Of a stretch of DNA of 64,000 bases, positions 1 to 64,000 are shown piece after piece. Under the pieces are notes generated by a model. It did not search any database, was not told the origin of the DNA, and was given only the letters and a program-made list of their open reading frames with translations. A program made the translations under genes and the position numbers. This stretch comes from Octopus bimaculoides. Taxonomy: Eukaryota. Each line of letters starts with the position of its first letter. Positions within the stretch are counted from its first letter, which is position 1. The stretch spans positions 32,187,944-32,251,943 of the forward strand of contig NC_068983.1 in assembly GCF_001194135.2 (NCBI RefSeq), given 5' to 3'.

Positions 1-99
1 TTGGCAATCTTTCGATATGAGAACTGTGTTTATGACTTCTTAAAGTACGTAATTTATGTTTCTGAAGAAGATCGTCGCTTTCTGTAAAAATTTATATAT

Positions 100-345
100 T
101 TTTTTTACATATGTGGGGTGAGGGGAAAGGGGATCTTTTGAAGTCGGCGTGAAAGCGAAAGAGAATGAAAGCGCGATTGGATCAAGGAAGTTCTTTTGAA
201 GTTCGCGTGCTGTGTGTGCGTGTTTGATGTGGATGTGCGAGACAGAAACTGTGGTGTATATGTGAAGTTCCTTTGTTAGTGTGTGTGAAAGGACAGAGAG
301 AGTAATGTTGCTGGTGTGTGTATGTGAGAGAGAGAGAGAAATAAC
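100..345 (-). repeat. Interspersed repeat copy, inverted relative to 1372-1620
   Basis: The reverse complement matches 1372-1620 over about 240 nt, including the shared core gcacgcgaacttcaaaagaacttccttgatccaatcgcgct. Boundaries are approximate. Confidence 0.8.
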
Positions 346-733
346 TGATATTTTTATCACTTTTTGTAGTGAGTGAATGTGTGAGTGATTGACTGAAAAA
401 AAAAAGAGAGAGAAGTTATGTTTGTATGTATGTATGGATGGCTTCAGTTACGCGCGCGCGCATACACAAAACATACGTACGTACACCTATTGCATGCATG
501 TTTTTTGTACGCATACATGTTCATGTGTATTTACTTTTTTTAATGAGTGAACGTGTGTGTGATTGACAGAGTAAAACAGAGAGAGGTTGTTATGTATGCA
601 TGCATGTATGTATGTATGTATGTATGTATACATAGATGTACGTATATATATACATATACATACACAGATGTACATATATAAACGTAGATGTATGTATGTA
701 TACAAACACACATCTATATACGCATTATATACA

Positions 734-765
<32 letters not shown>

Positions 766-974
766 ATCTGCCCTAACTCTTCGAAACGCCAGTGTTATAA
801 TGGTGGCAGCTGATGAAGGAAATGTTCTCTAGTGGCCTGTGTGTTTTCTGTACCTTGTTTATCATTTTGTCCATGCTTTTTTGCAACATCCTGTACCCAG
901 ATATGCATCTATATATACATGTAGATGAAAGTATGTGCATACATGTACATATATATGCATATACTCATATATTA

Positions 975-1041
975 TATATAAAGTCTGTCATACCGGCCAT
1001 GACGAAGGGAAATAGCCCTGAAACTCGAGTTGCCTTTATAT
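975..1041 (+). ncRNA. Degenerate minimal type I hammerhead ribozyme motif (Penelope-type)
   Basis: ggc-C(A)TGACGA-aggg aaatag ccct-GAAA-c tcga g-TT-gcc. Stem I ggc/gcc is extended by tatataaag/ctttatata, stem II is 4 bp, and stem III is 2 bp with a palindromic TCGA loop. One extra A interrupts the CUGANGA core. Confidence 0.5.
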
Positions 1042-1371
1042 ACTTATATTTATATATTTGATCCTTTATATTGAACACTCAATATTTCATCTACATTCAA
1101 TACTTTCTTTCATGGTGCCATCCATTTTTATTTTATCTTATTTTATATTATATATTGTATATTCCATATTCTATACCCCACATTGGTTCTGCAGGAATAT
1201 AAATAAAACATAAAAAACAGACAGTGTTGGAACTCTTTTAAACAAAATAATATATATATATATACATATACATATATACACACATCTATATATGTATTAT
1301 ATATATATATATATTTCTATATATACATCTATATATGTGTGTGTCACTGAAGCCATTCATACATACATAGA

Positions 1372-1620
1372 GAACCACTCTCTCTTTCTCTCTCTCACAT
1401 ACACACACACCAGCAACATTACTCTTTTTGTCTCTTCACATACACACCACACTTTCTGTCTTGCACACCCCATCAAACACACACACACGGCACGCGAACT
1501 TCAAAAGAACTTCCTTGATCCAATCGCGCTCTGTCGCTGTCGCTTTTACGCCGACTTCAAAAGATCCACTTTCCTCCACCCCATCCCACATATAAAAAAA
1601 AAATTATTATTTTCTTTACT
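1372..1620 (+). repeat. Interspersed repeat copy, inverted relative to 100-345
   Basis: Same sequence as 100-345 in the opposite orientation. Confidence 0.8.
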
Positions 1621-2103
1621 CATATCATAATTTAGCCAAAATTTTTTAAAGCGCGTAATCTTAGGAAGTCGCTGAATCTGACGCAGACCGGACAATGACA
1701 TGTTTTCCTTGGAAATAGAAGGAAGTGTTCTGAACGAGTTACTTCCTTTGCAAGGTATCATGTGTTGGAATGTGCAATGGATCCGGAGACCGCAGTAATG
1801 TAAGCCCGAGTAATTTTTTCGATCACATGTATTTCCATTAATGAGCTTTAAAACTAGTAGAAACTGGATTTCTCAACTTTCAATTTCATATCTAAAACGG
1901 ATCTGAAATTTTTGGAGGGGCCCAAGATAGAATTTCATTCTTGTATTATAAATAAATAATCTTGTATTATAAACAATACTAATCATTCTTAATCAGAAAT
2001 TTATGAAGAAATACTAGTCAAAAGTGGGGAACACAAGTAAATCTTTTTCTACAAGCTAATATTCGTTCACTTTCAGTTTTAATTGCACAAACAATATGTA
2101 CAC

Positions 2104-2630
2104 CTACATTCTCGGTTCTCGGAACTGAGCTAAAAACATCGATAATATGCAATTAAAATAAAGAACTTGCATCAAAATTAGGGTGTGTAACGAAAGTAAA
2201 TAAAGCAGAATTTACATTCTGGTTGAAAAACTATTTTAAAAAAATAATAAAAGTTTACAAAGTTCAATGATTTAGAAAGAAAGTTTTGTTTACTTTTTTT
2301 ACGGATATAAAATTTTCGTTGAATGACTTGTACTTTAAAACCGAACTGGCATACTTCTTTAGGACTTGTTAGTCAAAAATTTTAGTACTGAAGTTGATAT
2401 AATTACATATAAGAATTATAAAGTTGTAAATAAAAGTTGTTAAACATATCTTACTTGTGAACTAGAAGAGTGAACATCGGATATTTCACCAGCGAGAGTA
2501 TATTCTGTGCATATTGAAACTATTTTTTTAGCTAACATTTCCATTGAAGGGTGAGCATAAAGCAAAACAGGTGGCAAAACTGTCTGGCTTCCAATTTTAC
2601 CTTTTTCTGATTCCATTTTTCTACCAGCTA
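2104..2630 (-). CDS. Candidate chain of three small coding exons of an unidentified gene
   Basis: AG/GT-bounded segments 2630-2601, 2504-2455 and 2129-2104 join in compatible phases to give GRKMESEKEYTLAGEISDVHSSSSQLSSENREC with no stop. No homology recognised. Confidence 0.3.
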
Positions 2631-3516
2631 TAATTCATAAACAAACTTGCAGGTTAGATATTTGACCGAAATGATTGAATGACGTTGGTTGCTGCTTGAA
2701 GCTATTCGCACGAACACCACGCAGCTTTACATGAGGGGAGATAACCTTAAAAACATCACTGGCATAATGACCCTCCCCGACGCAAAAATTTTAAGTTTCA
2801 TTTTCAAATGTGGATTCCTTGAAAAACATTTTCACTTATGATTTCTTTGAAAAATAACATTTTCACTTTGCTCAGGACAGTCAAAATAAAACTAGTGACA
2901 AACCACTGCAATAATTTACAAAACAGATTTCTTTCTCATCAGTGTTTAATCCTTCTCAGAACACTTAACTGTTTACAAAGGTTGCTTAGATACTGATGCT
3001 GCAAGTTGCTCAGTTATTAAAACATAAAATAACCTTGTCGCGTGACTGTAGGTTGCTAACTTGTATGGATAATAAATGAATAAATAATATTCTAATTTTA
3101 GAACAAGGCCAACAATTTTGAAGGGGTGGTTAGATGAGTCGATTAAACACTCCAGTACTTAACTGGTTCTGTATCTTATCGATCCTGAAAGAATGAAAAG
3201 CAAAGTTGACCTCAAAAGAGTTTGAACCTAGAATAAAGAGCCGGAAGGAATGTTAGTAAACATTATGTCTGACACGCTAACGATCCTTCCAGCTCGTTTT
3301 CTTAGTAAATGGATAAATAATAGCATTTGAGTAAAAGTGGGTGTTCATTAACGAAACAAGGACGGGAAACAGATTCTAATGATCATGAGATATAGTTTTC
3401 TTCACAAAATGTATGACAGTTGTTTTGTTAAGACTTCAATGATGCATATTGGGGATGTCAAATATACGGCTCACGGGCCAGACCTTGTTCAAATTTGTTT
3501 TTAAAAAAATTATATT

Positions 3517-3723
3517 CTTTTACTTGTTTCAGTCATTTGACTGCGGCCATGCTGGAGCACTGCCTTCAGCCGAGCAATTCTTTGTAAGCCTAGTACTTAT
3601 TCTATCGGTCTCTTTTACCGAACCGCTAAGTTACGGGGTCGTAAACACACCAGTATCGGTTGTCAAGCGATGTTGGGGGGACAAACACAAACACACAACC
3701 ACACACACACATTTATATATATC

Positions 3724-3755
<32 letters not shown>

Positions 3756-3868
3756 CGACGGACTTCTTCCAGTTTCCATCTACCAAATCCACTCACAAGG
3801 CTTTGGTCGGCCCGAGGCTATAGTAGAAGACACTTGCCCAAGGTGCCACCCAGTGGGACTGAACCCAG
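3517..3868 (-). mobile_element. tRNA-derived SINE (octopus-type)
   Basis: Same family as 37180-37495, 50993-51370 and 60090-60334: tail cttgtttcagtcatttgactgcggccatgctggagc and an internal TA microsatellite. Confidence 0.8.
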
Positions 3869-4025
3869 GTGCAGGTGTGGCTGTGTGGTAAGAAGCTTGC
3901 TTCCCCACATGGTTCTGGGTTCATTTCCACTGCATGGCAGCTTGGGCAAGTATTTTCTGCAGCCTTGAGCCAACCAAAGCCGTGTGAGTGGGTTTGGTAG
4001 ACGAAACTGAAAGGAGCCCGTCATA
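3869..4025 (+). mobile_element. 5' part of the same SINE family, head-to-head with the previous copy
   Basis: ggtgcaggtgtggctgtgtggtaagaagcttgc...ggtagacgaaactgaaag corresponds to the SINE head. Confidence 0.7.
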
Positions 4026-4029
4026 TATC

Positions 4030-4650
4030 ATCATCGTTTAACGTCCGTTGTCAATGCTGGCATAGGATGGACAGTTTGACCAGGGCTGGCAAACTGGAAG
4101 GCTGCACCAGACTCCAGTCTGTTTTGGCATGGTTTCTACAGCTGGATGCCCTTCCTAATACCAACCACTCCGAGAGTGTAATGAGTGCTTTTATGTACCA
4201 CTGGCATGGGTGCCATTTGCATGACTTACTTGGTTTGATGGTTCTTCTCAAGCACAACCTAATGCCAAAGGTCTTGGTCTTTGCCTCTGTGTGAAAGGAG
4301 CTCAACCACTTTGCCTCCATGAGGCTCAATGCTTGAAAGGTGCTTTTTATGTGCCACTTGCATGGGTGTCGGTTACATGACACCAGCATCGGTTACGACA
4401 GCAACTTCACTTGGCTTGACGAGTCTTTTTAAGGTCTCGGTCACTAGTCATTGCCTCCGTGAGGCCCAAAGTTCAGAGATCATGCTTCACCACCTCATCC
4501 CATGTCTTCCTGGGTCTACCTCAACCGCAGGTTCTCTCCACAGTTAGGGATCGGCACTTTACACAACTGTCCTCGTCCATACACATCACGATCATACCAG
4601 TGCATTCATCTCTCTTGCACACTACATCTGATGCTTCTTATGCCTAACTT
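4030..4650. mobile_element. RTE-associated repeat (catcatcgtttaacg...ggatgcccttcc) followed by a minus-strand RTE LINE 3' fragment
   Basis: The first part recurs at about 6550, 11280, 14700, 27680, 42540 and 54620-54960. 4430-4650 is the reverse complement of the RTE 3' end seen at 38690-38890. Confidence 0.65.
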
Positions 4651-7600
4651 TTCATACACAACTGAATTCAAGGTCAATCTGTGCCAAGAAGCTCCAGTGT
4701 GTACTTTAGCTTTGTTACTATGACAATAGTCCGGATACTTATTGACCAGACCACGTAGTTAAATAGTTCTCTTCATTGCTCGTACACCACTCTCAATACT
4801 TCCCACCACCCTCCAGTTTGTAAATGTATTTTCAGAAATTGTGAACAATTCTCATAGCAAATTTTCTTTGATCTCTTCTATCATCTGAAACTGGCAACCT
4901 TCCAGAGTGGTCTAACTTTAGGAACAAAAAAATATCTGCAAGCCAATTCTAGAGATGAGGCCAGCTTGGGGATGAGTAATCTTATCCTTTACCAGTTACA
5001 GACAAGAAGAGGCAAAGGTTGTGATGCTGCATCCAGGTTGTGTTTGTCTCGGACTTTTTCCTTCATCTTACCTCTAGAGATTCAAGTAGTTCTTTACAGA
5101 TCATCTGACCATGAGGAACAAACTTATAATGAATGATGCCATACTAATAAGAAAAAAAAAAGGCAATCAACATCAGCTTCCTATCTGAGTGACAATGACT
5201 TCTTTTTTGCTTTGAGATTGAAGCCATATACACATATATTCATGTCACCTGTTGATTTTAGAAAGCTGTCATCGGCATTCGAATGATGAAATAGCTCCTG
5301 ATTGACTATAATTCAATTCTCTTTTTGTTTATCTGTCAGCAGATGCAGCACAAATTTTGTAGCAGTATGAAACATCTTCAATTTTTTTTTTAACCCTTTA
5401 GCATCTACACCAGCTACATCTGGCCTAAATATTCTACCTCTTACACTTACCCTACAATGTCATTCCAAAAATAAACAATCAAATTATCAAAATCTTGAAG
5501 CCACAAGATAATACATGATAAATTCAAAACAATGAATAAACAAGCATTACAGTTGAGGGTGTAATCTGAATGCTAAAGGGTTAAACTCATATAAAAAAAC
5601 AATTTTACAGTTTCTATGCAGTTTTAGTGAAACCCTCTAAATACAGGAAGTAAATGTAAAGTAAATATAAATTCCACTCAATACCTGAAGGTTTTTTTTT
5701 TTAAAAAAAGACTTACTTAGCAACATTTTCATGGTATTAAACAGATGGTATTTGCATCCTGTCCCTTGCAGGGTAAAATGCAAACAATCTTCTTAGATAA
5801 TGTAGTACCAATTCTTTCCAGCAAAGTGGAACTAATACAATATAGGAAAAAATGTATTGCCCAGAAGCATGAAATAATAATGGATCTCAACTCATGGTCT
5901 ATGAGTAGATAATCTAATATGTTATCCCACTTGAATCATCCTGCCTCTACAAGCTACAGGATACCATGATTACAAAGTTACTATAAGGATAATGTCCTAC
6001 ACTATTGGTTTAAGTTCACTTTCTGTTTAGTTCATGTCAGTGATATTGAAACAACAAAAAAAAGAACTAGTAATGTATGGGAAGTTTTTATACTGACTAT
6101 AATAGCATTCACCTATCCAAAAAATGGGGAAAAAATCATTTAATTTAACTTTCACCATTTATTGTTTAATGTTCAAATAACATCAAAATGAAATAACAAG
6201 TAAAACCTACGACACCATAATGAGAACAAATAAAATATCGTATTTACTCATAAAAAAAGCAGGAAATTTAATTAAAAACATCAAGGTCAAAACTGGGTGG
6301 CAGTAGCATTACAGTCAAATGGTAAAAAAAAATGCTGAGAGAATAAAATATATCACTGACTTTTTTAGTATAAAGAGGGGCCTGCATCATATTTGAGATT
6401 GCATTGTACATGAATATATATGGCACTCCTTGTGGACAGATTAACACACTGACATACATACATCAACTGGTTTTACCAACTCTGACACATGCTCTGATGT
6501 AGCGATAATTTTTCTGAAAAATGATATTGGGATGTCATTTTATATTCTCATCATCATCATCATCGTTTAACATTCTCCTTCCATGCTGGTATGGGTTGGA
6601 TGGTATGACAGCTGGCCAGGCAGGAGCCTGCACCATGCTTCTGTATCAGTTTTGGCATGGTTTTTACGACTGGATGCCCTTCCTAACACCAACATGTCCA
6701 TAGAGTGGGCTGAGTGCTTTTTACGTGGCACTCACACAGGCGGGGTCAGTTTTGACATGATTTTTACAGTTGGATGCCCTTCCAAATGCCAACCACTTTA
6801 CAGTGTGGACTGAGTGCTTTTTAAGTGGCACCTGCACTGGCAGGGTCACCAAGTAACTTTGTGAGACAAGGAATCTTTGAGAGGGCAGGGGCATTGGAGG
6901 TGATCTTGTGTCTTATGATGAAAGGTTATAGCAAGACAGAGACAAAAACAGGTGTCTTGTAGGAGTTACCCAGCCAGAGAGAGGGAGAGAGAAAAAGAGT
7001 TAAGAAAAGGGCAGAAACAGTTGTGTTGCTGAAGCGGAGGGACATGGTTACTTAGAGAGAGAGGGGAAATTAACAAGGAGATACATGGTTATCTATTCAG
7101 GGGTAAGAGTAAGGAGAGAGTGATCAAAAATGAGGGTAGAAATAGGTTTGTTGCTGTAGAGATGCATGATTACTCAGCCAGAGGGAAGAGGAAGGGAAAG
7201 AGAGAGAGCGAGTAGGAGAGGGATAGTGGTAAGTGCCAAGATATACTCACAAGGAGTGGGGATCAGGGCATAGACAGGATGGTAGAGTAAGGAAGAGAGA
7301 GATGAATAGTAGTAGGGTATTGCCAAGAAGTTGCGAATAGGGAGTGGTGGTAGGGAATGCTGTGACTGGTAATAATCTGGGTATATAGAGGGGGAGGGGA
7401 TGGGGGAAGCAACATAGTGCGGACTGGATTGAGGAGTGAGAGATAATAATATTGTATGAAGAAGAAATGTGAGAAAGCGAAGAGAAACAGTTTGGGAAAG
7501 GATGGGGGGTGCTGTAGTTTGGTTTGCTGGGGTAGTGTATGTAAAAATTTTTAGCTACGTGTGGGTGGAACATGTTTCTAGAACTCAGGCTTGCTGATGT

Positions 7601-7689
7601 GGGTGGATCTTCTCTAGAACCTCATATTGCCAAACATCTGTCTATAGTCATCTCATCCACGAGCCCCAACATCCTGAGATCAGTCCTCA

Positions 7690-8200
7690 TCCCATATCTT
7701 CCTGGACCTTCCTCTTCCACAGGTGCCATCCACTATCAGTGACCAGCATTTCTTTATATAGTTGGCTTCATTCATACGCATCATGTCCAAACCAACGTAG
7801 TCTCCTCTCTTGTATACAGCATTTAATTCCTCTTATGCTTGACTTTTCTCTGAACACATTTGCACTTTGTCGTTCATGCACATTGTTGATGTTACGCATC
7901 CAGCAGAGCATACTGCCTTAATTCCTCTCTAGTCTACACATGCCCCCTACATTCAGAGGCCAGGTCTCACTACCATGGAGTATAGCCGTTCATATACAAG
8001 CATCATACAATCTACCTTTCACTCTGAAAGACGGTCCTTTTGTGTTGCCAACAGAGGTAATAGCTCTCTGAACTTTCTCCATCCTATTTGTATTCTAGAG
8101 ACAATACTTTCAGAGCATCCATCCCCATTGCTGATTTGGTCATTTACGTAACAGAAACTATCTACTACCTCAAGAGAGGCTCTTGGACATTTGAGAGTCT
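7690..8200 (-). mobile_element. RTE-clade LINE 3' fragment
   Basis: Reverse complement is similar to 13940-14570 and 38090-38890; multiple stops. Confidence 0.65.
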
Positions 8201-8716
8201 AAGTCCCGTGTGCTCTTAGTGCTTATTGTTCCTATCTGCCACACTCAAAGGTCTCAGTAGAAACTTATATTTATTATCTCTATTTCACTACTCATTTCTT
8301 CCTCTTTGTTGAAACTCAAGATTTGTATCAATGTAAATAAAAGTTAAAAAAACAAAAATGTTAATAAATTAACATACACCTAAAAACTTATGGATTTGTA
8401 TCTCATTTAAAGTTCGACGCCATTAATGATTATTTCCAGTAACACAGAAATACATATTTTAAACACACAAAATATTTTATGAATTAATTGCAAAGCCTCT
8501 ATACAGTCATTCAACATGCTTGAAACAGCAGCTAAATTTCCTTCCACTCATACCCTATAGATCTGCTTGATTAGAGATGGCCTAAATTTAATAAAAATAA
8601 TAACCATATTCTTACTTACATAAGCACCTTTATGAACTGAAAGAAAAACATTGAAATGAAATACTGATGTTCCAAAAGACAAAATCTGCACCCCAATTTT
8701 TTTTCTTTTTTTTTTC

Positions 8717-8752
<36 letters not shown>

Positions 8753-11059
8753 GAGCCTGGTTTGGCTCCAAGTCTTACTAGCTTCTGTCAAACTATCCAA
8801 CCCATGCCAACATGGAAAACAGATATTAAATGATGATCTCCCTCAAATCTCATTTAACAGGGAAATAAAAATTTACAAAGAAATGACAAAACACAGCACA
8901 AAACATTACCTTTCCCCTACCTGTTTTTGTTTATGTGCCACAAAATCTTTTAAATTTTATTATTTATGATGATGATGATGATAATATAGAGTTTTCATTA
9001 GTTTTGTTCCAACACCATTTGAGGAACAAGTACCAACACTCTCAAAGAACCACATGTAATAATCAATGGCGAAATGTTAAGTGTATGTATAGTAGATCAT
9101 TTTTAACACAGATCTGGCAATGGACAAATATTATCTTGGTGACACGAAGGGTATCCAGCTGCTCCATATAAACTTTTTAACCCATCCAAGCATGGAAAAG
9201 TGGATATTAAAACAAAGTTGAAGTTAATAGGCACAAATCCACAAAAGTTGGTAGAAGGGTGTAGTGATTTAATTAAACCTATACTTAATTGGTATTTATT
9301 TTATCAGCTTCAAGAAGCATAAAATGTGAAGTCAGCCTCAAGGGGATTTGAACTCCACTCTTTTATTATAATATTAAAATATTTACACAATTTACCATAC
9401 ATTGCACATACATTATGTTAAGTAGTTTCAAAACAATAACAAAACACTGCACATATTCACTGTACTCAAGGCTTGAATGATTTTGCAGTGAAAACAATAA
9501 CAAAACTACTGAATAGCTGTCAAATAATTTCAGTTATTGGTCTTACAAAACATGATACAACATGATAGGTATTGCACTTGAAGCTAAAACAGTTCATATC
9601 TTCAGTTTTAATAGAATGTTATATAGAATATGAAGGTGTCACATGACCTAAAATTTGCAAGTTTGATTCCTGGATTGAGAGGTGCGCTGCGTCAATGAGT
9701 AAAGCATTTCATTTCATGTTTGCTTCAGTTAATTCAGTTGAAAATCAGAACCAGCTAAGTGCTAGTACAGCACTTTCTTCCTCCAGCAGTGATATCCTTG
9801 ATGTTTTCCTGTGTTAACATGTTAAGGATAAAAGTGTGCCTATGTCTGCTTCCAACTACACAAACATCTAAAACAATGAGCAAAACCATGGTACCTGGTT
9901 GTACTTACTTGTGTGTGTGACAGTTATGTTTTTTCTCAACTAGAAATCAAAACTATAAAAAGCAAGATTAAAATGATTTCACTTAAATAATAGCAATATT
10001 ACAGCAGATGTAACAAAGTTTACATTTTTTTGTGTGTATGGCTGTGTGTGTGTGAGAGAGAGAGAGAGAGTGTGTGTACATGTGCGAATGTTAAATATGT
10101 ACATGTAAGCATTAAACCCATATCTTAATTTCAAGCTGTCTTTTAAGAGTAGTTACCTATATATATATTAATCTTAACATTTTCTGGTAAGCACTCATGC
10201 ACTGTATATGCATATGTTATATATGTATATATGTGCCTTAATGTTTATCTAAAATACTGGCATCTCTGAAAAAAGTTTATTTACATCTGAACTCCAGAAA
10301 AATATTTCTTAAATGGATTTCTGATGTTGCTTTAAAAAATGCAATGTTTATGCATTAGTTAAAGCAATAAATTGGGTATTTTTTAAAGCCAGAAGCCAAG
10401 AAATAAACAGTATTATTATGTGGATGCTTCGAGGAAATTTGTTACCTTATTCAAAACCAGAGCAAGTGTACTTAGATATGAATGAACATAAAAACAAGGA
10501 GCTGAGTTTAAATAGTTATGTAAAATCAAAACACACACACACATAATATATATACTATGTAGAGAGGGTTAAAATCAAAGCTGTTTCTTCTTGAAGCACA
10601 ACTGCTATTTCAGTATTACAAATCCATATATAAATGTTATATTTGTGTGAGGTATGCATAAGAATTGAAAATACTGGAAAATATTTTCTGCAAAGTAATA
10701 AAATCAAAATGGGAGATTGCAAATAATACAAAAAATTTTCCAATTTCTTGCTTTGATATATATCATGTGATCACATGACTGACCAGATTATCAGATGTTG
10801 TTACACATTACTGATTACAACATGCTCTGCATTGTTTTAGACTTCGAATGATGTTTTAGACCCAGCTAGCTAGGTGAGCAAGCCAACATTACCCCCTGAT
10901 TGAAAGGGGGATGGAAGTAACATGAAATGAAGTGGTTTGCTCAAGAACACAACACACTACCTGGTTTGGAAATCGAACTTATGATCTAGCAATCAGGAGT
11001 GAACTGCCTAATCACTAGGCTATGCACCTTCACTATCTATCTATCTATCTATCTATCTA

Positions 11060-11125
<66 letters not shown>

Positions 11126-12643
11126 ACTGGAGGAAAATAGTGTAATTAAAACTGAGACCAACATTAATGAAGAATGTAAAAATCTGAGTTTGCTTTCTTG
11201 AATTTCCGAAACAAAAGAGTGAGTGCTTCAAGACAAATAAATCATGCAACCTATACATGACATAATACAGTCATCATCAACCTCATTCAACATCTACTTT
11301 TCCTGGTGACATGGGTTGGATAATTTGACAGAAACTTGTGACCCAGAGGACTCTGCCAAGCCCTATTGTCTGCTTTGGATGGTTTATGCATCTGGATACC
11401 CTTCCTAATGCTAACCACTCTACAGAGTGTACTGGGTGCTTTTTATGTGCCACCAGCACCAACAAGGTCACCAAGTAACTTGCAAGACAAAACCCCTCAA
11501 CTGAGGAAAGAGCTATTTACACCTAGTGATGAAAGGTCAAGGAATAAAAACGTGATAGAAACAGGTGTTTTGCAACAGAGGAAATACATGGCTATCTCAA
11601 CTGGAAAAGGAGAGAGAGGGAGAAAAGATGGTGAAGAAGACGTGTTGGGACAGATCCTCAAGTTGTTACAGAGAGGAGTAGATGATGTTAAGACTAAATG
11701 TATTCAAAATATAGTTCAAATATGAAAAATTGCCTCTTGTATAAAATCCAACGCAGTATAAATTGTAGGAAATTATATTTTCACAAGATGATATGTTATA
11801 TATATTGTCAATAAAAGGAAGCAAGAATATAATGTAAAATTTGGAATTTTATTTTTGCACTATCAGAAATTCCAGTCTTCAAAACATGGAAATCCAAAGA
11901 CCATTTTTTTTAAAATATCAAAAATATACAAGGACTGAATGATTGTGAAGCGTTTACTTATTTGTTTGGCTAATTAAAAAAAAACCCATTTAGATCTTTA
12001 CGTTTACCATTAATGCTGGTCCTGAAGTTAATTATGAGGAAATCCTTCACCAACTGGATTCACAACATATTTTTTATGTATTTAGCTGTTAACAAATCAG
12101 TTTTAGAGAGAAATATTCTCAGCAATTTATTTTCAATTGAAAATAGACATGGTATGTATTGTCACTCTGTCCACAATCAAATTTTATCAAAATTTAATCA
12201 GTCATTGTGAAACTTTGTCAAAATTAAATAATCATTATATCATCACATGGTAGACATTATCAAGACGTTATCACCCAAATTAAAGACCTGGTCATGATAT
12301 CTCATCCACTGAAAGTTTGAGTCAATGCTATATCATTAGTAGCAAGACTTTTCCAAGATTAAATCCCCACTATATCAACTATTGATAGACTTGTTCAAGG
12401 TCGTATCAACAGTATTCACACATCTGTTCATTATGTTGACTGTTGGTATATGAACACATTGTCATATAATCTATGGATAGACCAGAAATTTTTTTTAAAT
12501 ATTAGATTAACCAAATTATATAATTCCTTCAATGAATGCATGATTAGCACCTAATTAGACTCACATAAAAATACATTTTAAAATAATTATAGTAATTGAA
12601 AAGAAAGAGTTCTTTTACAAAAAAATATGTTGAATAAGAAATA

Positions 12644-13123
12644 TTACGTGTCAAAAATCACTTGGTTATTTGATACATTACTATTGCAGTCACCATTAAT
12701 GCTTGGTTTTCTGAAAATAGTAGCTGTACAATGTTGTTTCCATTTTAAATACAGGATGTTTGGCCAGAGCAAGGCCAAGCTTAGTCTTGGATCAGGTTTG
12801 GTACATGCCAATAGTAAGAAGAAGACTTGAAAATATGGTATCATAAATAAAATAATCCAGATCAACAAAGGAATATCGCTCAAGTGGGAAAACATGCGGT
12901 GCAGCACTGAAGTTTCAGAAGAATTGGTCTCCATGATTGTATTCTTTGCAATTCCAACTTTACGGCCCAGTTTCGGATCCAAGTGGAATTTTGAAGAATG
13001 ATCAAAGGCATATTTAGTATATTTCTCATTAATCTCAAACACATAATAGGTCAAAGCACAGGTAATGCTGAGGTAGACAACAATAGTGACCCATGCAATT
13101 CGTTGGCGGAATTTCATTGTCAT
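12644..13123 (-). CDS. LYSET: Lysosomal enzyme trafficking factor LYSET (TMEM251/GCAF) homolog, single coding exon
   Basis: MKFRQRIAW...LTYYVFEINEKY...IPYFQVFFLLLACTKPDPR...QVIFDT parallels vertebrate TMEM251 (MNFRQRMGW...FYYVFEISETY...VPYLQMFLFLYSCTRADPK...LQLIDT), with two hydrophobic segments. The acceptor ttatcttattttcag ends at 13157, so the ATG is at 13123 or 13117 rather than 13147. Confidence 0.9.
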   Translation of the reverse strand: MTMKFRQRIAWVTIVVYLSITCALTYYVFEINEKYTKYAFDHSSKFHLDPKLGRKVGIAKNTIMETNSSETSVLHRMFSHLSDIPLLIWIILFMIPYFQVFFLLLACTKPDPRLSLALLWPNILYLKWKQHCTATIFRKPSINGDCNSNVSNNQVIFDT

Positions 13124-13254
13124 GTGACACAAACATAATTTCAGCAATCTTTTTCACTGAAAATAAGATAAGGGAAAAAAAAACATCAAAGCTTTAAATT
13201 TCTTCAATGAAATTAATTGTAAATATGATATCATGAATAAAATATTTCAAAACA

Positions 13255-13420
13255 ACAAAAGAATATCAGTCAAATAGGAAAATATAAAATGCAGTGAAGT
13301 CTGAGAAGAACTGGTCTCCATAATTATATTCCTTACATTTCCAAACTTACATCCCAGTTTCAGATCAAAGTGAAATTTTGAAGAATGATCAAAAGCATAT
13401 GTAGCATTTTCAATCATTAA
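13255..13420 (-). pseudogene. Partial tandem duplicate of the LYSET lumenal-loop region in the upstream intron
   Basis: Translates YAFDHSSKFHFDLKLGCKFGNVRNIIMETSSSQTSLHFIFSYLTDILLL versus YAFDHSSKFHLDPKLGRKVGIAKNTIMETNSSETSVLHRMFSHLSDIPLL in LYSET. Confidence 0.8.
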
Positions 13421-13939
13421 AAAAAAAAAATCAGCATTGGTATTCATAGAAACAGTGAATCACCTGACAAAATGTTTTAAAACTATCTTTGTGCATGTTG
13501 TTTCCAAGTGTATGAGTAACAACTAAACAAACTCCCTTGCTGATATGCATACATAGCAGCTATTTCAATTAATAAATTACTCTTGCTTTACCAATGTTTT
13601 CTAATGCTATATCTATATATAGATATGACATTAAAATGTATCTATAGCTTTTGGCCAATACTGTATGGAAAGATGTAAAGAAATACCTTGTTACTTTACA
13701 TACAATTGGATTTGTGAAACACAGCATACTAGTAATTTATAAATCAAACTAGCTGCTGAGAATGGATGATATATGCCAACTTGTCTATCTGATTTAAGCT
13801 CTTTGTAACAGTGAGTTTATAACCAGTATCTCCATAGAGGGTGCTTAGTTATTGATGAAATCCCAATATAGGATTAAAACTGGTCTGGCTGATTCCTTTG
13901 TTTCTATCCTCAAAGACATTATATATAATCCCAAGTTTC

Positions 13940-14570
13940 TATATACAGAGACTCAGGAAATTGATTCTCTCAAATGCCCTGGTGGCTTATTAAAGGTAGT
14001 AAATACTTTCTGCTGTCTAGGGGATCAAATTAGTAGTCGGACAGGATGCACAGAGTGTGATAGCTAGAATAAGAATAGGATGGAGGAAATTCAGAGAGCT
14101 GTTAATTAAGTTGGCCATGAAAGGTTTCTCTCCTTGGGTGAAAGGAAGCTTGTATGATGCATGTATACGGACAGCAATTCTACATGATACTGAGATATGG
14201 GTCATGAATGCAGATGACATACAAAGGTTAGAAAGGACTGAGGCGAGTATGCTTTGCTAGATGTGTAATGTAAGTGTATATGAGTGCTAGTGTTCTGAGA
14301 GAGAAGTTAGGTATAAGAGGAATTTCTTGCTGTGTGCAAGAGAGGAGACTGCACTGGTTTGGTCATGCGATGCTGATGGAGGCTGACAGCTCCATAAAGA
14401 AGTGCCGATCTCTCAAAGTGAAGGGAACACATGGAAGTGGGAGATCCAGGAAGACATGGGACAAAGTACTGAAGAATGACCTCAGGAAGCTGAATCTTTC
14501 AGGCAAGATGACAAAGGACCAAGACACCTGTTGCCTAGCCGTACTCAAGATGACCTGTACCTCACAGCAG
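13940..14570 (+). mobile_element. RTE-clade LINE RT C-terminal fragment
   Basis: CLGDQISS, RIRIGWRKFRELL, LYDACIRTAILHDTEIW and RRLHWFGH motifs across broken frames. Confidence 0.8.
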
Positions 14571-17221
14571 AAGTGTTAAGATTGATCCTTCTGGTTGTGT
14601 AAAGCACCCATGGTGGTGCCAGTGCAGTGACACGTAAAATTGCCAGCACAGCATCACATAAAAACATCCATGTGGCAACATGTAAAAGTGCCCATGTGGG
14701 GCTGAGTAAAAGCATCCAGTACACTCTGTAAAGTAGTTGGTGTTAGGAAGGGCATCCAGCTGTGGAAACCATGCCAAATCAGACTGGAGTCTGGTGCAGA
14801 CCCCAGTGTACCAGCTCTGGCCACACCATCCAACCCATGCTAGCATGGACAATGGACGTTAAATGATGATAACGACAAGCTGTCTTTACATAGTGTTAAG
14901 AATCAATAGATATATTTTGTAACACAGCCCACAACTGAAATGAAAGACAATTAACAATGCACTGGTACATAAATTGTATATAAAGACAAACTGTTTCTGT
15001 CTGTTTACACATAGAGTTTTGGTTAAAAATCAATACATTTTGTACAACAGGGAACTAGTGAAATCACTATTACAACTGAATTGATCTGAAATTGATATAT
15101 TGTCAACAAATTAAAATATCAATGAGGTTTGAACATGTTGCAAGAGGGACTAGGTAAAGATGTAGATTTTACAGGAAAAACTAAAATATCAATTCAAGTA
15201 TTGTCAAAATTTATTGCAAATCATTAAAAAGATTGATTATTGATAATAAGAATTTGAATATTTCTTTTTTTCTTCCTTTTTGTAGTAATTTTCCAGAGAT
15301 AAGATATATCACCTCTAGAGCAACAATTAGAAAAGTGTCATAATATAAAATCATTGTTCTTTTGTTATCTATATCCATATATTCTTGATGTTACTGTTTA
15401 GCCTCAGGTCAGCTCTGATCAGGCAGGCCTATGATCATACATGTTCTAGTCATGATTATTTATTTTTAATGTGTATAAAGTATCATATTTTCTTTATTCA
15501 AAATGATAGGATGTGACTTGAGTGATTCAGTTGCTATTTCTAGCAAATCAGTCAACATGTATAGAAACTATAAAATTGTTTAAGGGGTCATAAACTTTAA
15601 TAAGGTAACAATATTTCAAACTACTAACCTTACTTTTAGAGAGTATATGTACAATATTTATATTTACATGCCCAGTGGAGTGCATAAGAAAGCTATATTA
15701 CCTTTAATGTAGAAATAAATGTTCAAAATTCATATTTAGCCTAGGATTATATATAGATCCAAGAATAAGACACTTGACAACAATTGGGGATCAAACTAAA
15801 TTTAACATGGTGTAAACATATCTGCCTGAAGATGAGGTAAATGGTCTGCAGAATTATAAATATATTAACAATTCATGGATGATAGATGACAGAATTTGTT
15901 GAGATGGAGAAAAAAACACCTCATGTATTTAGTTATGCCCCTTTGTATTCCGAATTCAAATTCTGACCAGGCTGACTGTGTTATTGAACAGCACCATTTT
16001 GTTGTCTGTGGCCAGAAGATGAAAGGTGGACAGAGAATTCAGAAGATGATGAAACAACTAAAGCTGAAGGTGTGGAGGATTAAAGAGGAAACAGTAAAGA
16101 AGGCTCTAAGAGAGAAGCTGAATATGGTAAAGAATGCTGTGGACCAAAGTGATAAATAAAACTTGGGGTTTTAAAAACATTTTTAGTTGAAAACAGGAAC
16201 AAGCCAGTAAATAAATGCAGTATCCTATATGCAAGAAATTCCTGGTGATCAGGGAGTACTAATGAAGTATCAGTATTCATTTAATAGGATGAAACAGATG
16301 GTTTGTGAAGGACAATATACTGAATTACCATATGAAACAAATTAGAGGATAAAAGAAATGTTTTCTTTTACTGGACAAAGAGATCCATGAAATAACTTTT
16401 GAGATTTCAATAGCTCCATGAATTTGTAGAAAAATATAACTTCCTTATTTAATCAAAGAAAAGTTCCTTGTGGAGAGTAAAAGAATCTCTCCTCCTCACC
16501 ATTTTAACATACACTTTTTCATCATGCATGGATCAAACAAAAATTGTAGAGGTGAATATTTTTATGGCTAGATGCCCTTCCTGTTGCCAACCCTCATTGA
16601 TGTTCAAGTAAGTTAATATTTCTCCATGACCAAACATGTTTTCACTGAATATTGAAAGTGAAGGACACCACTTGCATGACAATGACACTAGTTTGCAACT
16701 ATCACACACTGTCAAGATAAGGAAACAGTAACATACACACATGGGCTTCTTTGAGATTCTGTCTACCAAATTTATTTAGCCAGAGGATATAGTAAAGGAC
16801 TCTTGGCCAAGGTACCACACAATGGGACTGAACCCAGAACCATATGGTTGGGAAACAAACTTCTTACCACACAGCCATACTTGGGCATGCATATATGACA
16901 ATTATATATATAAATAAGATTTATTTAGTCTGTTGACCAACCACATTCTCATTTTACTGACTCCTACTATTTTTTCTTACCTTCCTCAACATCAATTACA
17001 GCCATCCAATACCATGAGGGAATGCTTTGCACCATAATAGCAACCAAATCATGTTCAATCATCTTTAAAAGCAAAAGGAACATTAGACAATGTAATTCTA
17101 GACACTCCTAAAAGAAATTAATCACCGCTGGAATGCCTTGGATCATAGATAAGCTTAATCAAGGCTGACCTGAATCTAAATAATTCATTTTTTTTAAAGC
17201 CCATGCCAAAACATATTTCTC

Positions 17222-17291
17222 GGCACTACAGAAGTCCAGTAGGGTTAGTTTTAGGGTTAATTTTTTGGGACCTCTGTATTTAAGTAGTACC
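17222..17291. mobile_element. 70-bp GG-terminated mini-MITE with 8-bp TSD and TTAGGG-like core
   Basis: The direct repeat TATTTCTC lies at 17214-17221 and 17292-17299. Imperfect TIRs ggcactacagaagtcc / ggacctctgta..gtagtacc; core agggttagttttagggtta. Confidence 0.7.
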
Positions 17292-19062
17292 TATTTCTCT
17301 TCACAGCACACAAAATTTCAAATTAATCATGTAAACCACTTTTTTTAAAAAATTTAACACACGGACAAAATTTTTTTAAATTTTATTTACTTAGAATGAA
17401 AAATAGAAAATTCTAGAAGTTTTACAAACTATTTCATTATTTAGTTCCTATGTTAGAATTACGGGCAAATAATATCTTCGTTAATGTAAGGGTCTGGCTG
17501 TAGAACCTGAAAGGTGCCTGGCCGAAATGTTCCTAAAATGGAACAAGCATTGCGAGGGCAGTGCTAACGTTTTATGTAATTCTTTCTTTATTCAAAAGCG
17601 ATTCCTCCCATGCAACACATCTAAACGATACTAGAAAATGTTTTGTGCAAATATTTGCCGATGCACAATTACTATTTGCTCACTCTAGTGCTTTCAATAA
17701 ATATACACAACAAAGTTGTTATCTTATTTAGTAGTACAATTCAGTCTCCAAATTCTGCCGTAATTTTGGTTTCTGGTTCCATGTTTTTTCTTTAATTTTT
17801 ATTTTTGTCTTCATCTCAAGATTTTCAATATTGTGTGCACTATCATCTACCAAACCATGGACTTTACACACCCATGTACGTGTTTATTGTGCGAAATTTT
17901 TCTTAATGCTTTTAGTATTTTTGACACAGGGTGTGTAAATTTCTGAGATATTCAGTCGGATTAGCTTTGCCTTCCGTGGCTCTAATTCAATTTAACTCGC
18001 ATAAACTAGCCATTCTTTATATATTGATTATAATTACTATTTATCATCATAATTGCTATTACGTTGCTATGCACTTATCTCGCGAAGAGAACACTAAAAG
18101 CATTGTTACACAGTAAATCATCAAAATTCATTCTCCAACGAGAAAAATAGCCACAGCATCAAGTTATTCAGTATTAAATATAACTTAATAATTATGACAA
18201 AAACATTGTACAATTATCGAAAATATTACCGTTCATCTTTCATCATCATTTTATTTATATCTTTAAAGAAAACCTGCACAAAATACAATAATTGGGAAGT
18301 GCCAGTATTTTACAGCCCAAAAAGGCTTAATATTCTAATAAGAAGCTAAATAATATTTCAGAAACCAAGAAGTAAATTAATTCAAATGAACCAACCTCGA
18401 AATTACTGCATCACGATTCCGCAATCACAAGTTTTACAGCTTTCATCTCTGACAACAATTTCACTTCCGCTTAGTAACACCCCAAACAAAGGTGATAGCA
18501 TTAGTTAAATAATTACTACAAATACTTCTTGCAAATGGTTATAAAAACCGAAAGAAGGAGGGAAAATAATAAACGAGGAAACAGGAGAATTAATTTCTCA
18601 CACCCTGTTATTTTTTCTCCTTCTCCTTTTGTCGCTCTATAATGGACACAGTTTGTAATTCAAAACAAATTTTTTTTAGACTCCTAAATGTTTCAACCGC
18701 AGTCATTTTGTCTTTAATTTGAACATAATATTCAGAACTGCGTGATTTAATGAATGGGAAAGTGAAAAGAAATACTAGAATTACAGAAAACTAGTAATGG
18801 TCTGCGTCGACATTCACAGGAAAATATTTTAAAAATCATAATTTCGTTAGTCTAACAGGTTACGGAGCGAAACAACTAATCACCTCAGCTTACGACACAT
18901 GATCCCATTATGCGCAAGTGAGATACGCTGAAAGTGGACAAGAGAAACACTGCCCTCAAAACACATGCAGGAAAGATATAAGCGGGGGTGGGGTTCTGAA
19001 AGGCCAATATTCTAGAAAGAAAGGATCAGACAATGGTTAGTAGGTGGCTGTGAAAGTAGATG

Positions 19063-19401
19063 GGCGGAATTCTGATTTAAGCGCCCCATAAATCTCTCAT
19101 AACTTTTTTATTTCTTGGAATTTTCAGAAAATCTTTGCGAATTTATGTCGATAATGTATTGATGTTTTTCAGTATCTTTCTCCCCATAAATACATTTAAT
19201 GGTCCACTGCTGGGAGTTAAGCTAAAATTCGGACTGTCCGTATTTTAAATTCCGATTTTTAAAAAAATTCGAAAAATTAAAAATTCTTTTCGTAATCATC
19301 TGAATTCATGTGTGTAGAACACAAATACGCAAACATTTTCAGAAAATTCCTAAAAATAAAAAGTTATGAAGGGGGGGGGGGGCTTAAAGCAGGAATCTGC
19401 T
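19063..19401. mobile_element. MITE with imperfect TIRs
   Basis: ggcggaattctgatttaagc...cataacttt versus aagttatgaagggg..gcttaaagcaggaatctgct. Flanks agtagatg/ggtaggtg (6/8). Related start at about 44223. Confidence 0.55.
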
Positions 19402-19559
19402 GGTAGGTGAAACAAAGGAGATGTATGGTTTGAAGATACCCTGAGTGACGGAAGATCAAGACCAGCCAATCCGAGAAGCAGTAACCATATTATCGTCACA
19501 ATAGAAAATACACAGAGAGAAGGCAGCACACTTACGGTCTAAGCTAAGATGTGTTTGTT

Positions 19560-20130
19560 AGTGATTGAATGTTACTCAATTTGTGTACGTAGCAATAACG
19601 CCATCCCATATGTCAATGCAGCACACCATCGTAGATCTCACTTGAACTTTGTAAAATGATAGCAGCTGTTGGGTGCTGAAATATTTTCTGACCTTAAAGC
19701 AAAGGGCTAGTATTTGCGAAATAGCTCATTCTATGCTAGGAATCTGCTTTCACCGGGAGATATGTTTGGTAATAATGATGTCCAGCATTAGGAGTAGCTG
19801 TGAGGATTCTAGCAGAGTAAATCACGTTTTGAGGAAGAGTGGTTTAGTAGGGCTTTCTTGATATGAGTAGTACTTGAGCTTGTCTACTGTTGAAAGAAAC
19901 AATGTTGGCATGATGTCTTTGCTTCTGGAATCAATACAGGTTTGACATATGGTGTATGTGTGTGGATGGTTGGGGAGGTATATTAGGAAAGAATGAAGAA
20001 TTATATCATCTGCATAAGAAAAGGTAGTGTTAGATGTGACAGCCTTGACATATAGAAGAGAGTAAGGGAACACCAAAATTGATTGAAAGTGGGACAGAAA
20101 GAACTCCATCAACATATATCATAATGGTAT
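19560..20130 (-). mobile_element. CR1/L2-type LINE RT fragment
   Basis: FSYADDIIL in ORF 19822-20115; a further downstream segment reads QLLSFYKVQVRSTMVCCIDIWDG. Confidence 0.7.
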
Positions 20131-21726
20131 GCTCTGATACAAAGTTATCAGTTCAAATGATGGAATAATCCATTTGTCTTTACTGCAGTAACATTTCAAG
20201 AGTAAATCTATATCTTTGCAATGAAATAAGGCTTAAAAATATAAATAGAAAATTGTGACCTTAAATTCCCAATTATTAAAAAATATGTTTATTCTAAATG
20301 AAAGCTAGTGGCCGTTACTATTTGTAGCTAAGATTTAAGAAGTAAATAATATATTTCAAAATATTTTAAGTCTGAGAATTAATAACAGAAGGAAATTGAA
20401 TTGATTAATGTTCTGATAGGAAGCCAATGGCAATTGGTGTCACTTCATAAAAAACCATCATAAGAAACCAATGGCAGTCAGTTTCAATTCATCAAGAGTT
20501 TCCACTGTGCCATAAATTTGATCTAGATAATCAAATTGTTCTATTTAAGAATAAACTACAATCTAATTTAATGTCTGTCTTATAGAGACATTAGAGATGA
20601 AAATCTGTGTAAACAGTCTTTTTATATTTGTTTAACATCATAACATCTCTGAATTGTTTAGTTCTTGTCAGCCCTGATTAAGCAAAACTATGATTGGGTG
20701 ATTCCAGCCATGACAATCCTGTCTTTTTTATTTATTAAGAATCACTTTGTTTAATGTGACCCTTTTTTAAGATGATAGAGTGTAATTTGAGGGAGATTTG
20801 GCTGCAATTTATAACAGGTTGAGCAGCCTATCAAAGTACCCTCATTGGCTCAAGTTAAAACTCCTTTGTTGGTTGAAACAGAGGCTCCATCACTGGCTCT
20901 GTTGTTAGAAGTAGGTTAACTGTGATTGTTTTAAGAAAGATGACGCTAGTTAGTTCAATTCTCATTCCAAGTTGCTGAGGGACTTATGGTTTAACCACAA
21001 GGTCTAATTTCTCAGCAAGACCCTTTGTCGTTGATCACTGCTAAAAGTAGCTATGACTTTATCAAACATACCAATATGACTTCATATACATATTTATTCT
21101 TACCCTGTGTTGTATTGGTAGTGTAGTTCATATGTTTATTCACTACTCACCCAGTATTGGCACTGTAGTTATATATCTATTCATTACCCACCTTGCTTTG
21201 GATGGGGATGTGGAAGCATGTGGCCTCGTGGTTAGAGTGTTGGGCTCACAAGCATTAGGGGACGAGTTTGATTCTTGAATTAGGTGACATGTAATGTCCT
21301 TAAGCAAGGTACTAAATTTCACATTGCTCTAGTTCAAGCTAATGAAAGTGAGTGCCAATAGCAGGTGGAGATTAACCCTGCAATGGACTAGCATCCCATT
21401 CATAGGAGAAATCTAGTACTCTCCATCACCTAAACACCTTTAAAAACTTAAGTTCCCACACCATAAGCCTGTAAGCTTGTGGCAAACTAACCCCTGTATT
21501 CATGCTGTAGTTATATATTTATTCAAAAGCCATGTTGTAGAAATTTCAAGAATTTTGTAATAAGTAAACAAAAAAAAAATTAAATCTGTGAATTTTATGT
21601 ATTTTTTTCCCTATAATTCCTTATTTTCAAATTCAGATTTCTAATACCACCTCATATTATGCGAAAATGATTATTTCCCCCTTGTAATAGCTACAACCAC
21701 CAGGGGAACCACATGTTTCATTATTC

Positions 21727-22285
21727 GGATCTTTTTTAAAACGGGGGCCACATTTTTCATTAATGTTTTACGTAGTGTTTTTGGTATCGAAAGACTTTCA
21801 AACTTCGTATACTTATCTATTTTGTGTTATAGAACAGAAAAATATTTTTGTATTCGAATTTATTTCATGTAAAAAATTGTCTTATTTCGATAATTTCAAC
21901 CAATCACTGACAAGTATTCAGTTGTTTACATTTACTCCTTTGGCTGATTAAGCGGTGTAAAGCGTATTTAATTTCCATAGCTTCGTTTTGCTTTTTTCTT
22001 TTTAAATTTGCTGTTTTACCCTAACCCTAACCCTATCACCGATAGAATTGTTTCAGAATCGTTTGTTTATGTAGTCGGCACTTAATGTATATCGGCTGAA
22101 TGGACGTCAGTGATTGGTTGAAATTACAGAAATACGACAACTTTAACATGGAATAACTTAGGGATTTCTTTTTTTTTTAAGAAGACTAAGAGAAAAAGAT
22201 GTTTTATATGACACATTCTACCAGTGTTCCAAGTTTCAAAGTGTTTCGTTAATGAAAAATGTGGCCCCCGTTTTAAAAAAGATCC
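21727..22285. mobile_element. GG-terminated MITE with 8-bp TSD and (CCCTAA)n core
   Basis: TSD CATTATTC at 21719-21726 and 22286-22293. About 37-bp perfect TIR ggatcttttttaaaacgggggccacatttttcattaa; accctaaccctaacccta at about 22018-22035. Confidence 0.85.
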
Positions 22286-23351
22286 CATTATTCTTATTGG
22301 TGTCTGATTTTCAACCTCGAACCATTATGTAAATGAGTTGTACTACCCACAATCTTAATATCTCAAACTAAAAGAAAATAAATTTTTTCTCAAATAAAAA
22401 ATTGCTTTTGATTTAAGATTTCTTTACTTACACATAGAAATTAGATACATCTTGAAAGACATGCATGCAAATGGTTTGAGAAGTTTGCTTTACAACCATG
22501 TGGTTCCAGGTTCAATCCCATTGCACAACATTTTGAGAAAGTGTCTTCTACACTAGCCTTGGGTTGACCAATGACTAATGATTGAAATTTGGTATACAGA
22601 TGCTGTGTAGAAGCTCATATAAGTGTGTATATGCATGTGTACACCTGTAATGATAAAGTTTTTAATTTGTGTACTGATACCTGTTATGGTGCAATGTCAA
22701 GATCACCAGTTTGTAATGATAATAATTTGTGTAGTTACCATTTGTAACGGGTAGGTTATGATAGATCCAAAGTATGCGAAGAAAGTTTGTGTTTGTGTCC
22801 TCTTCATTGGTTAGTAGTAATTACAGAGAGAGATAGAATGATGTTGTAAGAGAACAGAATTAGAGCTAGTGAAATTTGTACGGTTGTGGGATGTTGTCTC
22901 ACAGTTGCTGACTGTAAATTTCATTTCTCTTACTGACCATTGTCTTAGTAGCTGCATTCCTTGTGATCATGATTATAGCAGTCTGTTCCCAAACTAATTG
23001 AGTTATCATGAGCCGCCTCGCTCCATTGTCGCCAAGTGATTACTTCGTTGAGTCATCACCAACTGGTGACTGAACTAACTTTTTGCTTGGGGTTTCTTGT
23101 TTTTATAACTATCCAGAAGGATAGACATATCATTAAGAACAATAGATTTAGTTGGTGGTCTCGTTATCTCTATTCTAGCTTTTGGTGAAATAGAAGAGGT
23201 TAGAAAGGGTCAAGTGGTGAAGACATTATTTCCGCCTAGCTAAAAGCATCTGGAAAATGTAAAACTGCTGTAACAGAAAAACCATTGTTCCACCGTGGGA
23301 AAAGTTCTGTTGCAGTGTTAATTTAAATTTTGCTATGGTGGATCGAATCCA

Positions 23352-23790
23352 CTTCATGCATGCAAGATCCACTACACACCCATCTCAGTTCATGGATACA
23401 TTCTTATATGTGCACATATACACACCTGTCCCCTCCTTGATCCCCCTCATAGAACCATATTCCTACTTACCCACTCATCCCCTTGCTTGTATGTTTTTCC
23501 ACCAGTGACTCTTTTACTCCCCTCCTTTTCTTCTGATGAAAGACTAGTGCTTAAAACATCAAAACTCTTCCCCTTCCTTTTAAGCATTAAGCTAATACAA
23601 CATTTACAATATTATTTATACACACTCACAAGGTTTTAATCTACTGCAGCCGTGGGGCAACCTTTGAATAGTTTTTGAAAGTGGAAACTGAAAGAAGCCT
23701 TCTGTATATAACATCGTCACCTATACATGCTCCTACGAAGTCCATGCATGCAAGATCCACTACACACCCATCTCAGTTCATGGATACATT
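23352..23790 (+). repeat. Local direct duplication of about 55 nt
   Basis: catgcatgcaagatccactacacacccatctcagttcatggatacattcttatatgtg occurs at about 23357 and 23743. Confidence 0.85.
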
Positions 23791-24074
23791 CTTATATGTG
23801 ATCCTGGATTTTAAGAACCTTCCAGTCCAGAGAACAAGGTGTCATCATTCCACTTTTCTCCTCCTTTGTATGGCCACACCTCGAATACTGCTGCCCCTTG
23901 TGGTCTCCCCATACAAAACAAAACATCTCGAGGATTGAATCACCCCAGAGGGCACTCACTAAACGAATTGAAGGCATGACTGGTCTTGATTACTGGGATC
24001 GCCTTAAAGCCCTACTCTCTCCAGTGCTGCCGCGAGCGGTACATCATCTGTACTATGTGAAGAATATACCACCA

Positions 24075-24078
<4 letters not shown>
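23790..24078 (+). mobile_element. CR1-type LINE RT C-terminal fragment
   Basis: WSPHTKQNISRIESPQRALTKRIEGMTGLDYWDRLKAL, ending in a (TA)n tract. Confidence 0.75.
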
Positions 24079-24114
<36 letters not shown>

Positions 24115-24117
<3 letters not shown>

Positions 24118-24585
24118 TTGAATAAAGTTTAAACATGGTCTGGTTTCTACGTTTTTTATTATAGTGTTTTAACATTAGAAAAATATTTTGTAATGCTCAT
24201 AAAGTTCAATAATTAGTGCTTTCATACATAGTGCAATCATCAAATTTCAAATGTCTTTAACTGACAGTTGAGCTCTTGACAACTTAGTACCTCTTAGAAT
24301 GCGCCAACAAACTGAATTTTTAGAATACCTTTTTGACCAGTCCGCATGCACCTTAAACATCGTGGTTTGCCAGGCGTGCCGATATTCTGTGAATATCAGA
24401 ATATTGGTATGCCTGGCAAACAATGATGTTTAAGATGCATGCAGATTAGTCAAAAAGGTATTCAGTTAAACACATTTGAAATTTGATGATTACACTATGT
24501 GTGAACATGCTAATTATTGAACTTTATGAACATCACAAAATATTTTTTTAATGTTGAAATATCATAGTTTAACTTTGTTCAACTG
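24115..24585. mobile_element. Near-perfect palindromic foldback MITE
   Basis: Termini cagttgaataaagtt / aactttgttcaactg. Arms pair to a centre at gatattctgtgaatatc; the left arm has an insertion of about 60 nt; AT/TA flanks. Confidence 0.8.
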
Positions 24586-24632
24586 ATATATTATTCTATA
24601 CACATTCACACAAATTTGAAACAAAATACACG

Positions 24633-24702
<70 letters not shown>

Positions 24703-24764
24703 TAAGCCATGATAGATTGTTGACCAAACACCATTCAATTTTTTTTCTCCGTGTTTTTCTCCAT

Positions 24765-24805
24765 ATTCTTTCTGCTGAAGAGCGTAGCTCGAAACGTTAA
24801 AGACT
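24765..24805 (+). other. Penelope-type terminal repeat with hammerhead-like core
   Basis: CTGAAGA-gcgtagctc-GAAA-cg-TT with a palindromic AACGTT stem III; stems I and II are poorly formed. Confidence 0.3.
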
Positions 24806-25199
24806 TTCTGTATTCCTGAGCGTCAAACTAATACATCCTTTTGTTGTTTACACCACCTGTCCTCGTCTGTTGTTGTTTTTTTTCGTACATTCTCCCATAT
24901 ATATACATACACATGTACATATATACACAACGACCTCGAACCCACAAGAGTAAACAAGAGAGACAGAAACATGCAGAAATACTATGCAAATATTCTTTTA
25001 AAATATTTTTCATTTAATTTTTCCAAAATTCAATTCTTTTCCATACTTAAAGTTGAAAAAGTCTCAATGACCAAAACCGGTACTGAAATTTTTTTTATAA
25101 AATTATTTTAGCATTTTCTACCTTGACTTTTTTTTTCCCTATATATATATATATATACTCTTTCACTCATTTCAGCCATGCAGGTGTGGTCAAGCTGGA

Positions 25200-25570
25200 C
25201 CACTGTCTTTCTGGTTTCCTCAGTCTGAGGTGTTTCACATCACCACTCCTGTATGTGCTTTTGTCCCAGCTGGTGGTCCATTTAGTATATAAGGGAGTTT
25301 GATTTCACTGCCCTTGTCTGCATCTCATGTCGAGCTGTTGGTTCATCCACTATTGTGGAGAAGAGGACATCTAGTTTCTTTTTGAAGACATCAACTTCAA
25401 CCTTATGCAGATTTCTTAATTTTTGTGGCAGGGCATTGAAGAGCTGTGGGCCTTTGAACCCTAGACTGTTGCAGTACCTGGTTCTGAATTTAGATGGAGT
25501 GGCTGGTACCTTTGGTACAATACAACGGTGACCAGTACTGGCATTTGTATAACACTCAATGCCGAAGATA
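25200..25570 (-). mobile_element. CR1-type LINE 3' end
   Basis: [21 protein letters not shown]...NSLGFKGPQLFNALPQKLRNL...FKKKLDVLFSTIVDEPT. Confidence 0.75.
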
Positions 25571-25607
25571 GATGTATGTATGTATATATGTGTGTGTGTG
25601 TGTATAC

Positions 25608-25638
<31 letters not shown>

Positions 25639-25706
25639 TATACATATATATATGTATATACATATGTATGTATGTACGTGTATATATATATATATATATA
25701 TATATA

Positions 25707-26987
25707 TTAGGTTCTCAAGAAAGTTCTTGCGGCTTTTAACCTTTAAATTCAGATGCACATATCTCAGCTCAAACAAAACTTTATTAATCAAAATAAACAC
25801 CATCAGAATCAACACACTTTTGCCAATATGAAACAAGTTTATTTATGCCAGTAGCGTAAAAATCCTGTGTTCTGGTGGTGATGAAGTCATTGAAAGTGTG
25901 TTTGGCATCGTCGTGGTTTTTGAAGCATTTCTCATGCAGCAAGTTGTCAAGATGCTTGAAAAAGTGGTAGTTGGTAGGCACGAGGTCTGGTGAGTATGAC
26001 AGATGAGGTAAAGTTTCGTAGCCCAATTCGTTCAACTTCTGCAGGGTCAGTTGTGCAACGTGCAGCCGAGCGTTGTCATGGAGAAGAATTGGCCCTTTTC
26101 TATTGACCAATGCTGGCTGTTGTTGTCAGAGTTTCTTATGCATTTCACCTATTTGCTGACAGTACTTCTTCGCCTGGATCCAAAAAGCTGTGATGTATGA
26201 GACTGACCGCAGACCACAAAACAGTCACCATGACCTTCTTTTGGTGCAACTTTGGCTTTGGGAAGTGCCGTGGAGCTTCATAGGCATCCAACCACTGAGC
26301 TGAGCATCGCCAGTTGTTGTAAAGAATTCACTTTTCATCGCAAGTCACAATCTGGTCGAGAAACGGGTTGTTCGTGTTGCGTAAAAGAAGGGAAGACAGC
26401 ACTTCAAAACGGCGTTGTTTTGGTTGTCGTTCAATTTGTGCAGCACCCATTTCTCAAGTATTTTTGTTTTTCCAATCTCTTTCAAGTGGTTGGAAATTGT
26501 CGTGTACATTACATCTAATTCAGAAGCAAGCTCTCGAACAGTTGTGCGTGGATTGACTTCGACTAAGGCTCTTAGTTGATCGTTGTCAACATTCGATGGG
26601 CAACCACTACACTTATCATCTTCAAGACTCTCGTCTTGAACCACCAATGGTGGTTCATGAAACTTCTTGAACCACCATTGTACAGTACGTTCATTAGTGG
26701 TTCCTGGGCTAAACACATTGTTGATATTGTGAGCTGTTTCAGCAGCTTGTCGGCCTAGCTTGAACTGGAATAAGAAAACTGTTTGAATTTGCTTTTTGTC
26801 CATTCAACATTCCGGAAAGAAAAATGGCCTAATTATTCAAAAAGAAAAAGAGTAACATGATTAGATAAGCAAAAAACAGGCTTTAAAATTATATATAAAG
26901 TCAAAGTAATTTAACAAAAATTAATTTGAAAATACATCATATAAAACCAAAATTAAAAATTCCGCAAGAACTTTCTTGACAACCTAA
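25707..26987 (-). mobile_element. Mariner DNA transposon (Hsmar1/SETMAR-like), disrupted transposase
   Basis: 26-bp TIRs ttaggtt(c/g)tcaagaaagttcttgcgg, TA TSD, 1281 bp. HTH ORF 26345-26803 (ETAHNIN...TVQWWFKKF, WVLHKL) and catalytic ORF 25784-26110 (LLHDNAR, YSPDLVPTNYHFF) are separated by frameshift or deletion. Confidence 0.92.
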
Positions 26988-27375
26988 TACATACACAGGT
27001 AATTATTTAGACTCTGGGTGTATGTTTAGTAGTATGCCAATTAGAACACTTTCACTATTTAGGCTACCTGATGTCATTCACAGTTATGATATAATTGTCA
27101 CTGGATCTATGTCAGGAATTCCACAGTGTTCATTGAGTTCATAATGAATGAGGGAAACAGCAAATGGATTTAGCAAAAATCTTTATTCAACACAGCAACT
27201 GTTTCGACCCATCCTGCATCTGTCCCTTGTGGGTAGGACATATAGTACATCTAGTTGTGTTGCATCAGACGTCTGACATAAATAAGTCATGTTACTACAT
27301 ATACTGAGATTTGCTTGACATGTTGTTGCCTGTAGAGTGTTGGTTACACTGGCAAAGGGCATATATATATATGGG

Positions 27376-27412
<37 letters not shown>

Positions 27413-27578
27413 GAATACTTCTAATTAATGTTATTTTAAGTAATAGGAAGATTTTATTTTTAAGAATGTCATGTTTGAATCTATTTTCTGTTGAGATATA
27501 TTAAGTTTACTGAGACATGACTTGCAGGAAAGTCCAATCCATACCAGCATGGAAAATGGATGTTAAACGATGATGATG

Positions 27579-27617
<39 letters not shown>

Positions 27618-27921
27618 CACACACATACACTGGTAAATGAACAAACAAAAGAAAGAGACACTCAATACATTTAGTAGGAGTTTCTATGCCGGCATGGGTT
27701 GGACAGTTTGACAGGACTGGCAAGCCAGAAGGCTGTACCAGGCTCTAATCTGATCTGGTAAGGTTTCTACAGCTGGATTCCCTTCTTAGCGCCAACCATT
27801 CTGAGAGTGTAGTGGGTGCTTTTTACATGCCACCAGTTTTGATTCAACTCCATATGACTTAAAACTTCGTAAGCTTCTTACACAAATCTTTCTCGTCAGG
27901 TTCATAATAATAATAATAATA

Positions 27922-28201
27922 GGCAATATGAAGAGCACAATGCAATTGCAATAGATATTTTATTGGTTGAACAATATTTTCACAGTTTGCCTGTCTTTGT
28001 TGAGTTCAAAATGAAAAGTGATACATAGAAATTCAAATTCAAAAATTGGAATGACATTATTAGTTTTCAATTGAAGACTGATGTCATTCTGTCAAAGTGG
28101 GGATGCTGGTTTTTTGCATTCAACAAAGACAGGCAAGCTGTCAAAATTTCGTTCAACCAATAAAATATGTATTGCAATCACATCACACTCTTCATATTGT
28201 C
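27922..28201. mobile_element. Foldback MITE
   Basis: Arms ggcaatatgaagag...ttttattggttgaac...tgcctgtctttgttg are mirrored at 28120-28201. Confidence 0.75.
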
Positions 28202-28269
28202 TATTTAACTTTGTGAAGAATTACGTCAATCCTTTAAAAATATAATAATAATACAAACATACACACATG

Positions 28270-28580
28270 TTGGTCTATACTGAGACAACCACTTGGGTAT
28301 TTCACATGGGTGTGATGGTCACACCCTCGATAGATTTAGAAAACAACTTATTTCTACCTTCAGTCAATTATGCCTTAAAATTACAGTAGCTACTAATCTG
28401 TCTATAGTTGATTTTTTAGATGTTTCCCTAAACCTGAACTCCCCCTTGTATAAGCTTTGCCATAAGCCTAATGAGAAACTTGCCTATATACATAAACAGT
28501 CTTCTCACCCTCCCACCTGTAATATTTAGAATCCTGCTAGCTAATATTATTAACAGAGTTAATAATATGTTTTCTAAATA
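28270..28580 (+). mobile_element. Penelope-like element RT fragment
   Basis: NLSIVDFLDVSLNLNSPLYKLCHKPNEKLAYIHKQSSHPP is the typical PLE RT C-terminal signature. Confidence 0.75.
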
Positions 28581-28599
28581 TCTGTAGTGATTGTCTTTG

Positions 28600-29050
28600 G
28601 GCTATTGAGGGAAATGAGATTGTCATGACCCAAGTAGAAAATGCTTTGAGATCTCTGTTCATGGAGTTAGTCAGTGTCTAGTGTGCATGTTAATGACACT
28701 TAGGTGCAGAACGTTAAAGAAAAATGAAGCCTAGTATAATCTGCATAGGATTGGCATCATTAGCAAGTAAGTTGTTGATGTACAAAAGGAAAAGTGTAGA
28801 GAAAAGAACTGAGTCCTAGAGTATAACTGAGTTGATAGTGGAAGGATCAGAGACAGCTCAATCAACACATCATAATGTTGTAATTGACAGGAAACCATCA
28901 ATCATAGAATTCAAAGATAAAGGAAGCATATAAGCAAACAGTTTCACTAGGAAAGCATAGTGTCAGAATCCTTTTGTATGCAGGTTGACATGTTGGTGTA
29001 TCTGATTACTTGATGATGACCCTAGTGAAATGGAAAGGGCGGTTTTGGAG
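28600..29050 (-). mobile_element. CR1/L2-type LINE RT fragment (similar copy at about 43550-43850)
   Basis: Degenerate motif (PQG.VLS.TLFLLYINNLL-like) in the reverse complement. Confidence 0.55.
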
Positions 29051-32000
29051 GAAGATTTTCAATCATGTGTATCTGGATGCAAAGCAGGCAGCAAATGTGG
29101 AAGTACTTCTTACAGAACCATCATGGTTATGAAGAAAAGGAGAATTTCACTATGTTGTAGGCTGTACAATGCATGGAGGCATCCTTCTTGGTTGGAATGA
29201 TGGTCTTGCAGAAGTGAAACTACAAAATAAAGTTGTCCAGATAGATCGTCTCCAAGTGTCATCAGCCAAGTTCTTTTCTCTTCATAAACACAGAGATGAT
29301 ATTTAGCCTTTATAATCAACAATATTTTTTCAATATTTGTGTACTTGTGCCTATACTGGAAATCAGAATGTCACACCAGATAAATGTGCCCTTGCTATTG
29401 TTGTCATGTAATCTTGTATGTTCAAGGGAGCCCCTATTCTGTTATTTTTCATCAGTATTTACTATCCACTATTGACCTGTTTGTTTGTTTCATTTTCTTA
29501 TTGTGTTTGCAATATTTGCATCTTTCGATAAAGCACAATAGAGGTAGGGTTAAGATGCTAGATGATCAACAACAACCACTGTGTTTGTGCTACAGGATAA
29601 AGTTCATAACTCTTTTTGCTGCAATTAGTCTGGCTACCAGACAGGTTCCTTTCCAGCTGTTTGAAAAAAAACATCCAAATAGTATGCAAAATTTTAATTT
29701 CAAATACCATTTTACCTGTACTAGTATTAAAACAAAAAACAAAAAAAAAACAGTTGTAAGGAAATAAACAGAAATTTGAAAATTTCAGGGCAGATTAAAT
29801 TTAAGTAGATTTATTATTTGGATCTCTTCAATACTTGCATATGTATACAATACAGAAAATACTATGAAAGATAACATAGATGATAGAATCTCTCATACAT
29901 GCTAATCAGTTATGCTTTTTATTTGTTTTTGTTTTTGTTTTTTTCCTTTACAATAACCAGTGTTATCATGGTAATATTTATTAGTGACAGTCATGTTTAA
30001 TATTGATTTCTTACACCACAGACACAAGGCCTCAGCTTTACAGAGAAGAATAATAATGAGATCATGTGATATTCATTTTAACAGTCTTGGAGGCATATGT
30101 CTACACTTGGGAATTAAAACTGACTGCAGACTTAGGTTCTCTTAGAATATATTCTAATATATAATACTCACTATTGTTTAATGCTGCTTTTTAAAAATTT
30201 TTACCAGGCACAAAGGCCTTATATTTTAGGTAGACAATGCAATGTTAATTTATGACATAACATTAACAAGTTTTAGAGCATTACTGTTTTCAATACATAA
30301 AGTATATTTGTTTTTTTTTTCTCTTTTGTTTCAGCAATTATTTTTACAATTATTTTCCTCTTTTATAATTATCATAAAAAATATACTGATTGAACAATTT
30401 ATACTTTTTCAAAACACCACATTATAGATAAACAATCATATGGTAGCTAAAAAATGCAAAAAAAAAAAAAAAACCTCTCTCTCTCTCTCCCTAAAGAAAA
30501 AAAGAAAAGGGATATAAGAAAAATACTCATAAAGGAAACACAACGAACATAATGACAAAAGAGAGAGAAAATATGGTTTAATATGTTGCTGTTGCAAAGT
30601 ACTGTAAGTGATTTTTAAGGAGAAAATATATATCACAGAAACACACCCTCTGGCAAAAGGTGCAATATCACCTGTCATCTTGTTCCACTCATTCCTTCCA
30701 TGCATTTTCAAACAAACATTTGCACTTGGAATTAAACCTGAATAAATAACTTGCAGACATTCATTCATTTATTTATCACTGAGAATATTCAAAAGCACAA
30801 ATTGAAATTGACAGATGCAAAGCATGCTTAAAACTAAACTCTGTGTGTGTGTGTGAGTGAGTGAGTGAGAGTGTGTGTGTAAACATATATACACACACAC
30901 ACACACATATATATGATGGTAGTCTCTTGCTGAACAACCTGCACAGATGATTCGTTTATAGTGATGAGATGTTTGTGCTGTACATTAGCTCACTCCATCC
31001 AAGCTGACCTTGCCTTTACAGGTGCACAAGTGTGCCACATGTCAGGTGTCAAAAAGTTTTGCTCAAGAATACAATGCACCACCTGATCAAGGAATTGAAA
31101 CCATGATCTCGTGATTGTGAGTGCAATACCCAAACCACTAGGCCACACACCCTCATATACATACATACATATATATACACACATACACATATTTACATCA
31201 TAAGAATTTAGAAACTTCAAGAGATCTTAAATAATTCTTTTGGAATAGTGATACTTGAAGCATACAAAGCTATAAATAATAATGTGTAATTATTGGGTTA
31301 AAAAGCCTTTAGTATGTGTGCATGTACACACACACAGAAAATGGGAGAAAGAGATAGATATATTACTATTAATTTATTCGTGATCTAATGTAGATAAACA
31401 GAGTCAATCACTTGGGTTTTCTTCTATCAGTTATCTGAGTTATCTATCAACTGGTGGTCAGCTTCATTGATTTCTTTCAAGAAGAGGAGCTAAAACAGTT
31501 GATAACAACAGACCTAAGAATTGACTGGTACTTATTTTATCAATCCCACAATGATGTGAAATTGAACTCAGAGGAAAGAACCCTAACTAAATACCAGAAG
31601 ATATTTTCTTTGATCCACTAATGGTTCCACTACTCTCTCTATATATATATATTCATTTGAAAACTGAAACTATATTCTGTTATTACTCTCACTTATCTAT
31701 TCTGTACACATTCTTCACCATGAGTGTTGAGAAATTTTTAACTGGATACAATAGTTTATTTACCCTCTTTTCCTTACTATTTGTCATTAGTCAAGTGGAG
31801 CATCTTGGCAAAAATAACTGCAATAATTAAATGTTGCCTAGAGTGATCCAGCAACAATCAGATCCTGCTAGACACTGGGATTCTATATTATCTACAATTA
31901 GAAAAGATTCCTTAATTCTCTGTGCCTCACATTTGGAAGTTTATATGAAATCATCTTGGAATGTTAACTTTGAGAAACTTGTGTCTTAACCAAGGACAGG

Positions 32001-32066
32001 GAAAGATTTTACTTCCCTTCATCATATGCAACTGGACTGGAAGTTAATCATCAGTCTCATTTGTTG

Positions 32067-32142
32067 CTACTGTTTTACAGAAATATTTCTTCTTGGTGCA
32101 TAAGGTGGAGGTTTTTGTGGATGGACCTGTTCAGGATTGTAC
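32067..32142 (-). CDS. Candidate terminal coding exon with PPxY motif, unidentified gene
   Basis: Acceptor tttgcatattgcaaacag, then G TAC AAT ... TAG = YNPEQVHPQKPPPYAPRRNISVKQ*. No partner exon identified. Confidence 0.3.
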
Positions 32143-32665
32143 CTGTTTGCAATATGCAAATACATACACTCTCACGCACACACACATTACTCACACAAAA
32201 AGATTTTGCTCATTTTGTTTAAAAGAAAAGATACTTGTATTTCTTCATGGTTTACAATGTAGGGTAGAATATATTAATCATAACTCATGATGTAAAGTAT
32301 TTCATAGTTGAAATAAATTCACAAGCTATAAAAGAAGTTGAAAATCACATAAAGGAACTGAACAATTAAGCTAAATTCTCAGCAGTTGAAACCTATATAT
32401 CAACTATTGGAACAAATAGACACTTCTGTTGCAAGTACACAGTGCAATAATGCAATCAGGTCTATGTCGAGCAATGATGTGTGAATATGAAAGAAGAAAA
32501 AAAAGATGAATTTTTAAAATAAATAGCGAAATTGAATGAATTTCATATATTCAGAATTTTGTTTCATAAATGTTTTTGATTAAAGATCTTATTTTTTTTT
32601 TTCAATTACCAATACTTGACAACAGTGCTCAGATAGCATATATATTCCAAAAAAAAGTCAAGAGT

Positions 32666-35600
32666 TTAAGTAGCATATGTATTCTGAAGATTTTTATAGC
32701 GTTCATGTTGATTTTCAGATACAGATGGAACTAGATTTCCTAAAGCTTCCAAAAAATCAGTCTCTTCAACAGTTATTTTGGATGTATCTACATCACGACC
32801 AACTTCTAACTTTTGAATGATCTTTTTTGTGGCATTCATCCAAGCATCTGATGCTAAGGCATAAAAATCAGCGCCAGTCAAATCTGTATCACATTTGTCC
32901 ACAATAGACTTCAGTGAGAAATTACCAAGTTTGAATTTCCTTGTAACAGCTTGAAGTATTTTTAGTTGTGACTCTTTGCTTTTGCAAACACCCATATAAA
33001 GAACTTTGTCAAATCTGCCAGGTCGCAGCAGTGCAGGATCCAGTAAATCAACACGATTTGTTGCACCAATAACAAATACATTATTTGACTTGTGTAATCC
33101 ATCAAGCTCAGCAAGTAACTGTGAAACGATACGGTCCATTACACCACCAGTATCTCCACTGCGACCCCTATTGGGGGCTAATGAGTCAAGTTCATCAAAA
33201 AAGATAACACATGGTGCAGCATCACGAGCTTGTTGGAATACTTTGCGTACATTTTCTTCACTTTGTCCAACATATTTGTTCATAAGTTCAGGTCCTCTGA
33301 CACTGAAAAAATTCAAAGAACATTCTGTTGCAACAGCTTTGGCAATCAATGTTTTTCCTGTCCCTGGTGGACCATGTAAGAGTATTCCAGAACGTCTCAG
33401 ACCAGCAGCTAGAAGTTCAGGACGCAGAAGAGGCAACTGAATTGTGTCTAAAATCTCTTGTTTTACATCACTTAGACCACCGATATCTTCCCATTTAACT
33501 TTGGGAATTTTAGGTGTTCCTAATTCATCTGCTTGTGAGGCCTGTAAACTATCAAGTGCATTTTCAAAATCACAATGTTGTATGACTACACCTGAAGTAC
33601 AAAGATCGTTATGTGTCTCATGCCATTTTTTGTCTTTAATTCCCACAAAATCAGTCACTCGTTTGTAGGCTTCCGCTTGTGCCCTTTTCACCAGATCAAC
33701 TATATCCCCTAACACATAGCCTGCAGTACGCCGACTGATGTAAGTTGATGATACATCACCAGAAAAGTATACATCTTCTGTCAAATTAGTGAATATAATT
33801 GCACGTTCAGCTTCAGAAGGAACTTGCATTTTCATATGATGTAGAAATCCCTCTGGAATATTAGGTTGCAATTCTTGTATATTTTCAGTGGTCCCAATAA
33901 TCAACATAGGATAATCTAAAGCATATCGCTTAGCTTGCTGCAGAATATCGACAAAAAACGTACCTATCTTCATATCAATGCTATGCTTTTCTGAGCGACC
34001 CAAAAATTCCAAGTTTTTCAATACTAGAATGCATGGGGAATATTCTTTTGCCGTCCGAACAATATTTTTAATTTTCTCAATCATAGTAAATGGTGACATA
34101 CTGCTGAGATCTTGACAGCTTACTTTGATGACCTGCAGACATAATGTTCTTGCCACGGCATCAATTACAGTTGTCTTGCCAACACCACTAGGACCAGATA
34201 TTAATATAGTGGGAGATAGAATTTCTTGAACTTTTGCATCTAGTGTGTCATTAAGAAATGGTAAAATCAATCTTAACAAGTTTTCCACATAAGATTCCAG
34301 TCCAGCAGGTTTAGACTGACACCAGTAAGGGGGTGAGTCATTGAGGAGATAAGGTACAAAGCTATGGGCAGTATAATTTTCTTTGAGACTTGTAGTTGTA
34401 TGTTTTGGATGTACAAGATGTCTATCACCATGTTCAAGGTTTGGTTTGATATTCTCAACCTTAAGATAGAAAATCGAACTCTTTTCAAAGGAAAGATCTG
34501 TTTGGGAGAGGCTATTATTTTTTATTTTTATGCAGAAAATATCACCTTTTTCCATTAGACGAGGATATGTAAAATATTTTTCAAGTTCCTTTGAAGGTAA
34601 ATCCTCACTACCAGGTGTTTTAATTAGGCTGAAAATGACCTTTTTGGCAATCACTATATTCCAGAGTTTCAAATTATCTAAAAAGGAATCGTTTGTTTGC
34701 TTTCCATTAACATTTTGTAGTTTCTTAATGACAATTGCTACACTTGTAGTGGGGAGGTGCTGTGGAGGTACTTGTATATTGAACAGCAGAATTGGAGAAA
34801 TGAAAGCAAAGCGAGATTTATCATACCTTCTTCCTAGACACTTCACCATTGCCATCTTGGAGCGAACAATTGTGGTCCTTTTTGGAGAAGATTCAAAGTC
34901 ATTTTCAAATATATCATCTTTTTCTCGGAAAAGTTCGACTTTGTTCCCAATACAATACACTTCAACAATACTACTGTCAAATAGTTTGTTGGCTAACATC
35001 AATTTTCGAGACATGCATATAATATAGTTTGGATCAAATTCTTGATCTGAATCAGTTCGTATCATCACATCTCTGAGTCTCTTATCACCAACAATTTTTG
35101 CAGGTACCATTATATTGGTATCTAAACTGTTGTCTTTAGGTTTTTTGCTCCACGGACAGAAGGTTGAGAAGAATAAACTGTCTTTAGACAAACAATCCAT
35201 GCGAGACTTGCGGGGATTTGAAGCACTAGTTTCCTCATGTATAGTAAATATTTCAGTTTTAGCTGTTAGTAGACCCTGTCTAAAGGGACAACATTCAGTG
35301 ACCACAATATGTTGAAAGTAGTTCGGTACTGAAGAATTAAGCTTTCCAGGAACCCATAATGCAAGGAACAAATCATTGGTCCGCACCAAAACACCATGTT
35401 TACATACTTGCAAAAGAAGATGACGAAAATCCAAGTTTTTTAATGCCTTATACGTATCTAAATCCTTAACAGACAATATAACTTTCTCCAGAGGAAAGGG
35501 TATTATCCTTCTGAAAACTATATTCTGTGATGGTTCCCAACCATAGTGTTGTAAAAACTGGTTAGTGCAATATAGATAGACTTTAGAGTTGATTAGGTTT

Positions 35601-36004
35601 GATTTTTCATCTACTTCACTACCTTCGTCCAGCTCCCGATTTGTCGGGAATGGAGGGGGAACCAGGGTTTCATCAATAAACACGACACATACTAAATTAG
35701 TGTCTTCATCAACTTTAGGCTCAATATCTTGATCGTCAGGAAGGGTGAAATAAAGGCCCCCTACTGGTAAAGTGCTCTTCCGCACTTCAGGACGTCGGAA
35801 AGCAATGAAAAAATATTCACAATCATTTTCTAATGACAGAATTGATGATGCAGTTTTTTTATCGACATTCAAATGAAGTGGGTGTTTCGTTAAAAAGGAT
35901 TCATCTACGCCCTCGACATTAGTGTTGTTTTGTTGTGGTGGTTTATCCTCCCGAGTAGCAAATTCACCGAGATACGATGATTGATACATATTTTTTATAA
36001 TCAT
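32666..36004 (-). CDS. PEX6: Peroxisome biogenesis AAA+ ATPase PEX6, uninterrupted CDS (1112 aa)
   Basis: D1 Walker A GPSGVGKT with degenerate Walker B (LVLKNLE). D2 has GPPGTGKTLIAKAVATEC, GPELMNKYVGQSEENVR, VIFFDELDSLAPNRGRSGDTGGVMDRIVSQLLAELDGL and GADFYAL, which are PEX6-type signatures. Long N-domain. Confidence 0.96.
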   Translation of the reverse strand: MIIKNMYQSSYLGEFATREDKPPQQNNTNVEGVDESFLTKHPLHLNVDKKTASSILSLENDCEYFFIAFRRPEVRKSTLPVGGLYFTLPDDQDIEPKVDEDTNLVCVVFIDETLVPPPFPTNRELDEGSEVDEKSNLINSKVYLYCTNQFLQHYGWEPSQNIVFRRIIPFPLEKVILSVKDLDTYKALKNLDFRHLLLQVCKHGVLVRTNDLFLALWVPGKLNSSVPNYFQHIVVTECCPFRQGLLTAKTEIFTIHEETSASNPRKSRMDCLSKDSLFFSTFCPWSKKPKDNSLDTNIMVPAKIVGDKRLRDVMIRTDSDQEFDPNYIICMSRKLMLANKLFDSSIVEVYCIGNKVELFREKDDIFENDFESSPKRTTIVRSKMAMVKCLGRRYDKSRFAFISPILLFNIQVPPQHLPTTSVAIVIKKLQNVNGKQTNDSFLDNLKLWNIVIAKKVIFSLIKTPGSEDLPSKELEKYFTYPRLMEKGDIFCIKIKNNSLSQTDLSFEKSSIFYLKVENIKPNLEHGDRHLVHPKHTTTSLKENYTAHSFVPYLLNDSPPYWCQSKPAGLESYVENLLRLILPFLNDTLDAKVQEILSPTILISGPSGVGKTTVIDAVARTLCLQVIKVSCQDLSSMSPFTMIEKIKNIVRTAKEYSPCILVLKNLEFLGRSEKHSIDMKIGTFFVDILQQAKRYALDYPMLIIGTTENIQELQPNIPEGFLHHMKMQVPSEAERAIIFTNLTEDVYFSGDVSSTYISRRTAGYVLGDIVDLVKRAQAEAYKRVTDFVGIKDKKWHETHNDLCTSGVVIQHCDFENALDSLQASQADELGTPKIPKVKWEDIGGLSDVKQEILDTIQLPLLRPELLAAGLRRSGILLHGPPGTGKTLIAKAVATECSLNFFSVRGPELMNKYVGQSEENVRKVFQQARDAAPCVIFFDELDSLAPNRGRSGDTGGVMDRIVSQLLAELDGLHKSNNVFVIGATNRVDLLDPALLRPGRFDKVLYMGVCKSKESQLKILQAVTRKFKLGNFSLKSIVDKCDTDLTGADFYALASDAWMNATKKIIQKLEVGRDVDTSKITVEETDFLEALGNLVPSVSENQHERYKNLQNTYAT

Positions 36005-36007
36005 ATC

Positions 36008-36071
36008 CTTGATTAATTAAAAATTTAAATATGCAAAACAAAAGAAACATTTAAATTTTGCATTCTCTCAC
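36008..36071 (-). other. PEX6: 64-nt 5'UTR intron of PEX6
   Basis: Minus strand gaag|GTGAG...ttaatcaAG|gatATG places the acceptor 3 nt before the start codon. Confidence 0.55.
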
Positions 36072-36469
36072 CTTCAGATCCATTTCTGGTAAGGACTTGA
36101 CATAAGCAAATTTATTTTCGATTCGTAAAAAGATGACGCAAAAAAAGGAGAGTTACCTCCTCTTAGTTAAGTTGTTTTGTCGCTAGAGTGCATCATAGTC
36201 TGTAATGTTTTTGTAATCTTTTAATTACTTTTCTGAATTACTATTTTACTAATGTTAGGAAATTAAATTCGTATTTTTTATTCTACTCCCAAAATTACAT
36301 CTAAAATCTCCATTCTTTGAAAACAAAATTTTAACTGGTGAATTCGGTTGTATTTTCAGTCTGCAAGCTTACTGCGAAATAAACTTAAAAGTTTACCTCT
36401 AATCTATATTTTGATAATTAATCGTAATAGTTATTATTAATTTTTTTTACGTGTGTCTTATTTATTAAT

Positions 36470-36791
36470 TTTTTTTTACGGAATCCCACGTTTTAGGCTA
36501 TGGAGATTCCGATTCTGAAAAAAAAGTTTTTGAAAAATTTCACCCCCCCCCCCTACCAAGCAGGCTATTTACATGCTAGAAATAACAGCCAAATCTCACA
36601 AAACTAGTGTTCGGGTTAGGTTTAGGGTTAGGGTTACGGTCAGGGTTAGGGTTAGGGTTAGGGTTTGAGTTAGGGTTAGGTTTACCCTGTGGATCTATAT
36701 AAAAACCGGGGGCGGGGATCGAAATTTTTGAAAATCTTTTTTCAGAATCGGAATCTCCATAGCCTAAAACGTGGGATTCCGTAAAAAAAAA
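36470..36791. mobile_element. Foldback MITE with central (TTAGGG)n tract
   Basis: About 70-bp TIRs ttttttttacggaatcccacgttttaggctatggagattccgattctgaaaaaa; telomere-like array at 36613-36683. Confidence 0.85.
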
Positions 36792-36893
36792 AATAAAACA
36801 AGGGGGGAAAAGTTCAGATTACATATAGTCCATCTGGACCTAAAAGAGAAACCGTGTAGCTAATGCTTTATTTTTAACGTAAATTGATATTAG

Positions 36894-37144
36894 GGTACTA
36901 GTGGGATACAAGGGTCCCAAAATATTGACTTAACGATACAAGGGGGCCGACGTGGGTCCCGAAATATTGACTTAACGATACAATAAAATAAACATATTTA
37001 GTCTATTGTTTTATAATTATTTCTAACATATATCACTATAAAATGAACAAATATAATAAATTTTGTAAAAAAACAAGATTAAAAACAATTAAGAATTCAC
37101 ATATATTGTCGGACCCATGTAGACCCTTGTATACCACTAGTACC
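36894..37144. mobile_element. GG-terminated MITE with 8-bp TSD (7/8)
   Basis: TIR ggtactagtgggatacaagggtc / gacccttgtataccactagtacc; flanks gatattag / gatatcag. Internal tandem duplication of ggtccc.aaatattgacttaacgatacaa. Confidence 0.75.
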
Positions 37145-37179
37145 GATATCAGTCTACATGAAATTTACGAAAAAAATAT

Positions 37180-37495
37180 TTACTACTTTTGTTTCAGTCG
37201 TTAGACTGCGGCCATGCTGGGACACCTCCTTCAAGAATTTTTAGTCAAATGAATCGATTCAATACTTTCTTGTTTTTTTTTTTTCCTGGTACTTATTCTA
37301 GCGGTCTGTTTTGCCGAACTGCTCGTTACATGGACGTAAACACACTAACACCGGTTGTCATGCAGTGGTGGGAGACAAAGACACACACGACGGGCTTCTT
37401 TCAGATTCCATGTACCAAATCCACTGACAAGGCTTTGGTTGGTCTGAGGCTATAGTAGAAGACACTTGCCCAGAACCATGTGACTGGGAAGCCTG
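37180..37495 (-). mobile_element. tRNA-derived SINE
   Basis: Same family as 3517-3868. Confidence 0.75.
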
Positions 37496-37644
37496 TGCCT
37501 AGCTATAATTTTTAAAAGTTTTTAATAATTAAAGTATTGATACAGCGGTGTGTGGATTAATTGAATAAGTTCATTTACCTATGTTAAACATACATCCAGC
37601 TTCACTATGTAAACAGACTTTATAACTAACCTATATATATATAT

Positions 37645-37840
37645 AAGAAAAATAAGAAAATGGAGATACATCAATTAATAAATATATTTATTAACTGCAA
37701 AAATAAACATGATCTCTAAGAGTTGTTTTGATTCATACTTTAAAGATTATAATTGTAATAATTAAACCATTATATAAAGCAGAATCTAAGTATATAAATA
37801 TACCTATTAATTGATGTATCTCCATTTTCTTATTTTTCTT
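37645..37840. repeat. AT-rich foldback
   Basis: aagaaaaataagaaaatggagatacatcaattaata is inverted exactly at 37805-37840. Confidence 0.75.
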
Positions 37841-38089
37841 CAATAAATATAAACCTTGGTTTATCTAATTACCTATTATTCATGAGTATTATAATTAATA
37901 TTCACAACAAATACTCGGTAATGAACCAGTAATTCATTTGATATTACCATCCCTTAATGAAGCTTATCCAATCTCTAATTAAACTTTCTAACTTTCTTTA
38001 TATGTATGTGTGTGTGTGTGTGTATCTATGTGTGTGTGTATGTATGTATGCATGTATGTATGTATGTCCTTAGGTAAATGACCCAGACA

Positions 38090-38890
38090 AATCACAAATC
38101 CCCACAGGTAGATGGCCCTGCTTGATCTGTAGGAAAGGTGTAAGTAGAAATTCTGCAAGATGTACCTGGTGTAAGCTATGGATACATAAGGGGTGCAGCA
38201 ATATCAGAGGGAGGTTAACTGAGAAACCAGTTTTTGTGTGCAGAGAGTGCACAGGTACAGTTAACACTAAAGATGTACAGAAAATAGACTACATCAAATG
38301 TCAAGTAGGAAAACTAGAAGTAGTTGTTAGCTTCTGCTACCTAGGTGACCAATTCAGTAGTGGGGGTGGATGATCCAAGAGCACAGCTGCTAGAATAAGA
38401 ATAGGTTGGGCAAAGTTTAGAGAGCTACCTCTGTTGGTAACAAAAGACCTCTCCCTCAGGGTGAAAGGCAGATTGTTTGAAGCCTGTGTGCAAACAACCA
38501 TGCTATACAACAGTGAAACATGGGCTGTGACTGCTGAGGACATGTGTAGGCTTGAAAGAAATGAAACCAGTATGCTTCATTAGACATGCAATGTCAGTGT
38601 GCATGTATGACAAAGTGTAAATGTCTTGAGGGAAAAGTTGAACATAAGAGGCATCAGATGTGGTGTGCAAGAGAGATGACTGTGTTGTTTGGTCATATGC
38701 AAATGGATATGGACAGCTGTGTGAAAAAGTGCTGATCTCTACCAGTGGAAGGAAGCTGTAGAAGAGGAAAAAACTCAGGAAAACATGGGACAAGGTGGTG
38801 AAGCATAATCTTTGAATGTTGGGTCTCACCAAGACAATGACTAGTGACCGAAAACTTTGGTGATATGCCATGCTTGAGAAGACCCATCAA
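38090..38890 (+). mobile_element. RTE-clade LINE 3' fragment
   Basis: CTWCKLWIHKGCS, FCYLGDQFSSGGG and RIGWAKFRELPLL motifs. Confidence 0.8.
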
Positions 38891-41814
38891 GCCAAGTGAA
38901 ACCATAATTTTGGCTGTTGTCAGTGTCACATAACTGGCACCTGTGCCAGTGGCATGTAATAAGCACCTTTTGAGTGTTGGGCCTCATGGAAGAAATGTGG
39001 CCAATGCTGGTGTCGCATAACTAGCACCTTTTGAGTGTAGTCTTGGAAACTTGATTCAAAATAAGCCAACATAACATTCACTGGAGTTTTTGAGGTCAAG
39101 TTAGCCAATATGTATGCAAGTTTTCAATAGATCTAACTTCGAATGCCATATTTTTGGTGGACACTGAGAAGGAAGAGAGATTCAAGTGATTAAGGAGATG
39201 ACTGGTACATCTTTTTCCATTAACTCATTTAGAAGACACGGCATATTGTAGTACATCTGAAAGATTGGGACAGGTTTCTGTGGAGACTGGAAAATTTGGC
39301 AAAGACAAGAACTACTTTTTGAACATACTTTGAGGTTGATAGCAGGAATACTGTCTGAGTTTGATGCTTGAATTAAAGGCTAGTGGGCAGCAAATCTAGA
39401 GTAATTTTGGTTCAAGTAGTGAATTAGATAATTTTGAAATGTTGGCTTCATTTATAGGGATCAGAAAGTTCTGCCACAATTTGTGAGGCAGCATAGATTG
39501 TAGAAAAGCAAAATCTGGTGTTAAAAAAATAACTGTTCAAAAGGTAATTGCAGTGTACCAAATATCATGAAGAGATTTTAACTCAGATGTGCATCAAACC
39601 ATTTACCAGTGATTCTGTTTACATCTCATTTTTTCTTTGAGATAATTATCTTATCCTTCCGTATTTTATTCTGTACTCTAAATATCTTATAGCGCTTGCA
39701 GTTTTAACAGAATTTCTTTTACCTTTAGTTTCAACAGTATTGTTTTTATTGTTTAGCCTCTGTAGTTCAGATTTGATCAATGATCAATGGTGTTCCATCT
39801 ATGATGATTTCATTTGTGATCATAAAACTGCTGAACAAGCAACTACAATTTTATATGTCTTCTGCTTTAGATATGTTTGCCTCTGATAATAATATCAACA
39901 GGAGTTTAAGTTCTTGTAGGATCACCCAGGTTAAGAAACTCAATAAAATTGTAAAACATAAAGAGAGAGTCACAATTGTTACATTTAGCAATTAGTATAT
40001 TGAGCCAAGATCAGCTGTTTGGGGCTACAGGCTTATGAGGTCAGAGTTTATCTAGATGTTTAAAGCATAGAGGCTGATAGTTCATGACTATACCTGAATG
40101 GGATGCCAGTTCATCACAGTATTAATCCCAGGTGCCACTGCTACTCACTTTCAGTTGAATGTCAGCAGAGACATGAAATGAAGTGCCTTAACCAATGGTA
40201 CAATGTACCACTTGGAGTATGAAAGAAACTCACAATCTAATGATTGTGAGCCCATCACCCTAACCACTAGATGATGGACCTTCACAGTTCTAGAGTGGGT
40301 AGAGAACAGACCTACTTCACCCCCATGTTTAATAACAAAGTCTTAGAGCAAGTTATAACTCAATCATTGAAATAAAATGAATTTTGTATTAACATTCAGT
40401 ACAAGAATCAACTGTATACAAATGAAGAATGGAAATGCTGACTAATATTTGAAAACTAAGCTTGTTGTGGTGAGCAACACTATGATAACATCAATCAAGT
40501 TGTTTAGTTTTTCTTAATCATTCTACTGTAGGCTAGTACATCACTTCACTTATTTCACTGTATGTAAGTAAGACTAATAGCTTTATTTCACTTGATGTAC
40601 CAAATGTTGGTATTACTGTACAATATGGATCCCAACAATTTACGTTCATTATTGAATATTTTAAATCTTTAAATATACTTTGATGTGTTAGTTGTCTATT
40701 TCTACCAATACTAATAAATGTGAATTTCTGTGTGTTCACATGGTTTCCTGGTTTATACACTTAGCCCCTGAGATGTATCTCAATGAACAGCACATATTTG
40801 GAATCAGAGTAACTCTAGGAGTTTTTTGCCTATTTTACTTTGGTGCATCCACCTGTGATACAAATTTGTACCACCTTACAACACCTTAGTTCTTACAACC
40901 ATCAAAATGTGAACTATGTAGAGTAACAATGGAAGTAGAGGTAAAGAGAACAAAGAAGCTGAATATTCTTTGGAGAAATGTTTAACCTATCAAGAAAATT
41001 GATGACAAGCAGTAAGAGCAATTAACATCTTTGGAACTCCTTTAACTTTTATAAATGCTTATGCAGTAAAGCACTCTTCATGTTGGTTTAGGATGAAATG
41101 CCTCTGAGTAACAATGTTATTGATCAAATCTTTTCCATAGATGAAACACATAGAACATGAAGTAATAGTCAGTTTCTTCATATTGAATCCATTCTCCAAG
41201 AAGAAAAACTTTTATATGATGAGCCAACATAATTTTGTTTTCAAATGGTGTTTAAAAGTCAAATTAGAATTTGTGAAACGATGTTATAAAAATTGTGCTT
41301 ATCAATATCAAGATAGAAAGCTGGCAAGAAAAGATTGGAAGTGAGGAGAAGTGATATCTCGAAAAAAGTCAAAAGCCAGAATTGCAAATATTTGTGGATC
41401 CCTGTGAAACAGTGAGAAAAGATCCAATAAAGTTTTGACATGATTGGGTGTAGTTTTAGACTAGACAAATCACGAAAAATTTGCAGGACCAGAAGATCAG
41501 GTCGAGTTTTGACAAGACAAATTTCCACACAATAAATTTCATATGGAAATAAAAATAAATGTTGATGAGATCTCATGTTTTCTTTTTTTGTTATAGGTTC
41601 TTCAGGTTTACAATTTTACTTTAAGCCAAAGGCCTGACAGCCTTTTGCAGAGTCAGCCAAAAAGTTCACCTGGAGGGTGGGTTTTTTGGGCTAATAGTGA
41701 TAGATATAACTGAAATAATGCAACTTCTAGACAACTTTAATAATGTATGACATTTTCTTTACAATAGATAACTTTTGTATCACCATTGTCCCTGATGTGA
41801 TGTGTGTCAACAAG

Positions 41815-41977
41815 CAGGGCCGGCTCAAGGTATCGGCAACTCAGGCAGTCACCTTGGGTGTTATGTGCTAGGGGGCACCAAGGGGGGTGTAACAAACAAA
41901 GAAATTTCCATGATCATCAGCTTGTACATGCCAAAGTTCAGCTTGCTTGGGTGCCAGCAACCCTAGGGCCAGCCCTA
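41815..41977. mobile_element. hAT-type MITE
   Basis: Termini cagggccggc / gccagcccta; flanks tcaacaag / tcaacaaa (8-bp TSD, 7/8). Confidence 0.65.
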
Positions 41978-44880
41978 TCAACAAAAAATGACAGAAGAAA
42001 TGGCAGACTGAACAAATGATGAAGTCATACATTGTTGCATGGCTTTAAAAAATTGTTGTTATATTCAGCCCTAGTTCAACTTTGATCCTTCAGTAATGAA
42101 GACCTACATTATCTAATTCAATGGTACTCTTATTTTTGTAATGTTTGTTGCCATCATTTAGTGGTTAATCATTTTCATATATCTGATACAATGGCTGAAA
42201 TATATGAAATGTTGGTGGTCAGATAGAAGCACAGCTCTTCATTTATTTATTGATTTATTTTAATTTCTGGTTTGCTCTGATTGATAAGACTGTGTCCATG
42301 ATCATCACAGAGTCTTAGAGATTGGTAAGGTTAATATTTCTCTGTGAGTTAATGGCTGCAGGGAAAAGATGAGCTGAGAAGAAAGGATTGGGTGTAGTGG
42401 TTAATGTTAAATCTGGGGGTGGAGGTGGCAGGGACACAATACAGGAGATGAAAGGAGGAAAGACAAGTTAATAGTGCTGAAATGAATGCGGTACAAGACG
42501 CCAAGCACAAAAGAATAAAGGTCACTGTCGTCGTCATCATCATTTTATATCTGCTTTCCATGCCAGCATGTGTTGGTTGGTTTGACAAGATTCAATGGAT
42601 TAGAGGACTATGTCTTGCCCTAGTGTTCCAGTTTTGGCATGATTTGTATGGCTAGACACCCTTCTTAACACCAATCACTTTACAGAGTTTACTTGACTTT
42701 TTTTTTTTGTGGTGCCAGCAGTTAATGAGGTTACCTTGTAACTCAAGACTGAAGTGCTCTAATGACTGAGATGAAGGAAAAGAGATAAAGTGGATCTTAA
42801 GCAAGGTATTGAGAGATTAAAGTATGATGGGGAAGCAAGAACAGGTTTAATGTCTGTGGAGAAGATTCATGGCTACCTTGTATTTTACATAGGCGGATGA
42901 GAGAGGCTTAAGTGTCAATCAGACAAGTCCAAGAGATGTAGTATAGAAGACAGTTGAAGGCAGAAAAATCAAGTTAAGTGGTGAGTAAGGTTGTAAGAGT
43001 ATAAGAGGAGTTTCAGCTAATATAAACATGGGAAAAAGTAGGTCAGATATATATGAGATGAATGTAATGAATGGTGAACAGAGGTGGGTACATAAAGACA
43101 ACGAATGAATAGCAGCTGGCAGAGAATAGGGAGCAGTGACTAGCAATGCAGAAATTGTGATATGAGATGGTATATAGTAACAGGTTCTGCTTTCATTTTT
43201 TACAGTAGCAGAATAACATAGTAGAGAGGAGAGTGATGGAGGGATGGATGATAAGATGATGAGGGTGGGATTAGATATTGCAAAATAGAAAGAATATGAG
43301 GTGAATACTAACAAGAGTGGGGGAACTGATGGTAAGAATGAAGTGTAGGCATGTATAAGAAGTGATGGGGTTAGAGGCTGCAAGTTAGTGGATGTCAACT
43401 AGAGGAAGTTGTTGAAACACAGTGGACAACACTTCTGTGGACTATAAGCTGAAATGTGTTGGCGAGTGATTTTAATACCAATCAGTCAGGTATGTTTTTT
43501 GTGGAGTGGTGGGATGTACTGCATTGGGGATTCACCCAAGCTTTGTAATGGATTTGTAATTGTTAGTAGATGAATACTTTAGGAGAGATCTTCAGTGATT
43601 ATGAGACTCATTAATTTGTAATGACCTTGAGGGTTCTAGTTGTGAGCTGTTCGTGTTTAGGAGAGATTGATACAATATTGTGAAATGGAGTATGAGGTGT
43701 CAACATTGCATATAAAAGCTCGAGTAATTATAGAGGAATGGAAAATGGTATAATTTACATTGGAGTGGTATTTGTTGGTGATGATGGCAAACAGGTTGTT
43801 GATGTACAAATGTAAGAGTATCGAAGTGAAGTCGAATTGTAGGGCAAACCAGTGATATTTTTGCTGCTTTTTAATAAACATATATATATATATATATATA
43901 TATATTCATTAATGTAACTTAAATAACTCATAGGTTTCGGCCAGTATAGGCCCAGGCCATATCTAACTTAATAGCACCACCAGGTGGTGCTATTATATAT
44001 TTACAGGTATGTGTATGTCTGTTTGTCCCTCACCAACGCTTGACAATAGGTGTTGGTGTGTTTAAGTCCCATAACTTAGCGGTTCAGCAAAATAGTACGA
44101 TAAAATAAGTACTAGGCTTAAAATAGAAGTTCTGGGGACGATTTATTCGACTAAAACCCTTCAAGGCGGTGTCCCAGTATGATCGCAATTTAATGATTGA
44201 AACAAAAGAGAAAAGAGAATTAGGCGGATTTCTACTTAACGCATGGGATATAATCCCCTCGTAATTTTTTTTTATTTTATGGAATTTTTAGGAAATTTTT
44301 GCGAATTTGTATTCCACACACGGAAATTCATATGATTATGCAAAAGCCAAAATAAAAAAAAAATTGCCGCGTCATTTAAGGGCTATTTAGCTGTTATTTT
44401 TAGCACATCTCATGACCACCATACTCTCGTTTGTTTGTCAGTCTGACGTATTCATGTTTTTCGATATATTTCTTCCCATAAACACATTTAATGGTCTGTT
44501 CTTGGGATTTAAGCTATAAAGTCGTATTTTGGACTGTGATTTAAAAAACAAAAATTCGAAAAATTTTCTAAGATAAAAATTTTTCTCCATAGTTTTGTGA
44601 ATTCCCGTGTATAAAATACAAATTCGCAAAGAATTTTATGAAAATTCCAAATAACAAAAGTTGAAATCCAACAAAGTGCGGTTTGGGCACATTGTATAAT
44701 TTCCGACACATTAGTAATTAACTTTAACAAGACATTAATGTCTCAAATAAAATGACTTTATTATCTTGAATATAGTACTTACAAACGATTTAATTAATAT
44801 ATTACCTATTTCCCAAGATGGGAGTTAGCTCCCCTTATTTTCAGTATTTTGTCGGTAGATGGCAGTATAACCCAAGACTA

Positions 44881-44957
44881 TATAAAACGTGCCCCGTCCG
44901 TAATCCACCTCTTAGTTGCCATACTGTTTTAACAGGCGGCATATTGTACATTCTCAG
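44881..44957 (+). promoter_or_regulatory. RPLP0: TATA box + pyrimidine (TCT/TOP-like) start and non-coding first exon of the RPLP0 locus
   Basis: TATAAAA at 44881, cctCTTAG about 30 nt downstream, and donor cag|GTGAG at 44958. This is typical ribosomal-protein promoter architecture. Confidence 0.55.
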
Positions 44958-45270
44958 GTGAGAGCATTTTTTAAATTTAAGTCCATTCGATCTTTTTTTC
45001 TGTTAAAGAAGTACAACTTGTATTCATCATTTGCTTTTAACTGCAAAATTGTCGATGATTTAATCATGGGTTAGCGGATGATATTAGATTATGATTACAC
45101 GAGGGCAGCCTAGTTGGTATGAATGGATATAAGCATGGGATGCTTCTACTTAACGAAAGTTCTCCAAATTTTTAGTACTTTATAAATCTTTCCAAATTGT
45201 CTATATATATTATATCTAGGACAATTTTCTCTCTCTCTCTCTTTATATATATATATATATATATATATAG

Positions 45271-45302
<32 letters not shown>

Positions 45303-45376
45303 CATCTTTCTCTCTCTATGTATATATATATATATATATATATATCTTTTAGACTTAGTCTGTTGGCTAAAATGGC

Positions 45377-45613
45377 TACGACGTGATTTACAAGATCATT
45401 GCTGAAATAGTCTTGTAAAGTGGCAAACGGGAGCTGACTTTACTGTACTCTTCGGAGTATAGTTTTTTTGTGCAGTGAAATCCCATTCCACCATGTCGAA
45501 CATAAATACTTGTCCCCTGGTTTGCCAGCTGAGGACTTGAACAGGGTATATTCCATAACTTCTCGTAGTCTCTTTGACTATTACCGGGGAGTGAGACCAT
45601 ACTCGGTACAGTT
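45377..45613 (+). ncRNA. SNORA73: U17/SNORA73 (snR30) H/ACA processing snoRNA, copy 1
   Basis: 5' ACGTG...AAGTGGC as in vertebrate U17, H box ACATAA, m1 ATATTCC (45548), m2 AGACCAT (45594), ACA at 45608 plus 3 nt. The 3' hairpin parallels U17 (ATATTCC...AGTC...GAC...GGGGAG...ACCAT). Confidence 0.85.
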
Positions 45614-46862
45614 CCATCTATAAATACTACTTTCTTGGGTAGAAAGCCTACAGGATTCTCTGGGATATTTATTTTTTCATCAAGACTTGTTTGTTAATAG
45701 TTCATTTCTTCTGCTGTTATTGTAATTTGATAAATTGGATCGTTCCTCTAAGAACTAAGTAAAGAAAATATTTTTTTAAAAATCGAATATAAAGATTAAT
45801 ATATTCTCGATAAAGTAGATTAAAATTCAACAATGACTAGGTAAAAGTGTGATGGATTCCGGGCCACGTGCGTTATGGCGGGTGGCTGCTTACGTGGGTT
45901 ATTTCGTCGGAAATTGTTTTTCAAACCGTATGCTATTTATTTTAAGGCTAATTATAGTGTATACTCTAGGTATGTAGAGAAAGTGTATTTGTACACTTAA
46001 TTAATTTTTCTAGAAATTCTATTTAAGCCATGTGAATGAACTCTTTAAGAGCAGCTAAATATATTCCTCCCCCCAATCATGAACCATTCACTTGTATTAA
46101 GCATGGACAATAAAACGCATATAGTATATGTATCTATTCATTCTTGCCGGTATCATGTATATATTTACGCTTCGATATTAAAATTGCAAAGTGCAACCGA
46201 GACACCTGATTGTGCGGGTTAAATTTTGAATGGACAGGGATAACGTAGCTCTTCCCGATCGAGTAATTTGAATTCGCAAGAAGCCTCACTTAGTCAACGA
46301 TTTTCTACGCTTCTCTTAATCTCCTTGAAGCTGTACATTTCTAAATTCGAGTCGTGATGGAGTGGAACAAAAAGGTGAGTGTTTTAAGATGCAAATAGCA
46401 GCTATTCGAACAACTGCATTGTACTGTTGATGGCACTTCTTGAGAGTTTAGTTAATTTAAATGGCCTCAATCTTTTGGCGGGTTTTCAGAATATCCCTTC
46501 ATACACGAGGTGAAATTTCTCGATGCAAAAGCTTGAAAAAAATTCCATTTTAAGTGGAACAGCTATCTTAATAGTTAAATTGTTTTTTTCCGGATATCAA
46601 TTTTCGGTAAGTATAGTGTAATTTTTTATGCCTTCAGAAGGTGTATAGCTGATCATTTACCAAAGAAAAGAAACAGCATTGTAAGAAGTTTTAGGTTTTA
46701 GTATAGTTTTGGAGCTACGAAACTGCATTAGGCCAAAAGTATATTAAACGCAACTTCTTTTTCCGTTTAAGGTTTTTTTTTTTCTAACTACAATAATGGT
46801 TTAAAAAATTTCTTTTCAGATTTATCTTTAAATTGCTGTGGTGCAGTCCCTGATCCACCGAG

Positions 46863-49800
46863 ATGGTCAAGGAAGATAAATCAACCTGGAAAGCCAACTA
46901 TTTCATCAAGATCATTGTAAGTATAATTGTTTAATGTAAGCGTTTAACTTTACCGACGTGATTTATAGGATCATTGCTAAAATATCTTGTAAGTGGCAAA
47001 CGGGAGCTGACTTTACGTGCAGTGAAATCCCATTCCACCATGTCGGAAATAAATCTTGTCCCCTGGCTGCTTAAGTCGGGTGAGGACTTGAACAAAGTAT
47101 ATTCCATAACTTCTCATAGTCTCTTTGACTATTACTGGGGAGTGAGACCATACTCGGTACAGTTTTATCAAGTCTTGTCGGTTTATGACTATAGATGATC
47201 AGTATTTTAAAGTCTTCATTTTCTTTCAGCAATTGCTTAATGAATATCCAAAATGCTTCATCGTCAATGCAGACAATGTTGGCTCCAGGCAGATGCAGAC
47301 CATCCGTATGTCACTCAGGGGCTATGCAGGTGAGAAAATTTTAAATAGCTTCATTTTGTTTTTTGTTCGAGTCTCAATCACGTTTTCGGTTCAATTTCAT
47401 GTGTCCTATGACGTGGCGTGATAGTTCGTGTCACAAATAAAAATAGTGTTGTTCGTTTCCAATCTTTCATTGAAACCCATCTTGTTGGTCACTGAGAAAT
47501 ATTTTTGGAAACTAGTGTGGCTTGGTGACGGGAAGAATGTTAATAATTCTCAACGAATTTCATTTAATCTAAAAGGAAAAATGAACATTAAATTGGATAT
47601 AAATTTTGAGGTGTGATGATGAAGTAACTGCTATTAAGCGTTCGGCTCTTTGGCACTAGTTACCGAAAGGTTGAACCCACTAGTGTTTGCTGGACGCTAT
47701 GACAAAATGTAGCCAAGTATGGCTGTCTGAACACCCCTGAATACTAAGTATTTCAGCATGCTGTTGATATTACTGTACTGACTAATTTTCTTTTAATCAC
47801 ATTCAGTTGTCCTCATGGGTAAAAACACAATGATGAGAAAGGCCATAAGAGGTCATTTGGAGCACAATGCAGCCCTTGAAAGGTAAGTTCTAAATCTTTT
47901 CCACTGAAATGAGGTATGTATATTGCCAGTTTAGATTCAAATGTTGCTTGGGTTATTCTTGATCAGAAGCAATCTTGGACTGGTATAGTAATCGGTCACT
48001 TTTTGCCTTGTAGTATCTTTCATACTGGACACTACAACTTCCCCATAAGTGATACAATTCTTCTTTTTTTTAATTTTTTTTTCCCCTTTTGTTATATAGG
48101 GACGTGTAATTAAACAATGGTATCTCTGATCACAGAAAATAAATATTTATGCAACTATTGAAAAATATAACATTTAGTGAAGTGTTTTAAATGCAGATGC
48201 TGGCTTCACTCGTTTTTTTTTCTATTATAGCATTGGACCAGTCAAAGCTTTCAGACTGGAGAAGCTAGCCATGGTGTTTCATGCCTGTAAATGTCACTTA
48301 TGCATGCAGTGTCCATTCCCAATCTCTTGTGAAAATTCATCTTAGCTATGGGGAAATAACTGAAGACTGGTGACAGGCAGGGTGGCTGTAGAAAATCCAC
48401 GTGTAATTTTGTTCTACCCATTCCTCAATGGGAAAGTGGATGACTGTCAATCTTGCTCACCCCCCACACCTAACAACCAATAAAAAAAAAAGCTGGATAT
48501 AAGTACTGAGGTCAATTTTGTTTGACTAAGCCCTGTGTTGCCCTAGCATGGCTGCAGTTCTAAGATGAGTCTTTAAGAGGGTGATGTGTATAGTAATATA
48601 AAATGAGCACCTATACAAGATTTGCTTGATAATAGTGTTTAGTAATTGCCTTAATATTTAGGTTATTAAACAAAAACTTGTCTGTTGTAGGTTGCTACCA
48701 CACATTAAGAACAATGTTGGTTTTGTGTTCACTAAGAATGACTTGGCTGATATCAGGGATAGATTGCTGAATAACAAGGTTAGTTGATTTTCATTCCATC
48801 TACATATGGAGCTTTAATTTTGATTTTTTTTTTCTCCCCTCGCTACTGACAAATTGATATTTATTTATAGGTGAAAGCTCCTGCTCGTGCTGGTGCTGTT
48901 GCTCCTTGTGATGTGTTGATACCTGCTCAAAATACAGCTCTTGGTCCTGAAAAGACTTCTTTCTTCCAAGCTTTGTCTATCCCAACAAAAATCTCCAGGG
49001 GTACTATTGAAATCTTGAATGATGTCCGTTTGATAAAGGAAGCTGATAAAGTTGGTGCTTCCGAGGCTACATTGCTGAACATGTTGAACATCTCACCATT
49101 TTCATATGGTTTGGTCATTGAGCAAGGTAGGTTGGGCATTATTTTATTTTGCAGCCCTCAAGAATGATGAAAAAAAAGAATGACTTTCGCTCTACTGAAA
49201 GCTATGTAGATTCTTGTCCACTGACTTAAGGGCTATATTTATTTATTAGTGTCCTGTCTGGTTTATATTTAATTGTTATATTTAATGTTTTTAAAATTTT
49301 CTATACTAGTGTATGACTCTGGAACTGTTTTTGCACCTGGTGTATTGGACATTACTGATGATGATATCCGTAAGAAGTTCATGTCTGTAAGTACTTTTCT
49401 CATTTATAAACTCCTTGCAGAATGTTCAAATCTGCCTTCATCATGATATTCAAGTAATATATTTTCTTTGCAGGGTGTGACAAATGTTGCCAGCTTGTCT
49501 CTGGCTATTGGGTATCCAACTTTGGCTTCTATACCACATCTTCTTGTCAATGGCTTCAAAAATCTGGTTGCTATATCTTTGGAAACAGATATTGAATTTG
49601 AAGAAGCAAAAGAGGTATATTACATTTGAGTTTTTATATTTTTTTTTCACTTGGTAAATCTGTCAATATTACATGTTTTTATTGGATGATAATATGAAAA
49701 TGATTTGTATTTTCAGATCAAAGAGTTGTTATCAGATCCTGAAAAGATGGCAGCTGCTCTGGCAGCAAGTGCTGCTACTACTGCTGCTGCAGCTCCATCT

Positions 49801-49887
49801 ACCCCTGCAGCAGAAGAAAAGAAGGAAGAAAAAGTGGAGTCTGAAGAAGAGTCTGACGAGGATATGGGTCTTGGCTTGTTTGATTAA
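46863..49887 (+). CDS. RPLP0: 60S acidic ribosomal protein P0 (uL10), 320 aa, 8 coding exons
   Basis: Exons 46863-46916, 47230-47329, 47807-47882, 48691-48778, 48871-49126, 49310-49386, 49474-49614 and 49717-49887; all GT-AG and phase-consistent (963 nt). Reads [28 protein letters not shown]...RGTIEI...[24 protein letters not shown]. Confidence 0.98.
46952..47164 (+). ncRNA. SNORA73: U17/SNORA73 (snR30) H/ACA processing snoRNA, copy 2
   Basis: Paralog of 45377-45613. H box AAATAA, m1 ATATTCC (47099), m2 AGACCAT, ACA at 47159; ends 65 nt upstream of the 3' splice site. Confidence 0.88.
47610..47735 (+). ncRNA. SNORD22: U22/SNORD22 C/D processing snoRNA
   Basis: Terminal stem ggtgt/acacc, C box ATGATGA (47616), D box CTGA (47727), 126 nt. 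Internal AAAGGTTGAACCCACTAG matches vertebrate U22 AAAGGTGAACCCACTGG inside a long stem, and a short hairpin precedes TGTCTGA as in U22. Confidence 0.82.
47924..48059 (+). ncRNA. Canonical two-hairpin H/ACA snoRNA
   Basis: Hairpin 1 tgccagttta/tggactggta, H box ATAGTA (47985), hairpin 2 tcactt/aagtga and ttgtagt/actacaa, ACA (48054) plus 3 nt. Pocket strands tttgcc and cttccc are complementary to LSU GGGAAG-UC-GGCAA. Confidence 0.78.
49153..49234 (+). ncRNA. C/D snoRNA, SNORD59/snR54-like
   Basis: Stem agccctcaag/cttaagggct, C box ATGATGA (49164), D' CTGA (49195), D CTGA (49221). Guide ATGACTTTCGCTCT compares with human SNORD59 ATGACTTTCGTTCT; about 80 nt upstream of the 3' splice site. Confidence 0.8.
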
Positions 49888-49894
49888 AGATGAA

Positions 49895-49900
49895 AATAAA
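49895..49900 (+). terminator. RPLP0: Polyadenylation signal of RPLP0
   Basis: AATAAA 7 nt after the stop codon, followed by a T/GT-rich tract. Confidence 0.55.
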
Positions 49901-50992
49901 CATCACCTTCATCTTAAATTGGGTTTTTTGTTCTTTTTCAAAATTCAAATGTGGTTTATAAGTAATGGTTGATAAACTGTTCTTGTATCTAGTTTTCTTA
50001 GTGACAGACGCATCTCGGCAGTGGAAAAGTATTTTTTGAATTGATGGTGACTGAGGACCTGTATAGTGTATGGGTTTCACAAGACTGGTAGTTATTTGCT
50101 AATAGTGCTTTGAAGTAAGAATGAAACTATTGCTGCTAAAACTAGCTTCTAAACTGCACAAAAATATTGAAAACCCTTTGGTCGTGAATGAAAGTTCACC
50201 TCTGAAGTACAAATATACATCTTGATATCACCATTGCATCCAATTTCTACAGCTGGGTGACCTGGAACAACTTGAAATAAGTGTCTTAAGAATATGACAC
50301 ACCCTGGTATGGAAATTGAATACCCTCCTGGTTGAGACATGCTCTTACCACTGAGCCATGCACATGCATGACTACACACACTCCTCCCTATGTAATTGGA
50401 GGTGCTGTTTGGGATATATCAGGATTCCATAAACATTCTGCAATTTTAACGTAGAAAGAGGAAGTTGACAGTAAACTACAAAGCTGGCTGACAGATTGCC
50501 TTTACACTAAGCAATTTGGGCTTATGGTTCTATTGCTGTTTACTTATGAAACCAATATAAACATGGATGAATACTTAAAAATTTGGTTCGCTTTCTATTG
50601 AATTGGAAATAGTGTGACTAGTGGATGTTACGTCAGTGTAAATGGAAAGTCCAAAGTAGCTAAAAGCAGGAGTTACTATTCTGAAGTTGTACTTGCTATC
50701 CATAATAATAGTTCATAGGTGCAGGAATGGCTGTCTGGTAAGTGGCTTGAAGCCAAAAACAAGGGAAAGAAAAAGCAAGGGCTCTACCCTGGTGGTTGGA
50801 TGCCTATCCTTCAGGAAAGCCATTACAAATTGCATCTGTGATGAGCAATGCTTTAATCGAACATTGTAAATATGAAATTATTATTGTATATTTAAAATTG
50901 TAAGTATTTAATCAATACAGCTACTTCACCCCTTTTATGTTTGTCCTTGTTCGTCCCCTCTTTGTAATGCCTTTATGGCAAATATGAAATAA

Positions 50993-51126
50993 AGAAGCTT
51001 GCTTACCAACCACATAGTTCCGGGTTCAGTCCCACTGTGGCACCTTTGGCAAGTGTCTTCTATAGCCTCTGGCCAACCAAAGCCTTCTGAGTGTATTTGG
51101 TAGACAGAAAATGAAAGCCCATTGTG

Positions 51127-51158
<32 letters not shown>

Positions 51159-51370
51159 GTAAATATATATTATGTGTCTGTGCTTGATAGAAGCCTGTCG
51201 TGTGTGTCTGCTAGTCCCTCCAACATAGCTTGGCAACCGATGCTGGTGTTTGTCTACGTAACGTAGCAATTTGGCAAAAGAGACAGAATTAAGTCCTGGG
51301 GTCAATTTTTTTCTCGATTACAGGTGGTGCTCCAGCATGGCTGCAGTCAAATGACTGAAACGAGTAAGAG
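50993..51370 (+). mobile_element. tRNA-derived SINE
   Basis: Same family as 3517-3868, with an internal (TA)n. Confidence 0.75.
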
Positions 51371-52861
51371 AATATGGCTAAGCCATAACATGGATTACAA
51401 CAATGAGAGAAAATTGCTCACTTACAAACTTTGCATTTATAACAAAACCTTACAGACTGCAGCCCTTAAGATCTTGACCAATCCTTCATTGCTTTCACTT
51501 TTGAACAGTAATAGCTTCATTTGGAATATTTTCACAAGCTTAATTTAACTATACAGTGAATTGTCAAATGTTATATACCCATGCATTTTCAGTCTCATCA
51601 AAGTCCCCTAATATGCTGTCCTGATCTGTGGCATATCCCTCAAATGAACTGTCACACAAACTATTGCTTTACATGTAAAATAGAGGAAAGTAATTGGCAA
51701 CACTTGAATTTGTTGCTTGTAATTTGTACCTTATCCTAGCCATCTTTGACCCTTATGTCTGTCCTAACGGGTACTAGCTGAACCTTTCCTTGAATGTCAA
51801 CCCTTTAGAATTCCTCTGCCTAAACCCCCACCTCCATAACCTTCAGCATTAAAAGAGCATGAACTATATTATTACTGGTTTTATAGGGCTGGTTCAGAGC
51901 ACAATTAAATCCCCCATCTTGAGGTTAAAAGAAAACTTAGTCAGTGTATAAACTCAGCCTACTTTCTAAAGTTATACATCAAAGGTCAGTTTTATAATTT
52001 CATACAAGGAATAAAATCGACTTTAAAATAGATTTATCCAATCAAAAATTTTTATTATTGCATATAGTGAACGATAAGTACACAGTAACACATTTCTGTG
52101 GTGTAATGCATTATTTTGTAATGACAGTCTCCACTGAATATTTTCTTCATGAGAGGAAGTTAACTGGTCAACAGGAATATGGGATTGAATCCAAGTTGTG
52201 CTTGTCTCAGCAAAAACAGAAGTATGTGATCAGTAATTTGTGTATGACTTGTTTATTGTAGCTGTAATTATTTTCAAGACATGAAGTTATTTCCCTTCTG
52301 ATAACCGATTGAATTTGTAGTCATAAGTGTCTAGTATTTTCTCTTTCATTGTACCTGATAGTGGAAAGTAAAAGCTGGTGTAATCAAGTTGATTGTTCAG
52401 TGCTTTCCTGTCTCTGAACCGTTAATATACCACACTGTATAGTCTCTCTTTTAAGAATAAAATGTTTTTTGTCACAATACTTAAAAAACATTTTTTCAAC
52501 AAAATGAGACTATTCTTACATTCTGAATACTTTTTGTATTTTTAAAATTCAGCTTCTTAGTCATGTTATGTCAGATGTCAACATTTAGCAAACTGAAGAT
52601 AATTGGTATCTGTAAATCTTTGACATTCTCAATTATGGTTTCTTTTTTATTTTTTGGTTCTTACATAGTTCCTTAATGTTTCAGTTATATCTTATTAAAT
52701 ATAACCTGTGTGAATCTATAAATAGCAATAGTGCTTGCCATTTCCCTGGTTTACAAGTAGCTATGGGAAAATGTCACATAGCTTTAATCTTGTCTTCAAG
52801 GATTTCCTATGACGCTTTTGGGTACCAAAGTGCAAAACTTGCCTACTAGAAGATATACATA

Positions 52862-54016
52862 TGTAGTGAAACTACCTATCGTCACTAGATACAAAACTAC
52901 TATCGCCATTACATGCAATCTTCTCATTTAAATATAAATAAATGCGAGCGTAGTAGGGAACCCATTCCTTGTCATCACGTGACTGATTATTATTCGAATC
53001 GGTAACTTCTTCGAACCTTTCCCGCCAGAACGCAAACTGACCAATCACGGCCTCTAATAAGGTCACGTGATGGAGTAAAATTCTGAAGGCATTTGGAGCC
53101 CTCTTAACGCTATATATAGATCAACTCATACCCCACAAATTCGTCTTGGTCCAGTTTCTCTTTGAGAACTGTTCTGTGTACCACACGACAGCAGCAGCAG
53201 TTCCAGCGACCACTTCAACAGCTTCGTCCAGCCAACGATGACCACCGCCGTCGNNNNNNNNNNNNNNNNNNNNNNNNNNNNNNNNNNNNNNNNNNNNNNN
53301 NNNNNNNNNNNNNNNNNNNNNNNNNNNNNNNACTACCGAGTATCTCCACCAGCGTCAACACGACTTACTATGTACACCACACCAAACTACCGCGGCACAT
53401 CTCTCTCTTCGATTCTGTTAGGTGACTCAGCTTCACCACGGTAAATAAACAGACAAGAGTTCTTAAACAGACAAGAAATTCTCAGCCAGCGACGAACATC
53501 TGTATAACAAGAATCACGGCCCGGCATCGATGCCACGACATCACAACTAGTGATCAGCTCTGCCAAACTCAGCCAACTCACTTCACATACAGATTCATAT
53601 TATTGTGTACCCAAGAACTGGTATAATTGTTCACGTGTTATTGACTCTCCTTTTCTCTGCTGTAATATTTCTCATACACATACATGTATCACTCACATAC
53701 ACACTTTTCTTTGCATGACGGCCTGTCTTTGATTATGCTATTATATGTCGCATTCACACTCTCACACAGACATACATCTTTAACGCTACAATAAATATCT
53801 CTGTTATTCATCTAATACGGTTGTGGTCTTTCATTACTGGTCATCTATGTTATCGTCGCATAACATATCATGTATATCATTATTCATCATGATGATGATT
53901 ATTGATATCTATAATATTGTGTGTTCGACCGTGTGACACGTTTAAATAAAAGGAGTCCTCTGTTTTTCCATTCGTCACCATTTCTCCTTTTTGAGTTCGC
54001 ACGGTCGTCCCTTACA
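52862..54016 (+). mobile_element. Solo LTR (Gypsy-like, 4-bp TSD)
   Basis: TGTAG...TTACA termini; CATA direct repeat at 52858-52861 and 54017-54020; TATA-like at about 53110, AATAAA at about 53789; CpG-rich relative to flanks; contains a 78-N gap. Confidence 0.75.
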
Positions 54017-57000
54017 CATACATGTATGCATACATACATTTATAAATTCGAGTTTGTTTGAGACCTGCATTCTAAATATTCAGGTGATTCAAGCCGAGCT
54101 TTAGAGGAAGGTGCAAAGAACCATGTATAGCATAAAAGAATATCTTACTCAACTTTTAAAAATTTTCTTTGAAAATATCCATACACAATACTGTATTAAT
54201 GTGTATAAGTATTGTAAATGAAATCTTTTTTTTTTCTCTAAGTTTTTCCAATGCCTATTGCTGTTCTCAATACACATCCCATTACTTTCTACCAAAATCT
54301 CAATTATATTTTAAATAAATTAAAACACTTGGGCAATCTTGCTCATTATGACATGGTAATGAAAGAATTATGGGCAGAAAGATTAGCATTTAGTTGGATA
54401 GTCCATATTTATAGAGTAGGCAATTTCTTTGCATTATTTTGCAAAAAAAAAAAAGGTAGAAATGGATGCAAATTTGTTATATAACAGGCAGAATTCTTAT
54501 TCTGAAAAATACAATATTTCAGCCCAAGTATTTTATTGATCCTGGAAGGTTGCAGGGCAAAGTAAACCCCAGTAAGCCATTCTACTTGGAGTGGCAAAAG
54601 TGATATAATAGAAATTAATTATTATATACTTGGCACATAAAAAGCATGTGCCTTACTGGCACATGAATGAAACATTCGAGCTAGGTCGTTGCCAGTGCCA
54701 CTGGACTGACTCCTGTGCAGGTGGCATGTAAAAGACACCATTAGAGTGTGACCTTTGCTAGTACTGCCTGACTGGCCCTTGTGCTGGTGGTACATAAAAG
54801 CACCCACTACACTCGGAGTGGTTGGCGTTAGGAAGGGCATCCAGCTGTAGAAACTGTCAGATCAGATTGGAGCCTGGTGCAGCCATCTGGTTTGTCAGTC
54901 TTCAGTCAAATCGTCCAGGCCATGCTAGCATGGAAAGCAAACATTAAACGATGATGAATCATATATCTCTGCTCTTCTAGAATTGCACTGTGCTGGAACA
55001 GCAACTTCTAGATATAATTCAAATATAACCTATCAGATCATTAACATGGAAGAATGTGATTCAGCCTTCGTTTAGTATGCTTGCTTGGAACAAACTACTA
55101 ACCCTGTGAAGTTGAACTGAGTACAAATAAATGAAAGACTCATCAGTTATGTAGTACTGTGACTGCTTGGTATCACACTATTTCCATATTGTACCTGCTT
55201 ACAATTAAATGTCATGACATTAAAAACACTCCTGTTAAGAGAGTAAACTCCTGACCCTTCAGCTCGCAGTTGCTATGCAATGAAACCATAGTTATAGTAT
55301 TCAGGAAAGACCTCTTACCTCAAAGAAATGCCTTTTCAGCTGTTGCTTGTTTAAAATGTCTGAGTATTTTGTTAATACATAATAATCAGAGCCAGAGGTG
55401 ATTATTCACAGGGTATTTTTTTTTACCAGTTCTCATGAACAATAATGATAGCTAAAATATTTATCAATGTGCTCAAAGAAACATCATACCACCAATAAGG
55501 TAGCTGAACGTTAAATTAATTCTAATGTTGTTTTTGATTTACCGGGCGCCGTGCTTAAAGAGCGACAGCTGCCACCGGTTGTTAAAAATTGCGTCTCCGA
55601 AATCTCTTGATTGTGATTCCGCCCAGACGCTCGCAAATCGGCAACTGGGTGTCACTGACGACAAAGACCCTTTTAATAAGTTAACATTTCAGTAACTGAT
55701 ATATATCGTTACTATAATAACTTTAAAGTGATATTGCAATGCAAGTTCTGCTTAAAATTTAAATAAGATCTCAATACAAGCGAATATAATTACAATTTTC
55801 GATATTTACAAACAATATCTAATAGTTTTCTGCTAGTAGTTAATTATTTTGTTTTAAAATAAGCTAGTAAAATATCAAAAAAATTCCTTGCCATGTACTT
55901 ATTCCCAGTCAATCTTTTCTAAAATGTATCCTATGTAAGGGAGGTAATTCATAGCAAATAGGTTCGCTCTTTAGAGATGGCATACTTTCATTGAATGTCA
56001 GTAATAATTGAATTAATTAAATAAAAATAAATAAATCGCTTCTACTAACACATGACTCGTGACTCATACTTGATAATTTAGTTTATATAAAGGTATTCTA
56101 CGTTTGTGAAAAGAAAATCCCGTTTCACTATCTTAAATTTGTGCGTGTTTTCGAGCGACCATTAGCTTTGATTTTTACCAGTTCTTTCTTTCAACCACTA
56201 ATTTTCAGCTACGCCTTTTCTACTCTAGGCAGAAGGCCCGAAATTTTTGGGGAGATAAGATCGATCTCAGTACTTAACTGGTACTTAATTTATCGACCCC
56301 GAAAGGATGGAAGGCAAAATCGACCTCGCCGGAATTTGAACTCAGAACATAAAGACAGACGAAATACCGCTAAGCATTTCGCCCGGCAACAGCTCTCTCT
56401 GTCTGCCGAATATTACTTGTGTTAAAGTTTGTTGACTGTACATACGTAAGTTATGATTAAAAAAAAATTAAATTGGCATCCCTGCAGGATAGAATGTGAA
56501 ATTATCGAGTACTTCCAAAATAATAATTTCTTCGGATCCATGTTTCACGCATCGTAGATTATGAATCTGCAATTTTGGGTGGGGTGTGTAGACCCCCTTT
56601 CCGTAATTTTTCAGTTTTTACTTTCTTTTGAATTATTTGTTTAAATTATACGTAACAAAATTATACATAAGCATAAGTCCGAAAAAAAAAATCAAAGCTG
56701 AAAATTTACGGAAAGTGGAGTGGATTTTGCTCCTCTTTCGAGAAAACGCGGAGTAGATAAAACAGGGGACAACTGATGAAGGGAATGTTCTTTATGTTCC
56801 CTTTCTCGTTTCTCTATTTGTTTCTTTCGTTGTTCGAAAAAAGTTAGTTTTCTATGTTTTTGTTTTTATGTTCACGTTTTTTGACGTCCTTGTACCCATA
56901 TATGCATGTATATATACATATATAACTAGGTATGTACATATATGTATGTATACATGCATATATTTATATATTATTTATATTATTATATATATGTATATAT

Positions 57001-57108
57001 GTGTGTGTGTGTGTGTATAACCTTATGGTTAGGATATTAATTCATAGTTATAAGAAAGCTTGGGAACAACATGTAAATATAATTGCAGGAAAAAAAAAAA
57101 AAAACCCC

Positions 57109-57236
57109 GATAAATTTTCAGATTAACACCCGCACGATTTTCACTGGGGTTTTAGGGTTAGGGTTAAGGTTAGGGATGGAATTCCCACCCTAACACCCTA
57201 GTAAAAATCGTGCGGGTGTTAATCTGAAAATTTACC
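57109..57236. mobile_element. Small foldback MITE with (TTAGGG)n core
   Basis: TIR taaattttcagattaacacccgcacgatttt / aaaatcgtgcgggtgttaatctgaaaattta; core tttagggttagggttaaggttaggg. Confidence 0.8.
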
Positions 57237-57660
57237 AAAAAAACACAAGTCCACGAGATAAATGAAAACAAATCATTTGCGGAAGTGCGTGTAAACTTTA
57301 GGACTGTTCACTCCCAAATTCTAAAACAGGAAAAAATATTAACAAAAGAAATAATAACAAATATGACACCAAATTCGAAATAATTCATCGAAATAAAATA
57401 AAACGATAGGGCCTCTATCAGAGAGGATACGTATTATAAATAAATATCAGGGTGTTTCAGGAACGTGTAACTGATGCAAACTCAACACACACACACATGT
57501 ATAAACAAAGTGTGTGTCGGCATTAAAGTGAATCTACAACGTACCTGATTAATATATGTAAAGTCCGAATGGAATGATTTATTTGTGATTATTTGAAATT
57601 TGTGATTATTTGAAATCTGAAAAAAATAATTACAATTTTTCTTTCTTACAATGAAAATGA

Positions 57661-58602
57661 TTATGACAAAGGATAGTAAGTTCTAATGCATTTTACAAAT
57701 GACATAAACATATTATGTTTATGAGAACGTCGCCAGCAAAATTCTTGTAAATATGTTTCAAAAAGATTATCAGAAGTTCCATGCATGGCGCGATATTTGT
57801 CTTTGATTTTGCCCCACGTTCTTTCTATGGTGTTTGTATGAAAAGTTGCATCATTAGGATCAACAAAGTGCAGATTGTGGTTCATGTTTGTGTGGTTTGA
57901 CATTTGTTGATAAGCAAGCCAGCCATCAGTAATAATACGAGTCTCTGGCAATACATGCTGAGCAATGATAGGCAATAAAGTGGAAGCATTTCGATCGGAG
58001 ACAGGTACAAGGACACATCTCAGACTTTGGCGTTCTACCATTCCTAGAATCCAGCGGCACTCTTCATAACGACCATTATAGAACTTCTGGTGCGTAAATT
58101 TCGTTTCGTCAATCTCCACAACCATTCCTTCGCCTCCAATCTGCATTGCATTATCGATACACCATACGGCACATAGTTCTCTGAAATAGTTATACCATTT
58201 AACAATTGCTTCTGTACCGATACCGACCTGCTCCATAACTACATATTGTTTGCAGTCAAGTGCTGCCCACCAATATATAAGCTCTATAAGGCGAGGCAAT
58301 GGGAGACGGGACCCAGAGAAGAAAGAATCTTGCCTAATACTTCGATAATGCATGCATACACAGCACCTCCAAGCTTTTCCATCCGATGAAGTGCATCGAT
58401 TCATCAAACGCATTGGCGTATTACAGCACATTGCTGAATTATGAATTAATCCCAAAGAGGCAAGAAAGTTGATTGTACTTTCATTGTTCATTGTCATCAT
58501 GCAAATATCCCGCACAACGTAATTCCTTTCGGTCAGCTTATCAGCATCAATAATTTCATCTGCAATTCTCACGGGTGCTTGTCGTTTAACAGAGCCAGCC
58601 AT
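57661..58602 (-). CDS. Merlin (IS1595/ISXO2-like) DDE transposase, intact 313-aa ORF
   Basis: N-terminal C..C zinc-ribbon (CCNTPM...WRCCVC); catalytic VEIDET, IITDGW and HTNTIERTWGKIK; C-terminal YLQEFCWRR. Confidence 0.9.
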   Translation of the reverse strand: MAGSVKRQAPVRIADEIIDADKLTERNYVVRDICMMTMNNESTINFLASLGLIHNSAMCCNTPMRLMNRCTSSDGKAWRCCVCMHYRSIRQDSFFSGSRLPLPRLIELIYWWAALDCKQYVVMEQVGIGTEAIVKWYNYFRELCAVWCIDNAMQIGGEGMVVEIDETKFTHQKFYNGRYEECRWILGMVERQSLRCVLVPVSDRNASTLLPIIAQHVLPETRIITDGWLAYQQMSNHTNMNHNLHFVDPNDATFHTNTIERTWGKIKDKYRAMHGTSDNLFETYLQEFCWRRSHKHNMFMSFVKCIRTYYPLS

Positions 58603-58833
58603 TTCTGGTTTATATTAGGTATTTCTAAATAAACTTTTAAACTCCAAAAATACACACAAATTTTAACTGAGTTTTAGTCCACTATTGCCAAACATTGTTT
58701 TACTTTCACTTTATTAAAACTAAATCCCTGTCATTCAGATCATCAATGTTTATAATGTCAGTTACAATTACGATACCTGTCGTCTGAAACAATCTTTCTG
58801 TATTCGTATATGAAGTCATGCAGATGCTTTATC

Positions 58834-59185
58834 GGCATTCCTTCGATATAACTCAACAACATTTGACTGTTTATTTCGGGTATCTTCGACAATTCACTTC
58901 GGATATCTCCGTGACAGCTGCTAAAATGGGAGGAGGAGAAGAAAGCTAATGGGTTGTGTGTGCGTGTTTGTTCTTGTCTCTGTGTGTTCTCTGTTCTGTT
59001 CAACAACACATAAATACAGAACAGGCACACACACAAACACTGACAAGAACAAGCACGCATACATAACCCATTAGGTTTCTTCTCCTCCTCCCATTTCAGC
59101 AGCTGTTACGGAGGTATCCGAAGTGAATTGTCGAATTATATCGAATTGATGTTTTGGTTTCGTCGAGTTATATCGAAGGAACGCC
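58834..59185. mobile_element. GG-terminated foldback MITE with perfect 8-bp TSD
   Basis: TIR ggcattccttcgatataactc / gagttatatcgaaggaacgcc; TSD GCTTTATC at 58826-58833 and 59186-59193. Confidence 0.85.
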
Positions 59186-59323
59186 GCTTTATCGATGTGT
59201 TCGGCAATTTACGTAAAAACATTCTATTTCTTAATTTTTTTTCATGAGCTGGTGAAACCGACATTATTTTTGATTTACACGAAAGCAAACACACACTCAC
59301 GCATACATACATCCTTTTTTCTT

Positions 59324-59893
59324 GGCATCCCTTCGATATAACTCGACAAGATTTGACATTTCACTTCGGATGTCTTCGATATAACTCGACAACTCACTTC
59401 GGATATTTCCGTGACAGTTGCTGAAATGGGAGGAGAAGAAACCTAATGGGTTGTGTGTGCATGCCAGCTATGTCTCATTTTAAACTTGGGGGGAAAAAAA
59501 AAGCCTTGCATATTTGTTCTTACCTGCGTCATGTGTGTATGTAAAATCCGCAAATTTCCAAGCAAAAAACAGAATCGAAGTTTATGCCTCACAAATATCA
59601 GAAAACGAGAACGTCGTATCAATTACACTAGTTTATGTTTTTTTTTTAACCACCAAAGAGCAGAAAAGGACTGACTATACAATGTATTTTATGAATTTCA
59701 TAAAAAAACATTCTTGAAGTTTAAATTAGACAAGAAAATGCACGCGCAGACAAGGACAAGCACGCACACACAACCCATTTAGCTTTCTTCTTCTCCCATT
59801 TCAGCAACTGATATCCGAAGTGAATTGTCGTGTTATATCGAAGACACCCTAAACGAAATGTCAAATCTTGTCGAGTTATATCGAAGGAATGCC
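59324..59893. mobile_element. Second copy of the same MITE family
   Basis: TIR ggcatcccttcgatataactcg / cgagttatatcgaaggaatgcc with the same subterminal repeats; flanks 6/8. Confidence 0.8.
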
Positions 59894-60089
59894 CTTTTTT
59901 AAATGTTTTTATGATTCGCCTATGTTTATGTACATTTTCCCCCGATTTAATTGATTTGGCAATCTTTCGGCATTCATACATGACGTCATATCTATATGTT
60001 CGGCAATTTACGATGCACACGCACGCACATACACACTGAATACACATACATGCATTCTTTTCTGTATGTTTTTACGATTCGCATATACT

Positions 60090-60334
60090 CTTTTAATTGT
60101 TTCAGTCATTTGACTGTGGCCATGCTGGAGCACCGCCTTTAGTCGAGCAAATTGACCCCAGGACTTATTCTTTGTAAGCCTAGTACTTATTCTATCGGTC
60201 TCTTTTGACGAACCGCTAAGTTACGGGGACGTAAACGCACCAACATCGGTTGTCAAGCGTTGTTGGGGAGACAAACACAGATGCACAAACACACACACAT
60301 ACATATATACGACGGGCTTCTTTCAGTTTCCATC
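60090..60334 (-). mobile_element. tRNA-derived SINE 3' half, truncated by an assembly gap
   Basis: Nearly identical to 3517-3700. Confidence 0.8.
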
Positions 60335-61879
60335 NNNNNNNNNNNNNNNNNNNNNNNNNNNNNNNNNNNNNNNNNNNNNNNNNNNNNNNNNNNNNNNNNN
60401 NNNNNNNNNNNNNNNNNNNNNNNNNNNNNNNNNNNNNNNNNNNNNNNNNNNNNNNNNNNNNNNNNNNNNNNNNNNNNNNNNNNNNNNNNNNNNNNNNNNN
60501 NNNNNNNNNNNNNNNNNNNNNNNNNNNNNNNNNNNNNNNNNNNNNNNNNNNNNNNNNNNNNNNNNNNNNNNNNNNNNNNNNNNNNNNNNNNNNNNNNNNN
60601 NNNNNNNNNNNNNNNNNNNNNNNNNNNNNNNNNNNNNNNNNNNNNNNNNNNNNNNNNNNNNNNNNNNNNNNNNNNNNNNNNNNNNNNNNNNNNNNNNNNN
60701 NNNNNNNNNNNNNNNNNNNNNNNNNNNNNNNNNNNNNNNNNATATATATATATATAAAATGTTCTAGTAGAAACTGGATCTTAGTATATTAGAAATATCA
60801 ATTGTTCCATGTTTTAAATTCAGATTTTAGTTATGCAGGTTACAGTATAACAGTCAGTGGATAGTGTATCTAGTTTATAGAGTCTGTTTTTATTAAAATT
60901 AAAAAAATACTGTGACAATCAGGATGTGTTCTAGCACATTTAGATTGTCTGATGTTTAGTGTGGAAGTTAGGACAGGTTTCTTGGGTTCTAGTGCAAACA
61001 ATCATGGTTTGTTCAACCCAGTTTAGTGTTCTATTGTATTGGTCTTAGTATTAACACTCATGGCATGTTAGGCCCGTTTGTGTATGGTTGTGCAAGAGTA
61101 GTGTGGACAGTCACAGCATATTAAACCCAGTTTAGGGTCTGGTTTTAGGTGTAGGATATAGTGTGCACAGTTATGACATATCAGGCCCTGTTTGGTGTCA
61201 GGTTGTAAAAAGGGGTGAAGTGTGGACAAATATAAGCTTGAATAATGTCTGTTCTTTGTATATATCGCAATGTCAAAGTAACTATGTGAGATATTCTCAT
61301 TATCATTTTGTTGGTCATGAAGACTTCCCGAAAATGGGATCAGTTGAATCTTAGATTGTAATGGTCAATGTGTGTGTGAGTGTGCACATGCATGATGCAA
61401 CTGTATGCATACTGTTCTATAATGCTATGCAAATTGCATGAGATGCTGAAAAGAGATACACAATGACAATGCAAGAAGTCCTTCACTCATCATTATCCAC
61501 AGCATCCTCGTTTTACTGAGAAGGTTTCCATCACCATTACGACCAACATCATCTACTTCTTCATAAAAATATTTTAAATCACCTAGCATTCTGAAGCTCT
61601 TCAAGCTAATTAATCATACGTTTATGTATTGTTTTACGATTCGTATTTTTAATTTTTTAAAATCTATTTCTGTCAGCGGTGTGTATGTATCTGTTTTTTT
61701 TTTAATGTATGTATTGTATGTGTGTGTGTGTGTGTATTCAATGACAATCTCGGCAACGTCCAACACAGGAAAATAAAGAAATTTTTTTTTCCGTAAATTG
61801 CTAAACACAGATATAACATCATGTATAAATACCAAAAAATTGCCATTGTTTTTTTTTTATCTATGTCCTAATTACCCAT

Positions 61880-63250
61880 ATAATTAATCAGGTTGTCTAC
61901 AAGGGAGTCATACCCAATGATGGGTGTAACAACATTATAGTCAACTGCTACAAAGGTGACATCTTAGACAGAAATAATTACAGAGGTGTCAAATTGCTGG
62001 ACCAGGTGATGAAAGTTACAGAAAGGGTGTAGAGTTAGCCTAGATGAGATGCAGTTTGGTTTTTTGGCAAGAAGAAGCACTACTGATGCTATCTTCCTGG
62101 TGCGGCAGCTGCTGGAGAAGTATTTAGCCAAAAATAAATTTCTGTTTTTGGCTTTTGTTGACATGGAGAAAATCTTTGTCAGAGTCCTCACTCCTTTATC
62201 TGCTGGCAAATGTGGAAGCTGTGGATGGATGAGTGGGTGGTGAGAGCTGTAAAAGCCATGTATAGGGATGCTGCCAGTAAGGTGAAAGCTGGCAATGAGT
62301 ATAGCAAGACATTTAGTGTACAAGTAAATAGTTCACCAAGGATTGGTTCTCAGCCCCCTCTTATTCATCCTTGTTCTCTGGGACATAACAGAGGAATTTC
62401 AGACTGGCTGCTCTTGGGAGCTCTTCTATGCTGATGACCTTGTTCTAATTGCTGAATCACCACTAGAACTAGAGAGGAAACTGCAGGTGTGGAACCAAGG
62501 TATAGAATCAAAGGACCTTAGTGTTAATTTAGCAAAGACCTTAGTGTTAATTTAGGAAAACAGACAAATCACTGATCCCTTCAGAGTGATGGCCCTGCTT
62601 GATATGTAGAAAAGGTATGGGTAGAAACTACATATAGTGTACCCAGTGCAAGTTATGGACACATAAGAGGTGCAGTAGTATCACAGGAAGGTTAAAAGAG
62701 AAAGTAGTCTTTGTGTGCGGCAGATGTGCAGGTACAATAAACATTAGGAATGTGCAGAAAATAAACTCCCTCAAATGTCTGGTGGGTGGATCCTTAGAAG
62801 ACGTAGATAGTTTTTGCTACCTAGGTGACCAAATTAGCAGTAGAGAAGGAGGCTTTGAAAGCGTAGTTGCTAGAATAAGAACAGAGTGGGAAAATATCAA
62901 AGAGCTACTACCTTAGTTGGTAACAAAGGGCCTCTCCCTCAGAGTGAATGATATGACGCCTTTGCGTGAAAAGCTATGCTACATGGGAGTGAGACATAGG
63001 CTGTAACTATTGAGGACATGTGAAGGCTTGATGGGTAGTGTTAGCATACATGTGTGACAATGTACACTAAATTGAGTATAAGAGGCATCAGATGTAGTTT
63101 GCAAGAGAGAAGGGTTGGTCTCTAATTGCAGAGGGAACATGTGGAAGATACGGGGTAAAGTGGTGAGAAAGGATCTTCAGGTGTTGGGCTTCACTGAGAG
63201 GACAGTGGACAGAGACTTCTGGTATTTTGCTGTGCTTGAGAAGACATCTA
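61880..63250 (+). mobile_element. RTE-clade LINE RT fragment
   Basis: NYRGVKLL, QFGF..RRSTTDAIFLVRQL, LAFVDMEK, ELFYADDLVLIAES motifs in broken frames. Confidence 0.85.
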
Positions 63251-63861
63251 GCTAAGTAAAAGTGTAGCTATCTATACAAGCAAGCATGTTCCTCTGTCAG
63301 CCAAGAAGTCCTCGTTTTGTGGTCTCATGTGGGCTGGTGTCATGTAAAAAGCAGCTGTGTTTTTGTCACATAAGGACCTGTACCAGTGCCACCTAGAACA
63401 GCACGTTTGGAGACTATGTAAAAAGCATGCATGTACACACATTCCATTTCTACAAAGACACCAACCTTAAAGATGCACCCATTTTCCATAAAACCTTTTC
63501 CAGAAAACTCTTGCCAACTTACAACGACCACCCCAAGAAATGGTGTTTTTCGTACCAAGGGACATAACTCTTAACTTAACCCTGGCTCGGTTCATTTCAT
63601 TGTCTTTTTTACAGCAACCACAAACTGGATGCGTCTGCTCACCTTTAACAATAGAGAGCAGTCACCATATTTCATACCATAATGGCTTTGTCTGAGGAGC
63701 ACAAAGTTACATAATCAGACTGTTACCTAACACTCTGTTGAACCCCCCCCATGTGAAACTGATTGGTAAGATTGGCTGTAATGGAGATATAATATTAATA
63801 TACCCACTCTACTAACAATTCAACAAGTGCATTTTTTCCTGACTTATGGATTCTTAGACGT

Positions 63862-63929
63862 CTCTCTCTCTCTCTCTCTCTCGCTCTCTCTCTCTCGCTC
63901 TCTCTCTCTCTCGCTCTCTCTCTCTCTCG

Positions 63930-63967
<38 letters not shown>

Positions 63968-64000
63968 ATGTATATATATATATATATATATATACACACA
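63862..64000. repeat. (CT)n/(CTCTCTCTCG)n and (TA)n microsatellite
   Basis: Direct reading of the sequence. Confidence 0.9.

Follow-up and report, generated by a model that had tools for sequence, protein, structure and literature searches.

Five intronic snoRNAs in an octopod RPLP0 gene, among them a probable U22 counterpart with relatives in RPLP0 of other protostomes

Within the 64,000-nucleotide stretch of DNA analyzed here (the window), the plus strand carries a gene for RPLP0, modeled as a protein of 320 amino acids and interrupted by introns that are all GT-AG. The closest matches in a protein search were a transcript (98%), Octopus bimaculoides (91%), and Argonauta (90%). Every junction, including that between the 5′ untranslated exon 1 and exon 2, was matched by a transcript contig (L037) of approximately 97 to 99% identity, in which position 44957 is spliced to 46820. 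Exon 1 (44924 to 44957) is exact at its 3′ end, its true start lying further upstream, and the block around it (44908 to 44963) aligns with Argonauta. Intron 1 (44958 to 46819) has GT and AG ends, and its junction is seen in the same contig. The gene model and the transcript contig together define exon 2 (46820 to 46916, with the start codon at 46863), exon 3 (47230 to 47329), exon 4 (47807 to 47882), exon 5 (48691 to 48778), exon 6 (48871 to 49126), and exons 7 to 9 (49310 to 49386, 49474 to 49614, and 49717 to 49887), all on the plus strand.

Introns 1, 2, 3, 4, and 6 each contain one snoRNA on the plus strand, while the two short introns between exons 7 and 9 (49310 to 49887) contain none. 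All five folds that the original prediction had placed in this gene were present at the positions given. Three of them had been described as lying 65 to 80 nt upstream of verified 3′ splice sites; the measured distances are 65 nt (U17b), 71 nt (U22-like RNA), and 76 nt (SNORD59-like RNA), and the junctions are matched by the transcript contig. U17a and the H/ACA guide lie farther away, at 1206 nt and 631 nt, respectively. When the locus was compared by blastn with that of Argonauta hians, the sole aligning intron blocks were the five snoRNAs, which argues that their presence is more than chance, and at the level of sequence the five are confirmed as real. The unaligned part of intron 4 is a probable insertion; a SINE was suspected there but not accepted, its support being a single repeat match of 59 nt in another part of the window. 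RNA polymerase II would transcribe RPLP0 and bring the snoRNA cargo along in the five introns, each of which would be spliced out and trimmed to the snoRNP core, as expected from the general biogenesis of intronic snoRNAs.

An Rfam covariance search, which had been proposed as a check on the family assignments, returned two matches to SNORA73 that pass, along with matches to SNORD22 and SNORD59 that fall below the respective gathering scores. The former correspond to the two U17 copies originally predicted. U17a (45378 to 45613, plus strand, intron 1) scored 74.6 bits (E = 5e-16) and U17b (46953 to 47164, plus strand, intron 2) scored 93.2 bits (E = 3e-21), both at or above the gathering score of 74 bits; the Argonauta copies reached 74.1 and 72.4 bits, the second just under the cut-off. 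The consensus motifs of U17, which lie within the 3′ hairpin's internal loop, are m1 AUAUUCCUA and m2 AAACCAU (PMC7601244). All four octopod copies carry the variants m1 AUAUUCCAU(A) and m2 AGACCAU without change, a hinge H box of ACAUAA or AAAUAA, and an ACA followed by 3 nt. In U17a, the m1-like AUAUUCCAUA occupies 45548 to 45557, the m2-like AGACCAU 45594 to 45600, and the ACA 45608 to 45610; the corresponding positions in U17b are 47099 to 47108, 47145 to 47151, and 47159 to 47161. Complements to these variants, e.g., AUGGAAUA and UAUGGUCU, occur in 18S genes of eukaryotes represented in metagenome rDNA. U17a is 84.6% identical to the intron-1 copy of Argonauta, with which U17b was also aligned, and paralogues within a species are more similar (91.9%) than orthologues (82 to 85%). 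Judged by these features, the U17 identity of both copies is solid, and their m1/m2 loop should pair with expansion segment 6 of 18S rRNA and promote the early 18S cleavages, as for U17/snR30.

The original prediction also included two modification guides, and both proved to be real folds, one H/ACA and one C/D, with plausible rRNA targets. The H/ACA guide in intron 4 (47923 to 48059, plus strand), which is 137 nt long and corresponds to the species anticipated at 136 nt, adopts a hairpin-hinge-hairpin fold (z = −2.6) with the H box AUAGUA at 47985 to 47990 and the ACA at 48054 to 48056, 3 nt from the end. Its 3′ pocket, UUUGCC / CUUCCCCAU, has its top 16 nt from the ACA, within the 14 to 16 nt that characterize the class, and matches 28S GGGAAG-U-C-GGCAAA by 6+6 Watson-Crick pairs in the window and 7+6 in Argonauta. 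This match falls at one conserved large-subunit site in every rDNA locus that bears the large-subunit gene, and 0 of 60 pocket shuffles reached it. The pocket is therefore predicted to target the U of the conserved 28S GGGAAG-U-CGGCAAA, within the site GGGAAGUCGGCAAA, which adjoins the 5′ side of the CCGUAACUUCGGGAUAAGGAUUGGCUC block. The pocket strands are invariant between octopus and Argonauta, which has two copies of this RNA, except for one C/U change that leaves pairing possible. The 5′ pocket lacks conservation, and no convincing conserved rRNA target was found for it. A 211-nt search of Rfam at E ≤ 10 returned no family. Pseudouridine 2314 of yeast 25S rRNA (guided by snR86) was considered as the equivalent target and rejected, as the sequence context does not fit.

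The second guide is a SNORD59-like box C/D snoRNA of 80 nt in intron 6 (49154 to 49233, plus strand), with its C box at 49164 to 49170, D′ box at 49195 to 49198, and D box at 49221 to 49224. It scored 23.8 bits against SNORD59, and the two Argonauta copies scored 27.7 and 28.6 bits, all short of the 45-bit gathering score. The D′ guide, AUGACUUUCGCUCU, is invariant in all three copies and pairs perfectly over 13 to 14 nt with a natural 18S variant, AAGAGCGAAAGUCA, found in 31 metagenome rDNA loci. The guide fits only 18S with G at the site, where an A would leave the target nucleotide in a C-A mismatch. It is predicted to be aimed at the 18S site that matches human Am1031.

Some of these elements could be decaying duplicates rather than working snoRNAs, the candidates being U17a, which is far inside intron 1, and the H/ACA RNA, with its 631-nt spacing. 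U17a barely reaches the gathering score (74.6 versus 74) and its 5′ hairpin is enlarged by an insertion of 26 nt, and among the extra H/ACA and SNORD59-like copies of Argonauta is one 649 nt from the splice site. Against this, the H and ACA boxes of U17a are preserved, as are the invariant m1 and m2, and its position is retained in Argonauta at the identity given above, within an intron that otherwise fails to align. The pocket strands of the H/ACA RNA, in which the single C/U change keeps pairing possible, likewise speak against decay, as does the fact that H/ACA processing is less position dependent than C/D processing. We consider decay very unlikely.

Intron 3 contains a U22-like box C/D snoRNA of 126 nt (47610 to 47735, plus strand), in which the boxes AUGAUGA (C, 47616 to 47622) and CUGA (D, 47727 to 47730) are closed by the terminal stem GGUGU/ACACC and the loop GAACCCAC occupies 47673 to 47680. 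It matches SNORD22 at 29.5 bits with an E value of 0.0046 over 4227 families, equivalent to approximately 1e-6 for a single prespecified family since the quoted value is multiplied by 4227. The Rfam gathering score of 50 bits is missed by this copy, by that of Argonauta (13.7 bits), and by one copy of the damselfly Ischnura (23.7 bits), for which SNORD22 is nonetheless the best snoRNA family. Threshold-based annotation will miss these U22-like RNAs because none reaches that score. The Argonauta copy scored higher against SNORD14 (17.4 bits) than against SNORD22, and this identity was rejected, as both 18S-complementary domains of U14 are missing.

Several features are common to the octopod RNAs and the SNORD22 consensus of Rfam, which represents vertebrate U22 here in place of individual sequences. 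Both have a two-tier central hairpin in which a tetraloop hairpin is nested, as well as the loop GGU(N)GAACCCAC and, preceding UGUCUGA, a 3′ hairpin. Independent folds agree on the family-consensus structure, and RNAalifold, applied to a sequence-only alignment that includes the vertebrate consensus, recovered 19 pairs, 11 of them compensatory. Local similarity to the U22 consensus exceeded that of 5000 of 5000 shuffles for the window copy and 4947 of 5000 for the Argonauta copy, with an identical offset relative to the C box. The original call of U22 is supported by architecture, loop motif, and covariation (see below) and falls short in its 29.5 bits against the cut-off of 50. The RNA is a probable U22 counterpart, to be regarded as a probable orthologue rather than as a member of curated SNORD22. 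Because its D box is not flanked by a free guide and a D′ box is absent, the RNA is probably a pre-rRNA chaperone and not a methylation guide, and the single-stranded GAACCC loop is likely its working part. No consistent complement to the loop or the flanking GCUGG was found in the 31 rDNA-bearing metagenome loci, which are eukaryotic and mostly lack external spacers.

Covariance models built from the octopod U22-like sequences (R1 and R3) were run on RPLP0 loci, where they matched sense-strand introns only and found relatives inside RPLP0 in eight species in all. The ribbon worm (nemertean) Tubulanus carries such an RNA (45 bits, E = 3e-11), as do Ischnura, Thrips, Anabrus, Diachasmimorpha, and Chironomus (38 to 58 bits, E = 1e-8 to 1e-14), which amounts to five of the five insect orders sampled. 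In Argonauta, Tubulanus, and Ischnura it lies 400 to 600 nt from the 3′ splice site, off the usual optimum for C/D processing. An alignment of 11 sequences was 89.5% paired, and 27 of 31 pairs had changed on both sides, counts that are biased upward by the fitting of the alignment to the model's structure. In 500 shuffles, none reached any of these measures, and slid controls gave 34 to 41% pairing. We argue that the covariation is a real signal despite the fitting bias, given the slid controls and the independent single-sequence folds. The loop GAACCC.C is kept in all 11 aligned sequences.

It might be objected that the 126-nt RNA represents an orphan C/D family confined to protostomes and resident in RPLP0, with a likeness to vertebrate U22 that is convergent or coincidental. 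The sub-threshold scores of the protostome copies (29.5, 13.7, and 23.7 bits) would fit such an origin, Tubulanus has no SNORD22 match at E ≤ 1, and the hosts differ, being RPLP0 in protostomes and the non-coding UHG in vertebrates. Reviews, moreover, describe U22 in vertebrates only or call it metazoan specific without invertebrate examples. Such an orphan family would have to reproduce the approximately 1e-6 match of the window copy to one prespecified family, the similarity to U22 at equal C-box offset and in the same structural context, and the 5′ motif GUCUUA, which the insect copies and the vertebrate consensus have in common. We therefore regard it as unlikely and retain probable orthology with U22.

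Since the same RNA occurs in RPLP0 of a nemertean and of insects from five orders, its pairing with this gene appears ancient; from these sequences it looks protostome-wide and no cephalopod invention. The RNA would have resided in RPLP0 introns since before the split of molluscs, nemerteans, and insects, shifting between introns of that gene. With moderate confidence, we extend this to the proposal that U22 is an ancestral bilaterian snoRNA rather than a vertebrate or late-metazoan invention, kept in RPLP0 across protostomes over a span exceeding half a billion years, though in varying introns, and housed in the non-coding SNHG1 in vertebrates. If so, the GAACCC.C loop on its covarying two-tier hairpin would be the functional core of U22. 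The main text of the Drosophila papers makes no mention of an RpLP0-hosted snoRNA.

The remaining cargo has a narrower distribution. U17, H/ACA, and SNORD59-like RNAs were found in RPLP0 of the two octopods only; none was detected in the RPLP0 loci of Tubulanus or Mytilus, nor were SNORA73 and SNORD59 in that of Ischnura. The Mytilus locus is without exons for residues 50 to 155, and absence there is weak evidence. These RNAs would have been in place before Argonauta and octopus split. The original prediction held that this lineage had placed the processing RNAs in RPLP0, which is consistent with the distribution of U17 and of the two guides but does not hold for U22, present in the nemertean and the insects. 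It is improbable that the cephalopod lineage built a dedicated unit, with co-hosting of two 18S-processing snoRNA families under the promoter of a large-subunit stalk protein selected for. Both octopods do co-host two U17 copies with the U22-like RNA, and U17 is missing from RPLP0 at the nemertean, mussel, and damselfly loci. Yet RPLP0 housed the U22-like RNA long before there were cephalopods, the same co-regulation would come with any ribosomal-protein or TOP-type gene of high expression, and U17 changes hosts freely among vertebrates, from RPS8 to RPS7 to a non-coding host (PMC7601244). In humans the hosts are separate, as had been stated, with U22 in UHG and U17 in U17HG, adjoining RCC1. 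Overall, we conclude with considerable confidence, from the sequence comparisons, that the RPLP0 locus is an ordinary but richly loaded host gene for intron-encoded snoRNAs, of mixed history.

That introns of ribosomal-protein genes encode snoRNAs is textbook knowledge, and U22 is one of a small number of snoRNAs that 18S processing requires. The added value of this locus lies in the U22-like RNA, covarying in molluscs, a nemertean, and insects of five orders and always inside RPLP0. It would provide candidates for U22 orthology in insects that are amenable to genetics, and its short conserved loop GAACCC.C is a candidate contact with pre-rRNA. The association of U22 with RPLP0 would also be one of the more durable between a snoRNA and its host, set against a literature that emphasizes how mobile snoRNAs are.

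As a compact ribosome-biogenesis unit, the locus is a new example and not a new kind, since U17 is known from such genes in frog and pufferfish; snoRNAs are likewise hosted by 27 ribosomal-protein genes in Drosophila (PMC2246290) and by RPP0 in sponges. In Xenopus laevis RPS8 (six of six introns) and Fugu RPS7, as in the octopods, the host of U17 is a ribosomal-protein gene with high expression, whose introns are processed to free the snoRNA, and the multiple copies of Xenopus RPS8 are likewise closer as paralogues than as orthologues (PMC7601244). The octopod case differs in its host, which encodes a large-subunit stalk protein, in having two U17 copies rather than six, and in its m1 and m2 motifs, which read AUAUUCCAU(A) and AGACCAU instead of the AUAUUCCUA and AAACCAU found in almost every listed eukaryote (PMC7601244). 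Sponge RPP0 is the same host gene and also carries C/D snoRNAs, in introns that differ by species (PMC3412847). These were considered as members of the same family and rejected on sequence, being SNORD83-like orphans without the GAACCC loop and central hairpin and with a D-box guide of ACUGCCUUCCUU (PMC3412847). The SNORD59-like RNA resembles human SNORD59 (18S Am1031) in having its guide upstream of D′ and in 12 of 14 guide positions that equal the family consensus; it differs in its score below the gathering threshold, in its host, and in a C, not the human U, at the methylation-selecting position, which predicts Gm on 18S with G. The human host is ATP5F1B. With vertebrate U22 (SNORD22), finally, the octopod RNA has in common a length of approximately 125 nt, C/D boxes, the two-tier hairpin with its nested tetraloop hairpin, the loop, the 3′ hairpin, and no obvious methylation guide. 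Its C box is canonical UGAUGA where the vertebrate consensus has UGAAGA, and its host is protein-coding RPLP0 in place of the non-coding UHG/SNHG1; the role in 18S processing is known for vertebrate U22 and is a candidate one for the octopod RNA.

The RPLP0 gene, modelled by hand in the window, encodes 320 residues in eight coding exons, and every intron is of the GT-AG type. All of its junctions were confirmed by a transcript contig of 1044 nt, 97-99% identical and derived from a close relative; in it, a 5' UTR exon whose last base is 44957 runs on into exon 2, which begins at 46820. Two Rfam scans were conducted: at gathering thresholds, the window returned two U17 genes and a U11 gene, and a permissive scan of 43000-51500 added SNORD22 and SNORD59. 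Both U17 (SNORA73) copies lie on the plus strand, U17a at 45378-45613 in intron 1 (74.6 bits, gathering cut-off 74) and U17b (93.2 bits) at 46953-47164 in intron 2, with 65 nt separating it from the 3' splice site. Intron 3 carries a 126-nt C/D RNA, here called U22-like (47610-47735; SNORD22 match 47611-47735, 71 nt from the 3' splice site). An H/ACA RNA in intron 4 (47923-48059) forms two hairpins with the H box, AUAGUA, between them and ACA plus 3 nt at the end. In intron 6, a SNORD59-like C/D RNA (SNORD59 match 49156-49231; 23.8 bits against a cut-off of 45, E 0.3) ends 76 nt short of the 3' splice site. The original prediction of five snoRNAs in this gene was borne out in position, with the SNORD22 and SNORD59 matches falling exactly where it had placed them and the H/ACA fold corresponding to its 136-nt element; its family calls are also judged right. 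The (CT)n/(TA)n repeat at 45215-45345, a long microsatellite shortly upstream of U17a, forms a perfect palindromic hairpin, to which microRNA families (mir-3149, mir-1277) match spuriously on either strand.

Sensitive blastn against the RPLP0 locus of the octopod Argonauta hians (L001), whose RPLP0 protein is 90% identical, aligned the five predicted snoRNAs and no other intron sequence. In Argonauta, U17 occupies the same two introns and the U22-like RNA the same intron as in the window, and there are two H/ACA and two SNORD59-like copies. The extra copies lie at L001 7764-7900 and 8370-8452; the second H/ACA RNA occupies the following intron, at 76 nt from the splice site there, and the second SNORD59-like RNA, 649 nt away from its splice site, is in the intron that also holds the first. 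Two snoRNAs per intron are unusual in animals. The first Argonauta H/ACA RNA lies 71 nt from the splice site, compared with 631 nt for its window counterpart. Those 631 nt (48060-48690) do not align with Argonauta, one 59-nt piece of them is found again at 51290-51347, and the segment probably represents inserted repetitive DNA. The minus strand carries a U11 minor-spliceosome snRNA gene (55542-55675, 94.5 bits; conserved flank to 55830) about 5.7 kb downstream of RPLP0. U11 is syntenic in Argonauta: the gene and about 155 nt upstream of it align with L001 13858-14173, so that both its place beside RPLP0 and a probable snRNA promoter are conserved.

All four octopod U17 copies keep the H box, the ACA box and both loop motifs that define U17/snR30. 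These motifs read AUAUUCCAU(A) and AGACCAU; nearly all eukaryotes listed in a review have AUAUUCCUA and AAACCAU, and motif variants are there matched by changes in 18S rRNA (PMC7601244). Matching changes are predicted for octopod 18S. The window paralogues are 91.9% identical, compared with 83-85% for orthologues and 82% for cross-pairs, values that place the duplication before the split from Argonauta, with some homogenisation afterwards.

Assignment of the 126-nt RNA to U22 was weighed against its Rfam score, which lies below the SNORD22 cut-off of 50 (29.5 bits in the window, 13.7 in Argonauta). The window E-value of 0.0046 is already multiplied by 4227 families and becomes about 1e-6 when counted for the one family named beforehand. 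Throughout, vertebrate U22 was represented by the Rfam consensus only. This consensus and the octopod RNAs fold independently into a common shape. A terminal stem carries the C and D boxes; the long central hairpin has two tiers and contains a small nested one with a GAAA or GUAA cap; GAACCCA is single-stranded, and UGUCUGA is immediately preceded by a short hairpin. After removal of the boxes, the stretch locally similar to the consensus begins at position 43 in both octopod copies; the window copy exceeded all 5000 dinucleotide shuffles, and 53 of 5000 beat or equalled the Argonauta copy. The stems differ in sequence with pairing kept, and aligning the central domain with MAFFT, by sequence alone and with the vertebrate consensus included, recovered the same helices, 11 of 19 pairs being compensatory. 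Thus, although the Rfam threshold is not reached, four lines (the single-family E-value, the common fold, the shuffle test and the kept pairing) point to U22 identity.

A covariance model trained on both octopod U22-like sequences was run on other RPLP0 loci and found a 45-bit match (E 3e-11) inside the gene of the nemertean Tubulanus polymorphus, where the RNA, folded alone, takes the structure of the octopod RNAs. A second model, with Tubulanus added, gave sense-strand intronic matches in every insect RPLP0 locus fetched (38-58 bits, E 1e-8 to 1e-14): two copies each in Ischnura (damselfly), Thrips and Anabrus (cricket), and one each in Diachasmimorpha (wasp) and Chironomus (midge). Comparable matches were absent from antisense strands, flanks and the remainder of the 64-kb window. 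For one Ischnura copy, SNORD22 was the best snoRNA family (23.7 bits), and this copy has GUCUUAC..CUGU in common with the vertebrate consensus. In the 11-sequence alignment, 89.5% of cells were paired and 27 of 31 pairs had both-side changes, counts inflated by fitting the alignment to the model, although the MAFFT alignment above, which used no structure, yields these helices too; none of 500 shuffles reached any of five measures, and sliding partners by 1-3 columns lowered pairing to 34-41%. Conserved positions comprise both boxes, C and D, and two loops, GAA(U)A of the nested hairpin and GAACCC.C. The RPLP0 loci of the tick Ixodes, the fish Albula and Mytilus gave no U22-like match; absence from Albula is expected if vertebrate U22 sits in SNHG1, and absence from Mytilus carries little weight, as that locus lacks exons for residues 50-155. 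The comparison covered two octopods, a nemertean, a mussel, five insects, a tick and a fish. The papers searched do not mention an RPLP0-hosted insect RNA, which may be listed in databases as an orphan under another name.

Across species the host gene is constant and the intron varies: the U22-like RNA follows residue 51 in octopods, residue 155 in Tubulanus and one Anabrus copy, residue 217 in one Ischnura copy, residue 270 (the last intron) in four insects and residue 18 in Chironomus. Copy number varies as well, the two Thrips copies sharing one intron (4455-4935 of its locus, L045) and those of Ischnura and Anabrus lying in different introns. The distance to the 3' splice site is 60-90 nt for about half of the copies and 400-600 nt for the others (417 nt in Argonauta).

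Guide targets of the other two RNAs were sought in eukaryotic rDNA from metagenome scan loci. In the H/ACA 3' pocket, both octopods keep the strands UUUGCC and CUUCCCCAU, with a varying apical stem. The pocket pairs perfectly around the U of GGGAAG-U-C-GGCAAA (6+6 in the window, 7+6 in Argonauta), which belongs to large-subunit rRNA and occurs in all LSU-bearing metagenome loci. None of 60 pocket shuffles reached the real score, the best coming close (11.5 versus 12). The 5' pocket was not conserved and had no convincing target in metagenome rDNA, and no Rfam family matched the octopod H/ACA RNA. The three octopod SNORD59-like copies have an identical D' guide, which agrees with the SNORD59 consensus at 12 of 14 positions. 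The nucleotide selecting the methylated base is C, where the human guide has U, and therefore a G is required at the site of human 18S A1031. Such 18S genes occur naturally, rDNA making up 31 of 34 metagenome matches, but this agreement is circular because the loci were picked by the same pattern. In two metagenome 18S genes (L002 and L021), conserved sequence ends right after ...GGTTCGAAG, just past the SNORD59 target site, and unrelated sequence follows, which suggests an insertion, possibly an intron.

The U17, H/ACA and SNORD59-like elements were absent from the Tubulanus and Mytilus RPLP0 loci and, among the RPLP0 loci examined, were found only in octopods. Tubulanus carries other C/D-like matches in their place. 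One is SNORD15-like (52.8 bits against a cut-off of 75) and lies shortly upstream of the exon with the start codon (L036 3494-3649); several weak ones (snoR38, snoR69Y/SNORD29, U61-like) are in its introns, so its snoRNA cargo differs from that of octopods. By the structural matches in nemertean and insects, the U22-like passenger appears old and faithful to RPLP0 across protostomes. The proposal that this lineage placed 18S-processing RNAs in RPLP0 accordingly fails for U22 and is plausible only for U17. In animals, RPLP0 habitually hosts snoRNAs, and sponge RPP0 introns host another C/D family (PMC3412847). The octopod arrangement matches known cases: Xenopus RPS8 carries U17 in all six introns and Fugu RPS7 also hosts U17 (PMC7601244), and 27 Drosophila ribosomal-protein genes contain intronic snoRNAs (PMC2246290).

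Follow-up and report, generated by a model that had tools for sequence, protein, structure and literature searches.

The 64,000-nt window analysed here contains the host gene RPLP0 (ribosomal protein P0), whose coding region, in eight coding exons, extends from 46863 to 49887 on the + strand. The exon map was obtained by tblastn and from a spliced open reading frame of 320 aa, the product of which shows 98% identity to a protein derived from transcripts in a public assembly of a sequencing run, 91% to P0 of Octopus bimaculoides and 90% to P0 of Argonauta hians. Intron 2 (GTGAGA...ATTCAG, 47330-47806, + strand), between codons 51 and 52, carries the whole gene of a U22-like box C/D snoRNA of 126 nt on the same strand (47610-47735), as located with the Rfam SNORD22 model and with our covariance model R3. 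It is the sole snoRNA in that intron, and is thus intron-encoded with one RNA per intron. Its 3' end lies 71 nt from the 3' splice site and about 45-50 nt upstream of the branch-point-like sequences CTGAC (47778) and CTAAT (47782); such spacing upstream of the branch point reportedly, from the work of Hirose and Steitz in 2001, favours the processing of intronic C/D snoRNAs. Two threshold-passing copies of U17/SNORA73 are located in the same octopod gene (45378-45613 and 46953-47164), U17/SNORA73 is also present in RPLP0 of Argonauta, and a SNORD59-like guide snoRNA occupies 49156-49231 in an RPLP0 intron.

The C and D boxes, terminal stem, 126-nt length, motif and pre-D hairpin described in the initial annotation were all found where it had placed them. 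Box C (A-TGATGA, 47616-47622), box D (CTGA, 47727-47730) and the terminal stem, in which GGTGT (47610-47614) pairs with ACACC (47731-47735) as helix 1, can be read directly from the + strand, on which all of the elements lie. A second TGATGA starting at 47614 overlaps box C, and alignment with Argonauta favours the 47616-47622 reading. Between a degenerate D'-like and a degenerate C'-like box is a structured domain comprising an outer and an inner stem (10 bp and 7-8 bp), a mini-hairpin with a GNRA cap and the single-stranded (U)GAACCCA. The outer stem (helix 2) joins AGCGTTCGGC (47637-47646) to GCTGGACGCT (47689-47698) in 10 bp, two of them G-U, and the inner stem (helix 3) joins GGCACTAG (47652-47659) to CTAGTGTT (47680-47687). 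The mini-hairpin ACC-GAAA-GGT (47662-47671; helix 4) has three bp and a GNRA tetraloop. The motif AAAGGTTGAACCCACT spans 47666-47681, the single-stranded conserved element TGAACCCA (equivalent to UGAACCCA, with GAACCC invariant) spans 47672-47679, and the octopod counterpart of the central U22 sequence AAAGGUGAACCCACUG is AAAGGUUGAACCCACUA at 47666-47682. The pre-D hairpin (helix 5) pairs AGCCA (47711-47715) with TGGCT (47720-47724) around an AGUA loop, and occupies the site at which a D-box guide would be expected. When the single sequence was folded without constraints (-38.5 kcal/mol, z = -2.3), every one of these helices appeared. The motif had been annotated as unpaired; this holds for (U)GAACCCA, which is single-stranded, but AAAGG is paired within the GNRA mini-hairpin.

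Conservation and covariation were counted across 33 homologues ranging from vertebrates to molluscs. In this alignment, which was fitted to the model structure and for that reason favours pairing, 90.8% of cells were paired, compared to 59.3% in shuffles, 339 cells carried double changes as opposed to 109 +/- 10 in shuffles, and the covariation score was 0.81, against 0.24 when shuffled and 0.08-0.17 when the partners were displaced by 1-3 columns. Covariation is seen in all five helices, which bears out the proposal that the stems have been rewired by compensatory changes. The terminal stem (helix 1) covaries across the homologues; the outer stem (helix 2) has double-sided changes in all ten pairs, with 87% of cells paired; seven of eight pairs covary in the inner stem (helix 3), where pairing reaches 96% of cells and the closing G-C never varies; and four of four pairs covary in both the mini-hairpin (helix 4, 100% of cells paired) and the pre-D hairpin (helix 5, 90%). 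The mini-hairpin loop is GAAA, GUAA, GCGA or GCAA in most homologues, with 5-nt loops in a few. A separate analysis of nine sequences using MAFFT and RNAalifold recovered the outer stem, the terminal stem and the pre-D hairpin; the inner stem went undetected, since in octopods and Tubulanus its 5' strand was shifted by one column, and the register was corrected by covariance-model realignment.

Among the 33 sequences the invariant box columns are TGA.G in box C and G.CTGA in box D. Beyond the boxes and the closing pair, the sole invariant columns are those of GAACCC(A)C, with GAACCC present in all 33; the thrips read GAACCCU and Argonauta reads GAACCCC. A covarying stem and the GNRA hairpin meet at an asymmetric junction, and this element lies on its 3' side. 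The GAACCC motif is therefore likely to be the working part of the RNA, as judged from its conservation.

When Rfam was searched with the locus, SNORD22 (RF00099) was the best family, aligning over its full model length at 29.5 bits, with E = 1.9e-4 in 351 nt and 0.0032 in 6 kb. The second-best family, snoZ157, reached 17 bits and matched only the C box, D box and terminal stem, so that the family assignment made in the initial annotation stands first in this search. The SNORD22 score is below the gathering threshold of 50 bits, which is a working limit set for a model trained on vertebrates and not a biological criterion; the structure line of RF00099 contains only a 4-bp terminal stem, and consequently the covarying stems earn nothing in that model. 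Model R3, which was built without any octopod sequence, was run on both strands of the full 64-kb window, and 47610-47735 was the sole significant match (79.6 bits, E = 1.6e-17), the next-best score in the window being 13 bits. In the opposite direction, model R2, built from 14 RPLP0-hosted invertebrate sequences only, recovered three U22 genes of vertebrates, which scored 49.7-51.6 bits (E about 2-5e-8). These three genes score 70-76 bits with Rfam, above threshold, and adjoin SNORD29/30/31. Many of the training sequences come from metagenome contigs chosen for matching a pattern that has the C box, motif and D box among its elements; decoy loci with that same pattern scored below 22 bits with R2. 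The homology to U22/SNORD22 proposed for this RNA was thus recovered from both sides, and on comparative sequence grounds 47610-47735 is a real, divergent U22 orthologue.

Homologues were found in RPLP0 introns of Argonauta, a nemertean, an annelid, odonates, thrips, a wasp and the hemichordate Ptychodera, the insect examples spanning three orders. The named genomes with an RPLP0-hosted RNA are those of Argonauta, Tubulanus, Ischnura, Hetaerina, Diachasmimorpha, Ptychodera and Paralvinella. Conservation in another cephalopod, on which the initial annotation had staked its identification, was seen in Argonauta hians, where the RNA lies in the same RPLP0 intron and its stems have changed in a compensatory manner, with C-G replaced by A-U in the inner stem and by U-A in the outer one. 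The thrips RPLP0 contains two copies, neither of which was in the R1 training set. The Ptychodera and Paralvinella copies are likewise outside the training and were not selected by pattern, their RPLP0 proteins having come from a protein search with the L067 RPLP0 exons, in which the best match, at 84%, was a transcript-derived protein. In both Ptychodera and the octopods the RNA is in the same RPLP0 intron, after about codon 50. A search with filters off of the RPLP0 loci of one fish and one moth did not find the RNA, and the ORF listing for L062, from a metagenome clade, held no clear host-gene exons. Two further loci (L054 and L057; 108-110 nt, 31-36 bits) have UGAACCCACUG in a small hairpin loop without the two-tier stem, and were omitted as uncertain.

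U22 belongs to a small group of snoRNAs needed for rRNA processing and not for modification. Taken together, the comparisons make it highly probable that the octopod RNA is a U22 orthologue released from an RPLP0 intron, that it has no methylation guide, and that it would act in 18S maturation, as its homology suggests. According to the passages on U22 in PMC7277114 and PMC2943600, which cite Tycowski et al. 1994, depletion of U22 in Xenopus oocytes blocks the production of 18S rRNA, and by homology we infer a role in 18S processing; PMC7277114 lists the mechanism of U22 as unknown.

Another function has been proposed for human SNORD22 in a 2026 preprint (10.64898/2026.04.02.716167), which calls it an orphan with weak core-protein binding, reports no significant chimeric-eCLIP binding of it to core snoRNP proteins, and suggests that it takes part in splicing together with the U5 snRNP. 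If that role were the conserved one, the octopod RNA would be a true U22 homologue whose job is pre-mRNA splicing with PRPF8 and EFTUD2 of the U5 snRNP, not 18S processing, and the ancestral function may not be, or may not only be, 18S processing. PRPF8 and EFTUD2 eCLIP signal at the 5' end of SNORD22, together with RIP enrichment and exon-skipping upon SNORD22 knock-down (10.64898/2026.04.02.716167), speaks for this possibility. However, the region at issue reads AUGACAAAAUGU in the octopod and ACUGUGGAUAAG in odonates, while the parts that are conserved are the kink-turn and the GAACCC domain. The octopod host is moreover a ribosomal-protein gene shared with two U17/SNORA73 copies, a setting which fits a role in ribosome biogenesis, and we regard splicing as an unlikely conserved function of this RNA.

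It is far less likely still that the RNA resembles U22 by chance and is in truth a common box C/D methylation guide, whether of another family or specific to the lineage. The sub-threshold SNORD22 score and the secondary match to snoZ157 would be compatible with such a guide, as would the presence of true guides in RPLP0 introns, for example the SNORD59-like snoRNA. Yet no antisense element is present, and the pre-D region is instead a covarying hairpin; the 8-14 nt from box C to the D'-like box are not conserved among the 33 homologues. When the 10-mers of the RNA were compared with 120 eukaryotic rDNA contigs, a set drawn from other species in which the 3' part of 28S is partly covered, none had a complement in 10 or more of them, whereas the SNORD59-like snoRNA, used as a positive control, did have a 10-mer complement in the same search. 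The central domain and GAACCC are also shared with vertebrate U22 genes that pass the Rfam threshold, and the models match in both directions. Retrocopies of snoRNAs are common in animal genomes, but a decaying or non-functional intronic copy is the least probable explanation of all, given that this is the sole copy in the 64-kb window, with boxes intact, at a distance from the 3' splice site that is favourable for processing, and kept with compensatory stem changes in the orthologous Argonauta intron.

As a U22 orthologue, the RNA would be transcribed within the RPLP0 pre-mRNA, and splicing and exonucleolytic trimming would free it from intron 2. The kink-turn formed by boxes C and D with the terminal stem would bind Snu13, Nop56, Nop58 and fibrillarin, and these core snoRNP proteins would stabilise the RNA and direct it to the nucleolus. 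Such biogenesis steps are established knowledge for box C/D snoRNAs. By homology, it would most likely serve the maturation of 18S rRNA as an assembly or processing factor that does not modify, with GAACCC serving as a putative contact site for the pre-rRNA or for a processing protein.

A search of the motif region for complementarity to pre-18S/ITS1 had been proposed as a check in the initial annotation, and one 7-nt candidate was found: GAACCCA is complementary to 18S UGGGUUC, at about positions 1104-1116 of the Rfam SSU model, in the junction immediately 5' of the conserved GGGGGGAGUAUGG hairpin of central 18S. However, a 7-mer complement is expected somewhere in rRNA with a chance of about 0.1-0.35, and the UGGGUUC match is not statistically significant. 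In 47 long rDNA contigs, which were chosen by the UGGGUUC site itself, no other recurrent perfect 7-8-mer complement of the motif was found. The GAACCCU of the thrips and the GAACCCC of Argonauta each make one pair fewer with UGGGUUC. We therefore mention 18S UGGGUUC solely as a lead, a candidate partner for GAACCCA.

The host of vertebrate U22 is the non-coding gene UHG, also called SNHG1. The RPLP0 host occurs in Mollusca, Nemertea, Annelida, Insecta and Hemichordata, and therefore RPLP0 appears to be the ancestral bilaterian host. The presence of homologues in worms and insects as well as in an acorn worm shows U22 to be ancient. A fuller reading, in which U22 is a processing snoRNA of Bilateria as a whole, hosted ancestrally by RPLP0 and later moved in vertebrates to UHG/SNHG1, with GAACCC(A)C as its functional site, is put forward tentatively, as somewhat short of an even chance. 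U22 is described as vertebrate-only in PMC2943600, and the 2026 preprint mentions vertebrate conservation alone for SNORD22 (10.64898/2026.04.02.716167); our literature search found no report of an invertebrate U22 among the papers that it covered. If the fuller reading is true, U22 is not a vertebrate invention and GAACCC(A)C is its functional site. The protostome and hemichordate homologues widen the comparison of U22 from vertebrates to all Bilateria, a depth at which everything has changed apart from the kink-turn, the covarying helices and GAACCC, so that the search for a functional site may come down to a few mutable nucleotides. They would also place an 18S-linked snoRNA for the greater part of animal evolution in a ribosomal-protein gene, hopping among its introns, before its transfer to a non-coding host in vertebrates. 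Annotation based on Rfam misses invertebrate U22 because the current model has no internal structure.

The octopod RNA resembles vertebrate U22 in being an intron-encoded RNA of about 125 nt with C/D boxes and a short terminal stem, in having a two-tier stem around a GNRA mini-hairpin followed by (U)GAACCCACU, and in having a hairpin adjoining box D but no rRNA antisense guide. It differs from it in its host, which is the protein-coding RPLP0 and not the non-coding UHG/SNHG1, in stems wholly rewritten by compensatory changes, and in one extra U before GAACCC; its C box is the canonical UGAUGA, as opposed to UGAAGA in the Rfam SNORD22 consensus, and it lacks the AG-rich tract that mammalian U22 has 3' of the central domain. 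In a wider comparison, U22 is like U3, U8 and U13, and in part U14, which are C/D snoRNPs of the non-modifying processing type (PMC7277114, PMC2943600) and whose essential task is pre-rRNA folding or cleavage and not methylation, served through conserved single strands outside guide positions (PMC7277114, PMC2943600). Unlike U22, U3, U8, U13 and U14 have mapped pre-rRNA pairing sites, and U3, U8 and U13 have transcription units of their own and carry a cap, whereas U22 is intron-encoded. U17/SNORA73 (snR30), which shares the octopod host gene, is like U22 listed as a snoRNA that 18S processing requires (PMC7277114, PMC2943600), but belongs to the H/ACA class, with a different structure and an unrelated sequence.

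The U22-like box C/D RNA is found at 47610-47735 (+) and reads GGUGU-GA-UGAUGA ... CUGA-ACACC, with a 5-bp terminal stem (GGUGU with ACACC) read from the sequence. Between boxes C and D there is a 10-bp outer stem (47637-47646 with 47689-47698, +) and, inside it, an 8-bp inner stem (47652-47659 with 47680-47687, +), a mini-hairpin of three base pairs with a GAAA cap (47662-47671, +) and, 3' of this, the single strand UGAACCCA (47672-47679, +). A 5-bp pre-D hairpin (47711-47715 with 47720-47724, +) ends two bases ahead of box D. All of these helices were recovered by an unconstrained minimum-free-energy fold (-38.5 kcal/mol, z = -2.3). By sequence reading and fold the structural description in the initial annotation was accurate, except that AAAGG, described as unpaired, belongs to the small hairpin at 47662-47671.

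No Rfam family was called for 47610-47735 at gathering thresholds. With E-value reporting, the proposed SNORD22 (U22) was indeed the top family in the cmsearch, aligning over the whole model (E = 1.9e-4 in 351 nt and 0.0032 in 6 kb; runner-up family 17 bits), but its 29.5 bits fell under the cut-off of 50. The Rfam SNORD22 structure line contains a 4-bp terminal stem and nothing else, so the score derives from the boxes and central motif alone, and rewritten stems are penalised.

Metagenome contigs scanned for a C box, TGAACCCACT and GTCTGA within set spacing limits gave 60 loci, three of which (L020, L022 and L046) carry an RNA above the Rfam SNORD22 threshold (70-76 bits) adjoining SNORD29, SNORD30 and SNORD31, which is the vertebrate UHG/SNHG1 arrangement. 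The covariance model R2, trained on 14 RPLP0-hosted invertebrate sequences and nothing else, retrieved all three of the vertebrate genes with scores of 49.7-51.6 bits (E about 2-5e-8, a rough value since calibration was shortened for both models), with pattern-only loci below 22 bits. Model R3, trained on zero octopod sequences, gave a sole significant match in the 64-kb window, at 47609-47736 (79.6 bits, E = 1.6e-17, likewise rough; next match 13 bits), and scored the Argonauta hians orthologue at 80.5 bits. Several of the training sequences are from metagenome eukaryotes. Because R2 finds the vertebrate genes and R3 the octopod locus, the proposed homology of the window RNA to U22/SNORD22 is supported both ways by these reciprocal model searches, with the Rfam score below its cut-off.

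The Argonauta orthologue occupies the identical RPLP0 intron, and differs from the window copy by two compensatory swaps, C-G to A-U (inner stem) and C-G to U-A (outer stem), and by one extra mini-hairpin pair. Homologues of the same architecture, all inside RPLP0, were found in the nemertean Tubulanus polymorphus (1 copy), the damselflies Ischnura elegans and Hetaerina americana (2 copies each), the wasp Diachasmimorpha longicaudata (1 copy), the thrips Thrips palmi (2 copies outside the training set, 68.5 and 57.9 bits), the hemichordate Ptychodera flava (1 copy, 77.4 bits) and the annelid Paralvinella palmiformis (2 copies, 73.5 and 59.7 bits), the last two species being outside training and chosen without any sequence pattern. 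The RPLP0 intron that carries the RNA varies by lineage, and the intron after codon ~50 is common to octopods and Ptychodera. With filters off, no U22-like copy was detected in RPLP0 of the moth Plutella or of the fish Albula. The Albula goreensis RPLP0 gene model (L190, 3001-7748; 472 aa) has the exons for residues ~118-265 twice, owing either to local tandem duplication or to an error of assembly or annotation. Further sub-threshold C/D candidates lie within or beside the Tubulanus gene (L002, 5494-5649 and elsewhere): SNORD15-like (52.8 bits), SNORD29-like (two), snoR38-like and snoU61-like.

A tight clade of U22-like RNAs from several metagenome samples (L064, L034, L025, L065, L010 and L062) scored 83-94 bits with R3 and 56-69 bits with R2, in whose training it had no part. 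No RPLP0 exons were found near these copies. L062 has two, 1.4 kb apart at 9414-9539 (-) and 8015-8139 (-), neither with evident coding exons nearby, and the host of this clade may be non-coding. An animal contig of about 64% GC (L067) has copies at 1443-1560 and 2858-2989 (+), which lie in separate RPLP0 introns (after codon 77 and after codon 191) and have a GCGA mini-hairpin cap. Shorter box C/D RNAs of about 108-110 nt (L054, 993-1102; L057, 122-230 and 1371-1478) have a single small hairpin whose loop contains UGAACCCACUG, lack the two-tier stem, and could be either a reduced version of U22 or unrelated to it.

Covariation was measured in 33 sequences aligned with R3. Standard pairs filled 90.8% of cells, compared with 59.3% after shuffling and 30.5-48.3% with the partner slid by 1-3 columns; fitting the alignment to the structure somewhat inflates this pairing, and the single-sequence fold and a hand comparison of stems agree with it. 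Cells changed on both sides numbered 339 (shuffled, 109 +/- 10; slid, 66-85), and the covariation score was 0.81 (shuffled, 0.24; slid, 0.08-0.17). Double-sided changes occur in pairs of all five helices, which bears out the suggestion that the stems were rewired by compensatory changes. In the mini-hairpin all cells (100%) are paired, and most sequences have a GNRA loop there. The sole invariant columns are UGA.G (box C), G.CUGA (box D), the G-C closing the inner stem, and GAACCC followed by (A)C. Since the outer stem is flanked by degenerate D'-like (CUGA, CUUA, CUAA, CCGA) and C'-like boxes, the conserved domain can be viewed as an enlarged D'-C' linker.

RPLP0 (ribosomal protein P0) has eight coding exons in the window, as determined by tblastn and splice-site reading, and its 320-aa spliced product shares 98% identity with a protein derived from transcripts in a public sequencing-run assembly, 91% with Octopus bimaculoides P0 and 90% with Argonauta hians P0, which places the window in an octopod. 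The U22-like snoRNA lies in intron 2 (47330-47806, +), its 3' end 71 nt upstream of the 3' splice site, with branch-point-like CTGAC and CTAAT about 45-50 nt downstream of it. Three further snoRNA candidates were found in the gene. Two are U17/SNORA73 H/ACA copies above the Rfam threshold, one upstream of the ATG exon (45378-45613, +; 74.6 bits) and one in intron 1 (46953-47164, +; 93.2 bits), and the pair is also present in Argonauta RPLP0 (L001, 8227-8458 and 10095-10321). Octopod RPLP0 is thus a common host of U17 and U22, both of which are tied to 18S processing (PMC7277114, PMC2943600). The third is a SNORD59-like box C/D guide in intron 5 (49156-49231, +; sub-threshold at 23.8 bits), with two Argonauta copies (L001, 12373-12449 and 12954-13026); its element CTTTCGCTCT, directly 5' of the D' box (CTGA), complements 18S AGAGCGAAAG in at least 18 rDNA contigs. 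The stretch 44881-44958 (+) has a TATA-like tatataaaa, then a pyrimidine-rich start (CTCTTAGTTGCC), then a donor cag/gtgaga, and an acceptor lies at 46819, ahead of the ATG exon. These signals suggest a first, non-coding RPLP0 exon, which would put the upstream SNORA73 copy inside a 5'-UTR intron. Immediately upstream of that copy, a long (TA)n and (CT)n microsatellite (45200-45350) yields weak palindromic 'mir-3149' matches on both strands. The window also contains a U11 minor-spliceosome snRNA gene (55542-55675, -), which scored 94.5 bits (threshold 39) over the full model length.

The U22-like RNA has no methylation guide. The region 5' of box D is a covarying hairpin, the short stretch 3' of box C is unconserved, and none of its 10-mers was complementary in at least 10 of 120 eukaryotic rDNA contigs; in the same contigs the SNORD59-like positive control returned the expected complement CUUUCGCUCU, directly 5' of its D' box. 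At least 120 contigs labelled as bacterial or archaeal species-representative genomes (L068-L187) have an exact 24-nt eukaryotic 18S segment, L101 scoring 428 bits against the eukaryotic SSU model, and are eukaryotic rDNA contamination of prokaryotic assemblies and MAGs.

U22 is required for 18S maturation in Xenopus, by a mechanism that has been called unknown (PMC7277114, PMC2943600, PMC4914119). Human SNORD22 has been proposed to use an AG-rich tract near box C' to work together with the U5 snRNP (10.64898/2026.04.02.716167), but this tract is unconserved in the invertebrate RNAs, so such a role is unlikely to be ancestral. We infer that the U22-like RNA would assemble as a C/D snoRNP and act in 18S maturation as vertebrate U22 does, and propose the invariant GAACCC strand as its contact site. 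A candidate partner is 18S UGGGUUC. On the Rfam model of eukaryotic SSU this site takes in an internal loop, one helix's 3' strand and the beginning of a long-range helix, and it lies immediately 5' of the conserved GGGGGGAGUAUGG hairpin. This is a lead rather than a result, because the match is only 7 bp, the rDNA contigs were chosen via that site, and two lineages would lose a pair.

According to a 2010 paper, no homologue of U22 was then known from invertebrates (PMC2943600), a 2020 review lists the U22 mechanism as unknown (PMC7277114), and a 2026 preprint mentions only vertebrate conservation of SNORD22 (10.64898/2026.04.02.716167). In the part of the literature covered, no published report of an invertebrate or RPLP0-hosted U22 was found, which is absence of evidence. 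The wider pattern, which goes beyond the initial annotation, is worth following up: a distribution across Bilateria with RPLP0 as the ancestral host, a single invariant element (GAACCC) and a mini-hairpin of GNRA type. The RNA at 47610-47735 belongs to the known U22 family.
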